This document shows positions 1 through 47,783 of a stretch of 47,783 bases of DNA, piece after piece. This DNA comes from a virus (lineage: Duplodnaviria; Heunggongvirae; Uroviricota; Caudoviricetes), in IMG/VR virus record IMGVR_UViG_2922289487_000003, positions 97,731 to 145,513 of that record, one strand, 5' to 3'. The notes under the pieces were generated by a model that did no database searches, was not told where the DNA came from, and saw only the letters and a program-made list of their open reading frames with translations. Position 1 is the stretch's first letter. The number at the start of each line of letters is the position of its first letter. A program made the translations under genes and the position numbers.

Positions 1-589
1 GCAGCGGCAGACCCGTTGTGATGCTGTTTGGCACATAGTCATCCGACGCCTCATATTCACGCGCCCTGTAGCGTTCTCCGGACTCGCTGAAGTAGTCATA
101 GATGCCGGTGGCTTCGTTCGAGCCGATTTGCTGGACTTTGGCCATAATCGCCATTGCGCCCTGAAAATCGCCCTTCTCTTTCATCTCAGCCGCTTTGATC
201 AGCGCATCATCGAACGCGACGCTCTTCGCGAATGTGGCGACCTGGTCAACCATGTATGCCGTGTCAGACAGCTTCTCCGCGAGAATACGCTTGAATGCCT
301 CTACGACATCCGGGAACAGCTCTTCGCGTACCGTCTTATCGCGCTTCGCTCGCTTGAGCATATCCAGAATGGCCGATGAAGACGGTGCGCTCTTATACAT
401 TCGGTAGTAGCCTGACACCATGTTCACCAGAATGGCGTTGGCGGCATTGGAGAACTGATTCGGTGCAACCAGATCACCGGCGCGGGTCAGAAACTCGTGA
501 TCGCGACAGAAATAGGCGGCGAGTCGGTTCTGAAAGTCGTCGTCGAACTCTTCAGACAACCCTCGTCCTGTGTGGCAAAGTTCGGTCAT
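1..589 (-). CDS. Replicative DNA helicase (DnaB-like), N-terminal part; runs off the window start
   Basis: Missing from the ORF track because it is open at the edge. Manual translation from ATG at 589: MTELCHTGRGLSEEFDDDFQNRLAAYFCRD...YVPNSITTGLPL, 196 codons with no stop. Helical N-domain ending in the 'ITTG.P.L' that precedes the DnaB RecA core. RBS AAGGAAAG and a 17-bp operator upstream. Confidence 0.6.
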   Translation of the reverse strand, partial: MTELCHTGRGLSEEFDDDFQNRLAAYFCRDHEFLTRAGDLVAPNQFSNAANAILVNMVSGYYRMYKSAPSSSAILDMLKRAKRDKTVREELFPDVVEAFKRILAEKLSDTAYMVDQVATFAKSVAFDDALIKAAEMKEKGDFQGAMAIMAKVQQIGSNEATGIYDYFSESGERYRAREYEASDDYVPNSITTGLPL

Positions 590-607
590 GTGCTTTCCTT
601 TGGTGCT

Positions 608-624
608 TAAACAATTTGTTTTCT
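608..624. promoter_or_regulatory. 17-bp operator copy (TAAACAATTTGTTTTCT) upstream of the helicase gene
   Basis: Palindromic core AAACAA-N-TTGTTT recurring 9 times in intergenic positions of the window. Confidence 0.7.
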
Positions 625-649
625 AATGCTAAAAAATCCAACCAGGGGA

Positions 650-1375
650 TCAACAGAATCGCCGTGCTTCTTCCAGTTCTTCCGGGAAGTGGGCATAGAT
701 GACACGCTCAGGCACGATTTCCATCAACCAGATAGCTGAGAAAATGATACGGATGCGCTTTTCTCGGGTGATGCCACGCAGACGCTCCAGAATCCACTCA
801 AAATAGCGTTCCTGTATCGGGTCGTGTTGCATGTCTCCCATATGCTTAAAACTCACCAGAGAGTCATCCAGACGGGTTGTCGCACGCTTAGATAACTTCT
901 CTTCAAATATCTCTATCAGTTCTGGCTGCCACAGGTGTTGCGGACGTGGCAATTTGTCCCACAAGCGCCGTGCAGCTGCGGAGAGAACGGTTGAAATGAA
1001 GTAGTCATATGAGCAGCAGTAGTGATCGGCAAACTGGCGAGCTTTCCAGAGAGACGTCTTATTGGCCGTCGACAGTTCCTGATATGGCAGACGTTTAAGA
1101 CCGGTGGTGAATGGCGCTGTTTCGAAGTGTTCGCGGCCGTGCGACAGCATGATGTAGGAGTACTGGCGTTTGTACGCTTCGGTGAAGAGACAGGTGGCCA
1201 TCAGCGGATGCATATCGCGATAATCAAACCACTTGGTCTCGAACAGTTCTGCCTCATCCTTGCAGCGAGAAAGACCGATGTTCTCGGCAACCCACTTATC
1301 CATAACGGTGGTGTCCCACTCGGTCATGAAGTCGTACTGGTCGTTGTTGATGGTGTTAAAGAAGATCTGGCTCAT
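650..1375 (-). CDS. Phage-plasmid hypothetical protein (241 aa) upstream of the helicase; possible helicase loader or regulator
   Basis: Long ORF with backbone-like codon usage, same strand as and directly upstream of the helicase; function is inference only. Confidence 0.75.
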   Translation of the reverse strand: MSQIFFNTINNDQYDFMTEWDTTVMDKWVAENIGLSRCKDEAELFETKWFDYRDMHPLMATCLFTEAYKRQYSYIMLSHGREHFETAPFTTGLKRLPYQELSTANKTSLWKARQFADHYCCSYDYFISTVLSAAARRLWDKLPRPQHLWQPELIEIFEEKLSKRATTRLDDSLVSFKHMGDMQHDPIQERYFEWILERLRGITREKRIRIIFSAIWLMEIVPERVIYAHFPEELEEARRFC

Positions 1376-1388
1376 GTGCTTCGCATTG

Positions 1389-1408
1389 GTAGGTAGTTAC
1401 TTACTTAT
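1389..1408. promoter_or_regulatory. 20-bp palindromic motif copy (GTAGGTAGTTACTTACTTAT)
   Basis: Matches consensus ATARGTAAGT-ACTTACYTAT found 9 times upstream of minus-strand genes. Confidence 0.7.
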
Positions 1409-1494
1409 CAAAGTGAGCAAATCATAGCGACTGGAGACAGCTTTTGGAAGTGGAAACAGAAGGGATTTGGTCTGGGATGTTGGCTATGACAAGA

Positions 1495-1560
1495 CCTACT
1501 TCTGTATATATATAAATACTAAGTTACTTAATAAGTATATACAGAAGCAGGTTCTGAAAG
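1495..1560. repeat. ~65-bp palindromic element, copy A (16-bp arms, AT-rich spacer with TAAGTTACTTA core)
   Basis: Arms CCTACTTCTGTATATA (1495-1510) and TATATACAGAAGCAGG (1536-1551), 15/16 complementary; homologous to the reverse complement of 29961-30024. Confidence 0.85.
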
Positions 1561-1624
1561 GAGGCATCTAATCTAAGTGGCTACCCGAAAACTGCATTAG
1601 AAAAGGACATAAACTTATAATAAG

Positions 1625-2035
1625 TCACTTCTCAATGACTCTCTTTTCTACTTCTTGTACCTGTTTTTCAGAAAGCTTAGAGATATGATCATTAAGAAGT
1701 TGGATAATCAGTAATCTCTTTTGTTCTGGTGACAAATCTTGCCTTTTATCTATGAGCCTTAGTGTATTGCCAAACTTTTCACTTATTGCATCACCTTTGT
1801 AAGCCTCGGCAACAGTTTTTACATTCATACCCAGAACACCCAATACAAAACAACCGACTTCATACACCCAATCAACAACAAAACCTTTTATTTGCATTAA
1901 CGGAGTAAAAATATGAAGAATACACCAAAACAATGCCCCTATAAGAAATCCAAGTGCAGTTCTTAGCGGATAGCCCAGAAAAAGAATATTCATAATCTGG
2001 CTAAGTATTTTACTGGTAAGGTCCTTATCTAACAT
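1625..2035 (-). CDS. Hypothetical membrane protein (136 aa, about 2 TM), AT-rich accessory gene
   Basis: Hydrophobic stretches (ALGFLIGALFWCILHIF; VGCFVLGVLGM); overlaps the upstream gene. Confidence 0.7.
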   Translation of the reverse strand: MLDKDLTSKILSQIMNILFLGYPLRTALGFLIGALFWCILHIFTPLMQIKGFVVDWVYEVGCFVLGVLGMNVKTVAEAYKGDAISEKFGNTLRLIDKRQDLSPEQKRLLIIQLLNDHISKLSEKQVQEVEKRVIEK

Positions 2036-2669
2036 CTACAGCCCCCTTACCATAATCCACCTCTAAGTTATCTTCTAACACAGGATCATTCAGGATCTTA
2101 CGACCTCGACCGCTTCCCCCATCATCGATCATATCGATATTAGCTTCGATAAACTTAAGTAACTGAATGGCCTCGGTACTATTGTTCCCAAAAAAACCTT
2201 TGTCTATTCTAAATGCCACAATGTGTTCTTTAATTCCCATTGCAGCAAAGAGGCCAATACCAATGACAGTGACGATCGGACTATAGTCGAGGAAGAAACT
2301 TAAAATGACACCACCGAAAATAATAGCTAATGACAGAAACTTGACCTTAATAAAGGTTTTTTTTTCATTCAACAGATATAGTTCGACGATTGTTTTTCTC
2401 TTTAAAAGCTCCCTTTCTTTCTTGGCATTTTCATTTAACTTCTCTTTGTACTCCTGAATTTTTAATCTGTACTCTTCGGATTGTATATATTTGACCGTTC
2501 CACGGTAGAAGGTACTACAGATCATCCCCGCAATTGCGCCGAGACTCGATACAATTAGGCTATTGGAAATCCCCAGAAATCCAATAACCTTGCCAAATAG
2601 TACGGCAGCAATCACTGCCAGAGACAGGCCAAGGAACCAGATTAAGAACTTCTTCAGGAGTTTTTTCAT
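2025..2669 (-). CDS. Hypothetical membrane protein (214 aa, about 4 TM), AT-rich accessory gene
   Basis: 2 TM + charged coiled segment + 2 TM + soluble tail; starts 1 nt after the partition gene stop. Confidence 0.75.
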   Translation of the reverse strand: MKKLLKKFLIWFLGLSLAVIAAVLFGKVIGFLGISNSLIVSSLGAIAGMICSTFYRGTVKYIQSEEYRLKIQEYKEKLNENAKKERELLKRKTIVELYLLNEKKTFIKVKFLSLAIIFGGVILSFFLDYSPIVTVIGIGLFAAMGIKEHIVAFRIDKGFFGNNSTEAIQLLKFIEANIDMIDDGGSGRGRKILNDPVLEDNLEVDYGKGAVDVR

Positions 2670-2670
2670 G

Positions 2671-3030
2671 TCAGCCTTTCTTCATCAGCTCGCGCTTGAT
2701 TTCGTCTGTGCGCATCGTGACGTCGGCAGCGGTAATCGCCTCGTTCAGCTTCACGATGTCCTCGATCTCTGACGGGGATTTCTGAGCCAGATGGAAAATC
2801 GCAGCACGAATCACGTCAGAACGGGTGAACTTCTCGAAGCGAGGGATGAACTTCATCATCTCCAGCAGATCGAAGTACTCGTCTTCAAGAGACATCGTTC
2901 GGCTCTTAATCTTTTCTTTACCACGAGTCGGGCGGCCCTGTGGTCTGACTGGCTGGCGCATTGGTGTACTGCTTTTAGCCGGTGCATCTGGCTCTTTGCG
3001 CTTGGCAAGGTCTCCCATTTTCATGGACAT
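2671..3030 (-). CDS. Partition centromere-binding protein, ribbon-helix-helix (ParG-like) type
   Basis: 119 aa, coupled to parA; flexible basic N-tail then strand-helix-helix pattern (KSRTMSLEDEYFDLL...TRSDVIRAAI). Confidence 0.65.
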   Translation of the reverse strand: MSMKMGDLAKRKEPDAPAKSSTPMRQPVRPQGRPTRGKEKIKSRTMSLEDEYFDLLEMMKFIPRFEKFTRSDVIRAAIFHLAQKSPSEIEDIVKLNEAITAADVTMRTDEIKRELMKKG

Positions 3031-3695
3031 TAGTTTTCCTCCAGACTCAAGATGTAATCTACTAACTCTTCAAACTCGGCTTCCGCTTTCTTGTCGCGTT
3101 CTGCGCCGGTCATTTCAAAGATAGAACGCCCTGCCTCTTCTGCGTCGTCATACACGTTGCGGTTATACAGGTTAACCGGTGCGGCCTCGATGCCGAATGT
3201 TTCAACAATCTCTTTAGCGGCCAGAATACGCGACACCTGTGAAGGCAGCGAAGGACACTGGTTGATAACCGCGCGAATCTTCACTTTCTCGTTCACGTTG
3301 CGAACGTTGTCGATAATCGGGTCGATATCTCGCAGAGATTTCAAATCACGACGCTTAGGACGTAGCGGGATAATGATGACGTCAGCTAACAGCATAGCTT
3401 GTCGCTGGATTTCGGAGTCGAAGCCACCCGCATCAATGACCACGTAGTCGTAGCGCCCCTCCAGCGATCTGATGTGCTTAATGATGTCATCCTGGACATA
3501 AGCAAACGGGATCAACTCAAGTTCTTCATTCTGACGACGGTCTTCACACCAGCTCGTTGTGGTGCGCTGGATGTCGATGTCGGTTACTTGGGTTTTCTTT
3601 TTCTTTTTAACTTTAAGGCAGACTGCAATTTGCTGGGCAACCGTAGATTTGCCTGGGCCGCCCTTCGTGCCGCCAACCACAATGATCTGAGTCAT
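3030..3695 (-). CDS. parA: ParA/ParF-type Walker-box partition ATPase (type Ib, no N-terminal HTH)
   Basis: Deviant Walker A KGGPGKST at the N-terminus, DIDIQ, YDYVVIDAGG, ADVIIIP. Confidence 0.92.
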   Translation of the reverse strand: MTQIIVVGGTKGGPGKSTVAQQIAVCLKVKKKKKTQVTDIDIQRTTTSWCEDRRQNEELELIPFAYVQDDIIKHIRSLEGRYDYVVIDAGGFDSEIQRQAMLLADVIIIPLRPKRRDLKSLRDIDPIIDNVRNVNEKVKIRAVINQCPSLPSQVSRILAAKEIVETFGIEAAPVNLYNRNVYDDAEEAGRSIFEMTGAERDKKAEAEFEELVDYILSLEEN

Positions 3696-3729
3696 TGGTG
3701 AGTTCCCTTTGCGTGAATTATTGTCGTAT

Positions 3730-3746
3730 GAAACAACTTGTTTTCT
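3730..3746. promoter_or_regulatory. 17-bp operator copy upstream of parA (GAAACAACTTGTTTTCT)
   Basis: Same palindromic core as the other copies. Confidence 0.7.
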
Positions 3747-3866
3747 TATATGCGATATAGCCTAAATGCCTACGGCTGCGGTGTAAAGGTGAAATGATAG
3801 GCAGTACGGGTGTTGGCTCACAGGACAAACAATCAGTTGAAAGTTTGTTCGATTGGCTTTATAGTT

Positions 3867-3891
3867 CTTGTACGGAAAGATGCCGTACAAG
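3867..3891. promoter_or_regulatory. TA operator inverted repeat CTTGTACGG-N7-CCGTACAAG
   Basis: Perfect 9-bp arms; TGTACGG..CCGTACA matches the operator I recall for kacAT-type modules. Confidence 0.7.
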
Positions 3892-3922
3892 ATGTGGCGT
3901 AATCCGTCTACAAAACTAAATG

Positions 3923-4012
3923 CGAAAAACTGAAAATCGAAAAACTGAAAATCGAAAAACTGAAAACTGAAAACTGAAAACTGAAAACTGAAAACTGAAA
4001 ACTGAAAAATCG
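3923..4012 (+). repeat. Tandem heptamer array (AAAACTG, 9 copies, 7 contiguous at 3956-4004, plus two 15-mer units); candidate centromere or VNTR
   Basis: Directly visible in the sequence, between parA and the antitoxin gene. Confidence 0.9.
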
Positions 4013-4060
4013 ACTATAGAGATGCCTCGCGAGTCAAGGCGTGGGGCTAGGAGTACAAGC

Positions 4061-4330
4061 ATGTCAGCACTGAAAAAACAGCGCATCGATCTCAGATTAA
4101 CCGACGACGACAAGAGCATGATCGAAGAAGCTGCGGCAATGACCAACCAGACAATTACTCAGTTTATGGTTGCCAGTGCCTCTGAACGTGCTGCGGAAGT
4201 GATAGAGCAACATCGTCGCCTGATTCTTAGCGAAGAGTCATGGAATATAGTGATGGATGCCATCAGTAACCCGCCTGCACCGAATGATAGGCTGAAACGA
4301 GCTGCCGAGCGTCTACAAAGCATGGAGTAA
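4061..4330 (+). CDS. ataR: DUF1778 RHH antitoxin (AtaR/KacA/TacA family)
   Basis: MSALKKQRIDLRLTDDDKSMIEEAAA... closely matches AtaR/KacA; RBS AGGAG before ATG 4061. Confidence 0.92.
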   Translation: MSALKKQRIDLRLTDDDKSMIEEAAAMTNQTITQFMVASASERAAEVIEQHRRLILSEESWNIVMDAISNPPAPNDRLKRAAERLQSME

Positions 4331-4333
4331 GAC

Positions 4334-4858
4334 GTGGCCAACCTGACCATTGAGATGTTTTCAGAAGAGGCTGTATATGATTTCTCATGCTTCGACTGCG
4401 GAGAAACGTCTCTCAATGATTTTCTTAACAATCGCCTCGCTCAGCAACACAGTGGGCGTATATTACGCGGATATCTGCTTCTGACGAGAGATCCGATACC
4501 GAAAGTGATGGGGTTTTACACGTTGTCCGGGAGCTGCTTCGCAAGAAACACGCTTCCTTCCAACACTCAACAGCGTAAAGTCCCCTATTCCGACGCCCCA
4601 AGCGTTACGCTCGGTCGTCTGGCAATAGACAAAAGTATCCAGCGACAAGGGTATGGGGAAACGCTGGTGGCACATGCGATGAAAGTGGTATACCGGGCTT
4701 CCCTGGCCGTTGGGATCTACGCTTTATTTGTTGACGCCAAAAATGAGAATGCGATGCGGTTTTATAAGCAGTTAGGCTTTACCCCTCTTACGGGTGATAA
4801 CGCCAATTCGCTGTTCTATCCCACAAAAGGCATTGAGAAGTTGTTTGGTGGAAAATAA
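4334..4858 (+). CDS. ataT: GNAT aminoacyl-tRNA acetyltransferase toxin (AtaT/KacT family)
   Basis: FDCGE..LN.FL, GFYTLS, TLGRLAIDKSIQRQGYG (acetyl-CoA motif), FYKQLGF; follows the DUF1778 gene. Confidence 0.92.
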   Translation: MANLTIEMFSEEAVYDFSCFDCGETSLNDFLNNRLAQQHSGRILRGYLLLTRDPIPKVMGFYTLSGSCFARNTLPSNTQQRKVPYSDAPSVTLGRLAIDKSIQRQGYGETLVAHAMKVVYRASLAVGIYALFVDAKNENAMRFYKQLGFTPLTGDNANSLFYPTKGIEKLFGGK

Positions 4859-4885
4859 AGAAGCCCCTCGATTGAGGGGCTTTTT
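4857..4885. terminator. Bidirectional intrinsic terminator between the TA operon and the lysis cassette
   Basis: AAAGAAGCCCCTC-GATT-GAGGGGCTTTTT. Confidence 0.85.
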
Positions 4886-5110
4886 CTAACTCGCTGCTTG
4901 TCCGGGCTGCCAGTTGCATAACCGCTCTCCCATCGTGTTGTGGAAGAGGATCTCGCGTTCGGTCTCTTCGGTCATGAAATCATCATTACTGACGTAAATT
5001 GGATTAGCACCGTCGCAAAACAACACGCCTGGTGTCTGGGTTTTAATCACGCAGCCACTTATCATGCAGCTCGCGATGAACAGCAGAAGCATCTTTCCGC
5101 CGCACTTCAT
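4886..5110 (-). CDS. o-spanin lipoprotein (Rz1-like)
   Basis: MKCGGKMLLLFIASCMISG-C lipobox, Cys-containing short mature part, overlaps the 3' end of the i-spanin; exact start uncertain. Confidence 0.75.
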   Translation of the reverse strand: MKCGGKMLLLFIASCMISGCVIKTQTPGVLFCDGANPIYVSNDDFMTEETEREILFHNTMGERLCNWQPGQAAS

Positions 5111-5294
5111 TAAGTGTCTCATTTTTGACGTCCACTGTGCTTTGAAGCCTTTTCCTGTCCTCCTGTCTGGCCTTCTCTTCGATCGCTTGCCGGGCCGCAC
5201 GACCTCCCATCGTATAAGCACCGACAAGCACGAAAAGAACGGCAGCCAGAGTCATCAGAGCGATTTTTAGCTTCGAAAACAGGCTGCCGACCAT
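5043..5294 (-). CDS. i-spanin (Rz-like)
   Basis: N-terminal TM (IALMTLAAVLFVLVGAY) then coiled coil; ATG at 5294 directly after the endolysin stop. Confidence 0.75.
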   Translation of the reverse strand: MVGSLFSKLKIALMTLAAVLFVLVGAYTMGGRAARQAIEEKARQEDRKRLQSTVDVKNETLNEVRRKDASAVHRELHDKWLRD

Positions 5295-5295
5295 A

Positions 5296-5988
5296 TCAGA
5301 CCATCCCGCTTTGGTGTTTGCGAACCTGCGACCATGCAATGAAGCCGGCCACCACGATAGTTGCAATGCCAAATATGATACGCACCGTATCACCACTGGT
5401 GATATGACCCTGTGCCTTATCCATTGCAGCAGACACCTGCGGCAATACGTCGGCCAGTTGCGCCAGACCAATCCCCGCGGTTACCGTTGCACCAGCGGTC
5501 TCTTTCGTTACAGGAACCGCTTTAACGGCTTTAACCGGCTTAACCACACCAGCGCGGCGCAGACCTTCCTCAATGACATCGGAGGCATACCAGGTATTCA
5601 GCGTCTTGAGTGGGCCTCGCCCGTTCTCATGCCGGATGATAGCTTCCACCAATGGTCGGAGAATGTTGTAGTCATGCAGATCGATAATCATATCTGGCGT
5701 GACACCAACGGCTTTGGCCACCTGATTCACGTAAGCGGACGTATTATTTTCATGTGGCGGCGCCCAGCGCTCGATGACTTCGCGGATGGTATCAATACTG
5801 GAGCCATCCTTAGCGCGGCGCTTATCGTGGTAGGTAATGAGCGTGACTGCTAATGCCCGAATCCCCCAAACAGGATCTTTGAACGTACAGAAACGCGGTT
5901 CAGCAGGGTTATTCACTAAGCCCTGCCACGGCGAGCCTTTATCAAGGTTGCCGGGGTTGTTGTTGCGAATACCTCGCGGAGTGTTCAT
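5296..5988 (-). CDS. Putative endolysin (RGIRNNNPGN lysozyme-like family) with C-terminal hydrophobic segments
   Basis: RGIRNNNPGNL...RWAPPHENNTSAYV signature; lies between a holin-like gene and the spanins. Confidence 0.7.
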   Translation of the reverse strand: MNTPRGIRNNNPGNLDKGSPWQGLVNNPAEPRFCTFKDPVWGIRALAVTLITYHDKRRAKDGSSIDTIREVIERWAPPHENNTSAYVNQVAKAVGVTPDMIIDLHDYNILRPLVEAIIRHENGRGPLKTLNTWYASDVIEEGLRRAGVVKPVKAVKAVPVTKETAGATVTAGIGLAQLADVLPQVSAAMDKAQGHITSGDTVRIIFGIATIVVAGFIAWSQVRKHQSGMV

Positions 5989-6002
5989 CCTTGATCTCCT
6001 TT

Positions 6003-6338
6003 TTACTGCAATCCATTTCTAACACCGTAAGCGGCCAGACCCAGAAGCAGTGCGGTAATCAGGAACGACGTTATCTTTGAGACGATGCCGCCAAAGAACC
6101 CACTGGAAATGGAATCTAGCCGGTTAAGAAGTTTGTCCAGGTTGGAGTGCTGTATGCTGTGTTGCGACGGCGTCATATCGCCAAAATAGGTTTTAAGCTG
6201 GTCATTGACCTCCTGGCCGATTTCATCACGCAGTTCCTTGCCTAACTTGCCGACGACTTCACGCGCAACGATTGCGGCAATGCGCTCAACCTGCTCCGGC
6301 GTTACGCCTGCCATCTCGTTCGACATTATTTCCTCCAT
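6003..6338 (-). CDS. Putative holin or antiholin (C-terminal TM)
   Basis: 111 aa with hydrophobic C-terminus; first gene of the lysis cassette. Confidence 0.5.
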   Translation of the reverse strand: MEEIMSNEMAGVTPEQVERIAAIVAREVVGKLGKELRDEIGQEVNDQLKTYFGDMTPSQHSIQHSNLDKLLNRLDSISSGFFGGIVSKITSFLITALLLGLAAYGVRNGLQ

Positions 6339-6388
6339 GAATAGTCAAATCGGGATGGCAGATTTATAACACAAAATCACTTAATTTT

Positions 6389-6408
6389 ATAGGTAAGTAC
6401 ACACCTAT
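6389..6408. promoter_or_regulatory. 20-bp palindromic motif copy upstream of the lysis cassette
   Basis: ATAGGTAAGTACACACCTAT. Confidence 0.7.
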
Positions 6409-6412
6409 CACA

Positions 6413-9211
6413 TTAAACAGAAGAACTTGCACTCTCTTTGTCGTTAAGTCTCGATTTCAGATCTGCGACTTCTGTTTTGAGAGACTCCAACTCACCCATG
6501 AGAGCAAGAATAGCCTCATGGTGCAATGCAGCCGCGATCCCGTAGGTGTCAACGCTTTCAACATCTTCTATTTCAGTGCCATCAGCCATAAGTTTTTTGC
6601 CTTCGCTTACAGTAACAGCGCCTTTAAAGAATTGTTTGGCCTCATCAGCCATAAAGCCAAAGCCCTGACGACCATCGGCATCGTAATACCATGAATAACC
6701 GCGCAATGATTTCATGACATTTAGCGGATCAGGTATTATCTCAATTAGGCTTTTTGTTCTTCTGTCTGACGTTGGCGTGAACGCAGTAGCAAGCATTGCC
6801 TTATTACATCTAAAGCCGTTCGTCTGAAACAACACTTGAGTGTTTAGCGGATAGTTATAAATAACAAGATCATCAACCGTCGCCGTTGGCCTTCCGATGT
6901 ACCACTTTGCAGATCCAGCAACAAGAGCTTGGATATAAGCGGCTGACGCCTCTTTAGGCGCAATCCGTATAGCTGGCGTCTGAGGGTTGACAAAGTTAGT
7001 TTCAAAAACACTGCTTGTAATTATCGCGCCAGTAGTGGCTACAGATCCGTTAAGCGAGAATCCTCCGCTCGACGTGCTGATTCTTCCGTTTTCAGCAATC
7101 ATAAGAGAATACTCATTCCCTTTTTTATTGCTGATTGAGAACGTCATTCTTGCATTTCTGTAACCCGCCGAATCTGTCATTGTGTTAACGTACATCGCAC
7201 AGGCGGCTGTTTCTTCACCTTTTACCTTGTGAACGCTTCTCACACTACCACCGATTGACCAAACTCCTTCCGGCGCTTCTTCTTCCCTTTCGTTAATAAC
7301 ATTCCATTGCGTGTTAGCAGCAGTGAAACCACCAGAGGCGCGAATGATCCACACACCGACAAACGAGTTTGGTCGAACATCAGATCCGCGACCATAAGCC
7401 TTATTCGATCGAGAAGCGTCAAAACTCAACTCTTGAAAATATGTTACGGTTGGGCCAGCAGATCCAGAAACACCCCATTTCAATTGAGACGCGATGACAG
7501 CTTTAGGAACAACAAAACCAGTCCCCCTTTCTGGAGCAGATGCATTGTAACCAGTAATGCTTGATGTCGCTGTTGAGCCTGTAATGTTAGGAGCACCGTT
7601 TTCCATAACAGATCCGACAATGTACTTACCGCCAGCATCACCGCGACCATAAAGACCAATGATTGAACCGTCTTGCACACCGTTAAGATCAGGGCAACGG
7701 AAAGTTGTCGAACCATCACCGCGAGACCATCGCCCACGGTTAGCAGGTGCAGCAAGCCAATCAGAATCAACAATCGGGCTATGCATTTGAGCGTGCGCCC
7801 ATAATTCAGGCCATTCATCACGTTTCAATAGCTGACCATCAGCAGGAACAGCCCACGCAGGAATAAAAGCGCGAGAATCCCATAATGTTCGCTCACCGAT
7901 CCCGAAGTTTTGAACGCCGTTCATAGTTGGCCCGACTCCACCGCCCGCGCCGACAAGGTTTTCGACCCAGCGTTTTGTTGTAGCGTCAAAATCGTTTACC
8001 GGATCACCTCCGAGCGGAGTTGCACCAATAGGGCGAACGTTAAGCCAGGCAGCTGCACGATCGGCAATACCTTGCAGATTGTCGCTTTTAAGGAACACGT
8101 CGGCATTTGCTGGTACGTCAAGTTTTGCCCTGCTCTCTTCTGGTGTTGCTCCACCAGTGCCGCCATTCTCAACGCCGAGTACCCCACTCACACCTGGCGT
8201 GGCATTCGCAGAGCCGTCGAACGATGCCGACTCCTTGCTGGCGAGATTGACACAAACATAAACGGGCATTTTCAGCTTGTTTGCGGTCTCGACGTTTTCA
8301 ATGGTGACATCGGTATCAAGAGAATGACCGTTCACTTTACGCGTAGCGGGAACACGGCTGTTGGCATTATCGTTCGCAGCTTTCACAGCTTTCGGTGTAG
8401 CCGCCAGCGACTCAGATTCGCTACCAGTATCATTGCTCAACTTCACGATACCCTTCTGCGTCAGAGAGGCATCCACCAGCCCGATATCAACCGCAATTTC
8501 TTCAGCTTTGGCGGCAGCGGTCTCAGCACGCGTCGCGGCAGAATCTGAACTGGCAGCAGAACTTTCTGCTCGCGTTGCAGCGTCCAGCGCGGTTTGCTCA
8601 CTCTGGGATGCGGCTGCCGCTGATGTGGCTGATTCCTGCGCCTTTGTTGTAGCCGTAGACGCTGAAGCCGCAGATTCATCAGCTTTTGACGATGCCTTGC
8701 TCTCGCTTTCAGCAGCGGCTGCCGCGCTCGCTGCAGCCGCTTTTGCCTTATCTCCTGCTGCGTCGATCGCATCGGTGTTGTCCTTGAACCATTGCTGGCT
8801 GGCGTTGTGCTCATCGACGATCTGGATCAGTGGCTTCACCGTCATTTCCGTACCGTCTTCACGCTCTAGCGTCACGTCATCAACGGCTGTCAGCCAGCTA
8901 CGCATAGCTTTTGCGTCGCCAGACATACGATTCATCAGAGCAGTAAAGCGCGCGCTGAATTGTGTCAGATCCCCTTCATAAGTCGTGATGATGCGACACG
9001 GAACATCTGTCTGTGTTTCCCCGGTATAGGGTTCAACCAGAATCAGACTGGTGTCATTGATGACTCGCTTAATCTCATGCAGCTTGTTGTCGGGGCCAAT
9101 GACGATCATTCCCGGCAACACGCCGTTGGCAGACACATTCCAGAACGTGCCAGTACCGGTAAGTGCATCACTTCCTTGTGTGAATGTAATAGTACCTTCT
9201 CTGTACCACAT
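6413..9211 (-). CDS. Side tail fibre / receptor-binding protein with collar domain and C-terminal S74-type intramolecular chaperone
   Basis: Ala/Ser-rich stalk, DASLTQKGIVKLS..LAATPKAVK fibre repeat, collar motif (PADGQLL..GDGSTTFRCPDL), C-terminal SDRRTK... Confidence 0.88.
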   Translation of the reverse strand: MWYREGTITFTQGSDALTGTGTFWNVSANGVLPGMIVIGPDNKLHEIKRVINDTSLILVEPYTGETQTDVPCRIITTYEGDLTQFSARFTALMNRMSGDAKAMRSWLTAVDDVTLEREDGTEMTVKPLIQIVDEHNASQQWFKDNTDAIDAAGDKAKAAAASAAAAAESESKASSKADESAASASTATTKAQESATSAAAASQSEQTALDAATRAESSAASSDSAATRAETAAAKAEEIAVDIGLVDASLTQKGIVKLSNDTGSESESLAATPKAVKAANDNANSRVPATRKVNGHSLDTDVTIENVETANKLKMPVYVCVNLASKESASFDGSANATPGVSGVLGVENGGTGGATPEESRAKLDVPANADVFLKSDNLQGIADRAAAWLNVRPIGATPLGGDPVNDFDATTKRWVENLVGAGGGVGPTMNGVQNFGIGERTLWDSRAFIPAWAVPADGQLLKRDEWPELWAHAQMHSPIVDSDWLAAPANRGRWSRGDGSTTFRCPDLNGVQDGSIIGLYGRGDAGGKYIVGSVMENGAPNITGSTATSSITGYNASAPERGTGFVVPKAVIASQLKWGVSGSAGPTVTYFQELSFDASRSNKAYGRGSDVRPNSFVGVWIIRASGGFTAANTQWNVINEREEEAPEGVWSIGGSVRSVHKVKGEETAACAMYVNTMTDSAGYRNARMTFSISNKKGNEYSLMIAENGRISTSSGGFSLNGSVATTGAIITSSVFETNFVNPQTPAIRIAPKEASAAYIQALVAGSAKWYIGRPTATVDDLVIYNYPLNTQVLFQTNGFRCNKAMLATAFTPTSDRRTKSLIEIIPDPLNVMKSLRGYSWYYDADGRQGFGFMADEAKQFFKGAVTVSEGKKLMADGTEIEDVESVDTYGIAAALHHEAILALMGELESLKTEVADLKSRLNDKESASSSV

Positions 9212-9248
9212 ATCCTCTCCTTGAAAAGACGGGCATCCTTGCCCGTCA

Positions 9249-9268
9249 ATAGATAACTACATACTTAT
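9249..9268. promoter_or_regulatory. 20-bp palindromic motif copy upstream of the tail fibre gene
   Basis: ATAGATAACTACATACTTAT; a GACGGGCA-TCCT-TGCCCGTC hairpin lies just downstream in the transcription direction. Confidence 0.6.
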
Positions 9269-9298
9269 TTTTACCGATGCGATGTTTTTTTTCCACCA

Positions 9299-12200
9299 TC
9301 ACAACAAACCAAGTCTAACCCGGAGAACGTTGTTATCGTCGTAGACGTCGATTCGCTGACCATTCATTACCAAACGACCATTACCACCGCTGTTTCCGTT
9401 GATTTCCAGCACCCCGTTTTTACCTAATCGCCAGCCAGCGCGACCGGAAACAAAGTTTGTAGACTGGAGATCACCGACTTTCGCATTGGTAATAGTGCCG
9501 TCCATAATGAACGCGCCACTCATGTACGCCATGCCGTTATCGATAACGAACGGTGTGGTGATCTTCCCATTTACGGAGTTCACCAGACCAAAGCGATCAG
9601 CCTGCACAAGAAATTGCGACAGACCGTCGCTGTCAATACCAAGCGCAAGACCTGCTACGTACTTCTGACCACCGCTTGTGGACGTTTCCATTTTCAGCGT
9701 CCAAGCGGCTGACACTTTCTTATCCGTGTCGGCAATGGCCTGGGCGTGTTCCTGGATCACCGCCGAGTTGCCATCGACCTCAGCCTTGATGGTGTCAATT
9801 CTCCCGCCGAGCGCACTGTCGGCATCTGCACGCGCCGTCGCCTCTGATGTAACCGCAGCGCTGATTTTCTCGCTGGTCTGGGCGCTCAGACTGGTGATTT
9901 GCCTGGACAGCGATTCATCCGCCGTTGTCCTCGCTTCCTGCTCCGTCAGGATTGCCGCCTTCACATCATCATTAAGCTGTGCTTCCAGTTTGGTGATCTG
10001 CGTGGAGATAGCCTTGTCTGCCTCTACTCGCGCGGTGGATTCCTCCACGATGGAGGCTTTTATGTCCTCGGCAATTTCTGCGCGGATCTCTTCCACTTTT
10101 GTCGCCATTGCAGACATATCGTCGGCAAAAGTCTTCTGTTTTGTAGCAATTCTTGCGTTGTTGATCTGCTGTTTATGTTGGTCTTCGTCCTGACGTAGCG
10201 CGAGGTCGATATTGGTTTTGGCCAGCGCCTCAATGTTCGTCGTAACTTCAGCACTGGCGCGTTCGACTTCGGCCACAGTCTTTTTCATCTCTTCAACAGC
10301 AGCGGCGCTGTCGTCGACGGTGGACTTCATCGCTTCGATCTGTTTCGCGTTAGCCTGGTCGCCTTCCACTCGCGCTTCACGCTCTTCGGCTATCAATGCA
10401 GACGCGTTATCGAGAGCGGCATGGGCGGCATCTACTGCACCGGCAACTGCTTTGCCCTGCTCAGAGACCGTATTTTGTAGTTCAACAAGCGCCGCATTTG
10501 AGTCTTCGACCTTCCCAAGTGCCTCGTTAACCTTGTCCATTGTTCCGGACACTTCAGTTTTCAGGTCGGTCTGGGACTGTTCCAGTTCCTTGAGACTACT
10601 CTCCAGTTGCTTATTGATTTCATCGACAGCCTCCTGAGAAACCTTCGAGTCAATTTCCTCAAGCAGCTCCTGCCCAAGCTCCGAAGAAGTGATCTTCCCG
10701 GCAAGGAAAGAAAGCACATCTTTTGTCGTAGCTTCTGTCCCCAGATTGGAGTTCGGCGGACTCAACATGCCACGCTTGTTTGCCGCTCTGACCCAATAGT
10801 ACCAGGTCTCACTGTCACCCAGCCCCGCATGAGTAAACGTGGTACTGGCCGCCTCTGCAATCAGCTTCGCCGTATCCAGATTATTGGTCTGGGATGCGTA
10901 GACGTTGATGTGATCGAGGTCGATTGAGTCCGGGTTAATCCAGTTCAGGATCACGTTGCGATAATCGCCCACTGCTGTTAACGACTTCGGCGCATCCGGA
11001 GGCGTCATGGTTCCCAGCACCTTGTAGACGGTGCTGATGACTTCCGTTTTTTTACCGCTAAACGACACGGCATAAAGCTGGATGTCGTACTGTCCGTGTT
11101 CGGCAACGTTGATGATTTCGTACTGCTCTTCGGTCACTCGCGCTGATTGCCAGTTGGAGACGTTATTCGGATCAGAACGCCGCCAACTGATCCAGTACTC
11201 GGCCGATTTACCCTCCCATGTCACCATCAGTTTTACCGACAAGTTGCCAGGGCTTGGCATATACGTGCCTTCCGTCACCTGCAGATTGGTCGGTTTTGAG
11301 AATGTCGGATCGAGAACAGTGTTGTTTTCTGGGATCAGCACCGCGCCATTGTCTATTGCTTCGTACTTCGATGGGTTGTTCTGGACGACGGTGACATCGA
11401 ACGACCCTTGAGTGTCGCCCTGCACAACGTTGATAACGCGCACGCGCATGGGTTCCAGATCTGGCTCGGTGATTGTCCAGACGCCATCGAGTACCGGCAT
11501 CTCGCCAGAAGCCAGAGACTTAGTGAAAGTCACACGACTGATCTCTTCTCCGGTTTCCAGAATGTCGCGTTCGACAATCTTTCCTTCCTGATTGAGTATC
11601 CTGATGTAGCAGCCGTTCTTCTTGAGAGAGACAGGGGCGTCGAGCGTAATGCTGTTCTTATCGAACGCCACGATACGGCCGGAGTTGCGCTTACCAGCAC
11701 GGTATTTATTCTGGATGAGCACCGTCTCGCCAGGCATCAGGAAGGATGCATCCAGTCCCGCCGTAAAGGTGATAACGTCAGACTCCATTCTCGCGGTATA
11801 GAGAAGCCACAGACCCACACGATGAGCCTGACCACGACTGGTGCAGCCGAACGCCACCACTTCGGTTTTTCGCTCACCGTAGCGGCGCATTGCCTCCTGA
11901 TCTTCAACGTACTCGATGTTCTGCTTGTAGCCGTCTTCTTTGTTGTTGTAGGTCACAAGCGCTACAGATGGACGATCTTTACGTGCAGACCCTTTGTAGC
12001 TAAACAGGCCATCTTTGACGTTGGCGTTGGTGAACATCATGACCGGATCTGACGGACTGTCTTGCATGACGTTGACCATACCGCCTGCCCAGAAAACCAT
12101 GCCACGGAATGCACCGGCGATGTCCTGAATGAGCCGGTATGCATCCTGCCGACTGGTGATCTGCGTGTTAATAGCAAAACGCTTCTCTTTGCCGCCGAAG

Positions 12201-13234
12201 CCATCATCGACTTCCTGATCGCAATACCGGCCAATCTGGTAGAGCTGTCCCTGGTCAATCATGGATTCGGTAACAAATTGCCCCAGCCCATAGCGTGAGT
12301 TAGTCAGAAGATCGAACAGAATCCAGGCTGGGTTAGAGGACGAATGCAGCTTAAACGTACCATCCCAGACGCCAACATAGCTGTTGGTGTACTCGTTGTA
12401 GTTTGCCGGTACGCGGATCTTCATGCCACGAACGAGATACGAACGTGACGGCATGGTGCTTCCGAACTGCTCAGAGTTAACCTTGAGACCCACCAGCACC
12501 GAGTTCGGGTAGTTCATCGGCGTGTCGACAATCTCACCGATGGAATCCACCCAAGTATCGTTATAGAGATACTGCGATTCGCTATCCGCTGACAGACGGA
12601 TGGCGCGGACTTTGTATGCGCGTCCGGGCTTCGGTAACTGGATCTCGTAACTGCGATAGTAGACACCCGTCTTTTTCGCAGACAGCGTGATGTCGACACC
12701 TCTTTCTCCGGAAGCCACGACATCGCGGAAATTACTATCACCATTTGCGATCTGGAACTTGAACTGTACCGACGTCCCGTTGGTATCGCCGGTCTTCTTA
12801 TCTACGCTACGTAGTGACGGAAATTTGAGGATGACACGGACGCGATCGGCATCATCGTTATCGATGGCCACCGTGACATCGTGTGTCTGCTTGAGCTGAA
12901 TGTTGACGGATTTCGGCGTTTCGACGTAGTTGAAGCCCGCCATTGGCGTCTGGTCTTGCGAACCATCACGAAAATCCCACGTAATACCGCTGTAGTTGGA
13001 CGAACCGTCTTCGTTCTGGATGGGCAGACCGTCAATGAAGATCGACTTAGCCCCCTTAACCAGACCACCAATCACCCCCTCCCCAAGCAGGTCGAGGATG
13101 GAAGCCATTGCGCGGGAATTGACGGTATCGTCAGCCTCGACCGGTGTCCGGCTTGAGCCTTTGCTACTTTTCTTGCCGCCCGCCCCTGCTATCAGCAGAG
13201 GCAGCTTTTTCTTTTTGAACTGTTCCATGTTCAC
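9299..13234 (-). CDS. Host-specificity / central tail tip protein (lambda J-like)
   Basis: 1311 aa; LDLLGEGVIGGL N-terminus, SNPAWILFDLLTN.RYGLG, FN3-like and coiled-coil segments, C-terminal LRVRLG. Confidence 0.93.
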   Translation of the reverse strand: MNMEQFKKKKLPLLIAGAGGKKSSKGSSRTPVEADDTVNSRAMASILDLLGEGVIGGLVKGAKSIFIDGLPIQNEDGSSNYSGITWDFRDGSQDQTPMAGFNYVETPKSVNIQLKQTHDVTVAIDNDDADRVRVILKFPSLRSVDKKTGDTNGTSVQFKFQIANGDSNFRDVVASGERGVDITLSAKKTGVYYRSYEIQLPKPGRAYKVRAIRLSADSESQYLYNDTWVDSIGEIVDTPMNYPNSVLVGLKVNSEQFGSTMPSRSYLVRGMKIRVPANYNEYTNSYVGVWDGTFKLHSSSNPAWILFDLLTNSRYGLGQFVTESMIDQGQLYQIGRYCDQEVDDGFGGKEKRFAINTQITSRQDAYRLIQDIAGAFRGMVFWAGGMVNVMQDSPSDPVMMFTNANVKDGLFSYKGSARKDRPSVALVTYNNKEDGYKQNIEYVEDQEAMRRYGERKTEVVAFGCTSRGQAHRVGLWLLYTARMESDVITFTAGLDASFLMPGETVLIQNKYRAGKRNSGRIVAFDKNSITLDAPVSLKKNGCYIRILNQEGKIVERDILETGEEISRVTFTKSLASGEMPVLDGVWTITEPDLEPMRVRVINVVQGDTQGSFDVTVVQNNPSKYEAIDNGAVLIPENNTVLDPTFSKPTNLQVTEGTYMPSPGNLSVKLMVTWEGKSAEYWISWRRSDPNNVSNWQSARVTEEQYEIINVAEHGQYDIQLYAVSFSGKKTEVISTVYKVLGTMTPPDAPKSLTAVGDYRNVILNWINPDSIDLDHINVYASQTNNLDTAKLIAEAASTTFTHAGLGDSETWYYWVRAANKRGMLSPPNSNLGTEATTKDVLSFLAGKITSSELGQELLEEIDSKVSQEAVDEINKQLESSLKELEQSQTDLKTEVSGTMDKVNEALGKVEDSNAALVELQNTVSEQGKAVAGAVDAAHAALDNASALIAEEREARVEGDQANAKQIEAMKSTVDDSAAAVEEMKKTVAEVERASAEVTTNIEALAKTNIDLALRQDEDQHKQQINNARIATKQKTFADDMSAMATKVEEIRAEIAEDIKASIVEESTARVEADKAISTQITKLEAQLNDDVKAAILTEQEARTTADESLSRQITSLSAQTSEKISAAVTSEATARADADSALGGRIDTIKAEVDGNSAVIQEHAQAIADTDKKVSAAWTLKMETSTSGGQKYVAGLALGIDSDGLSQFLVQADRFGLVNSVNGKITTPFVIDNGMAYMSGAFIMDGTITNAKVGDLQSTNFVSGRAGWRLGKNGVLEINGNSGGNGRLVMNGQRIDVYDDNNVLRVRLGLL

Positions 13235-13245
13235 AAAATCCCTTC

Positions 13246-13836
13246 TTACATGAGCTGGTCGATGGTGATCGACGAACTCACAACCTGCGATCCGACTAAA
13301 ATTTCCTCTCCGTAGATGAGCTGTACCGGGTTGCCCTGGTTTGTGGTGTTTTGAGGCCCATCAAAGTAAAACGAGTTGGAGTTATCCGCCTGCCTCACGC
13401 TGTCGTTAGTCGCCTGCGGCGAGATAAGCTGAGAAATCCCACCCATCATTAACGACAGGCCAAGCGGAGCCAGCGCGGGAACCCAGACTGATGCCACCAT
13501 CAGCGCAGCGCCCACTACCGTTTCAAACCAGCCAAACGCGGAGCCACCACTACCACGAGGTACAGGCGTAATACGGATCTTCGCGATGTTGTCGGACTGC
13601 CCCATCATCTGGAACTCGCTCTCATCGACCGACCACTTGTTTCCCTGCTTGTTGGTGATCTGGATGTGGTAGCTGTCATAGGTTCTGATGTTGCGTTTCA
13701 TCCAGGCTTTGAAGCCCGGACGGTTCGCTTCAATCAGATCCAGAGCCTGTTTCGTATTTCGCACTTTCAGATGCCAGTGGCGGCCAAAGTGTTTTGCCAT
13801 CGGGCCGCCAAGCTGCACATGCACTAACTCAGACAC
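13246..13836 (-). CDS. Tail assembly protein I
   Basis: Lambda I-like: V.LGGPM..FGR, NSFYFDGPQNTTNQGNPV.LIYGE. Confidence 0.9.
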   Translation of the reverse strand: MSELVHVQLGGPMAKHFGRHWHLKVRNTKQALDLIEANRPGFKAWMKRNIRTYDSYHIQITNKQGNKWSVDESEFQMMGQSDNIAKIRITPVPRGSGGSAFGWFETVVGAALMVASVWVPALAPLGLSLMMGGISQLISPQATNDSVRQADNSNSFYFDGPQNTTNQGNPVQLIYGEEILVGSQVVSSSITIDQLM

Positions 13837-14621
13837 GTCTCATCTCCCTTGAGTAAGTCTCTGTGACGCAGGTGGTGCGTCGTGTGTTTCTGGTACATCC
13901 CGCCGTAAAGCGTCCGGCAACTGAGACGGTCGATCTGATGATGAAGAATCATGCCGTCGCCGATATACACTGCGCAGTGGTCGGGCATTTTTCCGTACTG
14001 GATGAAGAAGATGTCGCCACGCTGGGGTTCCGTCCCCGGCGCCAGTCGAACGAGTCCTTCACTCCGGTAGTTCTGGTCGAGGATGTCGTTATTGCCCTCG
14101 TACCATGACGGGATATGCAGATGGGGGTTAGGGTTCAGCTCGACGTCGAACTCTCGCCTGAGATAATCGCGGCAGAGCATCCAACAATCGAAAACGCCAA
14201 AGACATACGGGCGTCCCAGATAGGGCATCTCGAAGCCGTCCGGCGTGATGACGTTCATCTCGCTAAAGTGGAAAGGCACATCCCCCTCCACGTTCCTGCG
14301 AACCGCCAGAATCATCCACGGAACTTCCGTTGCCTCGCATCCGGCACGATCGGCGTCGGACGCTTCTGCTGACTCGTCAGTGTGGGAGTGCCAGATAGCG
14401 ACGACGTCACCCGTGTCTTCTGCTGCGATGATGTCGTCTGCGTGCATGACGAACGTGTCCTGCGGGTTCTCCGATACGTTTCGCGCCTCCATAAAGCGAT
14501 ACTTGTCGCCACGGGTACGTACCAGAAAGCCGCACGCTTCATTCGGGTAGCGGCTTATAGCGCAGAGATACATTTGCTGCATGACGTCTGAGCCAAGCTC
14601 AGGGAGCGTTCTGTCAGTCAT
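13824..14621 (-). CDS. Tail assembly protein K (MPN/JAB + NlpC/P60)
   Basis: YPNEACG, WHSHT, FDCW, HCAVYIGDG.ILHH; start moved to ATG 14621, which overlaps the L stop. Confidence 0.9.
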   Translation of the reverse strand: MTDRTLPELGSDVMQQMYLCAISRYPNEACGFLVRTRGDKYRFMEARNVSENPQDTFVMHADDIIAAEDTGDVVAIWHSHTDESAEASDADRAGCEATEVPWMILAVRRNVEGDVPFHFSEMNVITPDGFEMPYLGRPYVFGVFDCWMLCRDYLRREFDVELNPNPHLHIPSWYEGNNDILDQNYRSEGLVRLAPGTEPQRGDIFFIQYGKMPDHCAVYIGDGMILHHQIDRLSCRTLYGGMYQKHTTHHLRHRDLLKGDETCLS

Positions 14622-15312
14622 ATCGCGTCGCTCCAATAAACCCGCCAAAGTGGATAACGCCATTGGCAAAGTACTTCCGGCGTGCATTACAGGAGTCGTA
14701 ACGTTTGGTGCAATAATCCGCACCTGACAGCGTCGTCTGGTTATTGTTTTTGTCAAAATACGGCCCGGTGTAGCCGCATTCAGGGCCACGATATTTCCAC
14801 GGACAGGTGTTTTTGATGATCTGCCGATACGGCAGTTGTACGCCCATCAGATCGAAGACGCTGGACAGCTCAAACTCCACGACCTCATGCGTTTCGAGTG
14901 TCTTCTGTTCGATAAACCACATTTCATCAGGGAAATGCTGGTTTGGATCGGCTGTCGGGTTGCCGTCCCTGAAGTTAACGGCATCGAGGAACCGCGCCAG
15001 TGTCATCTTGCGGATGAGTCGGCAACCTACCAGATCGTCGTTAGCCTGCACTTCCGCAGAGACGGTTCCGGCAAAGTTGGACACCTGAATTTTGGGACGC
15101 GGTAAAGCCCCCTGGCCCGTTTTATCAAAGCCTGATGCCTTGATTGGCCACGGTTCATAGGTCACGCCCTGCCAAACGAGTGGTTGCATCAGCTCGTTCG
15201 TGCCAGCGTGGAAAAACAGCTTGCCCCCAGAAGTGGTGTTCGACATATCCAGTTCGAACACCTCAATGAGTGCGGAGGGCGACAAGCTCTGAATATCAGC
15301 TCTAATACCCAT
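14614..15312 (-). CDS. Minor tail protein L
   Basis: IEVFELD, PRPKI.VSN, CPWKYRGPECGY and further Cys (Fe-S type), HFGGFIG. Confidence 0.92.
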   Translation of the reverse strand: MGIRADIQSLSPSALIEVFELDMSNTTSGGKLFFHAGTNELMQPLVWQGVTYEPWPIKASGFDKTGQGALPRPKIQVSNFAGTVSAEVQANDDLVGCRLIRKMTLARFLDAVNFRDGNPTADPNQHFPDEMWFIEQKTLETHEVVEFELSSVFDLMGVQLPYRQIIKNTCPWKYRGPECGYTGPYFDKNNNQTTLSGADYCTKRYDSCNARRKYFANGVIHFGGFIGATRYD

Positions 15313-15368
15313 CGTTTCTTCCTTGAATGAAAACAGCGCCAACGTCCTGTCGGCGCACATAAATAATA

Positions 15369-15388
15369 TTAAATAAGCACTTACTTAT
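15369..15388. promoter_or_regulatory. 20-bp palindromic motif copy upstream of tail L
   Basis: TTAAATAAGCACTTACTTAT. Confidence 0.6.
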
Positions 15389-15399
15389 CCACAGGTGAA

Positions 15400-15735
15400 T
15401 TAACTTTCGAATACCTGACGAAAAGTGGCGCTGAGTACGGAATGTCCCTGGTAACGCTTCACTGAGTGCTCGTCACACACTACGACGAGTGGTTTACCTC
15501 TGGGATTCGTCCAGTAGAAGGATTCCACGGCACCGCGTGCGGTAAGGAAGTCGTCGACCGCATCAATCACATCTCTGGAACGAGTGAATGTCAGCGTCCA
15601 GCTCTCTTTAATTCGGTTCAGTCCTTTAGCCTGGCGCTGCTCGTAGTCATCGCCAAAATTCAGGATCGCCACATTCGGCTTGACCGTTTTTTCGGACTCA
15701 TAGTCCGGATACCAGTTAAACGTCTGTCTTTCCAT
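15400..15735 (-). CDS. Minor tail protein M
   Basis: TFNWYP, FGDDYEQR..GLN, FL..RGAVESFYW, ATFRQVF. Confidence 0.9.
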   Translation of the reverse strand: MERQTFNWYPDYESEKTVKPNVAILNFGDDYEQRQAKGLNRIKESWTLTFTRSRDVIDAVDDFLTARGAVESFYWTNPRGKPLVVVCDEHSVKRYQGHSVLSATFRQVFES

Positions 15736-15779
15736 ATCACATCCTTGTGAGACTGCCCCCTTGCGGGGGCAGACATGGG

Positions 15780-18700
15780 TTAGTTGCGTTTTGAGTTCGG
15801 GTTGAGAGAACCGCCAGGGCGTTTCTCCTGAGCGATGGTCTCCAGGGCGATCGCCTTCATACGCTGCGCGGCTTCATTCCACGCGCCGTCAGAATTGCTG
15901 TTTGCTGTCGTATTCCCATCACTGGAGACATTGATCTCGATGGACACCGGCGCGAATACACCACTGCCCTTCACGCCGTCAGTACTGAGCGTTACCGGGA
16001 TGGAACGCCCATCCGGAAGCGGAACATAAGCCTCATTCATGGAACCCTCGCCAAACAGCGCTAACTGAGGCGAGTTGGCAATACCGCCGTTCTGATATGC
16101 CCGCAGCGGAACCACACCGTCCTTACCAAAGATGCCGCCATTAGCGAACTTCGGAATTGACGGGATGCCTTTAGTCCCGTCAGCGACGGAGGTGGAGGAC
16201 GAACCAGAGAACATACCGTCGAAACCACCCCCAGCCCAGGCAGATACCAGACCGGAAGCCACTGTCGCGCCAAATCCCAGCCATTTGTTACCCGAGCCAG
16301 AAGCATTCGCGCCCAACATGGCAAAGGCGGCAGAGAGCGCACCGGTCACCGCGCTAAGATTCTGCATCGAGAAAATTGAGGTCTTCACGGCTTGCGTTTC
16401 AGCGTCTTTGGCTTCGGTGCTGCTGAACAGACCATTTACCCAACTGCCGATCGCGTTCGTGGCCGAACCAATGGCGCTGGTGGTTTGCTGAGTGCTCTGA
16501 CCCAATCCCGCCATCGAGCTGGAGGTTTCTTTCGTCGCTTCTCCAACGGTTTTGTCGCCATTATTCGTGCTCCCCATGCGTACACCCTGGTTTGCTACGG
16601 CAGACGCAACACCGGTCAGCAGATTGCCGCTTTGCGCGTTACCTGCAGCCGTCGTTCCCATCCCCAGCACGTTCATGAGCGGCAGCGTGATCTGCGTTTT
16701 CACTACCATGCTGGTGATGTCGCGGAGAATCGACTCGGCCAGGCTGGAGAAGTCCGATTTCCCCTTCACCACGAACTCGGTCAACGCGTCGGTCATATTG
16801 CCGAACATGTTGCCCCAGCTGTTCTCAAGTTGATCAGCAAGGTTCTCGTATTCCAGCGCCAGTTTCTGCGTAGCCGTACCGGTCTCTTTGATGAGAGCGT
16901 CATTGCCGGCAGCCACCAGCTTGTTAATCTGCTTGGTATACAGTGCAACGATTTTCGGGTCAGAAGCCTGCTCGCGCAGATCCATCAGCGCTTTGAGGTT
17001 ACGGTTATAGGTTTCCTCGAAGTCGGCCACCTTCTCGCCACGAGATGCTCTGTAGCCCGCGCTAATGATGGAATCGGACTCCGGCGCCCAGGTTGAGATC
17101 ATCTGCTCGACGTTGCGACGGTTGAACATCTCACGATAGTCGTCGCTCGCATTTGCCAGGTCAGCCAGACGAGACTTGGCTTTGTCGATCATCTCCTGAG
17201 TGATGAACTCATTTGGTACTGCATTCGCCAGTTCGGTCAGAGACTTCGTCGTGTCACGCAGAGACTGGTCGAACGATACGGTCGCTTTTGAGCTTTCGCC
17301 CATCTGCCCCATGAGTCGATCTGCTTTATCCAGTGCTTTCTGGTAACTCTGGGCAAGTTTCTGCTGTGCGCTTTGCTCTTTCTTCGCGGCTCGCTGAGAA
17401 GCATTTGCAGCACGAGTCCCGGCTTTCTCCGCTGCGGCAGCATCCTGCTCACGTGCTTTGGTCAGCGCGGCAATGGCTGCGGCACGTTCCTCGTCACTCA
17501 TTTTCTCCAGAGAGTTCGCGCTGGACGCTTTTTGCAGGTTGAGCTGGGTTTTCAACTGCTTAGGCCCGATGATTGGCTGGCCCTGGAAGTCCATCATAGG
17601 TGTGCCGTCAGGAAGCGTACGCTGGTAGGTTGCGGAATCCATCTGGTTTCGCATGTACTGCGCAAGTGCTTTACCAGCAGCCTTATCGTTTGTTCCAAGT
17701 CCCAGAACAGTTCCCTGGTTGGACATTACGCCCTTACCAGTCTTCGCTGCGTTATCGCGTTCAAATTCCGCCTGTGTCAGTTCCTGAGCCACAGCTTCGA
17801 GGTGTTCCTGATAACCACGGATGCTGCCCTGCAGTTTCTGAACCTGCTCGGTATTACCCTCTTTCTTCGCTTTCTCCAGTTGGTCGCTGAAATGGGCGAT
17901 CTGCTTCTCGGTCGCGTTTTTCCGTGAAGACAAGGAATCAACGAGTTTCTGAGCCGGTTCCAGATACGACTTGTTTACCGTCTCACGAAGCGGCGCGAGC
18001 AACTTGTTCTTCTCATCATCAGACAGAGAGCGGTCGTCGTTGATTTTCTGGATCTTCTCCAGAGCTTCCTGACGGGCTTTCACAAACGTTGCAGAGAAGA
18101 CCTGATTGTCTGCACGAATTTTCTCGATTTGGGATTCTGCAGCCTCTTTTGCCAGGCGCTTGGCCACAGCCCCGTCACCCAGCGCTATCGTGCCGGTGAT
18201 CTTCTGATACTCGTCCTGATTTTTCTTCAGGCGAGCCTCAACTGCCTCTTTGGACTCCTTCACGGCGACAGGGCCAGCCGCGGTGGAGTAGTAGTTAACG
18301 CTTTCGCCAGTTTTAAGTGCCTGCTGGTCTCGCCGGATCTGCTTTTCAAGCTCCGCTGCACGCGAGGACATCTGCTCACGCTTGGCTGCCGTCATTGCTT
18401 CCGGGATCTTGCGGATCTCGTCGACGACTTTTGCCGTTTCACTGCGGAGCATGGTCATGTAGGTGATCAGTCCGGCCACTGCCACAGATGCGACGGTAAA
18501 TGCGGCGCCAATGGGGTTAGCAGCAATGAACGCCGTCAGACCGGCAAACACCCCCTGCAGGCTCGAAACTGCACCACGGATAGCGAAAATCATCGACGGA
18601 ACCGGAGCCAAACCCATGCGAGCTGCGCGGTTGAACCGGTTGATTGCCGTCATGCCCATTGTGAATGGCGTCTGGATTGCGACTGACATCCTGCCGAAGG

Positions 18701-20336
18701 TGTTCACCATCTGTCCGGCAGTGCCGATCACACCGGTGATCCCGGAACGTAACAGCCTGAACGCCACCATTCCGGCGACGACCTTACCAAGCCCGATAAC
18801 CAGTTCCTGGTTTTTAGCCAGCCACTGAGCCAGATCGCGCAAACCATCAATCGCGGTAGCCAGCCCCGACCCCAGCGAGTTGGCAAACGAGATACCATCC
18901 GCACTGTTCATGATGGAGGCCAGTTCCTTCATCCCACTGGTGAGAGAATCCAGATAGCCCGCCTGCCCTACCCGGTCGGCAAACAGCGTAAATGACGTTT
19001 GTAACTGAGCGAGCGCACCGGTGTAGGTCTGCATCATGTCTTTCGCGGCGTTCTCGTTTTCCGCACGCAAGCCAACAAACATCAGCGACAGCGCCTGTTT
19101 CGCTTCCACCGTACCGCTGGAAACGGCTTTGGTCAGTTCACCCATTGTGATACCAGCTGCATCTGCCATCGCACGCATCGCGTTAGGAACCGCTTCACCT
19201 AATTGCTGGCGAAGTTCTTCCATCGATACGACGCCCTTACCTGACATCTGCTGAACAGCAACGGCCGCGCGTTTAAGTAGCTCACTATCGCCACCAAAGC
19301 GAGCGACGGAGTCCACCAGCGCTTTTAATGAGCCATCGGTTGGATCGAGTCCTGCTGAACGGAACTTCACGAAGGAGTCGGTCAATGCCTGCATCGCAAA
19401 CGGGGCGTTCTGCGCCATGTCGACGATGTACTGCATGTCTTCCGCGGCAGCCTTGCCAGGGTTATCTTTTCCCTTGTTCAGACCACGCAGCATGACGCGC
19501 ATACGCTGCATCTCTGCCGCCGCCTCAACAATCGGCTTCTGCCAGCCGAAAAGAATGTCAGTGACCGTTCTGGCCGCGTCACCAACTTCACCCAGCAGGA
19601 AAATGTTGCCACGAAGACCGGAAAACACACTGCCTTCAAAGCTTCTGCCGCTATGCCCGGAACCGCCACCGGTACGACCGTTACCGCCGTATCCACCGTT
19701 ACCATTCCCATTGCCAGAGGTGCGAACACGTACCGGTTTGCTGATCAGTTGCTGACGACCTATCACGGCATCCATCTGGTCGCGGACTTTTTTCAATCCC
19801 TCGGCCGCCTGGCTGGTCGTGACACCCCAATTACTGAGTCGCTTGGTTGTGGTGTTAAGCCGCGTATTCATGCCACTGACTGACGTGGCAGCCTGCCTGA
19901 CCTCAGTTCCGAAATGGCTGGCGCTCCTGCTCGCGAAGTTCGCCCAATCTGAGAAGTCATTCAGTTCGGACTGCACCTTGCGAAGTGAGGCAGTGAGTTT
20001 AGTTACGGATGTGGTGGTGGCGTCGGTGCGCTCAATCAGGGCTTTCAGGCCAGAATTGAGGCTGGTGATGTTGCTCCGCGTTCTGCGAGAAGCGTCAGCA
20101 ACAAGCTCGAACCCGGCAGCTACGTCCTGTAGTTTGTCTGCCGTCGTGTCGAGCCTGGATTCAAGAACGCCGATGATGCGGGAGACCGAACCCAACGAGC
20201 GTTCAAGGCTGTTAATTTTCTGAGCGGGCTTTGTCGCCTGCTCACCGAATCTGGTAAGTAACTTACCCGCCCGGTCAATTGACGCTGTAAACTGCTTGTC
20301 TTCCAGCGACAGGATAAACTCTACGTTTTGTGACAT
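15780..20336 (-). CDS. Tape measure protein
   Basis: About 1518 aa helical Ala-rich protein with tape-measure domain (QQMSGKGVVSMEELRQQLGE); follows the chaperones. Confidence 0.93.
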   Translation of the reverse strand: MSQNVEFILSLEDKQFTASIDRAGKLLTRFGEQATKPAQKINSLERSLGSVSRIIGVLESRLDTTADKLQDVAAGFELVADASRRTRSNITSLNSGLKALIERTDATTTSVTKLTASLRKVQSELNDFSDWANFASRSASHFGTEVRQAATSVSGMNTRLNTTTKRLSNWGVTTSQAAEGLKKVRDQMDAVIGRQQLISKPVRVRTSGNGNGNGGYGGNGRTGGGSGHSGRSFEGSVFSGLRGNIFLLGEVGDAARTVTDILFGWQKPIVEAAAEMQRMRVMLRGLNKGKDNPGKAAAEDMQYIVDMAQNAPFAMQALTDSFVKFRSAGLDPTDGSLKALVDSVARFGGDSELLKRAAVAVQQMSGKGVVSMEELRQQLGEAVPNAMRAMADAAGITMGELTKAVSSGTVEAKQALSLMFVGLRAENENAAKDMMQTYTGALAQLQTSFTLFADRVGQAGYLDSLTSGMKELASIMNSADGISFANSLGSGLATAIDGLRDLAQWLAKNQELVIGLGKVVAGMVAFRLLRSGITGVIGTAGQMVNTFGRMSVAIQTPFTMGMTAINRFNRAARMGLAPVPSMIFAIRGAVSSLQGVFAGLTAFIAANPIGAAFTVASVAVAGLITYMTMLRSETAKVVDEIRKIPEAMTAAKREQMSSRAAELEKQIRRDQQALKTGESVNYYSTAAGPVAVKESKEAVEARLKKNQDEYQKITGTIALGDGAVAKRLAKEAAESQIEKIRADNQVFSATFVKARQEALEKIQKINDDRSLSDDEKNKLLAPLRETVNKSYLEPAQKLVDSLSSRKNATEKQIAHFSDQLEKAKKEGNTEQVQKLQGSIRGYQEHLEAVAQELTQAEFERDNAAKTGKGVMSNQGTVLGLGTNDKAAGKALAQYMRNQMDSATYQRTLPDGTPMMDFQGQPIIGPKQLKTQLNLQKASSANSLEKMSDEERAAAIAALTKAREQDAAAAEKAGTRAANASQRAAKKEQSAQQKLAQSYQKALDKADRLMGQMGESSKATVSFDQSLRDTTKSLTELANAVPNEFITQEMIDKAKSRLADLANASDDYREMFNRRNVEQMISTWAPESDSIISAGYRASRGEKVADFEETYNRNLKALMDLREQASDPKIVALYTKQINKLVAAGNDALIKETGTATQKLALEYENLADQLENSWGNMFGNMTDALTEFVVKGKSDFSSLAESILRDITSMVVKTQITLPLMNVLGMGTTAAGNAQSGNLLTGVASAVANQGVRMGSTNNGDKTVGEATKETSSSMAGLGQSTQQTTSAIGSATNAIGSWVNGLFSSTEAKDAETQAVKTSIFSMQNLSAVTGALSAAFAMLGANASGSGNKWLGFGATVASGLVSAWAGGGFDGMFSGSSSTSVADGTKGIPSIPKFANGGIFGKDGVVPLRAYQNGGIANSPQLALFGEGSMNEAYVPLPDGRSIPVTLSTDGVKGSGVFAPVSIEINVSSDGNTTANSNSDGAWNEAAQRMKAIALETIAQEKRPGGSLNPNSKRN

Positions 20337-20343
20337 TCCCTTG

Positions 20344-20703
20344 TCATCCTTTGCCAAAAATTTGCATCAGTTGCTCTTTGGCGTCAGGGTCTGCCTTATC
20401 CCTACGTGGATCGTAGACTTTATCGGTAACGACTGGTCTTCCAATCCTGAGTTGCAAACCCTCCATGAACGCCTTAACGCCCTCGCCATCTGCCTGGGCA
20501 GCGCGAGCGACTTGCAGGTTGCGGACATCCTCTTCCGCACGCAGACGGTCGATGTTGCGACTGAGCATCCAGAACATCGTCAAAGGGACGCCCAGCAACT
20601 CAACTGGCGACACGGCGTAGTGAGCAACTACACGACTGAAATAGAATCCGAGATCTATCGAGACGGTCTTTACCCCGGATTCATCGCGGGAAATTACTTT
20701 GCC
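20344..20703 (-). CDS. Tail assembly chaperone T-like segment, probably expressed as a G-T fusion by -1 frameshift
   Basis: The -1 frame is open from GGCAAAG (20703-20697) to the stop at 20344. Confidence 0.7.
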   Translation of the reverse strand, partial: GKVISRDESGVKTVSIDLGFYFSRVVAHYAVSPVELLGVPLTMFWMLSRNIDRLRAEEDVRNLQVARAAQADGEGVKAFMEGLQLRIGRPVVTDKVYDPRRDKADPDAKEQLMQIFGKG

Positions 20704-21011
20704 TCTTCACCAGCCGCTTTTTCGTTCTCTTCATCGATCACTTCCATAGCGAAGGTGAAGATCTGCTGGAGCTGCGGGACGGTCAGTTTTTCCAGTACAG
20801 CGTCCGGCACGGACGGGATGACCTTGCGAACAAGTTCGGCATAGGCAGTTACCTGCTCTACCGGGGACATGTTCTGGAGGTCTTTGCCTTCCATCTGTTT
20901 GATGGAGACGAACAGGCCAACGGTCATTTCAACGATGGGGTATTCCTGGCCGCCGAACTTGATACTTTTCTTCGGCGGCAGGATGGAGTCGAGATCGAGT
21001 AATTTGGTCAT
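20694..21011 (-). CDS. Tail assembly chaperone (lambda G-like)
   Basis: 105 aa between the major tail protein and the tape measure gene. Confidence 0.85.
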   Translation of the reverse strand: MTKLLDLDSILPPKKSIKFGGQEYPIVEMTVGLFVSIKQMEGKDLQNMSPVEQVTAYAELVRKVIPSVPDAVLEKLTVPQLQQIFTFAMEVIDEENEKAAGEEAK

Positions 21012-21071
21012 GGGTTAAAGTCCTTTTTAAAGAGAGGCTCTTCCTGAGCCTCTGCTTAATCAGTGATGCGA

Positions 21072-21818
21072 TCAGTCTGCCAGGTTGACGGTGACTGCTT
21101 TGGTTGCCTTCTTTCCGCCGCTATTGGCAGTGAAGGAAATGTTCGCAGAACCTTCCGCGACACCACGCACCAGACCAGTCTGGTCTACGGTCGCTTTGTC
21201 CTGAGCGTCTGATGCCCAAACACCGGTTTTGTCTGCTGCATCTTCAGGGGTGATCTGAGTGCTCAACTGTACGGTCTCACCGGCCTTAACAACCGGAGAT
21301 TCCGGGGAGATCGTTACAGTCTCAACCGGCTTTGGGCCGCTCATTTTCCCCAGAACGCCGCTGTCATCCGGATACGCTGTGAACTGAACAGAGAACACGC
21401 GAACGTCATCAGACTGGTAGGTCATGGTGAAGTTACCTGCAGTCGCTGCTTTCGGAATGGTCAGCACGTAGTCGGTGGTGTCCTGCGGAGTCAGGATCAG
21501 TTCTTTCGCTACGTCGATCAGGTTTACGCCCTGCGCAGAAGTGATGGTCACAGCGTTGTCTTCTTCGCTCAGTGTGGAACCCGGCATCAAATCAACCATG
21601 TTCTGCAACACAGACTCCGCAAGCGGCGCGGTAATAGTGATGTTACGACCCTGAACCAGTTCGGACATCGTAGTCTGCCCGTGCTGGTCGACCGTCACTT
21701 TCAGGGTCTCGGTCGCAACTTCAACCTGCACACCGCCTTTGGTGTAACCCAGATCCACGCCACCAAACGACACCGCACAGGCGCCAAGTTTGATGTTTTT
21801 TACATGGGTATTGGTCAT
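21072..21818 (-). CDS. Major tail tube protein with C-terminal Ig-like (Big_2) domain
   Basis: IKLGAC.VSFGGVDLGYTKGGV; C-terminal VETVTISP...WASD..KATVD.TGLV.GVAEGSANI. Confidence 0.88.
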   Translation of the reverse strand: MTNTHVKNIKLGACAVSFGGVDLGYTKGGVQVEVATETLKVTVDQHGQTTMSELVQGRNITITAPLAESVLQNMVDLMPGSTLSEEDNAVTITSAQGVNLIDVAKELILTPQDTTDYVLTIPKAATAGNFTMTYQSDDVRVFSVQFTAYPDDSGVLGKMSGPKPVETVTISPESPVVKAGETVQLSTQITPEDAADKTGVWASDAQDKATVDQTGLVRGVAEGSANISFTANSGGKKATKAVTVNLAD

Positions 21819-21868
21819 TGTTGGAAAACTCCTTTTTCCGTTGAACAAGCACATTCATTGTGCCAATG

Positions 21869-21888
21869 ATAAGTATATACTTACTTAT
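21869..21888. promoter_or_regulatory. 20-bp palindromic motif copy upstream of the major tail gene
   Basis: ATAAGTATATACTTACTTAT; on the minus strand runs into TATCAT (-10-like). Confidence 0.75.
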
Positions 21889-21892
21889 TTTA

Positions 21893-22276
21893 TTAATTCA
21901 ATAAATAGCCCGCAAATTCAATGGGTATGCCTGACTCAATCAACGCTCCTTCGTTCTTTGGATAGATGATTGGCATTGCCATTGGACGAACCAGACGAAA
22001 ATAAACACCACCTGACTCCGCCTCTTCAATTGGGAAAATAGCCATGATCTGATTTGCTTTCTCGACGGCCTTCGTGATTGTCGAATTACGGACGATGATG
22101 GTGCAGGAATCGTGATAGAACCCCTGCAACTCATGATCGATTTTGACGCCAGTGTTTGGATTCACCAGCAGCACGCCCGACTTCACATCCGCTGGCATGT
22201 AATGACAAAAGATGTTTGTCCCGACAGTACCAATCTTCGCCTTTTGCATCAGGCCAGCAATCGCTTCAATAAACAC
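21893..22276 (-). CDS. Tail terminator / completion protein
   Basis: Position directly upstream of the major tail gene; GTG start with GAGG RBS. Confidence 0.65.
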   Translation of the reverse strand: MFIEAIAGLMQKAKIGTVGTNIFCHYMPADVKSGVLLVNPNTGVKIDHELQGFYHDSCTIIVRNSTITKAVEKANQIMAIFPIEEAESGGVYFRLVRPMAMPIIYPKNEGALIESGIPIEFAGYLLN

Positions 22277-22277
22277 A

Positions 22278-22751
22278 TCAACCTCTCGTAAAACCTGCTT
22301 TCCTTGCCGCTTCCGCAATGGTCTGGGAGAACTGTTTCTCGCTAATCTGGACGGCTCTTTCAAGGAACAGCGGCCCAACGCGAGGTTTGACACCAGCAAT
22401 CGGTGGATTGGTGACACTCTTCATGCGTGACAGGTAGCCAAGACGATATTTCCCCAACTCCATGTACTCGGCATAGTCGCCAACCTCCACTCCCGGATGC
22501 CCCTCGCGAGGCTTTGCTCCGGACACAGTCAGCTCAATGCGCAATCCGGTGTAACCCTCTTTCACCACTCTGGCGAAGATCGCACTCTCAAGCGACCCCG
22601 TCTCAAGCGGGGCCATTGCTCTCGCCAGACGTTCAACCAGACGCGCCAATTTCTCCATATCCCGAATGAGATATCGCTTGAACGCTTTCTGGCTATTGTT
22701 GAGGCGTTCACCCGCTCGCTTGAACTGGTGGGCGTCATATTTCAGACCCAT
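22278..22751 (-). CDS. Tail completion / neck protein (HK97 gp10-like)
   Basis: ARAMAPLETGSL, YAEYMELG, FLERA motifs; synteny. Confidence 0.7.
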   Translation of the reverse strand: MGLKYDAHQFKRAGERLNNSQKAFKRYLIRDMEKLARLVERLARAMAPLETGSLESAIFARVVKEGYTGLRIELTVSGAKPREGHPGVEVGDYAEYMELGKYRLGYLSRMKSVTNPPIAGVKPRVGPLFLERAVQISEKQFSQTIAEAARKAGFTRG

Positions 22752-23086
22752 ATGTTTGCTCCGATCTCAAGATGGCCAGGGCGCCCACGCAACCCCCAGC
22801 GACGATGAACGCTGGAGACTTTCAGTTTCTGCCCATCAAGAATCAGCACGTCATCCAGTTGCACCGCAGCTTCAAGTGGAATGATCAGAACCGCATCGAA
22901 GAGTTCCAGATTCGCTTTACCACGGCTGCCGGAACTGTCCGCGCGTACCGATGACTTCTCGTTACTCTGCTCAAACTTTACGACGCCGACGTTCGTCTTC
23001 CTGACGAACTGCAATTGCGCTTCACCGTAGGCGTTTTTCGCGCCGAAACGGTAAATCGACAACTCGGCTTGCCATGAAATGTTCAT
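22742..23086 (-). CDS. Head-closure / head-tail adaptor protein
   Basis: KNAYGE near the N-terminus, beta-rich, GHLEI at the end; synteny. Confidence 0.65.
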   Translation of the reverse strand: MNISWQAELSIYRFGAKNAYGEAQLQFVRKTNVGVVKFEQSNEKSSVRADSSGSRGKANLELFDAVLIIPLEAAVQLDDVLILDGQKLKVSSVHRRWGLRGRPGHLEIGANIWV

Positions 23087-23183
23087 CCAATCTCCCTTTT
23101 CATGGTCGTCGCACGCTTCACCAGGCGAAGGCGCGATTTCTCGTCTTAAGCCTTTCGACCAGAAGTAAACCATGCGACGAGCG

Positions 23184-24017
23184 TTACGCACGACGGACAA
23201 TCATGCGGTTGTTGATGTAGCCGGTCAGCAGTCGCCATGTACTGCGAGCCACACGAACATTTGCCGCTTTGCCAGTACGATACATATTGGTGGTTTCACC
23301 AATGGACTCAGACAAAATGCCGTCTTCGCGGGCTGTCGCCACGTCATTACCGTTGGCGATCTCACAGGCTTCGTTAACCGCAGCCAGCATTAGTGCCTGT
23401 TTGAAGTAGTCCGGGAACGCATCAAACTGTTCCTGCGTAATCCGATCCCAATCGACAATATCGTGCCGATATACACCATCAGCGCCCCACGGAATGTCGT
23501 AGACATTCAGCATGTTTTGCGGACGATCGTACCGGTCAAAATCGATACGCAGAATTTTGCGAAGAGAGAACGGCAGCGTTTTAATGCGTCTGGTCGCCTC
23601 GATAAGACGCTTTCGCATTAGCCCATCGCCGTCTGCCAGCAATGTGTCTCCATTGAGCATATCGATAGCCTGCATCTGGGCATCTGCCACGGTTGCAAAC
23701 GACATCGAAGGGACAGAAAGCTCAAAGCTGTTCAGCAGGACATACATCCTGCGTTCTTCGTGCGTCAGCCCGCTGGCGGTGGCCTTCACAATGACATGGC
23801 GAAGATCGCGCTCTTTGTCAGAAAGCTGGTTGTACTCAGCCGACACGACGACCGGAATAGACATCTGGCCCGGAGAGACCTCAACAGGTACGTTTTCAAC
23901 GATAAGCGCCCCGGTGCTGTCTTTGACGCTGTAGGTGGCTGATTCAATATCCAGTACGTTAAATGCAAACGACAGAGATACAGCTTCCCCGCTACGGTAC
24001 GTGTCGATCTGCGCCAT
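23184..24017 (-). CDS. Head-tail connector protein (with extra N-terminal domain)
   Basis: FATVADA, ILSESIGET motifs; synteny. Confidence 0.6.
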   Translation of the reverse strand: MAQIDTYRSGEAVSLSFAFNVLDIESATYSVKDSTGALIVENVPVEVSPGQMSIPVVVSAEYNQLSDKERDLRHVIVKATASGLTHEERRMYVLLNSFELSVPSMSFATVADAQMQAIDMLNGDTLLADGDGLMRKRLIEATRRIKTLPFSLRKILRIDFDRYDRPQNMLNVYDIPWGADGVYRHDIVDWDRITQEQFDAFPDYFKQALMLAAVNEACEIANGNDVATAREDGILSESIGETTNMYRTGKAANVRVARSTWRLLTGYINNRMIVRRA

Positions 24018-24451
24018 TACTCACCGCCCTGTGCTTTCAGGATGCCTTCGATCATTTCAACAATGCCTTTGGCTTTCACGCCCATCGGCTTACCGATTTG
24101 ACGCAGTCCGGCAATGCCTTCGCAGTCTGCAATGGACTCCAGTTCTTCCCGCGTAAAGCGCTGGACCGGTTTGGACTCATCTTCGCCCGTGCCACGCTTC
24201 ATAGGGGCGATTTCTGGGGCAGACGGCTCAACGATTTGGTCAGCGACCAGACTGCCACGTTCAGCAAATGCGGCAGATGGGGAGACGTTGTGCCCGTCAG
24301 TCGTGGTTGCACGCATGGATGCGCAAATACGCTGTTGATCGATAAACGGCATCTCAGAGACAGACACTCCATTTTCAAACTGAATGCCACACAGGAGGCC
24401 TGTATAGCTCGCAAACTGCGGTTCGAGAATGCGGATTTTTGCTGGTTTCAT
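24017..24451 (-). CDS. Hypothetical head morphogenesis protein (144 aa)
   Basis: Downstream of the capsid gene, coupled to the connector gene. Confidence 0.6.
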   Translation of the reverse strand: MKPAKIRILEPQFASYTGLLCGIQFENGVSVSEMPFIDQQRICASMRATTTDGHNVSPSAAFAERGSLVADQIVEPSAPEIAPMKRGTGEDESKPVQRFTREELESIADCEGIAGLRQIGKPMGVKAKGIVEMIEGILKAQGGE

Positions 24452-24465
24452 CGTATGACTCCTAC

Positions 24466-24490
24466 AAAAAAGGTGGGCGTATAGCCCACT
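24466..24490 (-). terminator. Intrinsic terminator after the major capsid gene
   Basis: Minus strand AGTGGGC-TATAC-GCCCACC-TTTTTT. Confidence 0.7.
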
Positions 24491-24498
24491 CTTGATAT

Positions 24499-24518
24499 AT
24501 AGGTAAGTAATTACCTAT
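24499..24518. promoter_or_regulatory. 20-bp palindromic motif copy
   Basis: ATAGGTAAGTAATTACCTAT, near-perfect palindrome. Confidence 0.75.
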
Positions 24519-24526
24519 TAAACTGA

Positions 24527-25408
24527 TCAAATTTTAACGTTGGTCAGTGCCGCGATTGCCTTGTCGTGTTTGTTCGCCAGAGAGCAGTACCATTTCACAC
24601 GAGTACGGACTGCGTCTTTGTTCTGAACAGTACCGATGTTTTCAACCACGATACCGGCATTTTCACCACCATACAGACCTGTTACACCATTCTCTTCGGA
24701 CAGGTGCAGACAGTAGATGTTTGCCGCGTCGTTTTCTTCGGTCTTCGGAATGAAGTCGTTGATGATGAACGGAACCCCGTTATGGCACAGCATCGGACGA
24801 CCGAAGTTTTCCATCATGATTTCAGACGGGCCTACATTAACAGTACGCAGCAGAGCACGATATGCGCGCAGGTGTTCGGAGCGCATCATGATGCAGTCAG
24901 CACCCAGGTCTTTCACCGCATCAACCAGTTCATCGAACATGGAGAAGGTCATAGCAGCCTTCGCGATGTCGATTTTCTGGTCGTCGATCATCAGCTTAGG
25001 AATACCGTCGAATGCTTTGGTGTTGGTGGTGGAGTCGCCCAGAATCAGGTTGCGACGGAATGCACGTGCCAGACCTTTCACCTTCTGACGAACCTGGACA
25101 GCCAGCTGGTTGTTGGTATCAGACATGGTAGTTGCCAGGAATTTGTCGACGTCAACGTCGCCTGCCAGAATGCGCAGCTTCGCAACGTGTTCGGTGAAGG
25201 TTGCAGCGCCTTCGGTGATAGTGTCGTTCACATCAATGAAGGTCGCTTCGCTCAGAGTAGCTTCACGGTTGTAAAGATACGCTTTGGAGTCAATCTTCAT
25301 GAACGGCAGGACAGCGAACAGGTCGTCGCGGTCGATAATGGTCTCGATCACGCCCTGCTCAAGTTCGTTATTAGACAGCTTTTCAGCTTCTTCACGCAGT
25401 AATGGCAT
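24527..25408 (-). CDS. Major capsid protein (HK97 fold)
   Basis: 293 aa after the scaffold; E-loop-like YLYNRE, TKAFDGI, intergenic signals of strong expression. Confidence 0.85.
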   Translation of the reverse strand: MPLLREEAEKLSNNELEQGVIETIIDRDDLFAVLPFMKIDSKAYLYNREATLSEATFIDVNDTITEGAATFTEHVAKLRILAGDVDVDKFLATTMSDTNNQLAVQVRQKVKGLARAFRRNLILGDSTTNTKAFDGIPKLMIDDQKIDIAKAAMTFSMFDELVDAVKDLGADCIMMRSEHLRAYRALLRTVNVGPSEIMMENFGRPMLCHNGVPFIINDFIPKTEENDAANIYCLHLSEENGVTGLYGGENAGIVVENIGTVQNKDAVRTRVKWYCSLANKHDKAIAALTNVKI

Positions 25409-25434
25409 CTTTCATTTCCCTATGATCTAAGATG

Positions 25435-26331
25435 TTACTTGAGTCCGATTTTCCCCAGACCGGAAGCCAACTTATCCATTGTCGACTTGTTCTTCGGCTG
25501 GTTAACTTTATGGGTCGGTTTACTATTTGAACCTGCACCCTGCTTGGCTTCGCTGCGCATCAATGCGTCAGCTTCCGGATCGGCACGCAGAATGCGTTCA
25601 ATCGCGGATTCGAACGGCAACGGCTTGCCTTCACCGTCAACCAGAACTGCACGTTCCTTCTGACCGGCCGGCTTGTCATAGCCAACAACGTTACCGTCTT
25701 CACCCACTTCGAAATGAGAGCCGTAGATAACGCGGGCTTTCGCCGGAGTCATCAGAACTTTGTCACGCAGGAAAGCAGAGCTACTGAAAGAGGCTCCAAC
25801 GGTCATTTCAACCAGCTGGGATTTCAGCGCGGCGTTTTCTTTCTCCAGAGCGGAGTAACGTTTATCTCGCTCGGCCAGTTCCGTCTGGTGTGCTTCAATC
25901 ATCTGTTTTTTCACAGCATCGAACTCACCACGACGTTCCATTTCAGCCTGTTCTGCTTTACGACGTGCGTCCTCTGCGGCCTGTTCTGCTTCCAGCAGCT
26001 GACGGGCACGCTCAGGGTCAATATCACCGTACTTAGCCAACTGATCGGTCAAAGAGCGCTCTTTCTCCTTGCGCTTCATGTTCTCTTTCAGCAGGTCAGC
26101 ACCGGCTTTCTTGGATTTACGCAGCTCGGCCAGCAACTCTTCCTGAGTCATGTTGGCGTACTCGTCATCCGCATTACCCGGTTGCTCTTTTTGCTCGCCC
26201 TGTTTGCCTGGGTCTTCCTTACCCTGCTCGTTTTCCCCGGCAGGAGTCCCGGCAGCAGCGCCACCACGCTCATGCCCTTCAGCTACATCCATCAGGCCAC
26301 GACGGGCCAAAAGCATTTGCCACAGATTCAT
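25435..26331 (-). CDS. Capsid scaffolding protein
   Basis: Charged coiled-coil protein between portal and capsid; C-terminal GAGS...LASGL. Confidence 0.8.
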   Translation of the reverse strand: MNLWQMLLARRGLMDVAEGHERGGAAAGTPAGENEQGKEDPGKQGEQKEQPGNADDEYANMTQEELLAELRKSKKAGADLLKENMKRKEKERSLTDQLAKYGDIDPERARQLLEAEQAAEDARRKAEQAEMERRGEFDAVKKQMIEAHQTELAERDKRYSALEKENAALKSQLVEMTVGASFSSSAFLRDKVLMTPAKARVIYGSHFEVGEDGNVVGYDKPAGQKERAVLVDGEGKPLPFESAIERILRADPEADALMRSEAKQGAGSNSKPTHKVNQPKNKSTMDKLASGLGKIGLK

Positions 26332-26353
26332 AAAAAATCCTTTTCGTTACTTA

Positions 26354-27934
26354 TCACTCGGTCTCTTGAGTAGATGAGTCCCCATTCCCTCGGGGTTGAT
26401 CTCGCCCGCTTTCCTGGGCTGTATTGCGATCATAAGTAAGTACTGACTTATTTTCAAGGGTGTTAAGATCATTTTTTTGAGGATATTTCAAGAGATCTTT
26501 TCTAAATTCTTTCTGCATCGCCTCAGTGACGTTCGGGAAAATCTTCTCAATGAGCATTTCCATCTGATGACGACGTACAGAATCCGGCGCCTGGAGCAGC
26601 GACAATTTCTCAGCGACGGCAAATTCATCCGTTAGTCCACGAATGTCAAAACTCTCCGGGTACGCGATGAGAGAATGGTCTTCATCCAGATCGACACCCA
26701 TCCATAACGCGACCAGTTGCATCATCTGGCGCTCTGCCCTTTCAAGGCGTTCTGCTTTTGTCACCAGCAGACTGTTAACGCGCTGGAAATCGTACATCTT
26801 GGCTGCACCGGATGAATTATCGATGCCCTGCGCGTTGTCCTGCTTGGTTCGTTCACCGGCGACACCAACGGAATGGTAGATCTCGTTAATCACCGTCTTA
26901 ATTGTGGTGATGATCATCTGAGCCTGCTTCGGATCTGGAGACAGGTAGAACGGCTGATTCCCGCCTTCTGAGTCATAGGTAAAGACGCGTTTTGTCCCCA
27001 TTTCCAGCACCTTGTCGTGGTTCTCATCGCCAGGCAGTAATGACTGAACCGGGATAGCCAGTTGGCTGAACGTCTGATCCTGAATGATGGCATCAAGGTT
27101 CGACAGGTAGTTGGCCACGGCCCGGTCAAGGTACGCGATATCGTCGATCAGCGACGGACTGAAATACGGGGATTCGCTTTCACCAATGCAGTCCACCGGG
27201 AACACCGGCACCACACCCAGGTCGTGTTTGCCACTGTCCTCCAGCACGACCTTCGCCTGACGACGGCCAGTGCCTTTCTTCACTTCTTCGCGAAAGAGAT
27301 ACCATGAGGTTTGAGTCCAGAGTCGATAACGCAAGAACTCCTGTCCCGTTGAAGTAAACGGATCGGCATCGTCACGCCCGACTTCAACGATTAATGCCCA
27401 GAGCATATTGCCGTCTTCATCCCAGGCGACATCGAGCATCTGTTGCGGAGAAATCCAGTAGGCATAGGCTCTGGCGTCGTTTTTCTTCTCGTCGGCGACC
27501 GACTCAACATCGCCGTTCATGGTGCTGTCCACGACAACCCAGATACGACCGTAAATAGACGACTGGAGATCGATGGCCGCCATGAAAGCATCAATGGAGA
27601 TGTTCTGCCGGGTCGCACGCTTCCAGAAGTTGCGGATCTGCTCCGGTGCTTCATCAGTGTTGCGGTGGATATCCTCTTTGAAGAGATACTTGTTGATGAG
27701 GTTCACCACTTCACGCGTATGGTTGAAGCGGTACGCTCGCTCCAGACGTTCCTTGAACTCCTGATCACCTTCTTTGAAGTAACGGAAAATGTTGTCATTG
27801 AACCAGCTACGACCGCCAGCGTAGGTGCTGGCGAGGAAGTCCCAATGCTCTTTTTTCTTCTCATATTCCGGGTGGCGTCGTGCCACCAGATCTTTGATTT
27901 GCTTATCAGTCAATTCCATTTGCTTTATTTCCAT
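26354..27934 (-). CDS. Portal protein
   Basis: 526 aa after terL; YAGG, RLERAYRFN, SSGAAK.YD motifs. Confidence 0.85.
   Translation of the reverse strand: MEIKQMELTDKQIKDLVARRHPEYEKKKEHWDFLASTYAGGRSWFNDNIFRYFKEGDQEFKERLERAYRFNHTREVVNLINKYLFKEDIHRNTDEAPEQIRNFWKRATRQNISIDAFMAAIDLQSSIYGRIWVVVDSTMNGDVESVADEKKNDARAYAYWISPQQMLDVAWDEDGNMLWALIVEVGRDDADPFTSTGQEFLRYRLWTQTSWYLFREEVKKGTGRRQAKVVLEDSGKHDLGVVPVFPVDCIGESESPYFSPSLIDDIAYLDRAVANYLSNLDAIIQDQTFSQLAIPVQSLLPGDENHDKVLEMGTKRVFTYDSEGGNQPFYLSPDPKQAQMIITTIKTVINEIYHSVGVAGERTKQDNAQGIDNSSGAAKMYDFQRVNSLLVTKAERLERAERQMMQLVALWMGVDLDEDHSLIAYPESFDIRGLTDEFAVAEKLSLLQAPDSVRRHQMEMLIEKIFPNVTEAMQKEFRKDLLKYPQKNDLNTLENKSVLTYDRNTAQESGRDQPRGNGDSSTQETE
26432..26451. promoter_or_regulatory. 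20-bp palindromic motif copy inside the portal 3' end, 100 bp upstream of the scaffold gene
   Basis: ATAAGTAAGTACTGACTTAT; on the minus strand runs into TATGAT. Confidence 0.7.
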
Positions 27935-27936
27935 AT

Positions 27937-27956
27937 GTAGGTAAGTAATTACTTAT
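27937..27956. promoter_or_regulatory. 20-bp palindromic motif copy between terL and portal
   Basis: GTAGGTAAGTAATTACTTAT, overlapping the terL stop. Confidence 0.7.
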
Positions 27957-29209
27957 CTAGATCCACCAAGAATAACACGATTTTTCACCGGATACCTACG
28001 ATGAACCGGATACCCCAGCGCATCCGCGCTGTGCTCGATGCCACCCGTCTTATCAACGTCGCGCGAACCAGGCTTGTAGATGACCTTCTCCAGTGAATCG
28101 ATAAGGTGTTTGCACTTCGGATCGATGAACAAACGTGTCTCACCAGACGCACTCATCAGCATACGGTTCACGGCATTGACGCGGTCGGCGATCGCCGGGT
28201 GCTTCTTCGGATAGTCGACGCGAAGGAATCCCTTCTCTTTGAAGATATCGATGTCAGACTCACCACGAGCGTGCTGGCGATATGCACCTGCCGGGTCGGG
28301 GAAGATTGTGACCTGAGACTTCCAGCGCCAGAAGCGACGCTCCAGCTCATCACACACCTCTGCCGTGTTGGATGAGAAGAGCACCAGCTCGTCGACCGCC
28401 CACAGCTCGCCATTAGGTTGCGGCTGCAGGATGACCGAAGACATCGGGTCGATGTTGAAGTCCTGACCAACCCAGATCGGCAGCTTCGGATTGAACTGGA
28501 GTGGCTTCACATGCACGTTGCGGTCGAACGGGTAGTAAACGCGACCGGACATGTTTTCAAAGCTTGCCAGGTATTCCTGCGCGAACGATTTAGGGTCCAT
28601 ATCGTTCTTCGCGGCTTCGATTTCCGCTGTTGGCACGAATGGAGAGTCAGCGGTAACGAACTGCCAGCTTTTCCACTGTCCTTTACGTTGCAGCTCTTTG
28701 TTCTGGCCTATCGTCCACAGCTTGTGGAACTCTGAGAAGCCTTTCGGTGTACCGATGATCAGCGCACCACCACGGGTGGAGGACAGCGTCGGACGAAGTA
28801 CCTTGTACCAGGTGTCCGCCTTCATATCCTGAAATTCATCGAGCACCACAAAATGCAGCGCCACACCGCGAAGTGTGTCTGGCTTATCCGCGCCTTTCAG
28901 CGCGATCTCAGAGCCGTTCTTCAACACGATGGTCATCGTGGTGTCGTTTTTCTTGCGCACCCACTTACGCGGCAGCACTTCTTGCAGGTCATCCCACAGG
29001 ATCTGGCGAGCCATCTGGTAGGTCGGTGCGACGTACCAGACTCGCTGCTTTTTCGCTTTGGCTGCGGCGCGAATGATGGTGGAGATCGACAGACGGGATT
29101 TTCCCCAGCGTCGACCGGCGCACACCACTTTGAAACGATGTGGCGACTGGAAGACTTTCATCTGCCCGGAATGCAGCTGTACGAGACTCAGAGACGACGG
29201 GATGGCCAT
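27953..29209 (-). CDS. terL: Terminase large subunit
   Basis: Walker A CAGRRWGKS, WYVAPT, Walker B VVLDEF, IIGTPKG, nuclease GQDFN and H.ADALGY. Confidence 0.95.
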   Translation of the reverse strand: MAIPSSLSLVQLHSGQMKVFQSPHRFKVVCAGRRWGKSRLSISTIIRAAAKAKKQRVWYVAPTYQMARQILWDDLQEVLPRKWVRKKNDTTMTIVLKNGSEIALKGADKPDTLRGVALHFVVLDEFQDMKADTWYKVLRPTLSSTRGGALIIGTPKGFSEFHKLWTIGQNKELQRKGQWKSWQFVTADSPFVPTAEIEAAKNDMDPKSFAQEYLASFENMSGRVYYPFDRNVHVKPLQFNPKLPIWVGQDFNIDPMSSVILQPQPNGELWAVDELVLFSSNTAEVCDELERRFWRWKSQVTIFPDPAGAYRQHARGESDIDIFKEKGFLRVDYPKKHPAIADRVNAVNRMLMSASGETRLFIDPKCKHLIDSLEKVIYKPGSRDVDKTGGIEHSADALGYPVHRRYPVKNRVILGGSR

Positions 29210-29211
29210 AA

Positions 29212-29853
29212 TCAGACGCTCCCATCACTTTCATCACCCGACACGTCAGAATCGCTCTCAGCTTCGCTCAGTGCTTCTTCTTCGAGTGACTCAAGCAGAT
29301 CGTCATCGAGCAACTCAGGCTCATCGTCTTCCTTACGCAACTGCGCAACCTGGGAAGGTGTCAGCTCACCAAAGACCAGATTCGGAATATCGTCGTCTTC
29401 GCCTTCAGCGCTATCCATACCGAGCGCTTTCGACGAAATTTCGAAACACTTGGCGAGTGTGCCGCTGGCACGCTGTATGCTCTTGATGTCGTCCTCAATG
29501 GAGGCGAGTGGTCTGCCGTCCTTTTTGGCTGTGGCCACCTCGTGCATCACCATCCGACCGAGCGCAAACGCCCAATCGTCATAACGGGTGCGACGTTCTT
29601 CTATCTTCTCTGCGCGAGCTTTTGCACGCAGTTCTGCGTCGGATTTAAGCGACTCGCGCACCATCTTTCCAACGGAATCAGCGCCTTTCTCTAACCCACG
29701 CTTTTTGAAATGTCTGGAGAGCGTTTCACGACGAATGCCGTACTCTTCCTCCAGCTTTGAGAGCGTATATTCACCGGAAGTCCACTTAGCTTCGGCTTCT
29801 GCCCACTCAGCTGGCGACAGGCGAGTTTTGCTCTCGTCTTTTTCTACAGTCAT
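29212..29853 (-). CDS. terS: Terminase small subunit
   Basis: N-terminal HTH (YTLSKLEEEYGIRRETLSRHF), acidic tail, directly upstream of terL. Confidence 0.8.
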   Translation of the reverse strand: MTVEKDESKTRLSPAEWAEAEAKWTSGEYTLSKLEEEYGIRRETLSRHFKKRGLEKGADSVGKMVRESLKSDAELRAKARAEKIEERRTRYDDWAFALGRMVMHEVATAKKDGRPLASIEDDIKSIQRASGTLAKCFEISSKALGMDSAEGEDDDIPNLVFGELTPSQVAQLRKEDDEPELLDDDLLESLEEEALSEAESDSDVSGDESDGSV

Positions 29854-29892
29854 AGATCCCTCTAAAACACTCAGAGCGCATCCTTGCGCCCC

Positions 29893-29934
29893 TAAACAAT
29901 TTGTTTAAATCACTGCCTAACCAATTTGTTTTCT
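29893..29934. promoter_or_regulatory. Two tandem 17-bp operator copies upstream of terS (29893-29909, 29918-29934)
   Basis: TAAACAATTTGTTTAAA and TAACCAATTTGTTTTCT. Confidence 0.65.
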
Positions 29935-29960
29935 GCGGTGTTTAAAACCAGTCTGGGGAG

Positions 29961-30024
29961 TTTTCAGAACCTGCTTCCGTATATATTTAATAAGTCACTT
30001 AGTATTTATATATACGGAAGCAGG
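29961..30024. repeat. ~65-bp palindromic element, copy B (perfect 16-bp arms, TAAGTCACTTA core)
   Basis: CCTGCTTCCGTATATA (29970-29985) and TATATACGGAAGCAGG (30009-30024); inverted homolog of 1495-1560. Confidence 0.85.
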
Positions 30025-30048
30025 CTTCAAATTGACTCCCAGACCGAC

Positions 30049-30315
30049 TTACATCATCAGTAATTTGGCTCTCGCACGACCTAACGTGGTCAACCCCAGC
30101 GTGCGCCGGTGATAGCCAGAATCACCACGCTGGCGGCACAGCCCTTTCTCCACCAGCCCCTTTTTCACCAGTGCGCGGATCGAGAACTGCATACTCTGTT
30201 TCGTGGTTTTGTACGGCAGAACTTCCAGCAGCTCGTCCAGATCGAGCAGGTGACCGCGCTCATGCCCTAAATTGATGGTTTTGATGATATCTTTCTGTTT
30301 GTCGGTCAAAGTCAT
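30049..30315 (-). CDS. Winged-helix DNA-binding protein (88 aa)
   Basis: LTDKQKDII...TKQSMQFSIRALVKKGLVEK...RRTLGLTTLGR, MarR-like pattern. Confidence 0.75.
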   Translation of the reverse strand: MTLTDKQKDIIKTINLGHERGHLLDLDELLEVLPYKTTKQSMQFSIRALVKKGLVEKGLCRQRGDSGYHRRTLGLTTLGRARAKLLMM

Positions 30316-30324
30316 GGCAAATCC

Positions 30325-31215
30325 TTATGCCGGTAAAGCAATTTCAAGCGGTTTGTTCAGTGGTTGTTTGTCAAAGGCCAGTAGTGGCAGCGTGTCTGGC
30401 AACTGGCGACCAAAGTCTGGGTTGCGGTACACGCCATACAACGGAGAAGTAAAGCTCAGGTTGTGAATATCCTTGAGCAGCTTCACGATGCTGGCTTCAT
30501 CCACCAGGCTGTCAGCAATGTCCTGAATGGTTGTGCCACGGTTGCGACCGGCTTTCGCCAGAGAACTGTTCTTGTGGTAGTCGGCCACCAGATCGCGTAA
30601 CGCGCGACGACGGCGTGACTCACTCATGGCAAACAGCTCTTTCACGATGGACTCGTTGTCACCAGGGTCGGAACGGAAATGACGCTGGAAAACACGCAGC
30701 GCACTCTCATAGCTCTTCGGGCGCTCCGGACGGATGAACTGGAACCCTGCTTTCATGGCGAACGGGTTGTATTTGCTCATCGACGACTGGATTTCGATAA
30801 TTGGCCGGTCATGCATCCTGCTGACCAGGTTAATCATGCGATAAGAGACGCCGACGCCGCGGTACTGCGTATCCACAACGGAACGGCTGATCACCGCGAA
30901 GTTGTTATTCACATACCGGCCCCAGTACTGGTTGGCCACGGTGGTGTTTGTTGTCGGCTTCAGCTTCGGAAACATACGATGACGAGGCGCCAGTAACAGT
31001 TTGGGGAACGCCATCACCACAACACCCACCAGCCGACCATCCAGCTCGCAGCGATAGTAAGTCGGTGCAAAAGGCTTGCCGTCCGTCTTGTAGTGCAGCG
31101 ATTTCAGCGCGTGCCAGTCATCGACCGTACCTTTGGTGACGACCATGCGTTCCAGAAAATCCAGGTGTCGCGGGAACTCTTCCGGGCGATAACGCCTGAT
31201 AATGATGTCTGTCAT
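30325..31215 (-). CDS. GNAT-fold acetyltransferase-like protein (296 aa)
   Basis: ISRSVVDTQYRGVGVS acetyl-CoA motif; RLVGVVVM strand; NPFAMKAGF. Confidence 0.7.
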   Translation of the reverse strand: MTDIIIRRYRPEEFPRHLDFLERMVVTKGTVDDWHALKSLHYKTDGKPFAPTYYRCELDGRLVGVVVMAFPKLLLAPRHRMFPKLKPTTNTTVANQYWGRYVNNNFAVISRSVVDTQYRGVGVSYRMINLVSRMHDRPIIEIQSSMSKYNPFAMKAGFQFIRPERPKSYESALRVFQRHFRSDPGDNESIVKELFAMSESRRRRALRDLVADYHKNSSLAKAGRNRGTTIQDIADSLVDEASIVKLLKDIHNLSFTSPLYGVYRNPDFGRQLPDTLPLLAFDKQPLNKPLEIALPA

Positions 31216-31763
31216 CGCACCACCACCCTACGATTGCAGGAACCGCCTCTGCTGATCGTTGATACCGGACGCGTCACGATGGATTCGATGGCCGGCAGCC
31301 CGCCCGCCTTTTTGTCAGCAAGAAACTGGAGACGTGCGCGACTGAACTCCTCTGCGATATAACCCTGCAGATAGGTCAGAGCCTCCTGATCGGTTAACTC
31401 AACACCGTGATATTCCGCCGTCATCAGTGCGATATGTAATGCTTCATGCCAGTAGACAGATTCTTCGTACTTCTCCGGCAGATAAACACAATGCACCAGT
31501 GAGTCAGCGGGAACGTAGCCCAGAGGCGTTACCATTCCACCGATACCGTAGACAAAATCGCCCTCGTCCAGACCGTACAACTGCTTGACGGTCTCTACGT
31601 AACGGCGATCGCCAAACACGACACAGCAGCGATTAAAATACGGCGCGACACGGAACCCGTAAGCCCCATGCGCACGCAACCAGTCCTGCCACTCTGCCTC
31701 GGTTGTCCAGCGGCGACGCAGATCAGCGCCTTCATAAATGGGGAAGACTTTCTTAATCTGCAT
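31212..31763 (-). CDS. Putative zincin metallopeptidase (HExxH...E)
   Basis: VYWHEALHIAL followed by DQEALTYL. Confidence 0.6.
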   Translation of the reverse strand: MQIKKVFPIYEGADLRRRWTTEAEWQDWLRAHGAYGFRVAPYFNRCCVVFGDRRYVETVKQLYGLDEGDFVYGIGGMVTPLGYVPADSLVHCVYLPEKYEESVYWHEALHIALMTAEYHGVELTDQEALTYLQGYIAEEFSRARLQFLADKKAGGLPAIESIVTRPVSTISRGGSCNRRVVVR

Positions 31764-32394
31764 ATTCCACCTTCACTCGCTCTTTGTAGTGCTTGGTGAT
31801 CTGCATATCCGGACGCAGCGCGTTTTTCAGGTCTTCGTGGGTCGTTGCCACCATGACCGTCGCCCCAACCTTTCGGGCAGCACGCTGGAGGTTCGACGCC
31901 ACAACCTGAGCAGTTACGCGGTCGAGAACTGCCCCGAACTCATCGGCAGCCCAGACTTTTGCGCCGGATTCGATGAGTTTGGCGATCTTGAGACGATATT
32001 TCTGGCCGTCAGACATCTCGGATGGCTTGCGCACAAAAAGATAGGCGTCATTCAGACCGGCCATAGAAAGCAATCCCAGCGCCTCGCTGGTGGTCTTGCC
32101 CAACTGGTCAATCACGTTGATCTCATTGTCGAAGGTGAAGTCATCGATCGATGCGACTGACAGCCCCTCTTCCTTCATCTGACGTTGCAGTTCGCGCAGC
32201 ACGACAGATTTACCGGAACCTGACTGGCCGGTGATGTACACCACATCGCCCTGCCCCACTTCCAGCTCCAGATTGTCGTAAAGCGTCCACTCTTTTTCGT
32301 CCAGGCCAAGACCGAACGATTCGGCAATCTCCAGCGTGCGCGTGGTCTTGTTTACGCGGGTCTGAAACGACACATTGATGGTGTATTTGCTCAT
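31753..32394 (-). CDS. Stand-alone ABC-type ATPase (no membrane partner)
   Basis: Walker A GQSGSGKS, signature MSDGQKYR, Walker B AADEF, D-loop GAVLD, H-loop TTHE. Confidence 0.9.
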   Translation of the reverse strand: MSKYTINVSFQTRVNKTTRTLEIAESFGLGLDEKEWTLYDNLELEVGQGDVVYITGQSGSGKSVVLRELQRQMKEEGLSVASIDDFTFDNEINVIDQLGKTTSEALGLLSMAGLNDAYLFVRKPSEMSDGQKYRLKIAKLIESGAKVWAADEFGAVLDRVTAQVVASNLQRAARKVGATVMVATTHEDLKNALRPDMQITKHYKERVKVEYAD

Positions 32395-33059
32395 GCAGCC
32401 AGCTCCCCGGACGAAACTTTCTCCGCATACGCTACGAAAGCGTCTACCCCGCTCTCTCCCGTCATTTCTTCCATGTGGGCAAGCAAATCCCCCACCACGA
32501 TGGCAGAGCCAGCAGGGAGCGTTTTAAAGCCCAATACGTCGATGACGCGGACTTCTTCTGCGGCGACTTCGCTACTGATTTCCTTGTGCTCTTCCTTCTG
32601 GCGTTCTGTTTCTTCGCCCAGATCGAGCACCAGTGAGCCGGTGTCCATCTCTTCGGTCATGCTGCCGACCAGCACATTAAGCTCGCGCTCTTCAAAACCG
32701 AAGACCTCGACGTCGCCAAGCACCAGCAATTCCAGTTCCTGCTGCAATTTGATGGCGTCGTAGTCAATGCTGGACAGACGGTTGTCTTCCAGACGCTTTG
32801 CCTTCACTTCGTCTTCGCTCAGATCATCACGAACGATCACCGGCACGCGTTTCAGACCTGCCAGAAGCGCTGCCTCGCGACGACCGTGGCCGGTAATGAT
32901 GACATCGTGCCTGTCGACGGTGATCGGCTGGTCAAAACCGCGCTTTTTGATGGCGGCAGCCAGATCGCGGATCTGCTGTTCGTCGTGCTTTTTAGCGTTC
33001 ATCTCATACGGGATGAGTTCTGCCGGGTCCCGGTAGACGATTTCGAAGTTTTTGGTCAT
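32391..33059 (-). CDS. ParB/Srx N-terminal-domain protein with acidic C-terminus
   Basis: LIPYEMNAKKH, GFDQPITVD, IITGHGRREAA, RLEDNR. Confidence 0.85.
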   Translation of the reverse strand: MTKNFEIVYRDPAELIPYEMNAKKHDEQQIRDLAAAIKKRGFDQPITVDRHDVIITGHGRREAALLAGLKRVPVIVRDDLSEDEVKAKRLEDNRLSSIDYDAIKLQQELELLVLGDVEVFGFEERELNVLVGSMTEEMDTGSLVLDLGEETERQKEEHKEISSEVAAEEVRVIDVLGFKTLPAGSAIVVGDLLAHMEEMTGESGVDAFVAYAEKVSSGELAA

Positions 33060-33739
33060 CACATACGCTCCTTGTAGTTGTCGACCAGCCACACCAGAGC
33101 TTCACCGGCGTTCTCCATTTCGTTGCCTGTATTGATGCCCTGCTCTTTGATGATGGTTTTGATGGTGTCGGCAACGCGATCAGACGCGTCAAACGTGACT
33201 TTGAAGCGCATCGTCTGGTGTTCGGTGCCAACGCGTTCAATTTTCTCGCGTGTGTCCTTCTCAACTGGCTCATCATCACCACGGGAGAGCGCTTCCAGCG
33301 CTTCGAGGTCGATAACCGACGCTTTGGCGAGTGTTGCCGCCATTTCATCGTCATACGGGGCGATATCGGAGAGTCGGTAGTCGAGATCAGACTGGATTTC
33401 TTCGATCAAACGCTGCAATGCAACCTGATCGTCTTCGCCGTAGCGTTCGTTATCGACGAGAGACATCTGTTTGGCCACCAGGTCGCTGATTTTGCCCACA
33501 GAGATGACAGGAACCGTCGAAATCCCCTGCTCCATAGCAGCACGCCAGCGGTGTTCGCCGCCGAGGATCTCAAAAATGCCGCCGCCCAGCTCCCGCGCCA
33601 GAATAGGCTTAAAAAATCCCAGCTTTTCGATAGAACCTTTCAGTTTTTCGAAGTTTTGCGCGCCAACCGAGTTGGTATTCCAGGGATTCGGACGCAGGTT
33701 CGCGACTTCAACCTGCAAAATCGTAATTTTCACGCTCAT
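33059..33739 (-). CDS. ParB/Srx N-terminal-domain protein
   Basis: LRPNPWNTN, GFFKPILAR, ILGGEHRWRAA, SLVDNE. Confidence 0.85.
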   Translation of the reverse strand: MSVKITILQVEVANLRPNPWNTNSVGAQNFEKLKGSIEKLGFFKPILARELGGGIFEILGGEHRWRAAMEQGISTVPVISVGKISDLVAKQMSLVDNERYGEDDQVALQRLIEEIQSDLDYRLSDIAPYDDEMAATLAKASVIDLEALEALSRGDDEPVEKDTREKIERVGTEHQTMRFKVTFDASDRVADTIKTIIKEQGINTGNEMENAGEALVWLVDNYKERM

Positions 33740-33760
33740 TTTCCTGATACAATCCATTGT

Positions 33761-33780
33761 ATAAGTACTTACTTACTATA
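33761..33780. promoter_or_regulatory. 20-bp palindromic motif copy (degenerate) upstream of the ParB operon
   Basis: ATAAGTACTTACTTACTATA; TACAAT follows on the minus strand. Confidence 0.6.
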
Positions 33781-33821
33781 ATAGCCAATTAACATACAAA
33801 AGGCACGAAGGAAAGAGGTTT

Positions 33822-35387
33822 ATGACAGTTCGGATTGTATCGAATGCCGTCAACGCGCTGATTTCTGGCGCTGATGACAACGTAAAACGGCTCGTTCAGG
33901 AGATGTTGAGCTATGAAGTGGAAGCCGGTGACTGGAAAGGCACCAGCACCATGTTCAACTGGAGCAAAAATGCGTTCCCGGCTGGGTTTGCAAAGCCAGT
34001 GGCGGCAAATTTACTGAAAGCCGGCATCAAATGCGTGCATGTTCGTAAGGAAAAAGCCCCCGCGCTGGGCAAACCGAACCCGGTCGTTAACCCATACCCA
34101 TACAATCCGGACTATGCGTATCAGGATCAGACAGTAGAAACACTGGTTCGCGAAGGGATGATGATTGCGCAGATCGCCACTGGTGGCGGTAAGTCGAACG
34201 TGGCATGTAAAGCAGCTGCACGTATCGGCAGAATGACGCTCTTTTTGACGACTCGTTCGGTTTTGATGTTCCAGATGGCAGACAACTTCCAGAAATCCAT
34301 CGATTACCGCTCATCGCACGGCGAACCGTGGTTGAAAGATCAGAAAGTCGGTGTGATTGGTTCTGGTGAGTTTCAGGTCTCGCGACACATCAACGTTGCA
34401 ACAGTACAGACTCTGGCAAGTTTTCTCGAAGAGCCGCCGAGAGACGCGTCAGCGAAGAAAAAACAGTATCATCTGAAACGGCGTGAACTGGTTAAACGGT
34501 TTCTCTCCAGTGTTTCACTTCTCATTCTGGAAGAAGCACACGAATCATCAGGCTCGAACTTTTACGATATCGCCAGGCTCTGCGTAAACGCAGATTATCG
34601 TCTGGCACTAACCGCTACGCCATTTATGAAAGACTCGACTGAAGCCAATATGCGCTTAATGGCGGTCGCTGGTCGCATTGAAATTAAAGTAACAGAGAAG
34701 TATCTCATCGACAGAGGTATTTTAGCCAAACCCTATTTTCTCTATCATAAAATCGCGTACACCCCAGATGAGGCGCGGATTAGAGCAGAACTGGCATCCA
34801 AACACCTTAACTTCAGAGTAGGCATGGGTACTGCTTACCAGAAAGCCTACCAGTTGGGAATAGTCTATAATCTGGCACGAAATGAGGCTATTGTACGCGA
34901 GGCGTTAATGTACAAACGCCACGGTCTGAATTGCATGACGCTGGTTCGCCATAAACGTCACGGCCAAATTCTGATGGAGATGATGAAAGAGAGCGGTCTC
35001 AACGCCGACTTCATCTACGGGGAATCGAACCAGTCTACGCGGCAGGCCAAACTTAACAGTCTTGCGGCAGGCAAAATTGATGTTCTTATTGGCTCCACAA
35101 TTCTCGATGTGGGTGTCGATGTGCCTAGCGTTGGCGCCGTAATTCTGGGTGGCGGCGGTAAAGCTGAAGTAGAAATGCGCCAGCGTGTCGGGCGCGGTCT
35201 CCGGGCCAAAAAGAACCAGGCGAATGTGTGTTTCATAACAGACTTCATTGACGTAAGTAATAAGTATCTTATGTCACACTCATACGAGCGAAAACACATT
35301 ATCGACACGACGCCTGGATTTTCCGAGGGCGTGTTGCCGGTTGGCAGCACCTTCGATTTTTCCGTTTTGAATAGAGAGAGAGTATGA
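33822..35387 (+). CDS. Superfamily II (DEAD/DEAH-like) helicase
   Basis: YAYQ Q-motif, IATGGGKS, LILEEAH, LALTATP, GVDVPS, RQRVGRGLR. Confidence 0.9.
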   Translation: MTVRIVSNAVNALISGADDNVKRLVQEMLSYEVEAGDWKGTSTMFNWSKNAFPAGFAKPVAANLLKAGIKCVHVRKEKAPALGKPNPVVNPYPYNPDYAYQDQTVETLVREGMMIAQIATGGGKSNVACKAAARIGRMTLFLTTRSVLMFQMADNFQKSIDYRSSHGEPWLKDQKVGVIGSGEFQVSRHINVATVQTLASFLEEPPRDASAKKKQYHLKRRELVKRFLSSVSLLILEEAHESSGSNFYDIARLCVNADYRLALTATPFMKDSTEANMRLMAVAGRIEIKVTEKYLIDRGILAKPYFLYHKIAYTPDEARIRAELASKHLNFRVGMGTAYQKAYQLGIVYNLARNEAIVREALMYKRHGLNCMTLVRHKRHGQILMEMMKESGLNADFIYGESNQSTRQAKLNSLAAGKIDVLIGSTILDVGVDVPSVGAVILGGGGKAEVEMRQRVGRGLRAKKNQANVCFITDFIDVSNKYLMSHSYERKHIIDTTPGFSEGVLPVGSTFDFSVLNRERV

Positions 35388-35662
35388 GCGACAAACGCGC
35401 AAAACACTGCCAGGTTCCACTGACTGAAAAAGCGAACGATAAGCTGGAGTCTTTTCAAAATCGCCTGCGCGAACGCAATATTAAGCTGTCAAAGGCTGAC
35501 ATCATCAATCTGGTGTTGTCTAATTTGACGCTGGCAGATTTTGACAAAACGGCTTCATCGCTTGAGGCATCAGCCAAAGCTCGCGAGAAGGTGATGAAAA
35601 TTTACGAAAGCTCTGGCATGACCAAAGAAGATCTGGCCGACATTCTCAAACGTATTAATTGA
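35384..35662 (+). CDS. Small putative DNA-binding (RHH-like) protein
   Basis: 92 aa, coupled to the helicase; QVPLTEKANDKL...LSKADIINLVL pattern. Confidence 0.65.
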   Translation: MSDKRAKHCQVPLTEKANDKLESFQNRLRERNIKLSKADIINLVLSNLTLADFDKTASSLEASAKAREKVMKIYESSGMTKEDLADILKRIN

Positions 35663-35721
35663 TTCGCATGGCGCGTAATGCGCCCTGCTTGTTCAACTGA
35701 TAAGGATATTGTTCAGGTACT

Positions 35722-36144
35722 ATGAAACACGCACTACTTCCATTGATTGTTATCCCGACTTTACTACTCTCCGCTTGTTCTTCTCGCCCAATCTCGGTCT
35801 CCGAAGCTCAACCCGCACCACAGTCAAGAATCTTTAAATACCAGACGCCTGCGGCTTCAACACTAGTGGTTATGCGGGACAAAGGCATGGTAGGTTCTGG
35901 TTGTGCCGCTTCGATTTTTATCAATGGTGAGACCGTTGCCAAACTGGAAACAGGTGAAAAAGCCACTTTCCACCTGGATGCTGGAGAATGGATTGTAGGG
36001 GCTTCCCTTGACGGTTCCGGGCTGTGCGCACTGAACCCTGCACGTCAGGAACGTGAAACAATCACCAAAAGCGGTGATGTGAAAATGTACCGTGTGTTCA
36101 CCAGCAATGCAGGTGACATCGATCTTCTACCCACTACGCTGTGA
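35722..36144 (+). CDS. Lipoprotein of unknown function
   Basis: MKHALL...LLLSA-C lipobox; beta-rich mature part with two Cys. Confidence 0.8.
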   Translation: MKHALLPLIVIPTLLLSACSSRPISVSEAQPAPQSRIFKYQTPAASTLVVMRDKGMVGSGCAASIFINGETVAKLETGEKATFHLDAGEWIVGASLDGSGLCALNPARQERETITKSGDVKMYRVFTSNAGDIDLLPTTL

Positions 36145-36148
36145 CAAC

Positions 36149-36676
36149 ATGACGAACATAACTGACATTACCTACGGGATACCTGCAGAAATCTGGCCGC
36201 GCGATTACTCCAACGTGGAGAAGTCGCTGATGTTCTGGCGCAAGTCGCTTATTCCTGTAAGGGTCACGTTAGAAGACGGTCAGGTGTTCTGCATGTACAT
36301 TCAGGGGCTGATGTCTTCACGGAACAAGGTAGACCTCTGCCCTGCCCCGTTCGATAAAGAAAATCGTGTAAGGCTCCCACTTGAAAGAATCAGCACAATC
36401 GAATCAGGTGTGACCGAAGGACTATCCCACGATTTCACCGGCAGACTAACAATTCATCCCGACTATGTAGACAATCGGCCCTCTCGCCGAGACTTCTTCA
36501 AAATATGTCGTCAGGCTCATGAGACGCAGAAATCCGTAAGGGTTTACATGGCGGATGGCCGTGAAATTGAAGGTGTGTCGTCAGGCGTTGACGCTTGCCA
36601 GGTCACTCTCTCCGTTGGCGACGGACGAAAGATGGTTGTTCTCTTCGATTGGGTGGAGCGAATTTTGCCGTTTTGA
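36149..36676 (+). CDS. Hypothetical protein with two Sm/Hfq-like (or SH3-like) repeats
   Basis: PVRVTLEDGQVF and SVRVYMADGREIEG..GVD..VTL...VVLFDWVERILP. Confidence 0.65.
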   Translation: MTNITDITYGIPAEIWPRDYSNVEKSLMFWRKSLIPVRVTLEDGQVFCMYIQGLMSSRNKVDLCPAPFDKENRVRLPLERISTIESGVTEGLSHDFTGRLTIHPDYVDNRPSRRDFFKICRQAHETQKSVRVYMADGREIEGVSSGVDACQVTLSVGDGRKMVVLFDWVERILPF

Positions 36677-36685
36677 GAGTCAGTT

Positions 36686-36994
36686 ATGAAAGCACTATTA
36701 CTGTCCACCATCCTCTTTGCATCCTCTGCGACTGTATCAGCTATGGACTACAAACCTGTTATCCAGTCGCTCATGAATGATGTCTGTTCATCCTCCACCA
36801 ATGTGTCGGTTTGCATGTACCAGTTCTCGGCAGCAGTGAAGGCAGGTAAATCCGTTGGGGAGAACGTCGAACTCTGTAAGGGTAGTTCGGCTGAAGACAG
36901 GGCCATGTTCGACTGCAACGCAAGCGAGTCATCAGCTGAGTACATAGACGCGCTCTTTGAGACCAATCGCAAGGCAGTCGAATCCGCAAATTAA
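36686..36994 (+). CDS. Secreted Cys-containing hypothetical protein
   Basis: Signal peptide MKALLLSTILFASSATVSA; 4 Cys. Confidence 0.75.
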   Translation: MKALLLSTILFASSATVSAMDYKPVIQSLMNDVCSSSTNVSVCMYQFSAAVKAGKSVGENVELCKGSSAEDRAMFDCNASESSAEYIDALFETNRKAVESAN

Positions 36995-37006
36995 ATCTAT
37001 AAGGGT

Positions 37007-37035
37007 AATAACCGGCAAAGTCCGGTTATTATTTT
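37007..37035 (+). terminator. Intrinsic terminator
   Basis: AATAACCGG-N6-CCGGTTATT-ATTTT. Confidence 0.7.
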
Positions 37036-37210
37036 ACGGGTCACTCTCCATTATATTTATTATCATGCACTCTTGATTCCCGCTTAAATATATAAGGTCA
37101 AAACCAAGAACCTATAATTTATTTAGGGAACACCTTCGAGAAAATTCAATTTATTTCTAAGACTTTGATTTTTATTGAATAAAATTTTTTCTCTTCCCTG
37201 CGAAAAATCG

Positions 37211-37240
37211 CTTGATTTTAATTTCTGCATGTCGATAATT
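37211..37240 (+). promoter_or_regulatory. Sigma70-like promoter with AT-rich upstream region
   Basis: TTGATT-N17-GATAAT preceded by A/T tracts. Confidence 0.6.
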
Positions 37241-37317
37241 AATCACATCGAAAGCGAACACGCCAACGATAAACAAATAAGAAATTAAGTTTTCAATATT
37301 ACATAAGGATTAATATC

Positions 37318-37968
37318 ATGTCTAACGTTGCTATCTCTAAAAAAACTATCATCGACGCTGCTGTAGTTATCGCTAATGAATTGCAAGTTGCAGCCAACAA
37401 TGCTACTCAGACGTATAACAATCATTATCAGAATGGGACACATACAAAAGCAGATAAAGCTAACATGCTTGCAGCGACGACAAAACTTGCATACTTCACC
37501 AACAACGTTTTAAACGCTGTTAATGATGAGAAATTAGCTGGTGTCTTCTACTACGCGATCAAAGCAAGCAAACAAGCCCCGGAAGTATTTTTCCGTGAAG
37601 CGATGACTAACAGTTACTCACTGGAAAAATTAGTTTATCTGGTTAAATCTATCAAAGCTGGTAAATGTGTCTATTCAGTCGCTGATATGTCCGGATCTCG
37701 CGTTTTCGCATTAATCGAACTGATTAATGATGAAGTGGAAACATTTACTAATGGCGCTGTATTCGATTTGATGAATGAAGCGAAAAAAGAATGTGAGATT
37801 AAGCTGGACGCTGGATACACTCAAGCAAATCAGCTTATCAATCTGTGTGAACGTCTGGGACTGATTGAGAAGATCAAAGGAATGGGCGCTGCTAAAAACG
37901 GATCTCAGCAGTATCGCTTTATCAAAAATGATTTTTATAACTATCTGGCGGAGTCCTTCAAAGCGTAA
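37318..37968 (+). CDS. Hypothetical protein (216 aa), possible C-terminal winged helix
   Basis: Strong RBS TAAGGA; codon usage of highly expressed genes; QANQLINLCERLGLIEK...QQYRF. Confidence 0.8.
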   Translation: MSNVAISKKTIIDAAVVIANELQVAANNATQTYNNHYQNGTHTKADKANMLAATTKLAYFTNNVLNAVNDEKLAGVFYYAIKASKQAPEVFFREAMTNSYSLEKLVYLVKSIKAGKCVYSVADMSGSRVFALIELINDEVETFTNGAVFDLMNEAKKECEIKLDAGYTQANQLINLCERLGLIEKIKGMGAAKNGSQQYRFIKNDFYNYLAESFKA

Positions 37969-38020
37969 TTGATGGAAATAGCGCCCAGCAATGGGCGCTG
38001 GTTTTAAGGATAGAAAAATC

Positions 38021-38224
38021 ATGATTAGCTATGACCAGATCCGCGCGGAATATCGCGCAAAATATCGCGCTTATAAACTTGAACTCATCGACGAACTGAA
38101 AGCGCAACGTGATAAACTCAATTTTACGTTTTCTGATTTACTTAACAGCAAAAGAGACTGTAAGCGCAAACGTGAATATTTGCGCTTATCTGAAATGATC
38201 GGAAAACTACAAAACAGCATTTAA
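38021..38224 (+). CDS. Small basic hypothetical protein (67 aa)
   Basis: RBS TAAGGA, ATG 38021. Confidence 0.7.
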   Translation: MISYDQIRAEYRAKYRAYKLELIDELKAQRDKLNFTFSDLLNSKRDCKRKREYLRLSEMIGKLQNSI

Positions 38225-38227
38225 ACA

Positions 38228-38297
38228 ATAGCGCCCACTATGGGCGCTTTTTTCGTTTCATGATCTGCATAGCGCGCCATTGTGGGCGCGCTTTTTT
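38228..38297 (+). terminator. Two tandem intrinsic terminators of related sequence
   Basis: AGCGCCCA-CTA-TGGGCGCT-TTTTT (38228-38253) and AGCGCGCC-ATTGTG-GGCGCGCT-TTTTT (38269-38297). Confidence 0.75.
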
Positions 38298-38713
38298 ATT
38301 GTCTGAAGTCTGCCATAACAGACCAAAAATAAGCGCCATAAATACGCGAGGTGTGCGCGTTCTCATGTTTAGCAGTACATACCCATTACCCACACTAAAA
38401 TCCTGTTATAGCGCGTTACAGAACGTTTTCGCGTATCGCTTATTTTGTCGTGTCGTGGGCGTGATCGTCTGGCGATATCTGGCGACGTGATACGCGCTAT
38501 CCTTCGGGGCGTGTCGGCAATTCTCGCGTTATCCGTGGGCGCTCGCGTATCATTTCCACGTTGGCGCAACGTGTACGCGCTGACAGTAATTTCCCAACGA
38601 AATAAATAATCACATCGCGTAAGCTATCCGGATGTCTCAGGGGCGGAAACCCCCACCAGCAATCCCCAGGCGACTCTGCGCGATTTCTGGTGTCATTCCT
38701 GACGTATCCCGCG
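38273..38713. other. CGCG-rich non-coding block
   Basis: 13 CGCG tetramers counted in 441 bp; no convincing ORF. Confidence 0.6.
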
Positions 38714-38863
38714 CTATTTTTCTACATAAATGCGAACGTCGCCTTTCCCCGAACGGTATCGAGCCTTTCCCCTGCGGCACACGAACCGGTCTCTGGCCGT
38801 TTCTGAAATTCCCTGCGGCAGCTGGTGGTCAAAAAGAAAGGGCCGTTTCCAGCCCCTCCCCTC

Positions 38864-39346
38864 CTACATGCCAGGCAGGATGATAATGCGGTTCTTAACG
38901 TGCATCTCTTTGACAAAGTCCCCGCATGTGACTTTCCACGAGTCGATTCCTGCTTCATAGGTGACGTTTTTGCACTTAAGCGCATTATCAGCGATACGCA
39001 CACCCTGAGACGTTGCTTCCTGAACGGTGAAGTCGAACCCGGATTCTGTTGAGATCCACACAGCGATTTGTGTTGCCAGCTCAATGTGTTTTGACTGGCA
39101 GAAGCGACCGCTGCGTACCGGGAAGATAAACACACCGAATCCTGCGCATGTGACGTAGGCTTTTTCGAATACGCGTTTGTGGCGGCGGTTACAGATAATG
39201 TCGCTGGCGATCTGCTGTTTCTCTTTCCCGGACAGTTCTACGGTGACATTGTCACGCCAGGCGCCCAGCACGTTCTTTTCGATGTCAGAGTAAGTAACGT
39301 GGATGAGACCATGTGCGGGCGTGTTAACAGTAGCGATAAAGTTCAT
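38864..39346 (-). CDS. Early hypothetical protein (160 aa)
   Basis: Own promoter-operator-RBS cassette at 39347-39415. Confidence 0.75.
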   Translation of the reverse strand: MNFIATVNTPAHGLIHVTYSDIEKNVLGAWRDNVTVELSGKEKQQIASDIICNRRHKRVFEKAYVTCAGFGVFIFPVRSGRFCQSKHIELATQIAVWISTESGFDFTVQEATSQGVRIADNALKCKNVTYEAGIDSWKVTCGDFVKEMHVKNRIIILPGM

Positions 39347-39359
39347 TTCGACATCCTTC

Positions 39360-39394
39360 TAAACAAATTGTTTTCTTAATGGCTTTATTATCGC
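39360..39394 (-). promoter_or_regulatory. Promoter-operator cassette (GCGATAAT -10, 10-bp gap, 17-bp operator)
   Basis: Operator 39360-39376; -10 element 39387-39394. Confidence 0.75.
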
Positions 39395-39570
39395 TACGCG
39401 TATGAGGCGTCCAAGCGCTCTGTTTCGGCGTCTGGTAGCCTGGCGGGAGTCGGAGGGTTTTTTTTTGCCTAGCGGTAAGAGGTGGGTGTTTTTTGCCTGG
39501 TGTGATGAGGTTGGTGTATCTATAGAGCCACCGGTGCTATCTTGCCCGTAGGTGATAAAGGAGATGCGAT

Positions 39571-39759
39571 ATGTTAGATACTCTGGACAATCTGTCGTTA
39601 AGCAAGGAAGAGGCGCTTGCACTGGCGCAACTCGTGAAGCGGTTAACCTGGACTGATATGCGAGGGTGTGCCGTTGATGACGATGAAGCCTATACAATCA
39701 GTGATGCGGTGGCCAAATTGCAGAAGAGCCTTGCCGAAGCCGGCTTCGCACCAAGGTAG
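39571..39759 (+). CDS. Small hypothetical protein (62 aa)
   Basis: RBS AAGGAG; amphipathic helical sequence. Confidence 0.7.
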   Translation: MLDTLDNLSLSKEEALALAQLVKRLTWTDMRGCAVDDDEAYTISDAVAKLQKSLAEAGFAPR

Positions 39760-39784
39760 ACCACCAGCATGGGTGGCCCTTCTC

Positions 39785-40066
39785 TTAATGCAGTAAACCG
39801 ATATCGATAGAATCGCCTGAGTCAGTAACGCGGATCATCAGCATAGCGAAGGCATTCAGTGGATAGCCTGCGTGCCATTCCGGGAAGCGATCATCACGCA
39901 TGAAGTCGGCAATGTCATAAACACTGTCCTGATAATGGAAAAAGCGAGTGTCGGTCTGCTCATCAAAATCGACGTGATCCATTTCCTGCTGTTCTGCCGG
40001 TGACAGGTCAAGCCAGGATTCCAGCCATACGTTTTCAGCTTTCGGGGTAATGGTAAATTCGCTCAT
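39785..40066 (-). CDS. Early acidic hypothetical protein (93 aa)
   Basis: RBS GAGGA, own cassette; about 20 D/E versus 5 K/R. Confidence 0.75.
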   Translation of the reverse strand: MSEFTITPKAENVWLESWLDLSPAEQQEMDHVDFDEQTDTRFFHYQDSVYDIADFMRDDRFPEWHAGYPLNAFAMLMIRVTDSGDSIDIGLLH

Positions 40067-40084
40067 GTGCAATTCCTCAATGCT

Positions 40085-40119
40085 TAAACAACTTGTTTTC
40101 TTGATGTGGTTATTATCGC
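40085..40119 (-). promoter_or_regulatory. Promoter-operator cassette
   Basis: Operator 40085-40101; TGCGATAAT extended -10 at 40112-40120. Confidence 0.75.
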
Positions 40120-40204
40120 AATGCAGAAAAGGCAATAAACAAGATGGTTACGGGATGGAGTAAACAACCAGGTGGTCGGATGCCGGAGGGATTCATCAGG
40201 AGGC

Positions 40205-40231
40205 AAAAAAGCCCCGAAGGATGGACGGGGC
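40205..40231 (-). terminator. Intrinsic terminator
   Basis: Minus strand GCCCCG-N9-CGGGGC-TTTTTT. Confidence 0.75.
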
Positions 40232-40264
40232 TGTCGTAAGGTCGACTAATCGCTTTTGCACATG

Positions 40265-40582
40265 TCAGGCTGTTGCCAGGAGGGAAGCTCGCTGGATTTC
40301 CTGCTGGGCAACTTTGTTGGCTGCCAGTAGCGCTTGCTCCAGCTCACCCTCTGGCCATATATCCTGTCTGGACTGCCACCCTCTTCCGTTCTGGCGACGG
40401 ACGGATAACACGTAACGTGTGCGTGATCCGCTTTCAAATGACGCGAGGGTCTCTTTGAAAAGTCTAATGGCTGTCCCGTTAGCGATGACGTCGAGAAGGG
40501 TCAACTGATTAAACACGGCGGGTTTCTCCTTACGCGGCTGCGCTTCACTCATTTTGATAATCATCGCGTTATTCATAACCAT
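40265..40582 (-). CDS. Early hypothetical protein (105 aa)
   Basis: RBS GGAG directly after the operator; start codon approximate. Confidence 0.7.
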   Translation of the reverse strand: MVMNNAMIIKMSEAQPRKEKPAVFNQLTLLDVIANGTAIRLFKETLASFESGSRTRYVLSVRRQNGRGWQSRQDIWPEGELEQALLAANKVAQQEIQRASLLATA

Positions 40583-40587
40583 CTCCG

Positions 40588-40621
40588 TAAACAACTTGTT
40601 TTCTAACTGGTGTAAATAATA
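40588..40621 (-). promoter_or_regulatory. Promoter-operator cassette
   Basis: Operator 40588-40604; TATTAT -10 at 40616-40621. Confidence 0.7.
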
Positions 40622-40719
40622 CGGATTCAGGACAGGCCACAAAGCATTACGTCGCGGTTCGCACTACGCCGCAGGTTCAGTCAGAAAATTAAAACCCACC
40701 TGGCTGGTGGGCTTTATGT

Positions 40720-40977
40720 TCAGAGATATTTCATAAGATGGGCAGCGCAGAAATCGAGAGGGCGTTCGCGATTATTCCAGTCCCACATGATGGTTCCCAG
40801 ATAGCGATGAGTGTCATCTGTCAGGACATCGAATCCCCATGCGAAGGGAGCAGTCTCAGATATCTCGTGTGGGAATGGTTCAGTTATCTCTTCCCCCATT
40901 GAACCAAGAAGGCGGATAACGCAGGCGTCGTTCAGTACACGTTCTGCCACTTTTTCGAGAGCTGGATTCTGTTTCAT
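40720..40977 (-). CDS. Early hypothetical protein (85 aa)
   Basis: RBS AAGGA; promoter GCGATAAT at 41011-41018. Confidence 0.7.
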   Translation of the reverse strand: MKQNPALEKVAERVLNDACVIRLLGSMGEEITEPFPHEISETAPFAWGFDVLTDDTHRYLGTIMWDWNNRERPLDFCAAHLMKYL

Positions 40978-41010
40978 CTTGTTAATTCCTTGTTTTCCTT
41001 CGATATGAGT

Positions 41011-41049
41011 ATTATCGCCATATAAAACAGGCAGAAAACAAGTTGTTTA
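41011..41049. promoter_or_regulatory. Promoter with the operator in reverse orientation over the -35 region
   Basis: -10 element 41011-41018; AGAAAACAAGTTGTTTA 41033-41049. Confidence 0.65.
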
Positions 41050-41181
41050 AGGGCATAAGAAAACAATCAAGGCTGGAAACAGCCATTTCTGGCCGCAGGC
41101 TGGTGCAGATCACATCTCACCTTGCTGGTGTGCGGTAAATTGCAGATACTGCGTGTCCCACAGGCGATGAGTGAGGCCAGA

Positions 41182-41490
41182 ATGAAAACATTGCGATTTG
41201 CATCCCAGCCCGAAGGTGACGAAAGACCTTTGCAGGAAGGCAACGAACTGTACTGGAAGTTCTGCGAGTCGTACCGCTGGGAGAACCACCACACCCATCA
41301 GGATTTCGCCCGTTTCAGTGAGACGAACAGCTCAGAATCCGTTACCGTCTGGCGGGACAGAAACAACGGGAAGCTGGTGAAGATGACGCGAATGATCTCC
41401 CCCGGAGGTCACACGCTGATCATGACCTTTGAAGAGATCGCTGAGTGGCCGGAGGCAGGATTCGACGAAGAGAAGATAATCCCCTTCTGA
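41182..41490 (+). CDS. Hypothetical protein
   Basis: ORF with GAGG RBS before ATG 41182; start uncertain. Confidence 0.55.
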   Translation: MKTLRFASQPEGDERPLQEGNELYWKFCESYRWENHHTHQDFARFSETNSSESVTVWRDRNNGKLVKMTRMISPGGHTLIMTFEEIAEWPEAGFDEEKIIPF

Positions 41491-41536
41491 TTTCACCAGC
41501 GCATTAAGAAGGCCACACGCTGGTGGCCGCTTCAGT

Positions 41537-41833
41537 TCAGATTAAGTCCGGGTATTCCTGGCTAATTGCTTCCAGCAACTCACGCTTTTCGTCGTCAGTC
41601 AGTTCGTTCCAGACAGCTTTCCCCTTTGGCGTCTCTCCGTCAGCGGGCACAAAAGACCACAACTTACCGTAAAGAGACTCCCCTACCCCATCCAGACACT
41701 CTGCCAGTGAATCCACGCTCCAGACTTCAACCAGCGTGGGCATCACGATTTCGTTCCCCGGACAATCATCAGCTGTGCATACTGTATTGTCGTCATACTC
41801 GCGGCCACAGTGCTGACAAATGAAAACGTTCAT
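41537..41833 (-). CDS. Early acidic protein with N-terminal Cys cluster (CxxC-x9-Cx4C)
   Basis: MNVFICQHCGREYDDNTVCTADDCPG; own cassette. Confidence 0.7.
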   Translation of the reverse strand: MNVFICQHCGREYDDNTVCTADDCPGNEIVMPTLVEVWSVDSLAECLDGVGESLYGKLWSFVPADGETPKGKAVWNELTDDEKRELLEAISQEYPDLI

Positions 41834-41851
41834 GTGCGCATCCCCCATAAC

Positions 41852-41887
41852 TAAACATCTTGTTTTCTTATTGGTGTTATTATCGCA
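41852..41887 (-). promoter_or_regulatory. Promoter-operator cassette
   Basis: Operator TAAACATCTTGTTTTCT 41852-41868; TGCGATAAT 41879-41887. Confidence 0.75.
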
Positions 41888-41980
41888 ATAACAGACAGGG
41901 GAAAAAGATTTACTTAAAGGCTGATGTGCATTTGCCGATTTATTGCTATGTATGTATCTGGCCTATTCCGAGGGACTGTC

Positions 41981-42319
41981 ATGAGCATGAAAGAAGAAGA
42001 ATACGGTAGCGATTACGAAGACTACGCCGACTTCCAGAACAAGGTGGACAGCGGAGAAGAACTTCCCGAAGAAAGGGAAGACGTTCATAACTACATCGAC
42101 GGTTACTTCCATCTGGACGAAGACTCAGGCGTGTTGAGTCACGGTGGAATCCCTGTCGGAAGAGTCATTATCGTGAGCGGGAAAATCTACACCGAGCTGG
42201 ATGCCAATAATTCCGAAACCCCTCGAGTCTCCGGCCCCTTCCGGACAAGACAGGAAGCAATCGACGATCTGTGGGGCGACAGAGATGACGCGTTTCAGGG
42301 CAGTGCAATACTGGAGTAA
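41981..42319 (+). CDS. Highly acidic hypothetical protein (112 aa)
   Basis: 28 D/E versus 9 K/R; RBS GAGGG. Confidence 0.7.
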   Translation: MSMKEEEYGSDYEDYADFQNKVDSGEELPEEREDVHNYIDGYFHLDEDSGVLSHGGIPVGRVIIVSGKIYTELDANNSETPRVSGPFRTRQEAIDDLWGDRDDAFQGSAILE

Positions 42320-42328
42320 AGCGTGAGG

Positions 42329-42487
42329 CTAAATCGTTACGCTTACCCTTAGCCCGATATACTGGATCTGGCTTCCCGCTCTGAACGTGCGAAGCTGATC
42401 TGGTCTCAACGTTATGTTGCGGGACAGACCATTTCCCGCTGATTTCAGGCGAGTGACTAATAAGGCTCGTTCCCGTAAGTTTCCCGG
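42329..42487 (-). pseudogene. Possible 3' remnant of a gene truncated by the IS
   Basis: Frame is open from the IS left end to the stop at 42329 (PGNLRERALL...VSVTI*). Confidence 0.35.
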
Positions 42488-42588
42488 TGTTAGCGCCAGT
42501 GATATAAGACGGTAATTCACCATTTGAATTGTCCGCTCCACCCAACATGTTGTTTCCTTGAGGTTCTCACACCAGAAAGGACATCAGC

Positions 42589-44555
<1,967 letters not shown>

Positions 44556-44612
44556 TGACCAATAGCGGACATTAAAAATGGCGAAAAACGGCCAACTATC
44601 TTGGCGTTGACA

Positions 44613-44747
44613 ACTGAAAATTCCTGGGTTGTCGGGCGTTGTGAATCCTACGACAAAAAGACTGGTTACCGCTGGGGCGCGCCTAACATGCGCCGCCGGT
44701 TGCTCCTGGACAGTATCAAGCCAATCAGCGCGGAGATCGTACAATGA
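44613..44747 (+). pseudogene. 3' remnant of a small lambdoid prophage gene cut by the IS
   Basis: TENSWVVGRCESYDKKTGYRWGAPNMRRRLLLDSIKPISAEIVQ*; stop overlaps the next ATG (ATGA); no start codon. Confidence 0.6.
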
Positions 44748-45821
44748 GCAAGTCGAGCATGGACTATTACTTTGATTTTCCTGCGTCCCGAGGATTGCAG
44801 GGGAATACATTGATATTGCTGATGAGCGTTCCCGGAAGAGTTTTAACTCGTGTTCTTTCTTCAGATAATTACGGGCACACGCTTGAGCGCTCACAGCGTG
44901 AAATTAATAAGTCCCGCGTTAAGAAGTTTTACGATTATCTGGTGACGGCAACAGACAATAAAGAGCCATTCATTATCCCGCCGTTGGTTGGTAACTGCGC
45001 TTCTCATGTTGAGTTTGAAGAATTCGGTAATACAAACGTTGGGGTTGTCCGGTTCCCTATGGACGCCGAGATAAAACTTTTTGATGGTCAGCATCGCGCC
45101 GCTGGTATATCTCAGTTCTGCAAAGAATACGATATAAACCTGCATGTTCCTTTAATGATGACTCTGCAACTTCCGCTTAAGACACGTCAGCAATTTTTCT
45201 CTGATATCAATTACAACGTTTCCAAACCATCCGCCGCTATCAACATGGCCTATAACGGCAGGGATCAGATTGCCCAGATGATGGTGTCCTTCCTCTCCAC
45301 TCACGCAGTGTTCTCGGAGATCACCGACTTTGAACACAGCGTAGTTCCGGCAAAAAGCGACTTCTGGGTAAGTTTTAAGGCTGTTGGCGATGCAACCGCA
45401 AAATTCGCGGGTAACGGGGACGAAGCGCTTTCTACTGGTGATGTGTATGGCCTATGGGAAGCGTGGCTGAAACTGACAGCGATTGAAGGTATCCGACACG
45501 GTGTATCACCCGCTGAATACAAACGAGATTACATTCAGTTTCACGCCGTAATGATCAATGCGTTCGGTTTCGCGATCCAGGAACTGCTGAGGCATCGCCC
45601 TGCACACATCATCGTGCAGATGATTGAAGAGCTGGTGACAAAAGCCACAATGACCGAACTGGAAGACTTCTTCCTTATATCTTCATGGGGGGGGGGTTTG
45701 CGCTGATACCAGTAAGGAGAGAGCAACTGTTATTGCCAGCGTCCCTGCACAAAAAGCCGCAGCGCAGAGACTGGTTGCAGCTATAACGACGGGAACATTT
45801 ACCGAGGCGCGCGAAGCATGA
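44744..45821 (+). CDS. DGQHR-domain (DndB-like) protein; stops at 45706 as written, but a G10 tract at 45687-45696 shifts it out of the frame that ends at 45821
   Basis: SQREIN..R, IIPPL, LFDGQHRAAGI, QQFFSDIN; with G9 the frame continues to a TGA overlapping the next ATG. Confidence 0.85.
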
Positions 45822-46372
45822 ATACGATAACCAAAGAATTTCCGAAAGAGGAATTGATAGCGCTCGCGCTTGCTGAAATAGCGGCGCGCCGTTTCATGAT
45901 TGAATCAGGAACATACGGCGCTGATGTTGTGGAGTTTTATCGGCGGAAACTGGTCCTGAGTAAAATCTCGCTGGCATCACTGGAGGCTGGACCGGTAGTC
46001 ACATTTTATCGGGATGGGATAGAGGCCGCTGCTATATGGGTGGATAAGCTGCGTGATGCATACGACAGTGAACACGGACGGCACGATCACGACACAGGTA
46101 ATTTCGAGTTCGGCAATGATGCCCAGCGCGATTATTCAGCCACGCTGGAAGAGATCGCCGGGGGGATTCGGGCGTTGCACCCAAATGCCGAAAACTCACT
46201 GGCTATGTCGGATTCCGCACCAATTTACCAAGTGCAATACGGTGATGACTGGCGTGATATTGAGCGTGCTCAATACGACGACCACGCCGTGCACGGTTCG
46301 CCAGTTCGCGTTGTCTATACCGCCCCACCAATGCCAGGTGAATTAATACCAACCACCAGCACTGATATTTGA
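45818..46372 (+). CDS. Lambdoid prophage accessory hypothetical protein (Ea/Ead-region type)
   Basis: MNTITKEF..E.LI..., LASLEA.PV, VYTAPP motifs typical of such mosaic genes. Confidence 0.6.
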   Translation: MNTITKEFPKEELIALALAEIAARRFMIESGTYGADVVEFYRRKLVLSKISLASLEAGPVVTFYRDGIEAAAIWVDKLRDAYDSEHGRHDHDTGNFEFGNDAQRDYSATLEEIAGGIRALHPNAENSLAMSDSAPIYQVQYGDDWRDIERAQYDDHAVHGSPVRVVYTAPPMPGELIPTTSTDI

Positions 46373-46414
46373 TGTTACAGCCCGGGTGCAGCCGGGCCTT
46401 GTGGAGAAAAATAA

Positions 46415-46651
46415 ATGTCACGAATGATCCCCCTACTCGACTGGGCTACTGAGGAGTTCGGAGAGCAAGCACCAAGTGAGCGTATCCTTAAGAAATACGC
46501 TAAAGGCAAAATGATGATACCTCCAGCTGTTAAAGTGGGTCGTTACTGGATGGTAGACCGTAATGCTCGATTTATTGGTACGCTTGCCGAACCGAAAATT
46601 CCAGCAAACGCCAGTCCAAGATTACAACGGATTATTACAGATGGCTGCTAG
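46415..46651 (+). CDS. xis: Excisionase
   Basis: 78 aa, L.DWA.EEFG..APS..IL.KYAK...PP..KVGRYWMVD; overlaps int. Confidence 0.8.
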   Translation: MSRMIPLLDWATEEFGEQAPSERILKKYAKGKMMIPPAVKVGRYWMVDRNARFIGTLAEPKIPANASPRLQRIITDGC

Positions 46652-47783
46652 ACCACGTTCTCACAAAATTTCAATTCCGAATCTTTACTGCAAGCTGGAT
46701 AAGCGGACGGGCAAGATTTATTGGCAATACAAACATCCTGTTTCCGGCCGCTTTCACAGCTTAGGTACTGATGAAGCGGAAGCTAAACAGGTTGCATCCG
46801 AAGCGAACACTATCATTGCCGAACAACGGACTCGGCAGGTTCTCAGTGTTAACGACCGTCTTGCCAGAATGAAAGGCAGGAGAACTGACATTACTGTCAC
46901 TGAGTGGATTGATAAGTATATTGAAATTCAGGACGAACGGTTAAAACACAGTGAAATCAGACCTAATTCTTATCGACAGAAAGCAAAACCAGTCAGGTTA
47001 TTTCGCGAACATTGCGGAATGCAATATTTGAAAGATATTTCTGCATTGGATATCTCTGAGATAACGGATGCAGTTAAGGCTGAAGGCCATAATCGTATGG
47101 CGCAGATTGTTCGCATGGTTTTGATTGATGTATTCAAAGAAGCGCAACATAACGGTCATGTCCCACCAGGCTATAACCCTGCCCTGGCGACCAAGCAGCC
47201 GAGAAACAGGGTCACTCGTCAGCGTCTTTCTCTGGAAGAGTGGAAAACTATATATGAAGCTGCCGAAAGGCAAGAACCATACCTCCAGTGTGGAATGTTG
47301 CTCGCGATAATAACAGGTCAGCGTTTGGGCGATATCTGTAACATGAAGTTTAAAGACATATGGGACGATATGCTCCATGTCGAACAGGAAAAAACAGGAT
47401 CGCGCTTAGCCATACCATTGGACTTGAAATGTGAAGCCCTGGGTTTAACTCTTCGGGACGTTGTATCTAAATGCCGGGATGCAGTCATCAGTAAATATCT
47501 TGTGCACTTCAGACATACCACCTCACAAGCGAACCGCGGTGATCAGGTTTCAACCAGTTCTTTAACTTCTACATTCAAAAAAGCACGCGACAGAAGTGGA
47601 CTGAATTGGGATAAAGGAACCCCACCCACTTTTCACGAACAGCGATCATTATCAGAACGCTTGTACAGAGAACAAGGTGTCGACACGCAAAAATTACTCG
47701 GCCATAAATCAAGAAAAATGACAGACAAATATAATGATGACAGAGGAAAAGATTGGGTGATCGTCAACACAAAAACTGGGTGA
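46641..47783 (+). CDS. int: Tyrosine integrase, lambda family with N-terminal arm-binding domain
   Basis: MAARPR start; GQRLGD (R), QEKTG (K), FHEQR (HxxR), LLGH, KY (Y); stop at the last base. Confidence 0.93.
   Translation: MAARPRSHKISIPNLYCKLDKRTGKIYWQYKHPVSGRFHSLGTDEAEAKQVASEANTIIAEQRTRQVLSVNDRLARMKGRRTDITVTEWIDKYIEIQDERLKHSEIRPNSYRQKAKPVRLFREHCGMQYLKDISALDISEITDAVKAEGHNRMAQIVRMVLIDVFKEAQHNGHVPPGYNPALATKQPRNRVTRQRLSLEEWKTIYEAAERQEPYLQCGMLLAIITGQRLGDICNMKFKDIWDDMLHVEQEKTGSRLAIPLDLKCEALGLTLRDVVSKCRDAVISKYLVHFRHTTSQANRGDQVSTSSLTSTFKKARDRSGLNWDKGTPPTFHEQRSLSERLYREQGVDTQKLLGHKSRKMTDKYNDDRGKDWVIVNTKTG

Follow-up and report, generated by a model that had tools for sequence, protein, structure and literature searches.

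Which activity is encoded by the operon that lies beside the terminase genes of an SSU5-like phage-plasmid, and does it act on phage DNA? The window, meaning the whole 47,783-nt stretch that was analysed, derives from such an element, and matches were found in 249 of 5426 E. coli genomes, every one of them on a plasmid. A preliminary description based on the sequence alone had read six genes of the window as a distinct system with a Mom-like GNAT that marks progeny DNA. Our analysis retains a split ABC-GNAT enzyme accompanied by ParB proteins, together with an earlier prediction of its activity, and abandons both the Mom-like GNAT and the six-gene system. The operon is a real, conserved module, and its function is a prediction already present in the literature.

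Organization of the operon and its conserved backbone

All six minus-strand open reading frames were recovered exactly where they had been placed (Table 1). The translational coupling proposed for them holds at the ParB2/ABC and HExxH/GNAT junctions (ATGA) and at the 11-nt ABC/HExxH overlap, whereas ParB1 and ParB2 share a 1-nt TGATG overlap and not ATGA; a 9-nt gap separates GNAT from wHTH.

Table 1. Coordinates of the operon, its neighbours and associated non-coding elements (window positions)
Feature	Position	Strand	Evidence or remark
Upstream motif, core TAAGTAAGTA, preceded by TATAGT	33761..33780	(-)	motif counts in window
SF2 (DEAD/ResIII) helicase	33822..35387	(+)	divergent, constant neighbour in synteny; outside operon
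ParB1, orphan ParB/Srx N-domain protein, GGEHR type	33059..33757	(-)	PF02195 E 6.5e-14; phrog_723 E 1e-83
ParB2, second orphan ParB/Srx protein, GHGRR type	32391..33059	(-)	PF02195 E 1.3e-8; phrog_930 E 3e-112
Soluble ABC-type ATPase, predicted N-terminal half of split ABC-GNAT	31753..32394	(-)	PF00005 E 1.5e-12; phrog_293 E 1e-57
HExxH...E protein, 183 aa, slot between ABC and GNAT	31212..31763	(-)	motif; model pLDDT 90
GNAT-fold acyltransferase, 296 aa, predicted catalytic half of split ABC-GNAT	30325..31215	(-)	AF2, VIA, Foldseek, phmmer
Small winged-helix-like protein (putative wHTH), 88 aa	30049..30315	(-)	phrog_900 E 4e-48
Long interrupted hairpin, then U-run	29950..30047	(-)	17-nt arms 29970-29986 and 30008-30024
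Two 16-nt direct repeats (operator-like) and small GC hairpin with T-run	29873..29931	(-)	just before terS ribosome-binding site
terS	29212-29853	(-)	phrog_867; constant downstream neighbour (synteny)
terL	27953-29209	(-)	Terminase_6N and phrog_2; constant downstream neighbour (synteny)

Gene order was constant across 82 loci of ~110-kb phages, diverse enough for the GNAT to fall to ~40% identity, and runs from the divergent helicase through ParB1, ParB2, ABC and GNAT-wHTH to terS and terL. The backbone shared by these loci comprises five genes (ParB1, ParB2, ABC ATPase, GNAT and wHTH), the wHTH gene lying immediately downstream of GNAT in every locus that extends beyond GNAT. Synteny, proposed earlier as a check, thus upholds a five-gene backbone and places the HExxH gene outside it; the six-gene form does not stand as a distinct system, since its HExxH member is cargo at an insertion slot and varies between loci. 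In loci L075-L081 divergence is uneven, with 56-67% identity for the ParBs, terS and wHTH versus 81-89% for ABC, GNAT and terL.

A proposed split ABC-GNAT enzyme

The full set of ABC motifs originally reported is present, with Walker A, Q97, SDGQ, DE, the D-loop and H186 invariant in 40 orthologues. No permease-like gene was found in or beside the operon when an ABC transporter was considered, in agreement with the permease-free neighbourhood first described; helicase and terS flank it. For the 296-aa protein, the AF2 model (pLDDT 94.3) confirms a predicted GNAT fold, matching GNAT structures at VIA Z 11.7, and the GNAT profile matched PDB GNAT 3fb3 at E 7e-4. The acetyl-CoA loop is intact, as had been noted, motif A (YRGxGxxYR) being invariant in orthologues. 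The protein is strongly basic (pI 9.9) and its model carries a helical insertion of ~90 residues, at about 165-255.

A phmmer search with the 296-aa GNAT returned many proteins of ~470-500 aa, matched at residues ~220-400 with E-values from 1e-18 to 1e-8; their N-termini are ABC_tran domains, and weak Acetyltransf_1/7/10 matches fall within the matched region. Most homologues of the GNAT are of this build, ~480 aa long with ABC at the N-terminus. Judged from these searches, ABC and GNAT are the two detached halves of an ABC-GNAT fusion family of the COG2401 type. Further domains are joined to this pair elsewhere. One protein, P0080, is a ParB_N-ABC-GNAT fusion, and hhalign aligns its ParB part with the ParB1 family (prob 97%, E 1e-10); a DNA polymerase B-ABC-GNAT fusion occurs inside a phage replication module on at least 24 contigs, and Gins51_C-ABC-GNAT and ABC-GNAT-TFIIB fusions were also found, as was an ABC domain with an intein inside. 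These architectures, as far as domain composition goes, tie the ABC-GNAT module to DNA transactions.

Comparison of the GNAT with Mom and other acetyltransferases

The GNAT had been likened to Mom, and Foldseek was to tell whether it groups with Mom or with protein acetyltransferases. The GNAT fold was matched, but neither group came out ahead: VIA gave Z 10.7 across 151 residues for Mom (8bv8) and Z 10-11 for the protein N-acetyltransferases Naa10, Ard1, RimI and Naa50/60, and Foldseek matches included NAT10, TmcA and Mom, the first two at E ~1e-4 with high rmsd. With protein and small-molecule GNATs scoring level with Mom, the modelled fold does not give away the substrate; the authors of the Mom study also state that the substrate is not predictable from structure (PMC13219725). 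Membership of the Mom family was rejected. All Mom homologues carry PF25680, which the GNAT did not match, nor did it match any Pfam family at E ≤ 0.01, and hhalign of the two families gave probabilities of 0.1-7.8%. With PF25680 unmatched and structure scores tied between Mom, NAT10/TmcA and protein or small-molecule GNATs, the Mom-like label was dropped.

Phage Mu Mom is a GNAT-fold enzyme that acts on adenine N6 in double-stranded DNA using Gly-tRNA(Gly), and its catalytic His58-Tyr59 pair is needed for activity on that substrate (PMC13219725). The invariant H41-Y42 of the GNAT pairs with Mom H58-Y59 in a weak profile-profile alignment (E 0.0044, prob 7.8%). The model suggests that the GNAT, like Mom, has helices inserted late in its core; a basic surface and late expression in a phage are further likenesses. 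Mom, however, works alone and lacks the CoA-binding motif A at the aligned positions, whereas the GNAT described here keeps YRGxGxxYR and is predicted to need ABC ATPase and ParB partners. Since this canonical motif is kept, acyl-CoA would be the more likely donor.

Two orphan ParB proteins

Both ParBs have the N-terminal fold of the ParB/Srx superfamily (PF02195) with its GxxR NTP-binding motif, and the GxxR patches reported earlier are intact, GGEHR and GHGRR being invariant in 40 orthologues. ParB1 most likely starts at Met7 (33739), judging from its relatives, because they begin there. It is acidic (pI 4.75) and matches Spo0J 1vz0 at E 1.9e-11; its orthologues keep NPWNTN, GGEHR and DNxRYGxDD without variation. 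ParB2 has a very acidic C-terminal half (pI ~4). Beyond its own family, its nearest relative is the ParB domain of ParB-DNA methyltransferase fusions, as seen in matches to phrog_498 ('DNA methyltransferase', E 1.6e-31) and to the N-terminus of PADLOC MTase_II (E 5.9e-17). Against the PADLOC defence models the operon matched only such ParB-like MTase_II N-termini and, weakly, P-loops, with no match for the GNAT or HExxH proteins.

No DNA-binding fold or HTH was detectable in the C-terminal halves of ParB1 and ParB2. Their assignment as canonical partition ParBs was rejected at 37.6 and 46.1 bits against the TIGR00180 cut-off of 58.45, and a ParABS reading was likewise set aside, the operon having no ParA and the ParA of the plasmid being encoded elsewhere, at 3030-3695.

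The HExxH gene and the insertion slots

The HExxH motif is intact, as first described, WHEALH and QEA..YLQG (QEA.TYLQG) being invariant in the family. This family is confined to SSU5-like elements, and the gene occurs in 22 of 85 loci, being missing from Cyrano and others. The ABC-GNAT slot of relatives either stands empty or is taken by an 84-aa ORF, by a thioredoxin or by a GIY-YIG homing endonuclease; in L155 its occupant is a distant phrog_1365 HExxH homologue. Tad2-like genes (E 1.8e-29) occur in this slot and in the ParB1-ParB2 slot, and Acb2/Tad1-like genes (E 1.8e-14) in the latter only. By this distribution the HExxH gene is swappable cargo and not part of the backbone, and the module is located in a hotspot of anti-defence and mobile genes, a setting that fits counter-defence in general and does not single out DNA acylation.

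The label 'peptidase' is putative, drawn from the motif and from matches in BFVD, a set of predicted viral structures (E 2e-5, TMt up to 0.79), whose names include PolyVal metallopeptidase, SprT-like and metalloprotease. The protein matched no Pfam family, and its model matched no solved structure, including any zincin (Foldseek E >0.27; best VIA Z 5.0). It may be a small zincin akin to the 'PolyVal MPTase / SprT-like' proteins of phages.

The putative wHTH protein and non-coding elements

The putative wHTH protein is strongly basic (pI 10.1). Between its gene and terS, the palindrome reported earlier is perfect with 17-nt arms (29970-30024), and the operator-like repeats ahead of terS are two 16-nt direct repeats (29891-29931); both are kept in relatives. 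RNA of this intergenic region forms a long hairpin (z -6.9), a candidate terminator-like or cos/pac-associated element, and the linear records of SSU5 and Cyrano break at ~29987/29988 of the window. Since a strong hairpin and U-run separate operon and terS, it is uncertain that the operon feeds into the terminase.

Of the '20-bp late motif' placed at the head of the operon, the core TAAGTAAGTA recurs, with 4 copies in the window against an estimated ~0.1 expected, but the exact 20-mer is unique. Each of three copies is closely followed by a minus-strand gene, making the motif a candidate promoter or leader element common to three minus-strand units.

Relation to known systems

For a GNAT coupled to an ABC ATPase, an acyl mark of uncharacterized kind on a DNA base was predicted by Iyer, Zhang, Burroughs & Aravind (NAR 2013), as restated in PMC7824862; the mention of predicted base-modification clusters in the preliminary description was, to that extent, right. 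No experimental test of DNA-base acylation by the ABC-GNAT family was found in the literature, nor any paper testing SSU5-like virion DNA for a modified base. With COG2401/MK0520-type ABC-GNAT proteins (PHROGs 293 and 886) the operon shares the GNAT family, by direct sequence search, a full-motif ABC ATPase immediately upstream of GNAT, and the association with ParB and phage replication or packaging genes. It differs in that the enzyme is encoded by two genes, which an insertion slot separates, and in that it is accompanied by a pair of ParB paralogues and, obligatorily, by a wHTH protein. Such membership would give the operon a predicted activity, not a function.

ParB-dependent modification of DNA has been described. 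A phage ParB was shown experimentally to activate a DNA-base-modifying thymine dioxygenase on double-stranded DNA (PMC13229309), and DpdB with DpdA constitutes a ParB-dependent 7-deazaguanine system, as given in PMC10164549 and restated in PMC12839542. Like these and the phrog_498 fusions, the operon encodes orphan ParB/Srx proteins with no evident DNA-binding domain, their genes adjoining that of a (here predicted) DNA-modifying enzyme in phages, often near terminase; the partner here is instead a predicted ABC-GNAT acyltransferase, and there are always two different ParBs.

TmcA and NAT10 are ATPase-coupled GNATs that acetylate cytidine N4 in RNA. Both are among the Foldseek matches, and the predicted likeness is that an NTPase directs a GNAT to a base of a nucleic acid. 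Their ATPase, however, is helicase-like and the one described here ABC-type; the module lacks DUF1726 and any tRNA-binding domain, and generic GNATs are matched at least as well.

Proposed activity and alternatives

Gene anatomy, folds, motifs, fusions and synteny are direct observations on this module. The explanation we tentatively prefer, somewhat short of an even chance, is that the operon is an SSU5-type ParB, ABC-ATPase and GNAT module acylating a base of phage DNA. Invariant catalytic motifs, the GNAT fold, the basic GNAT and wHTH proteins, constant synteny, the fusions, the proximity of ParB2 to ParB-methyltransferase fusions, the H41-Y42 alignment, the Mom-type insertion, the 2013 prediction and the precedent of the ParB-activated dioxygenase speak for it; the acidic ParBs with no recognizable DNA-binding domain, a fold that does not give away the substrate, the unmatched PF25680, the low probability of the HY alignment and the hotspot setting speak against it.

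It is unlikely, although distinctly conceivable, that ABC-GNAT acetylates a protein, such as terS, the portal, a polymerase accessory protein or a host protein of the nucleoid or of RNA polymerase, with the ParBs and wHTH only localizing the enzyme on DNA; the enzyme would then regulate late development or packaging. Matches to Naa10, Ard1, RimI and Naa50/60 that equal those to Mom, and the position of the module in head/packaging regions, are consistent with this, tethering through PolB, GINS or TFIIB could just as well deliver it to a protein, and phage GNATs acetylating host proteins are known, for example Rac (PMC7824862). However, ParB and ParB-methyltransferase-like domains, like an ATP-driven ABC partner, typically go with enzymes working on nucleic acids, the GNAT is strongly basic with an HY pair aligned, if weakly, with that of Mom, and no candidate protein substrate co-varied with the GNAT in the data examined.

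Rather improbable is a counter-defence enzyme whose substrate is a small molecule or an RNA, such as an aminoacyl-tRNA or tRNA, a nucleotide of immune signalling or a nucleotide pool, working by ATP-driven acetylation as in TmcA/NAT10 or by inactivating a defence messenger. The diverse NTPs bound and hydrolysed by ParB/Srx folds (PMC12704722), the NAT10 and TmcA matches and the Tad2-like and Acb2/Tad1 sponges in the slots of relatives would suit it. Those matches are, however, of high rmsd, the DNA polymerase fusion and the constant terminase and helicase linkage point to DNA, and the invariant backbone contrasts with the patchy occurrence usual for anti-defence genes. Least probable of all is that the ParBs are independent of ABC-GNAT, whether as organizers of the cos/pac site or late DNA or as a second partition-like system, merely co-located in a late operon. 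The shared, faster divergence of the ParBs, terS and wHTH in L075-L081 fits sequence-specific DNA binders, and a conserved palindrome and repeats adjoin terS; against this, P0080 unites a ParB1-type domain and ABC-GNAT in one protein, the ParB1-ParB2-ABC-GNAT order survives ~40% identity and many insertions, the plasmid has its own ParA locus, and neither ParB reaches the partition cut-off or shows an HTH.

Under DNA acylation, we infer the complex, DNA as its substrate, the acyl donor and the biological role as follows. ABC protein and GNAT would act as a split version of the single ABC-GNAT enzyme, ATP binding and hydrolysis by an ABC dimer leading to engagement of double-stranded DNA. The GNAT, with acyl-CoA as the presumed donor because motif A is kept, would acylate an exocyclic amine on a base of phage DNA that has just been replicated; this would happen late in infection, ahead of packaging or in its course. 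ParB1 and ParB2 may load the enzyme onto DNA or activate it there in an NTP-dependent way, as DpdB does for DpdA and the phage ParB for thymine dioxygenase, the basic wHTH protein may contribute DNA or site binding, and the HExxH product would be interchangeable cargo and no subunit. For the phage-plasmid, the acyl mark would shield virion DNA from host nucleases or flag the DNA for packaging.

Host element and operon anatomy

Over the 4-kb region, nucleotide identity to Salmonella phage SSU5, Klebsiella phage ST13-OXA48phi12.3, Escherichia phage Cyrano and others reaches 82–90%. The region was matched in 249 of 5426 complete E. coli genomes, on plasmids, with no chromosomal match among them. 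The window represents part of an SSU5-like phage-plasmid, a type frequent in E. coli, Klebsiella and Salmonella. Its late morphogenesis region occupies the minus strand from ~5 kb to 33.8 kb, and the six operon genes stand at the head of this region, with an SF2 helicase gene divergent from them.

All six minus-strand ORFs named in the preliminary description were recovered where it had placed them. The ATGA overlaps hold at the ParB2/ABC and HExxH/GNAT junctions, as does the 11-nt ABC/HExxH overlap, but ParB1 and ParB2 meet in a 1-nt TGATG overlap; a 9-nt gap separates GNAT from wHTH. ParB1 probably starts at Met7 (33739), because its relatives start there. Pfam assigns ParB_N to both ParB proteins and ABC_tran to the ATPase; no Pfam family matches the HExxH, GNAT or wHTH protein, each of which belongs to a PHROG of its own. 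Alignments of 40 orthologues show no variation in the ParB motifs GGEHR and GHGRR, in any ABC motif or in GNAT motif A (YRGxGxxYR). Elsewhere in the window lies a ParA-type partition ATPase (NF041546, E 7e-35, under cut-off) with a 119-aa partner downstream; this is the plasmid's own partition locus, apart from the operon ParBs.

Coordinates of the features discussed (window positions, or positions in relative loci, L###; P####, database proteins)
Feature	Location	Strand	Remarks
ParB1	33059..33757	minus	
ParB2	32391..33059	minus	
ABC ATPase	31753..32394	minus	
HExxH protein	31212..31763	minus	
GNAT	30325..31215	minus	296 aa
wHTH	30049..30315	minus	
Palindrome	29970-30024		17-nt arms
End of linear SSU5 and Cyrano records	~29987/29988		inner edge of palindrome left arm
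20-bp motif	33761-33780		exact 20-mer unique
TAAGTAAGTA, three copies	33766-33775, 21878-21887, 1398-1407	minus	
TAAGTAAGTA, fourth copy	26433-26442	plus	
ParA-type partition ATPase	3030-3695		locus 2671-3695
PolB-ABC-GNAT fusion P0113	L090:8001-11783		1260 aa
Region with the ABC-GNAT of a Nitrososphaerota provirus	L088:6475-11248		fusion protein 489 aa
terL with intein	L084:11042-13558		
84-aa ORF, ABC-GNAT slot	L003:7741-7995		no Pfam match
Tad2-like and Acb2/Tad1 relatives' slot genes	L127:6698-7183, L121:5347-5775		
GIY-YIG/NUMOD3 homing endonucleases, ABC-GNAT slot	L120:6582-7199, L133:6583-7137		some relatives

Non-coding elements

The palindrome and two direct repeats described in front of terS are present and are kept in relatives. 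Read as RNA, the sequence between wHTH and terS forms a long hairpin (-69 kcal/mol, z -6.9) with a U-run after it. Just ahead of terS there is another GC hairpin, a small one with a T-run, so that these elements may insulate the operon from terS. Both SSU5 and Cyrano have linear GenBank records that end within the palindrome, a break that may mark a cos/pac site or merely a numbering convention.

The late-type 20-bp motif proposed upstream of the operon stood only in part. No second copy of the 20-mer with three or fewer mismatches exists in the window, whereas a 10–12-nt core repeats: the 10-mer TAAGTAAGTA occurs four times against ~0.1 expected. Three of the four copies precede minus-strand gene starts by 5–25 nt and have a TATAGT-like hexamer directly ahead of them; the core could possibly be a late promoter or a leader element, the leader being very short.

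Conserved backbone and insertion slots

Synteny was compared across 80 loci of close relatives and a distant set comprising 80 loci with a GNAT ~40% identical and two metagenomic contigs. By iterative searches, the order helicase (divergent)-ParB1-ParB2-ABC-GNAT-wHTH-terS-terL was the same in 82 of 82 distant loci; wHTH immediately follows GNAT in every case, and its orthology is clear by alignment. A related-locus search for the database protein P0013 found none. Across L075–L081, identity is highest for ABC, GNAT and terL (81–89%), with ParB1, ParB2, terS and wHTH diverging faster (56–75%). One relative carries a terL with an intein that includes a LAGLIDADG domain; like the GIY-YIG/NUMOD3 homing endonucleases in the ABC-GNAT slot of some relatives, it shows selfish elements targeting these strongly conserved late genes.

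Between the backbone genes, the ParB1-ParB2, ParB2-ABC, ABC-GNAT and wHTH-terS intervals hold from 0 to ~11 variable small ORFs. Three states of the ABC-GNAT slot occur in the SSU5 clade: it is empty (Cyrano, L019), holds an 84-aa ORF (L003 and most E. coli copies) or holds the HExxH gene, the last in 22 of 85 loci. The HExxH protein does not, then, belong to a six-gene system as had been proposed, and its gene is interchangeable cargo outside the conserved enzyme. Its family is confined to SSU5-like elements and keeps WHEALH and QEA.TYLQG invariant; another HExxH...EAxxYLxG protein (phrog_1365) occupies the ABC-GNAT slot of the distant locus L155. The HExxH model (pLDDT 90) had no match among solved structures (Foldseek E >0.27, best Z 5.0), and no solved zincin was among its structure matches; it resembles a large number of predicted small phage proteins, of which a few are named PolyVal metallopeptidase or SprT-like. 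A peptidase role is therefore plausible, as a prediction only.

Within the wider group, a thioredoxin fills the ABC-GNAT slot in 43 of 68 complete loci. Other slot genes there include known anti-defence genes, one Tad2-like (PF11195, E 1.8e-29) and one for an Acb2/Tad1 hairpin protein (PF24729, E 1.8e-14), as well as genes for phrog_1233-like and Phage_gp49_66 proteins and a GDSL-like hydrolase. The operon locus is a hotspot of accessory and anti-defence genes.

The ABC-GNAT fusion family

An exhaustive search with the GNAT returned 335 representatives. Its distant homologues are mostly ~470–500 aa long, with the GNAT match at ~220–400 and an N-terminus that Pfam identifies as an ABC ATPase; from this architecture, the operon GNAT is predicted to be one half of an ABC-GNAT enzyme. 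Further fusions comprise ParB_N-ABC-GNAT (P0080), DNA polymerase B-ABC-GNAT (P0113, P0093), Gins51_C-ABC-GNAT and ABC-GNAT-TFIIB, and one homologue has an intein inside its ABC domain. The ParB domain of P0080 aligns slightly better with the ParB1 family (probability 97%, E 1e-10, 127 columns) than with the ParB2 family. In P0113 a family B DNA polymerase is fused to ABC-GNAT; the setting of such fusions, on at least 24 contigs, is a phage replication module with Prim-Pol, RecA, a 5'-3' exonuclease and an SbcC-like protein.

Plain ABC-GNAT fusions occur in proviruses of Nitrososphaerota and Thermoproteota MAGs, between portal and capsid genes and with a ParB gene near. In the Nitrososphaerota provirus L088, the fusion lies between a divergent portal gene and a capsid gene, roughly the usual place of the large terminase, and no terminase Pfam match was found within the 17.5 kb examined. 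A search of a word-indexed database for longer fused relatives of the GNAT yielded solely P0001 (1475 aa), which shares 96% identity with two thirds of the GNAT and also contains PF21446 and PF13884; a chimeric gene call or an assembly artefact probably accounts for it.

GNAT fold and comparison with Mom

The GNAT model, built from 47 homologues, has a mean pLDDT of 94.3. Its Foldseek matches are GNATs only (E ~1e-4), NAT10, TmcA and Mom among them. An independent structure search gave a best GNAT at Z 11.7; Mom (8bv8_B) scored Z 10.7 and, at 151 residues, aligned over the greatest length. The top matches, Mom included, lie within one Z unit and are therefore tied. Since the alignments span residues ~20–267, the helical stretch at ~165–255 is an insertion within the GNAT fold. 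Against the PDB, the family profile found one generic GNAT only, at motif A (E 7e-4). With a pI of 9.9, the protein is strongly basic. A likeness of residues 150–216 to the DNA glycosylase AlkD was discarded (E 0.44, not significant, and without structure-search support).

Mom is a GNAT that modifies adenine in dsDNA via Gly-tRNA(Gly); an HTH-like insertion (residues ~175–209) is essential to it, and its critical residues include H58, Y59, R111 and R151 (PMC13219725). The operon GNAT had been called Mom-like, a label that fails at the family level: the Mom Pfam family PF25680 does not match it, though it is found on all Mom homologues listed. In profile-profile comparison, a narrow GNAT alignment gave no meaningful hhalign alignment with the Mom family. 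A wide one aligned weakly with a 28-member Mom alignment (89 columns, E 0.0044, probability 7.8%), pairing invariant H41-Y42 with Mom H58-Y59 and N103 with N110, and the GNAT may work in a Mom-like fashion. Unlike Mom, which is without it at the aligned positions, the operon family keeps the glycine-rich CoA-binding motif A, a difference that makes acyl-CoA the more likely donor.

ParB proteins

Both ParBs reach the Pfam ParB_N threshold and fall under the partition-ParB cut-off. They are acidic (pI 4.6–4.75; C-terminal halves ~pI 4); no DNA-binding fold was found in either, and their C-termini have no detectable relationship to each other. Ribbon-helix-helix C-termini, proposed from a beta-alpha-alpha pattern seen by eye, found no support in profile searches of PDB sequences, the best hits (E 0.11 and 0.028) being unrelated proteins. 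The nearest relative of ParB2 beyond its own family is the ParB domain of ParB-DNA methyltransferase fusions (phrog_498, E 1.6e-31; PADLOC MTase_II, E 5.9e-17); none of the operon proteins matched a known defence system in PADLOC. Orphan ParB folds show versatile NTP binding (PMC12704722), and a phage ParB activates a thymine dioxygenase on dsDNA (PMC13229309). DpdB, which works with DpdA, is likewise reported to be a ParB-type partner of a DNA-modifying enzyme (PMC10164549; restated in PMC12839542).

Predicted function and significance

The system is the known, predicted ParB + ABC-GNAT module. Acylation of a DNA base by the ABC-coupled GNAT was predicted in 2013 (Iyer et al.), as restated in PMC7824862; our literature search found no experimental test of it. 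The earlier reading as a DNA-modification operon is supported in part; the GNAT lies outside the Mom family, and the HExxH gene is cargo.

DNA acylation is the best-supported mechanism that we infer, at slightly less than an even chance. More tentatively, and with rather greater doubt, the ABC-GNAT, loaded or activated by a heteromeric ParB NTPase pair, could place an ATP-dependent, acyl-CoA-derived N-acyl base on replicated phage DNA. Such a base would be, for example, N-acetylated A, C or G, a modification chemically undescribed so far.

SSU5 and Cyrano (strain LF82) are inducible and genetically tractable, and the prediction is therefore directly testable. Because the slots of relatives collect anti-defence sponges, along with thioredoxins and homing endonucleases, the locus is worth searching for new counter-defence genes. 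If the mechanism is true, its chemistry would be common to ~110-kb enterobacterial phage-plasmids, environmental siphoviruses, jumbo phages and archaeal proviruses, and, should the 2013 prediction hold, acyl-DNA bases made by an ATP-driven GNAT would constitute a new class of phage DNA modification.
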